DNA of 15,853 nt from Octopus sinensis (GCF_006345805.1 NW_021825400.1:1-15853); one strand, 5' to 3'; counted from the first letter of the stretch, positions 1 through 15,853 are shown. Program-made: numbers and translations. Notes: generated by a model from the sequence alone, not told the origin.

Positions 1-54
1 TGCTCCAGCATGGCCGCAGTCAAATGACTGAAACAAGTAAAAGAGAGTAAAAAG
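1..54 (+). mobile_element. 3' end of a tRNA-derived SINE (octopod-type, recognised)
   Basis: tgctccagcatggccgcagtcaaatgactgaaacaagtaaaagag is the terminal segment of the family seen at 15437-15853, followed by GA/TA simple repeats. Family identity is from recall, not a search. Confidence 0.7.
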
Positions 55-66
55 TGAGAGAGATAC

Positions 67-99
<33 letters not shown>

Positions 100-503
100 A
101 TATATTATATATATAATTACCTGGTTGGTTTTAAAATGTGTGTTAGCTACCTTCAATATTTTATAATCTTCACATTGCCATTTTTTGAAATCAGTCCCTA
201 ATTCCTATGGCATTCTCAATGATACTGAGAGGCGTTAGTTAGCCTCCACCAGCCGTAATGGAGTGAGCATTGCTGATGAGTATTAACTTCCTATAAGAGT
301 TTACCATGCTAATCTAATCCATCTGGCTTACCGTGGGGAATGTTCTCCCCACTGTCAATGCAAACAGACCATATCTTCTTTTGTGGCTCAGGAGTCTATG
401 ACTAATATTTCTAATAATGCTGGTGCTCACTGCACTCTTTTCACACTTAGTGACTGTGAATTATTTCCTTGTTGGTTTCAAATTGCCGATAGCCACCACA
501 ATT

Positions 504-682
504 TATATATATACACATCCATATATGTGTGTGTATATATATGTGTGTATATATATATGTGTGATGTATATGTATGTATATATATATACATATATATACA
601 GCAATTTAATAAATAAAACATATGCATACATACATACATATATGTACATACCTACATCTATACGTATATATACATACATATA
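504..682. repeat. Compound (TA)/(TG)/(TACA) microsatellite
   Basis: Directly visible; source of several spurious Y/I/V/C/M-rich ORFs. Confidence 0.95.
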
Positions 683-840
683 TGAGTACAGGACACCAGA
701 AAAAAGCGTAGAACACAACGAGAAACGAAGACAAAAAATCAAACAAGGAAACAGACTTTTTTTCCAACAACGAAAAACAGGACAAACAATACAAGGAAAA
801 TTCCCTTCTTCACTGGCCCTGTTTCGACTCAATGCGTATT
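683..840 (+). repeat. Unclassified A-rich interspersed-repeat-like segment
   Basis: gagtacaggacacc...gagaaacgaa...caaggaaaattccc.ttcttca resembles an octopod repeat from recall only; embedded between TA/CA microsatellites. Confidence 0.3.
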
Positions 841-842
841 TT

Positions 843-879
<37 letters not shown>

Positions 880-882
<3 letters not shown>

Positions 883-1017
883 ATAATGAAGGGTGAAATT
901 AATTAATTTGGAAAAATTAGTAATTACTTAAATTTTCCTCGAATGAGGCTTTTATATGCCGAAGACTACTTGTTGTAATTGTATTTTTCCAAATTATTAA
1001 TTTCACCTTCATATTAC
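880..1017. repeat. Imperfect fold-back (MITE remnant-like)
   Basis: 880-927 (gtaataatgaagggtgaaattaattaatttggaaaaattagtaattac) is the imperfect reverse complement of 975-1017 and of about 1567-1613. Confidence 0.65.
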
Positions 1018-2108
1018 GATCCCAATTTTTATCTCAGTCAGTATATACCACAGCATCTTGTTTTGGCTACACGCGGGTGGGAAGGGGCTTTGACACAATC
1101 GTTTCATTCACAAATTGAATTCGGGAACCAGTTGCGGATTCTACTCGCTCTGATACTGAGTGGAGTTGGTGCCTTCTGGTATCTCAAAATTCAATATATA
1201 ATCATTTATGATTATAGTATTCTACGCTGAAGAGAAAAGAAGTTTCGGTAGATAGAATTATTTATTATGGTATATTTATATTTAGTTTTTATGCTTTCCT
1301 TCCTTAAACCTTGATTTCGAAACGTACGTCCGTGGATAACTAAAAAAATGTATGATAGATGCAGTCAATTCATTCTCTCACCCTGTTTTTGTCTGCCTTC
1401 CAAATGCTGTTTTTTTACTGAGATCTCCCTCTTAGTAGAAGAAATAGCTATAACCCTTTGACGCTATTTCTAATTCGTATGTGGTAAGGCACTCGTTGCT
1501 AACCCTTATTGCTTGTATTACTTAATTTTCCTCGAATGAGGCTTTCACATGCCGAGACTACTTGGTGTAATTGATAATTTTTCCAATTAATTAATTTCAC
1601 CCTTCATTATTACGGATAACATATTTTATCTCAGTAGATGACCACAGCATCTTGTTTTGGCTACACGCGGGTGGGAAGGGGCTGTTGACACAATCGTTTC
1701 ATTCACAAATGAATCGGTGATCAGTTGCGGATTCTAGCTCGCTCTGATACTGAGTGGAATTGGTGCCTTCTGGTATCTCAAAATTCAATATAATCATTTA
1801 TGATTATAGTATTCTACGCTGAAGAGAAAAGAAGTTTCGTAAGATAGAATTATGTATTATTAATATTTAATATTTAGTTCTTATGCTTTCCTTAAAACTT
1901 GATTTCGAAACGTACGTCCGGGATAACTAAAAAAATGTATGATAGATTGCAGTCAATTCATTCTCTCTTACCTGTTTGTGTCTGCCTTCCAAATGCTGTT
2001 TTTACTGAGATCTCCCTTTTAGTAGAAGAAATAGCTATAACCCTTTGACTGCTATTTCTAAATTCGATATGTGGTAAGGCAACTCGTTGCTAAACCCTTA
2101 TTGCTTAG

Positions 2109-2110
<2 letters not shown>
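923..2110. repeat. Tandem duplication, two copies of about 594 bp (923-1516, 1517-2110)
   Basis: Both copies start attactta.attttcctcgaatgaggcttt and end cccttattgctt(a)gta. Long identical blocks run throughout; differences are mostly 1-2 bp indels. Confidence 0.95.
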
Positions 2111-2140
<30 letters not shown>

Positions 2141-2389
2141 TATATATTATATATATCTATATAATTTATTATATATATTACAGTTCTCTCTGTATCTTTA
2201 TATGGGTTGTGTGTCCTTGTATAATAAACATGGATAAAACACTTAAACATTTCATTGAGTATGAATTAGTATATTCTGGGTCACAAGTACAACACTGTTG
2301 ATTATTGTGACGTATAATACATGCGATAAAATCGAATGTTTGGAACAAAAGCAAATAAATTGAATAAATGTGTTAGAAGCATTGCTTAC

Positions 2390-2441
2390 CCACAGTCTTC
2401 AACTCTAATGTTCCCGTCACGGTTGAAAGGTCATGCTCAAT
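2390..2441 (-). CDS. Exon 6 (probable): continuation of post-LU region
   Basis: Acceptor catccggctttttcag, donor gtaagc, 52 nt. Phase-0 start matches exon 5 and reads IEHDLSTVTGTLELKTV(G). Short, so support is splice signals and phase only. Confidence 0.55.
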
Positions 2442-2541
2442 CTGAAAAAGCCGGATGTGTATATATATATATACATTAAATCAAGAAACAAAGCTTGATT
2501 TAAAAGCGTTGATATGTATTGAAAAATAAAGAAATAATTTA

Positions 2542-2832
2542 TTCTTGAAACGCAGGATAATGCTAATGATAAACGTGAACCGCATGAAATATCCATAATT
2601 GCAGATAAATCTGTCGTCAGCCAGCTATGTGACTACACCTCACACCCTGTGATTACGCTTCAAGTGCTTACCATTAAGCTAACTGCGCGAACGACAAATA
2701 CTTCTGCAAAGTTAGGCTATATACATCTAGCTTTATAAGACGCGTAATCTGGCCGCCGACAGAGTTTTCGGCAACAGGTGAATACGTTATCCTGTTCATG
2801 CTATACTATTAGCATTATCCTGCGTTTGAGAA
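2542..2832. mobile_element. Putative MITE with short terminal inverted repeats
   Basis: Exact 20-bp inverted repeat aaacgcaggataatgctaat (2548-2567) / attagcattatcctgcgttt (2808-2827). Imperfect extension to ttct..agaa, with TA at 2540-2541 and 2833-2834. Confidence 0.55.
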
Positions 2833-2987
2833 TATAATTATATAATATATTAGCTTGACACTCGGTAAAGTGGGGGAAATGAGAGGGTTTTTAATGTTCC
2901 GAGCATATCTCTTTTTCAGAAAGGAAAACGAAAATGTTGAGAAGAAAAATATTACCAAAAGGAAGTGTGTGATTACATATGTTCTTA

Positions 2988-2996
2988 TGTGTGTGT

Positions 2997-3043
<47 letters not shown>

Positions 3044-3066
3044 TGTGTCTGTGTGTGTCTGTGTGT
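2988..3066. repeat. (TG)n microsatellite
   Basis: Directly visible. Confidence 0.97.
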
Positions 3067-3441
3067 AAACACAAGATTAGTGAATATTTGAGTAGGATTT
3101 TATTTACTGTCAGAATCGGAAATTATAAGACGGAATATATAAAGACAAAATAGTGGATAGAACAGTCTTTTTATTGACCAGCAAAAATTCAGTAAGTTAA
3201 AAAAGAAAGTTTTATGTAATAGTTTACTATCAGTAAATGGAGTTGAATGTCTGAATTTCATGAAACCTCACTATTTATTTGACGTTTCACATTTCTTCTA
3301 TAAAATATGCATGTGTGTGTGTGTATGTGTGCGTGAGAGTGTGTATGTGTATGCATGTGTGCGCATGTTCAGTGCATATGTGTGCGCGCACGCGCGTCTG
3401 TGTACGGAGAAGAGAGAGAGAGAGGGCAGATATCTACTCAC

Positions 3442-3524
3442 GGCTCTTGATATGTTCTCAGCAGGGATTTTATATTCGTTGAACTTTTTAAAAATCAAAC
3501 GAAATACGAGGGATTTGGTCCAGC
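3442..3524 (-). CDS. Exon 5: post-LU region, domain unidentified
   Basis: Acceptor ttttctatatcaatccatag, donor gtgagt, 83 nt, phase 1-0. Joins exon 4 in frame (G|GC = Gly) and reads WTKSLVFRLIFKKFNEYKIPAENISRA without stops. Confidence 0.75.
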
Positions 3525-3934
3525 CTATGGATTGATATAGAAAATAATCGCTGCGTTTATAAATGAGACACACGTCATAGATGCACATAAAACCCACATA
3601 CGTAGATAAAAATATACATTCATAATCACATATACACTTAAAATACTATATATATATATATATTATTCTTATTCTACCTATTATATACGTTTTTATTATT
3701 ATTATTATTTGCAATTTACTTAAGCATTGACATTTAATTGTTATTTATTTTTTATATTTCTATTATATGTAATTTTCTAGATGGTGTAATTTAATTGTTC
3801 ATTTTGAATTGATAAAAAGTGTTTTTTTTATTTTTATTTTTTATATATATCTTATATTGTGTGAAATTTGATTTAGTATTTCTAAATTTAATTTTTCCCT
3901 TGTAAGTTTGGATTTTATTCACTCAAATAATAAT

Positions 3935-3937
<3 letters not shown>

Positions 3938-4005
<68 letters not shown>
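3938..4005. repeat. (TA)34 microsatellite
   Basis: Perfect TA run, directly visible. Confidence 0.97.
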
Positions 4006-4008
<3 letters not shown>

Positions 4009-4029
4009 CTTATCATTCCCTTTCTTCCT

Positions 4030-4303
4030 TCCTTCGCTCTCTTCGTGTATCGTTATCAATGCCTGCACATGGATGATTGGTTCCATACATCGTTAGGACC
4101 TTTCTTGACTTCCTGTCCAACTCCTTTAGCTTCTCCTCTGTCCACTTCAGTTTTCCAGCGTCATTCCGAACTACTGCGACTGCGTGCGAGTTTATCGCCG
4201 AAATTATGTTCCAGGCATTCAGCTTTCTAACCAATATTTTGCTCACTCGCCAAAAGTGCTCTCTTTTACTCTTTTCCTTCATGTCGTGGTGTTTGATTCC
4301 ATC
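4030..4303 (-). mobile_element. R4/Dong-like non-LTR retrotransposon fragment (post-RT region)
   Basis: Reads MKEKSKREHFWRVSKILVRKLNAWNIISAINSHAVAVVRNDAGKLKWTEEKLKELDRKSRKVLTMYGTNHPCAGID, matching the R4-clade pattern AINxxAVxVVRYxAGxxxWTxxELxxLDRKTRKxxTxxGxxHP. Confidence 0.85.
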
Positions 4304-4494
4304 TGTGTGTGTGTGTGTTAGAGAGAGAGAGAGGGGGGAGAGGGAGAGAGAGCATTGCAAACAGTATATATATACACACACGTATACACTCATCAAAATA
4401 TTCTCCCGTATATTAATTACTATAAAATGTTCTTATTAACTATCAATTTGTAATAAACTTGTTGGTGTTATATTAGACAATAAATAACACTTAC

Positions 4495-4678
4495 CAATGA
4501 AATCATTCTTGTTACATAAGTGTCCGACGCAACAACCAGTACAAGACGTGCCATTCGTCCGTTTATTGCATGTAAGGGTATTGTTTCTCATAGCTTCAAC
4601 ACATTTTCTGTATGTGCTGCAGGACCTTTCAGTCTTCAGTTTAGCACCGTTCATTGATATTGCGAATCGGCATACAGG
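4495..4678 (-). CDS. Exon 4: C-terminal part of three-finger/LU domain
   Basis: Acceptor ctattattacag, donor gtaagt, 184 nt, phase 0-1. Reads PVCRFAISMNGAKLKTERSCSTYRKCVEAMRNNTLTCNKRTNGTSCTGCCVGHLCNKNDFI(G), ending in CCxxxxCN, the LU hallmark. Confidence 0.92.
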
Positions 4679-5029
4679 CTGTAATAATAGATATGAAAAT
4701 TATACACTACAACAACAATATTTATTAGGACGATTACTGCTAATACAGCACAACAACAGAAACAAACAACACCACTGGGGATGTTTACCATGCAAGTAAG
4801 TTTAATCATTGCTTTAAAATACCCAAAAGCAATAAATGAAACCGTAAAAGAGTTTCCGAATTGTTGAAAGTTAACAGCATAAGTAAAATTCCGTAAAAGT
4901 TATTGCTATTTAGTATTCAAAATCATGTTTTAAATGCTTACAGTGTCCAAACCTCTCGGATCACAAGGAGATATGGCCATCGGATCACGGTCTGTATCAA
5001 AACCGCATCGCACTGTCACCCTCGCCCAA

Positions 5030-5230
5030 CTTAAAATAGGTCAAATTACCCAATAAAGATGTATCATTCTCTAAAATTTCTCTTCTTACTGGAGGAATGC
5101 TCAAGAGAATTTTTCATATAAAATTTACGGAAAATCATGGGTACAAAAACTCACCAACAAGAGAAACTAATATGCCTACCCAAAGATGAAAATGAAATAT
5201 AATTGTCAGATTGAACTCCTCAGTCCAAGC
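5030..5230 (+). mobile_element. Possible highly eroded L1/Tx1-like LINE fragment
   Basis: EKLICLPKDE (about 5161-5190) resembles the LxLPKxxGGLG motif; there are interrupting stops. Confidence 0.3.
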
Positions 5231-6229
5231 AAATAAAACAGAAAATACATAAACGAACACAAGAGAAACTTCGTTTTATTTTGCAAGTATATTTTATATG
5301 AAAATACGGTATATTAGTATAAAATTTGGAGAGAAAACAACCAGGTCTTGTTAACTTAATAAGGACATTCTGAAAGCGAAAAATATCAGAATGGAGAAGA
5401 ATATTTAAAGAAAAGAATCCATCACGAAAACGCAATTAATAATCGCAAACACCTAACATAATAAAGCAATGAAAATGTAGACATTGAAGTTAGAAATAAG
5501 ATTTGCATTGCCTTAGTTTGAAATTGAAACTTGTTTCTTCCAATGTTGGAAAAGTTTTAGAAGAAAATTGGATCTCCCAAACTGAGTGAGGATGTCATGA
5601 AAAAATAACCAATGATAGTGTCCGAAGGCTGGCGTCTTCAAAAGAGCCAATGGAGTCTGTGATTGCAAATGAATGAATCATTACATAAGCTAACTCAGCT
5701 TCAAGAAAAGGAAGGTCTGAGATCAGAACAGACAATGAAACAGGCAACAGAATGCAGCCATGCCTTATGTCACGCTCTATTCTCCTATATTCTCGTAATG
5801 TGAAGCATTGATCTGTGTCATTACCGGTGTCTTTTATTGTTTCTCTTGTGTTCTTTCACCAATGTACAACTGTGTATTCAGAGATATGCCTGACAATTTT
5901 AATTTGTGTTTTAGCTGCGTTTTAAGTTATAGGTTTTAACTTTCTGTGAAATAATATGACCCCCACCTATTATGTTCTGGAGAGCTTATTGTACTACTTG
6001 ATGTGAGGGAAGATTTAATCTGTTTCGAATAGTTCATAAACCCCGTATATCAAACAACCTCTTTTGCTATGGCCAGCAGATGAAGAAAAGTGTCATTTGC
6101 TTCTTAACTTATTCAATCCGCTCCCTGTAATGTTTGCGAACTGGTGGCCTGTTCGACTTCCAGTTTTACCCCTCTAAGTTTAGTGACCCGAGGTCATTCG
6201 ACAAGGAACCTTGATTCCAAGTTGACTTC

Positions 6230-6420
6230 TGGCCACATACATTCATACATCCTACTCTAAGGACAGCCATGTTTGTCGGAGAAAGGTCACTCTAAGTTCG
6301 TGTGTTCGTTTTTGAATAGTATTCCTGGACAGGGTAGAACGTTGCGTCCTTGAACAAGGCACTTCATTTCACTTTGTCCCAGTCTAATCAAGTGAAATGT
6401 GTCCCAACCTAGTGATGTTC
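6230..6420 (+). mobile_element. Possible third SINE family fragment
   Basis: gtccttgaacaaggcacttcatttcac (about 6345-6371) resembles a conserved SINE central-domain motif; boundaries are approximate. Confidence 0.4.
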
Positions 6421-6623
6421 ATCTATTTCTCTCTTCAATCGTCACATCCTTCTCGTCCCATTGAGTCATGAATAAGAAGATCGACAGGGTGTGTGTATGT
6501 CTACGCAGGCGCATAAAAAAAAACTAGCGAAAGCATAGTACAATCTATGTGGACTTAATGGCTTTCGAGTGACGGTTGTGGATATATTTTAACGAAAAGG
6601 AAGAAAGTAATATTCCAGTTTAC

Positions 6624-6715
6624 CTCTGTTCCTGGACAGCTTGTCACTTCCGATTTATTGCATTTAATTCCTGAACATGTTTGACACTGTAAATTCCGTT
6701 GAAATAACGAGTAAT
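6624..6715 (-). CDS. Exon 3: N-terminal part of three-finger/LU domain
   Basis: Acceptor ttgtattctgtag, donor gtaaac, 92 nt, phase 1-0. Reads YSLFQRNLQCQTCSGIKCNKSEVTSCPGTE; LQCQTC matches the LxCxxC start of LU domains. Confidence 0.88.
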
Positions 6716-7215
6716 CTACAGAATACAAGTAAATATCTGTATTTATGAACCAAATAATGCAATGCATAGCAATAACAAGAAATATTTTCTTTCAGATGTA
6801 AAAACAAATGTATGGCGTGTTAGTATTGAATCAATACATGTTAGACATATAAAGCAAATTATTAACAAAGACTATAAACCTATTTTCATGTTCATTCGGA
6901 AACGTTTCAATAATGTCACACAAATTCAACTGAGAGAAGCATGAAAGCCACTTTGTTGTCCTTTTAGTATTCTGATGTAACAAACACCGTGAAAATCGTT
7001 GAACAAGTCAAAAAAGGGATTAAATTTGTAAGTTGCAACCATTGATCAGTGGAAACTCCCTAATGAAACCTGAGAATCTCATTTTAAGTTATATGTTACA
7101 ATGTCCATATAGTAGTGAGGAAGACGGCCCAATTATGTGAATGAGCAAAACAATATTTGGATAAACAATAAAATTATGATCACTAATATTGTGCTTTTTC
7201 CAATATACACACATT

Positions 7216-7299
7216 TATGTATGTATGTATGTATGTATGTATGTATGTATGTTGTGTATAGTATGTATGTAAGTTTATGTATATGTGTATGTATGTATG

Positions 7300-7328
<29 letters not shown>
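7216..7328. repeat. (TATG)n microsatellite
   Basis: Directly visible, with one degenerate interruption. Confidence 0.97.
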
Positions 7329-7329
<1 letters not shown>

Positions 7330-7330
<1 letters not shown>

Positions 7331-8655
7331 GGTTTTAGTTGCCAATCCTGTAAATACATTGTAGATATTTAGCTGGGCTGAAAAGTCACATTCGATCACA
7401 GCACCAGTAACAGTTAGCTTCGTCCAATGGCCATACTCGGTAACAAGGGGCAGCCATAATAATACATGTATGTATTATGTATGTTTTTTTGTCATTATTC
7501 ACTGTTATTTCAAGATTTGTTGGCAATAGAGGAGAAAGTTTCTATCCTCACCTACGGCTCCATTGGAATTTCAACAACATCAATATTGCCATCACCTCGG
7601 AACTTTCTACCAACATATCCATGCATAGTCTTCTGGTTCATAGATACTCATCCGTTCATCTAATGATACGTTGCGGTAGAGTCGTGCGACATCTTTGAGC
7701 ATGTATTCTGTTATCAGATAAGGATGTTGGCTCAAGGAGCTGCCTTCCAAGTCATATGAAATTATGCAAACTTGGTCAAGGGATGCACTTTGACATTTTT
7801 GGTTATAAGTGTTACCGAAAGGATATGATACGACATTCAAAGGCATCGATGTTAAGCCCCTGCCGCCTTGTTTTCGTTTTAAGGAGAGGGGCTCTACTTC
7901 ACCGTTTATGTAGAAATTATGTGTACTTGTCAGTATTTTCCGGGTTTTCACATAAACAGCTCGGATCTCATCAAGTGTCCAATAAAACAGCCCAAATGTC
8001 AGTATGAGTACTTGCACAGCAATTACGTTGTGGGCCAATATTTTATTGAATGCATAGATTTCTGCGTTCGAAATTTTATTTATTCATCTGTAATGTTCTT
8101 TGTTTATACTTAATGACACCTATAAGTTAATGGTACCTGTAAAACCACTTGTTTTTTGTTACAGGTGCTGTTATGAGATATTTTTTCATCCACCCCTAGA
8201 TATCTGTAACATTCCTCTTCAGATATAGGGGAAACTGTCAGGTCATTGATGGTGATGTTGCTAGTCTGGTTTACATTTTTTTTTCACCATGATATTATTC
8301 CTGAACAAACGCCAACCCCACCTTTTTTAGATGTTGACCCAGTCTTTTTCTCATCCATATTCTTGCATTTGTTTCATAATCTCAGAAACAGTGCTGGCTT
8401 TTTTGTAATTTTGGTTCCTTTGAACCAATGAGATATCCTTAACATGAATGACATGAGGTTTACAGAAAGTATAAACAACATCATAACGAGGTTGTCCCCT
8501 TGGAATATACCTTTGCGATATTGTATTCTGTCAGTGATAATAATCACTCTGTGTTTAATTTCATGATGGTGGCCCACAATGGAATCAGGTCAGCTATGGC
8601 TTTGATTATGGCTCACTGGAAATTTAGAAAGCTGAAGGACTTCTAGCATCCATGA
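7330..8655 (-). mobile_element. Degenerate R4/Dong-like LINE fragment including reverse transcriptase
   Basis: Motifs in the expected order on the minus strand: HSWMLEVL (about 8655), IQYRKGIFQGD (about 8500-8530), eroded (Y)MDD as NMDE (about 8355), LKRKQGGRGL (about 7855-7885), KTMHGY (about 7625). Many stops and frameshifts; the lower boundary is approximate. Confidence 0.8.
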
Positions 8656-8777
8656 GTATGTATGTATGTACGTATGTATGTATGTATGTATGTATGTATG
8701 TATGTATGTATGTATGTATGTATGTATGTATGTATGTATGTATGTATGTACGTATATATGTATGTATGTATGTATGT
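8656..8777. repeat. (TATG)n microsatellite
   Basis: Directly visible. Confidence 0.97.
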
Positions 8778-8859
8778 CCGTATGTGAAAATGTGTGAATG
8801 AATGTGTGTGCGTATGTACATACATATACATACTGACTCGTATATTTTCTCGAGTGATG

Positions 8860-9040
8860 TGTTTCATCGGACTCCATTTTAAGTCTGTCATTTGGAACCT
8901 TCGCTGTTTATGCCGGATTCTTCTCCGTTATAAACAATCAAGGCTGGTCTTTGGTTTCAGGATATCTTCCTACTTTCCCCCAACCAATCACAGCAGCCTT
9001 CTGAATGATCATGAGCATTGACTGTCTTCCTGGCTAAACC
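8860..9040 (-). mobile_element. Possible 3' end of an R4-like LINE running into (CATA)n
   Basis: Minus-strand MIIQKAAVIG resembles the C-terminal IQKxxxLG motif of restriction-like-endonuclease LINEs; weak. Confidence 0.35.
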
Positions 9041-9564
9041 ACTCACTTCTCTCTCTCTCCCTCCTCCTCCTCCCTTTTCCTCCCACTACTGCTTGGCTCC
9101 TACTAACAGTTTACCTCCCCTATACGCACATATACCGCACCCTTCTTCTCTCCCTTTCCATTCGTGTTCACTCTTCTTCGAATAAAACCACTTTTGCTCT
9201 TCTCTCCTTCTTTCGTCAGCCATTTTCTGTCTCTCACTTAACCCATGTGTACCAACCCTTTGCTTGTACAGTTTACATTATTTGACCTTCATGAAGTGTG
9301 CCATCTTTTTCAGACATTTAACATTACTGAATGTTTTGCCTGCATTTTGCCCTTTCTTGTCTTGGTATTTGATCTTCTGAAGCAACTTTTCTCTCTTATT
9401 CGATATTTATCCTATAGATTCTACTGCAACTGTCCATGTCACGCCTTGCTGACTTTACAGTGTTCCCAGAGCATTGAACAGCAGTGATGGTGTCTGAATT
9501 GTGATAACCGTCATGAATTATCATGAATACAGGTTTCTCTCTTCCAATATTTAGATGGCTTTCA

Positions 9565-9765
9565 AGGCGGCAAGCTGGCAGAAACGTTAACATACCGGGC
9601 GCAAAGCTTAGCAGTATTTCGTCTGTTTTTTCACGTTCTGAGTTCAAATTCCACCGAGGTCGATTTGCCTTTCATCCTTTTCGGGTAGCAGTTTCGTACT
9701 GGGGTCGATCTAATCGACTGGCCCTCTCCCCCCAAATATCGGGCCTTGTGCCTATAGTAGAAAAG
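9565..9765 (+). mobile_element. tRNA-derived SINE (second family) with 16-bp target-site duplication
   Basis: A-box-like tggcagaaacgtt (9576-9588) and B-box-like gttcaaattcc (9642-9652). Identical direct repeat aatatttagatggctt at 9546-9561 and 9766-9781. Confidence 0.8.
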
Positions 9766-10049
9766 AATATTTAGATGGCTTCCAGTCCGCCATATCAGCT
9801 TTTTTCTCAGCTATAACTTTATATTTATGTTCTCTAACGCCTTTGCTTACCAATACACTACGTTTTCCTTAATATAATGGGACATAAAATCGTTATATTT
9901 AATACCGACACTCTGTATATCCATTCATCTACCATCTTCAACGCTCATTATTCCTGGGAGGGTCATGAGGACATCCGGTGCCTCAGGTACCTCCTGCATA
10001 GGTACTATCAGAGGCAACTGCCAATACCATACTGATTGAATTCTCAAGC

Positions 10050-10490
10050 ATGACCAAATGAGGCTATGGATATTTTCTAGCCATCTCTTTTTTGGTCTAC
10101 CTCTACATTCCCTGCTTTTTTGCATCATTTTAAAGAATCGCTCTGCGATTTTGTCATGTGACATCCTAATCGCATGTCCGCATTACCGGAAATGTAGTGG
10201 CACAAAACGGAAATGTACCGACCTGATCTGAGAGACTCCCTCATCTCCAAGGTACACACTGTGTCGAGTAAAGCTACTCCAGTTTTTTCGGAGAATCCCA
10301 TTTCGCGGCGCTTCTGTTTGAGATCAGACTCTTTCAGTCGTTAGCCAATATTCATGACACAGATGAGAATGGGCGAAACCCAAACTGAAGATAGTGTGTT
10401 TGGCTTTGCTACCAATTTGTCCTCTTCTGGGGATCGAATACTGGAACATTTTATGTATCTCGGGAGGGTCATTAAGCCAATAAAAAACAG
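10050..10490 (-). mobile_element. RTE-like LINE 3' ORF fragment
   Basis: Reads CGHAIRMSHDKIAERFFKMMQKSRECRGRPKKRWLENI, matching the RTE C-terminal pattern W(F/Y)GHxxRM...RxRGRPxxRWxxxI. Degenerate upstream. Confidence 0.75.
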
Positions 10491-10669
10491 ACGTACTGGT
10501 TCTATTTCACTTTATTATTCGTCCTTTGTTAACAATTTGTTACGAATTAACTAAATGAATGTTTGATTACCGTTTGGTTAACCTATCAACCAGTTATGGT
10601 TGTTAGCGACATTTTGTTGTCAATCGTGACCGCTTCGATGACTTGTTTTTGTTCTATACTTATGTAGTT

Positions 10670-10865
10670 ATGAGAGAGAGTGTACGTGAGAGAGAGGGTT
10701 AGAGAGTATGTCTGTGTACATATGTGTGTGTACATGTGAGCGTACATTCATGTGTGCGCTGTTGTGAATGTTTGCGTATGTATGTTTGTGTATGTGTGTG
10801 TGCTCGCGCGCCCGTGTGTGTGTTGTGTGTTGTGTGTGTGTGTGTGTGCTGTTGTGGTTGTGTGA
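10670..10865. repeat. Degenerate (GA)/(TG) simple repeat
   Basis: Directly visible. Confidence 0.9.
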
Positions 10866-11055
10866 TACAGTTGAATCTATAAGTTCGGTAGAGCGAAGAT
10901 GTGAATGTAAAGCGTGCGAATGGTAAAACGTTTATTCCTCATATCTTTATCTATAGTTTTCCTTTCATGAGACATGATATTGCAATCTTCAGAGAATAAC
11001 CCGGATTTTCTTAGTATTAATAATAAATAAAAGAAGAAACGAGAATTTTACTTAC

Positions 11056-11215
11056 TTTGACATTGCGAATAATCCAGTATATATCTATTCGTTTCCCTGA
11101 GCCTTCCTGACACGTGCCAGAGACAGCAACAGTTCTGTTATAGACTTCTTTAATATATTTAACGAAGGCTGGCAAGTGACATCCACACTTCATAAGCTTA
11201 TTGTTGTGGAGGTAA
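11056..11215 (-). CDS. Exon 2: last LRR + LRR C-terminal cap (LRRCT), with an apparent frameshift
   Basis: Acceptor ttattattacag, donor gtaagt. Phase-2 start joins exon 1 (AT|T = Ile) to give LPSIATIYLHNNKLMKCGCHL, the LxxNxLxxCxC cap entry. The exon is 160 nt; 158 or 161 nt would be in frame with exon 3. The shifted frame at its 3' end reads ILDYSQCQ, supplying the fourth cap cysteine and a phase-1 end. Confidence 0.85.
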
Positions 11216-11827
11216 CTGTAATAATAAAGAGAACTCTGAATGCGTTTCAGATCAACAGAGAAATTCCTATGTGATTTGATAAGAAACAAAGATTATAAAA
11301 TTTGAGCAGGTTTATAAACGCTATGGCATTCATTTTTTAAAGTGTTGTTAATGACATCAATATTGCGAAATGGTTTCTAGTAGAAAGTGGAAGCACTAAG
11401 GTTCTTTTTCTCTTTTAGCTTAGATATTGAATAATAAAGTACCTTTAAATAGATTACTAGCCACTTGAAACGATTCTATTTTATTGTAGTTTAGGGACAT
11501 TTAGTGTCGGGAATTTGGTGGTAGGGATCTTACGATACGACGCCGCTCTGTCTGAGAAAACTCGTTTAGACGGGCGGCTTTGGCGCTAAGAAGTTCGTGT
11601 TTATTCTATGTAGCAACTGGTTTTAAAACTAGAGACGTACCAGCGCAGAAACTGAGAGATTACAGTGTTGTACATTTTATAGCTTCAGCGGTACAGACAT
11701 GTATAGTAATACTCCTAATTAAGAAGGGGAAAATTAATATTCAATTTTGATATATCAATTTGAATATTTTCAGTCAATAATAAATCTCTGAACGAGATGT
11801 AAACAGTAACGGCTCGACAACGTAAAG

Positions 11828-12150
11828 TATAATTGCTATCTCAATATGGCTAACCACTAAGGGTGGGTGTTACTATAGCTTTTAACCCCAGGAGATCATC
11901 GTCAACGCACGGTATTCACCGGTTTCCGATCGTAAACCGGTGATTACCGTGCGTTGACAAGAGGCAAATACCTCGAAACTGCGGTCCGTGCGTATCACTT
12001 AGGCTTATGAGAGAGGGATGACCTCCTTTGCAAATACCATAAGGGCACAGATAGTGTGCCTAAAGCCAGCTGGAGACGATGATCTCCTGGGGCTACAAGC
12101 TACAGTAACACCTACCGTTAGTGGTTAGCCATATTGAGATGGCTATTATA
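11828..12150. mobile_element. MITE-like element with about 70-76 bp terminal inverted repeats
   Basis: 11835-11903 (gctatctcaatatggctaaccactaag...ccccaggagatcatcgtc) is the imperfect reverse complement of 12075-12143. The match extends outward to TA-ended tataat motifs; no coding capacity. Confidence 0.8.
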
Positions 12151-12175
12151 CAATATTTTCAGTGTTTTTAAAAAA

Positions 12176-12268
12176 GAGCAACAGCAAGAACAACAGCAAC
12201 AACATCAACAAAAATACAACAAAAACAACAAAAACAACAATAATAATAATAATAATAATAATAATAAT
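12176..12268. repeat. (CAA)n-like tract followed by (TAA)n
   Basis: Directly visible. Confidence 0.95.
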
Positions 12269-12538
12269 TAAACAACCATGACTATTTGAAGTGAGAAATA
12301 GAAGTTTGTTGACAATGAAGAGAGTAGAGGTGATACCAGTAGTAATTGGTACATTTGGAAGTATTAGCACTCAGCTACCAGCATGACTGAAAACAATTGG
12401 TACAAGTGTGAAGGTAGAACACCTAAAAGAAATCAGTATTGCTTGGAACGCAAGAATTCTTCGTAGGGTTCTTGAAGTATAAACAGTAAACAAGTAACAC
12501 TTTCCATCAAACCCAGAAAAGTAAGCTGTGAGTTTTCA
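12269..12538 (+). mobile_element. 3' end of an R4/Dong-like LINE (endonuclease C-terminus, stop and 3' UTR)
   Basis: Reads MKRVEVIPVVIGTFGSISTQLPA*LKTIG...(KSVLLGT)ARILRRVLEV*, stop at 12480-12482, then a short UTR and (TGA)n. The VIPxVIGxxG and LLGTARILR motifs are typical of the clade. Confidence 0.8.
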
Positions 12539-12539
12539 T

Positions 12540-12698
12540 ATGATGATGATGATGATGATGATGATTATTGATGGTGATGATTATGATGATGATGGTGGTG
12601 ATGATGATGATGGTGATGATAATGATGATGATGATGATTATGATGGTGATGATTATGATGATGATGGTGGTGATGATGATGATGATGATGATGATATA

Positions 12699-12731
<33 letters not shown>

Positions 12732-12775
12732 GTGATGAGGAGGAGGAGGAGGGGGAGGGGGAGGAGGAGGAGGAG
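12540..12775. repeat. Compound (TGA)n then (GAG)n trinucleotide repeat
   Basis: Directly visible; source of the poly-M/D/R ORF 12528-12836. Confidence 0.97.
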
Positions 12776-12789
12776 CGGAAGAGTAGGAT

Positions 12790-12975
12790 TATCCAAAGTG
12801 CTTAGGAGAAGAGAAAAGAATACATTCTTTAAATGAGAATGCATGGACAGTTTGAAAGGAATAAACAGGATGTTAAGGATAATACAGCATCGTGGGCATG
12901 GCTTGAGCGAGGTGATTTGAAGCGTACCACTGAAAGCCTGATCATTGTTGCATAAGACCAGGCTCTCGCTGCCTC
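12790..12975 (+). mobile_element. R4/Dong-like LINE internal fragment
   Basis: Reads RMHGQFERNKQDVKDNTASWAWLERGDLKRTTESLIIVA*DQAL, matching HGQF...SWxWLxxGxLKxxTEsxIxAAQDQAL. Confidence 0.8.
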
Positions 12976-13213
12976 ATTGGTCTGTCTCATTCGCTGTGTA
13001 TTGACCAAAACCAAATAATCCATTGATGAGGAGGTCCTCACGTAATCGCTAAAGCCAAAAACCTCTCAGTTCAATTGTCTTATGCCTGAGTAGAAATTAG
13101 AGGGAAAATGAATAAAAGAAGGTTTAACCTTCTCATTTGACCCTTCACATGCAATCATAGACATCTTCATACACATTCAAGCATGAATATGGTAGTAGAA
13201 AGTAAAGTTAGAG

Positions 13214-13249
<36 letters not shown>

Positions 13250-13478
13250 GGGTATGAATGTAAGCCATTCCCACCACTCTGTACTACATACTGCAGTAGA
13301 TTTATTAGAGAGGAGAAATGAGAAAATGATAATTGAAAATAACAGATACCAAATAAAATTAGGTAGGATGTGGTTAGAGAATCTTTAAATGATATTCTAG
13401 ATATAAATTTGAATCTTAAGACAGACATGATATAATAAAATGTATTGGGCAAACAGATTTCTCCTGATAGAGGAGAAA

Positions 13479-13625
13479 GAGATGACATACAATATATAGA
13501 TGATATACACTATATAAATGGTATACTAGATTTAGAGGATATACTAGATATAGATGATATACTGGACAGATGACATACTATGATATATTTAGATCATATG
13601 TTTGAAGAGATGACATACAAGATAT
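13479..13625. repeat. Degenerate minisatellite, core AGATGAYATAC
   Basis: About six variants (agatgacatac, agatgatatac, agaggatatac, agatgatatac, agatgacatac, agatgacatac) at irregular spacing. Confidence 0.6.
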
Positions 13626-14180
13626 GGATAAATCTACTAAGTGTAGCTAACCTGCAATATAGAGATTATCAGCTACAAGATATAAGTGACATACGAGCTA
13701 CTGTTGGCAAACGGTATTGTCATATAAGTGTTGTGGCGAAAGTTGATAGGTATTGCGAAGCTGCGAAATATTGCTGAGTAAAATACCAGTTATATTTGAC
13801 ATGAGAGATTTAGCTGGATAAGCATTCTAAATATAAGTGGAAATTATAGCAGATATATCTAAAATTGTAGGTATTGGAAATATTTTCTCCCTCGGCACTT
13901 CCTTTATTGAATATGATTTTCAGAAGAGAATATTCTGAACCTTTTAGGAATTTTGCTACATCGTAATGCAATTCTGTCATGTTCTGATAAATACAATTTT
14001 GAAATAGATCTGCTTGTATACCTCCCAACCTCTAATACTGCGCGAACGTTGTTAGTTTTACTACTATTTATCTCCCTTAAAATGTTCTCCATTCCAAGCA
14101 GTGTGGTTAAGCTTTAATAGGGATAGGATTGTGTTAAATTTCCCTCTCTTTCTTTACCTCTCCACACACACGTGTATATA

Positions 14181-14231
<51 letters not shown>

Positions 14232-14351
14232 TATATATAACACAGAAGAATGGAGATATCATACATATTGAACCATCCCGTTTCTGTCAGATTGGCAAAT
14301 CACAAAATCTTGCGATTAGTAATACTGCGTATTAATCGACCCACCAGTTTA

Positions 14352-14514
14352 CAGTGTGTTCTGTTTTCATGTTCTGAGTTCAAATTTCGAGGACGATTTC
14401 CTTTCATCTTTTGGGGTCGATGAATTAAGTACTAGCCGAGCACTACGGTGGATGTAATCGACAAGCCCCCAGCCACAAAATTGCAGGCATTGTGCTAATC
14501 GTAGAAAGAATATT
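14352..14514 (+). mobile_element. Older, 5'-eroded copy of the SINE family at 9565-9765
   Basis: Shares gttctgagttcaaatt, ctttcatc.tt, gatgtaatcgac / gatctaatcgac and gtagaaagaatattt with the 9565 copy. Confidence 0.7.
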
Positions 14515-15013
14515 TTAGCCCCTTGATTACCAAATTACCAAATGGCTTCGTGGTAGAAATACAGAGGCAAATACAGCAATCATCAGAAATATTTGAATGG
14601 AATTTTTGTGGATCTTATTCCTTCTGATAACTCCGTTGTCATAAGGATATAATAAGTAATAATAATATATATATGTGTGTGTGTGTGTATGCTTATATAT
14701 GCACATACGCATATACACACAGGAATCTTTATATATGTGTGCATGTAGGTTGGTATGTAGGCCACTCTCTCGACTCCAGTTAATTATGTGTATTTATAAA
14801 CATGGGGTAAACTAGATCAAACCAACCATTTGATATTTGAACATAAACTTTTCGATAATAAAACACAATGCTCGGAAATCATGTTGATCCACTGAAATTT
14901 AAATCAAATCATTGTTGTTTATTACCAACAACATTTAACGAGGAATTGAGAATTTTATGACCTCATTTTATTATTTTTATTTTCTTATAACCAAAAAGAA
15001 CTTGTTTGCTTAC

Positions 15014-15085
15014 ATTGTAGCTATGCTGGGAAGGAATAAGAAAGCGCCATCTTCATATTTTTCTATTGGGTTGCTGTTCAAATAT
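15014..15085 (-). CDS. Exon 1 in window: single 24-aa leucine-rich repeat
   Basis: Acceptor ttgtctctttttcag, donor gtaagc, exactly 72 nt, phase 2-2. Reads YLNSNPIEKYEDGAFLFLPSIAT(I), fitting the typical LRR consensus xLxxNxIxxxxxxAFxxLxxLxxL. 72-nt phase-2 exons are characteristic of animal LRR genes. Confidence 0.87.
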
Positions 15086-15436
15086 CTGAAAAAGAGACAA
15101 ATATTACACACTTTAAAATAAGTAAAAGTAAATAAATATGTTTTTTCCTGTTCAGTACTAAATTGCGTTTCAGTCAACACTAACAGGGTAAATGCTGATA
15201 TTACACACTACAATTGTTTATTTCTCTTTATAGTTCTGTGGGAAGTGTTGTTTGAACAAGAATAGGTTCCTTCAATCTAACTTAATTATCCTAAAAGAAA
15301 ACCTGATAACAAAACAGCAAAAGATGGAAGGGAATAAAATACAAAAATAAAAAAATAACAAGGAGACTTTCTTATGTGCACAATATGGGTTTTAGTCAAC
15401 ATTCTCATCTATGGTAGAAATATCATCCTCCATATA

Positions 15437-15853
15437 GGCAAGGTTCTGTGGCAGGAAAATTACTTCTCACATCCATGGATTCTTTATTCCAACTGTGTGG
15501 CACCTTGGATAAATAACATTAACTATAACCTTGGGTCAACTAATCGTTGTGAGTGAATTTGCAGCAGGAAACTGTGTGGATTCCTTTCGTATGTACATAT
15601 ATATATATACTATACACACACACACACCACACACCACACATATATATATATATATATATTAATATATATATATATATGTGTGTGTGTGTGTTGTATGTAT
15701 GGTGTGTTTGCTTGATAACCAATATTGGTTTGTTTACGTCCCCCGTAACTTAGTGATTCCTCAAAAGGTATCCGACTGATTAAGTGCAGATTTTAAAAAT
15801 TCAGTACTAAGGATGATTTGTTCGAGTACACGCTTGAAGGTAGTACTCCAGCA
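15437..15853 (+). mobile_element. Diverged tRNA-derived SINE with internal (TA)/(CA)/(TG) microsatellite, truncated by window end
   Basis: Recognisable blocks gtgtggcaccttgg, ttgtgagtgaatttg..ggaaactg, gtttacgtccccgtaacttag and ttgaagg..tactccagca. It ends where the copy at position 1 begins. Confidence 0.7.

Follow-up and report, generated by a model that had tools for sequence, protein, structure and literature searches.

The window analysed here, a stretch of 15,853 nucleotides of Octopus sinensis DNA, very probably holds six consecutive middle exons of one member of an octopod-specific, tandemly expanded family of LRR-type adhesion GPCRs. Together the exons encode the last leucine-rich repeat (LRR), an LRRCT cap with its fourth cysteine out of frame, a domain of 12 cysteines and the beginning of a further module that is probably SEA-like. 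The gene extends past the window at either end; 1–2389 and 15086–15853 yielded no additional exons of the family, and no HormR, GAIN, 7TM or signal-peptide exon was found within the window. In intact relatives the full order is LRRNT-LRR-LRRCT-LU-SEA-like-HormR-GAIN/GPS-7TM, the part upstream of the window exons comprising LRRs in variable number after a signal peptide and LRRNT, and judging from these relatives the window copy would belong to the GPCR-bearing part of the family. The architecture, with its Ly6/uPAR (LU) domain, belongs to a known octopus adhesion-GPCR family and does not amount to a new receptor class.

An earlier note on this DNA had proposed six exons with canonical splice sites, and its junctions (15014/11215, 11056/6715, 6624/4678 and 4495/3524) and outer ends (15085 and 2390) are exact. 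All six exons lie on the minus strand, to which all coordinates below refer, and have AG at the acceptor and GT at the donor; each has its own tblastn matches among predicted Octopus proteins (E as low as 1e-37), with 58–100% identity to members of the family. The LRR, LRRCT, complete LU-like domain and further sequence described in the note are likewise present, as are the six sequons (NRT, NYS, NKS, NNT, NGT and NIS) in a homology-guided reading.

Exon 1 (15014..15085, 72 nt) is exactly one LRR unit of 24 residues, (x)YLNSNPIEKYEDGAFLFLPSIAT, with acceptor ttttcag and donor gtaagc; it is entered in phase 2 and leaves 2 nt over at its exit, is recognized by Pfam LRR_8 (E 8e-4) and shows 65–75% identity to P0001, P0003 and P0012 in tblastn. 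Exon 2 (11056..11215, 160 nt) encodes the end of the last LRR and the LRRCT cap, I-YLHNNKLMKCGCHLPAFVKYIKEVYNRTVAVSGTCQEGSGKRIDI // LDYSQCQ, at 91% identity to P0001 and P0017 (E 4e-22), in tblastn alignments that end at 11080. An optional 5' extension of exon 2 (11216..11266, 51 nt), reached from the upstream acceptor cacatag|G, adds NFSVDLKRIQSSLYYYS in frame and is used in the O. vulgaris models P0040, P0048, P0050 and P0069. Exon 3 (6624..6715, 92 nt), (N)YSLFQRNLQCQTCSGIKCNKSEVTSCPGTE, comprises a linker and the first LU finger (Cys 1–4) and is 65–90% identical to many paralogues in tblastn, with examples at 87–90%. The remainder of the LU domain, with Cys 5–12 and the CCxxxLCN end, is encoded by exon 4 (4495..4678, 184 nt), PVCRFAISMNGAKLKTERSCSTYRKCVEAMRNNTLTCNKRTNGTSCTGCCVGHLCNKNDFI(G), which shows 100% identity to P0011 and 98% to P0001 (tblastn E 1e-34 to 1e-37). 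Exon 5 (3442..3524, 83 nt), (G)WTKSLVFRLIFKKFNEYKIPAENISRA, begins the SEA-like module and is 97% identical to P0011 (tblastn), and exon 6 (2390..2441, 52 nt) reads IEHDLSTVTGT / (F)RVEDCG; the exon that follows it lies beyond the window start.

The matching phases that had also been claimed do not hold, since relative to the paralogues exon 2 carries 2 nt too many and exon 6 lacks 1 nt, and the window copy as assembled does not read through. In exon 2, which has 160 nt versus the 158 required for a paralogue-like in-frame reading (..RIPILDY..), the excess lies in a TA run, GATATATAC, at 11077..11085: the LRRCT frame continues to ...GKRIDIYWIIRNVK and ends in phase 0, whereas exon 3 from 6715 requires phase 1, and the paralogue reading ...GKRIPILDYSQCQ|NYSLFQ is recovered in the window only with a 2-nt shift inside the run at 11085-11077. 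The cap itself shows the motif KCGCH...C...C, but the two extra nucleotides put its fourth cysteine (YSQC) out of frame, to be reached only after the +2 shift. Exon 6 has 52 nt versus 53 required; one T is absent at 2408-2407, shifting the frame in mid-exon (ACA TT- AGA GTT GAA GAC TGT GG in the window versus TFRVEDCG in paralogues).

The two breaks are somewhat better explained as assembly indel errors than as real pseudogenization. We lean toward indel error because, in comparison with the most similar readable O. sinensis locus (L001), gaps exceed mismatches and exons E4–E6 are free of substitutions: the comparison gives 63 mismatches and 81 gap openings, 67 of these of 1 nt and evenly distributed over both sequences, and the three exons show no substitutions versus 5.8 expected (P 0.003) but three frameshifting indels. 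The exon indel rate is close to the intron rate. Taken together, these features are the signature of sequencing or assembly error and not of neutral decay. The competing explanation, in which the window copy is a duplicate in decay, either pseudogene or gene relic, with real frameshifts and with exons that persist only through recent duplication, is a serious though less probable one: two independent frame breaks fall within 643 nt of exon, no window-derived protein is among the matches listed from the protein collection, dead copies are to be expected because the family is a large, recent tandem expansion (PMC6408891), and the near-identical L001 locus also has exon indels, together with a truncated 5' end. 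Against decay, the window copy has no in-frame stops or substitutions at conserved residues, all 12 LU cysteines and every splice site are intact, and both breaks lie inside simple runs (the TA run and a T run).

In paralogues the LRRs are matched by Pfam at E 1e-62 to 1e-97. The LRR-LRRCT region of paralogue P0017 aligns with the LRRC4 and TLR3 caps through CGC...C, and with the IGFALS cap at the CGC motif. The 12-cysteine domain, LQCQTC...CCVGHLCN, is, by profile comparison and predicted fold, a Ly6/uPAR three-finger domain, as the earlier note had supposed. Eleven of its cysteines are invariant among 16 paralogues and one is nearly so. A family profile (A3) searched against PDB retrieves LYPD1 over its full length (E 3.4e-7), LYPD6 (0.006) and SLURP-1 (0.05), all 27 of its 27 matches being three-finger proteins, and its printed consensus aligns with 11 of the 12 LYPD1 cysteines; a narrower profile (A2) reaches only E 0.035. 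AlphaFold run on the A3 alignment gives a model (pLDDT 78.8, pTM 0.70) that represents the domain of paralogue P0048, 96% identical to that of the window, and not the window's own peptide; on a shallow alignment the result was uninformative (pLDDT 37.7). With the A3 model, the top 50 Foldseek matches in PDB are all three-finger folds, Lynx2 first (TM 0.61/0.66), at weak E-values (best 0.026), as is usual for disulfide-rich domains of ~90 residues. It is most unlikely that the cysteine spacing of LU is imitated here by a different small disulfide-rich fold; single sequences give no Pfam LU call and no Foldseek E-value falls below 0.01, but such a fold would have to account for the LYPD1 profile match with its aligned cysteines, for a set of PDB sequence matches and top 50 structural matches made up of three-finger proteins throughout, and for a sea-cucumber protein, found with the same octopus profile, that Pfam calls CD59 and Toxin_TOLIP.

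The module that follows the LU domain can be assigned to the SEA type only weakly, from sequence: Pfam SEA matched two of nine diverse family members (best E 3.7e-4), and against PDB only a weak ADGRF1 fragment was found (E 0.39). Its first strand, WTKSLVFRLIF, is conserved as such.

The joining of LRR-LRRCT to LU in one chain is borne out in relatives. It recurs in many paralogous models from O. sinensis, O. vulgaris, O. bimaculoides and Argonauta hians, and in the searches run the family is confined to octopods. The window and L002, a paralogous O. sinensis locus, are colinear in introns as well as exons (70–77%, window 15576 to 3419), and the annotated gene of L002, P0004, joins LRR, LRRCT, LU and HormR. 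LRR, LU-like, GPS and 7tm_2 occur on single chains in P0072 (XP_052827273.1), P0074 (which carries a Death domain in addition), P0076 and P0078. Of these, P0076 is one uninterrupted 1155-codon ORF with LRR, LU, GPS and 7tm_2 on an intron-less 4201-nt contig (L003, run SRR21372857), and it is for this relative only that ectodomain modules and 7TM were found on one transcript-like contig. Most family gene models are fragments, and their RefSeq names include ADGRG6-like, GPR126-like, ADGRA3, slit homolog 1-like and LRRC15-like.

In a two-gene reading, exons 1–2 would belong to an LRR/LRRCT gene and exons 3–6 to a stand-alone Ly6-like gene in tandem on the same strand. P0011, the NCBI model for the nearest O. 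sinensis locus, begins inside exon 4 and has no LRR, the fragment P0014 is named 'ly6/PLAUR domain-containing protein 1-like', and the frame break falls exactly between the two parts. The start codon of P0011, however, is created only by a 1-nt deletion in exon 4 of L001, P0014 opens with an LRRCT motif (MMCGCH), and exon 3 has neither start codon nor signal peptide and begins in phase 1, the same as in its paralogues. With both parts joined in dozens of models from four species and in contig L003, separate genes are highly improbable.

Predicted homologues were indeed already in databases, as had been anticipated, and they bear on the proposal that LRR-LRRCT-LU constitutes a new cephalopod or mollusc receptor class. 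The combination of the two modules stands; the self-contained class does not, the combination being the N-terminal cassette of adhesion GPCRs. Some models have LRR-LRRCT-LU and a short tail only (e.g., P0003, P0060, P0063 and P0064), which would suit a previously unknown class of cell-surface receptors with no relation to known families, and our literature search found no paper on an LRR-LU fusion. But the longer models and the transcript-like contig run on into SEA-like, HormR, GAIN/GPS and 7TM, the next module of the adhesion-GPCR chain is already present in window exons 5 and 6, and no transmembrane helix or GPI signal follows the LU domain in the window; a separate class is very improbable. 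Nor does the architecture lack a characterized family, as had been suggested: it belongs to the octopus-specific adhesion-GPCR expansion described as group 3 by Ritschard et al. 2019 (PMC6408891), of whose 22 members five were already noted to have LRRs and one a Death domain, and which is enriched in axial nerve cord, suckers and skin. That group and the family of the window have in common the N-terminal LRRs, GPS, 7tm_2 and, occasionally, a Death domain; the window's own copy differs in being partial and frame-broken. The domains reported in PMC6408891 are GPS, 7TM, LRR and Death; LU and SEA-like modules are not mentioned there ('Ly6' has 0 occurrences), and no description of an LU module within an adhesion GPCR was found in the literature search.

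Among characterized adhesion GPCRs, ADGRA2 and ADGRA3 (GPR124 and GPR125) have the order N-terminal LRR-LRRCT, Ig, HormR, GAIN, 7TM. The octopus family shares with them N-terminal LRRs with an LRRCT cap followed by HormR, GAIN and 7TM; many octopus members carry the precomputed Pfam annotation PF26588 'ADGRA2/3 GAIN', and one is named ADGRA3. The position of the Ig domain is however occupied by LU and SEA-like modules, and no Ig match was found in P0078. Membership in the ADGRA2/3 subfamily was rejected on account of this replacement and of the 7TM of P0072, which lies nearest ADGRG2/G6. The secretin-type 7TM of intact relatives is closest to these same receptors; against solved structures the 7TM/GAIN part of P0072 gives its best matches with ADGRG2 (E 2e-68) and ADGRG6 (2e-65), with residues 427–965 matching an ADGRG6 receptor chain (E 2e-65) and residues 392–706 the ADGRG6 extracellular-region structure 6v55. 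ADGRG6 (GPR126) has the back half SEA, HormR, GAIN and 7TM in common with the octopus family, where the SEA assignment is weak, and differs in its front half, which is CUB-PTX in ADGRG6 and LRRNT-LRR-LRRCT-LU in octopus.

For the family as a whole, a composite ligand-binding head would be built from the LRR arc together with the LU fingers and kept off the membrane by a stalk of SEA-like, HormR and GAIN modules. As in other adhesion GPCRs, engagement of the head would then act on the tethered-agonist switch of GAIN/GPS and on the 7TM domain. The models of the closest relatives (P0001, P0011, P0016, P0050 and L001) stop after the ectodomain modules (...ESSSTGNGTEDRTAETNF), and secreted ectodomain proteins with no 7TM may therefore be further products of this sub-branch. 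The 20.7-kb L001 gene showed no exon for GAIN or 7TM, and its 5' neighbourhood also differs, with an ankyrin-repeat gene and no equivalents of E1–E3.

The best sequence and structure matches of the octopus LU domain, LYPD1/Lynx2, LYPD6 and SLURP-1, have its cysteine count, LxCxxC start and CCxxxLCN end at about 18–25% identity. These are single-domain proteins, GPI-anchored or secreted, whereas the octopus LU lies inside a receptor ectodomain made up of several domains. The nearest solved relative, Lynx2/LYPD1, is a modulator of nicotinic receptors, and octopus has expanded chemotactile receptors of nicotinic ancestry. It is conceivable, at long odds, that LU, fixed between LRRCT and the SEA-like module in an octopod expansion, serves adhesion GPCRs as a ligand-binding module of a kind not described so far, and that the nicotinic-receptor-like chemotactile receptors of octopus, or other Cys-loop channels, are bound or tuned by LRR-LU heads, among them the secreted forms that appear to have no 7TM; if true, a Lynx-type modulator would be coupled to a GPCR. 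TGF-beta/activin receptor ectodomains recur among both the sequence and the fold matches of the LU domain. They set a precedent, as the three-finger domain of these transmembrane signalling receptors is what binds the ligand, but the receptors are single-pass kinases in which LU is the only extracellular module, with no LRR, GAIN or 7TM.

The six minus-strand exons (E1 to E6) that the earlier note read in the window proved correctly placed, with the splice borders it gave: E1 lies at 15085-15014 (72 nt), E2 at 11215-11056 (160 nt), E3 at 6715-6624 (92 nt), E4 at 4678-4495 (184 nt), E5 at 3524-3442 (83 nt) and E6 at 2441-2390 (52 nt); in all six the acceptor is AG and the donor GT. The surrounding DNA is AT-rich and full of microsatellites, and its protein matches come from Octopus and Argonauta only. 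A search of the spliced peptide against 5.8 billion proteins returned 19 matches, 19/19 from Octopus; when the same proteins were placed on the exons one by one by local tblastn, identity was 98-100% for E4 (E 1e-34 to 1e-37), 91% for E2, 87-90% for E3 and 97% for E5. Judged by this similarity, the six exons are not chance ORFs. They encode the LRR, LRRCT and LU-type cysteine-rich domains originally described, and the six sequons (NRT, NYS, NKS, NNT, NGT and NIS) are present in the homology-guided reading; Pfam on the spliced peptide gives a weak LRR_8 match only. The window copy is identical to none of the listed proteins, and its substitution divergence from O. sinensis CM016887.1 is 1.8% over 3.8 kb. 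Low-stringency tblastn found no credible further family exon in window 1-2389 or 15086-15853. E1 holds exactly one 24-residue LRR unit in its 72 nt, so that the frame would be kept if such an exon were duplicated or skipped, which fits the variable number of LRRs in the family; counts vary widely among its models (e.g. P0063 and P0040). A second acceptor lies 51 nt upstream of E2 (window 11216-11266, minus strand) and adds 17 residues, NFSVDLKRIQSSLYYYS, in frame; the same residues occur in the O. vulgaris models P0040, P0048, P0050 and P0069 despite interrupting the last LRR.

These exons form one gene, not two. From 15576 down to 3419 the window is colinear, introns included, with a second O. 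sinensis locus (L002) at 70-77%, where the annotated model P0004 joins LRR, LRRCT, the cysteine-rich domain and later modules; the LRRCT is likewise joined to the cysteine-rich domain in dozens of O. sinensis, O. vulgaris and O. bimaculoides models, and E3 has no start codon and no signal peptide. The proposed fusion of LRR, LRRCT and LU in a single chain is thus borne out by the colinearity and by the dozens of models.

The cysteine-rich domain, beginning LQCQTC and ending CCVGHLCN, contains 12 cysteines, of which 11 are conserved without exception across 16 paralogues. Pfam on this segment alone gives no LU family match, and a homologue search with the LU alignment returned 6 proteins, none of them new. 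When all 1.84 billion representative sequences were scanned by HMMER with the family profile, 28 proteins were found, including distant members from Argonauta, scallop, whelk and sea cucumber, and the sea-cucumber protein reached in this way is CD59 and Toxin_TOLIP according to Pfam. Searched against the PDB, the profile with distant members matches human LYPD1 over its full length (E 3.4e-7), with 11/12 LYPD1 cysteines aligned to the consensus, followed by LYPD6, SLURP-1, CD59, TGF-beta/activin receptor ectodomains and three-finger toxins; all 27 PDB matches share the three-finger fold. Structure prediction was carried out on the domain of the O. vulgaris paralogue P0048, which is 96% identical to that of the window. 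AlphaFold with the 16-sequence octopus-only alignment was unusable (pLDDT 37.7), and with a 22-sequence alignment including distant members it reached pLDDT 78.8 and pTM 0.70; the best 50 Foldseek matches are three-finger structures only, led by Lynx2/LYPD1 (TM 0.61/0.66) and Prod1. By profile search and by predicted structure, both of which give three-finger folds, this is an LU/three-finger domain, as the earlier note had claimed. The LU domain of the scallop protein P0082 (285 aa; OWF51986.1 of Mizuhopecten yessoensis) matches the octopus profile at E 2e-5 and is followed immediately by a module that aligns with the octopus SEA-like module; on this alignment the LU-SEA pair may be older than cephalopods.

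The chain does not represent the orphan receptor class that had been suggested; single chains carrying GPS and 7tm_2 identify LRR-LRRCT-LU as the front of a known adhesion-GPCR family. A search with a longer fragment, P0018, returned proteins named adhesion GPCR G6-like, G2-like or A2-like that carry Pfam ADGRA2/3-GAIN, GPS and 7tm_2, and the scan of representatives gave LRRs, LU, GPS and 7tm_2 together in P0072 (XP_052827273.1, 1010 aa), in P0074 (O. bimaculoides XP_014788728.1, whose cytoplasmic C-terminus bears a Death domain, Pfam E 3e-6), in P0078/P0091 (named ADGRA3) and in P0076, whose 1155-codon ORF runs without a break along a 4201-nt contig of run SRR21372857; this contig looks like a transcript. 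The module that follows the LU domain (WTKS...VEDCG..., begun by E5 and E6) is weakly SEA-like, and after it come HormR (weak Pfam HRM matches) and then GAIN. The nearest solved structures to the GAIN/7TM part of P0072 are ADGRG2 (E 2e-68) and ADGRG6 (E 2e-65), and P0072 also matches the structure of the ADGRG6 extracellular region. These chains and module matches give the order of the family as signal peptide, LRRNT, LRRs, LRRCT, LU, SEA-like, HormR, GAIN/GPS, 7TM. The front half is of ADGRA type, but with LU and SEA in place of the Ig domain of ADGRA, and the back half is of ADGRG6 type.

Ritschard et al. (2019; PMC6408891) described this family as their octopus-specific adhesion-GPCR 'group 3', enriched in axial nerve cord, suckers and skin; they reported LRRs in 5/22 members and a Death domain in one, and do not mention the LU domain. 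The Death domain of P0074 agrees with that single Death-domain member. No description of LU/Ly6 in an adhesion GPCR, or of an LRR-LU fusion, was found in the literature. The expansion is thus published and its members are in databases, as the earlier note had guessed of the homologues, and what seems undescribed is an LU domain inside an adhesion-GPCR ectodomain.

Adhesion GPCRs are defined by their adhesive ectodomain modules, and the LU/three-finger domain is absent from those found described; the arrangement also shows LU recruited, outside the TGF-beta receptor family, into a signalling receptor of several domains. A ligand-binding head would be formed jointly by the LRR arc and the LU fingers; paralogues vary mostly in the finger loops, and the cysteine scaffold is fixed. 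The stalk of SEA-like, HormR and GAIN modules would relay ligand binding or force to the 7TM and its tethered-agonist switch, as happens in other adhesion GPCRs. Forms without the 7TM, if any, might serve as soluble binders or decoys. A head made of an LRR arc and a three-finger domain offers concrete, expressible fragments for ligand hunting.

The claim of matching phases does not survive: E2 ends in phase 0 in the LRRCT frame, E3 from 6715 needs phase 1 entry, and E6 also shifts frame. The last residues of E2 in the LRRCT frame are ...GKRIDIYWIIRNVK, whereas the paralogues read ...GKRIPILDYSQCQ/NYSLFQRNLQCQTC at the E2/E3 junction; ILDYSQCQ is present in the window but 2 nt out of frame, and the shift is located in the run GATATATAC at 11085-11077. 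In E6, IEHDLSTVTGT is followed by a frame change to RVEDCG, one T of TTT being absent at 2408-2407. As assembled, the chain cannot be translated straight through, though the junctions are right; to stay in frame, E2 would have to be 158 nt long and E6 53 nt. An acceptor inside E3 (tttacag/TGTCAAACATGT, ~6687/6686) would keep an ORF from the frame-shifted E2 (...IRNVK/CQTC...); we do not take it for the usual junction, since ...YSQCQ/NYSLFQRNLQCQTC is the reading in every paralogue and this acceptor would cost the LRRCT its fourth cysteine.

Whether the frameshifts reflect decay or assembly was judged against L001 (O. sinensis CM016887.1), the closest DNA compared with the window. Over window 2117-5856 the two are ~95% identical, with 63 mismatches and 81 gap openings, 67 of which are single bases, mostly in homopolymers and split evenly between window and L001. 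In E4-E6, no substitution is observed, against 5.8 expected from the intron rate (P 0.003), and of three frameshifting indels two are defects of L001 and one of the window. Exons purged of substitutions and not of indels look like long-read assembly error, unlike neutral decay, and we therefore lean, with some reserve, towards an assembly artefact as the source of the window frameshifts. The start ATG of P0011, annotated at L001, is in frame only through a 1-nt deletion in E4. At L001 9975-10195 and 12665-12750, 1-nt deletions occur in exons 4 and 6, with a GTAGC donor. The L001 similarity ends abruptly at window 5856 (L001 8804), and an ankyrin-repeat gene lies upstream in L001 where the window has exons 1-3; in the O. 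vulgaris model P0062, ankyrin repeats are joined to a SEA-like, a HormR and a second SEA-like module. The ankyrin arrangement reflects either a paralogue that has been rearranged or truncated, or a model that is chimeric.

One-base assembly indels of this kind create spurious start codons and apparent pseudogenes, and the family loci carry wrong names (slit-like, decorin-like, chaoptin, LRRC15-like, LYPD1-like) and are heavily fragmented. The poor annotation is illustrated by P0002, an O. vulgaris 'hypothetical predicted protein' with two LU copies, in which the LRRCT exon is in the wrong frame (MSLARVLKAQGNEYLYWIIRNVK) and the reading runs past the exon-4 donor into the intron (GKCYLLSNITLTSLLQIDS).

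The window gene may encode a receptor or a secreted ectodomain protein, and 15.9 kb fits either. Models of its nearest relatives (P0001, P0011, P0016, P0019 and P0050) end after the ectodomain modules with ...ESSSTGNGTEDRTAETNF, and the 20.7-kb gene at L001 contains no GAIN or 7TM exon; O. vulgaris P0069, whose LU domain is 98% identical to that of the window, extends as far as a GPS motif and two transmembrane helices, beyond which the model breaks down.

Within the introns, minus-strand ORFs at 7607-8577 and 9925-10164 carry the motifs QGDNL.., ..GGRGL.. and GRPKKRW.., which resemble those of retrotransposon reverse transcriptases, and may be remnants of such genes; they gave no Pfam match. 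A dispersed repeat of ~150-200 bp at 9561-9772 and 14359-14515 has several copies in L001 and L002 at 71-83% identity, and matches neither a tRNA nor an Rfam family. Scanning the window for Rfam families, tRNAs and tandem repeats gave microsatellites only, of the types (TA)n, (TG)n, (TATG)n and an (ATG)n array of ~66 copies; the long ones lie at 63-115, 2109-2178, 2988-3066, 3938-4005, 7216-7329, 8656-8785 and 12540-12738, and the microsatellites yield many spurious low-complexity ORFs on both strands.
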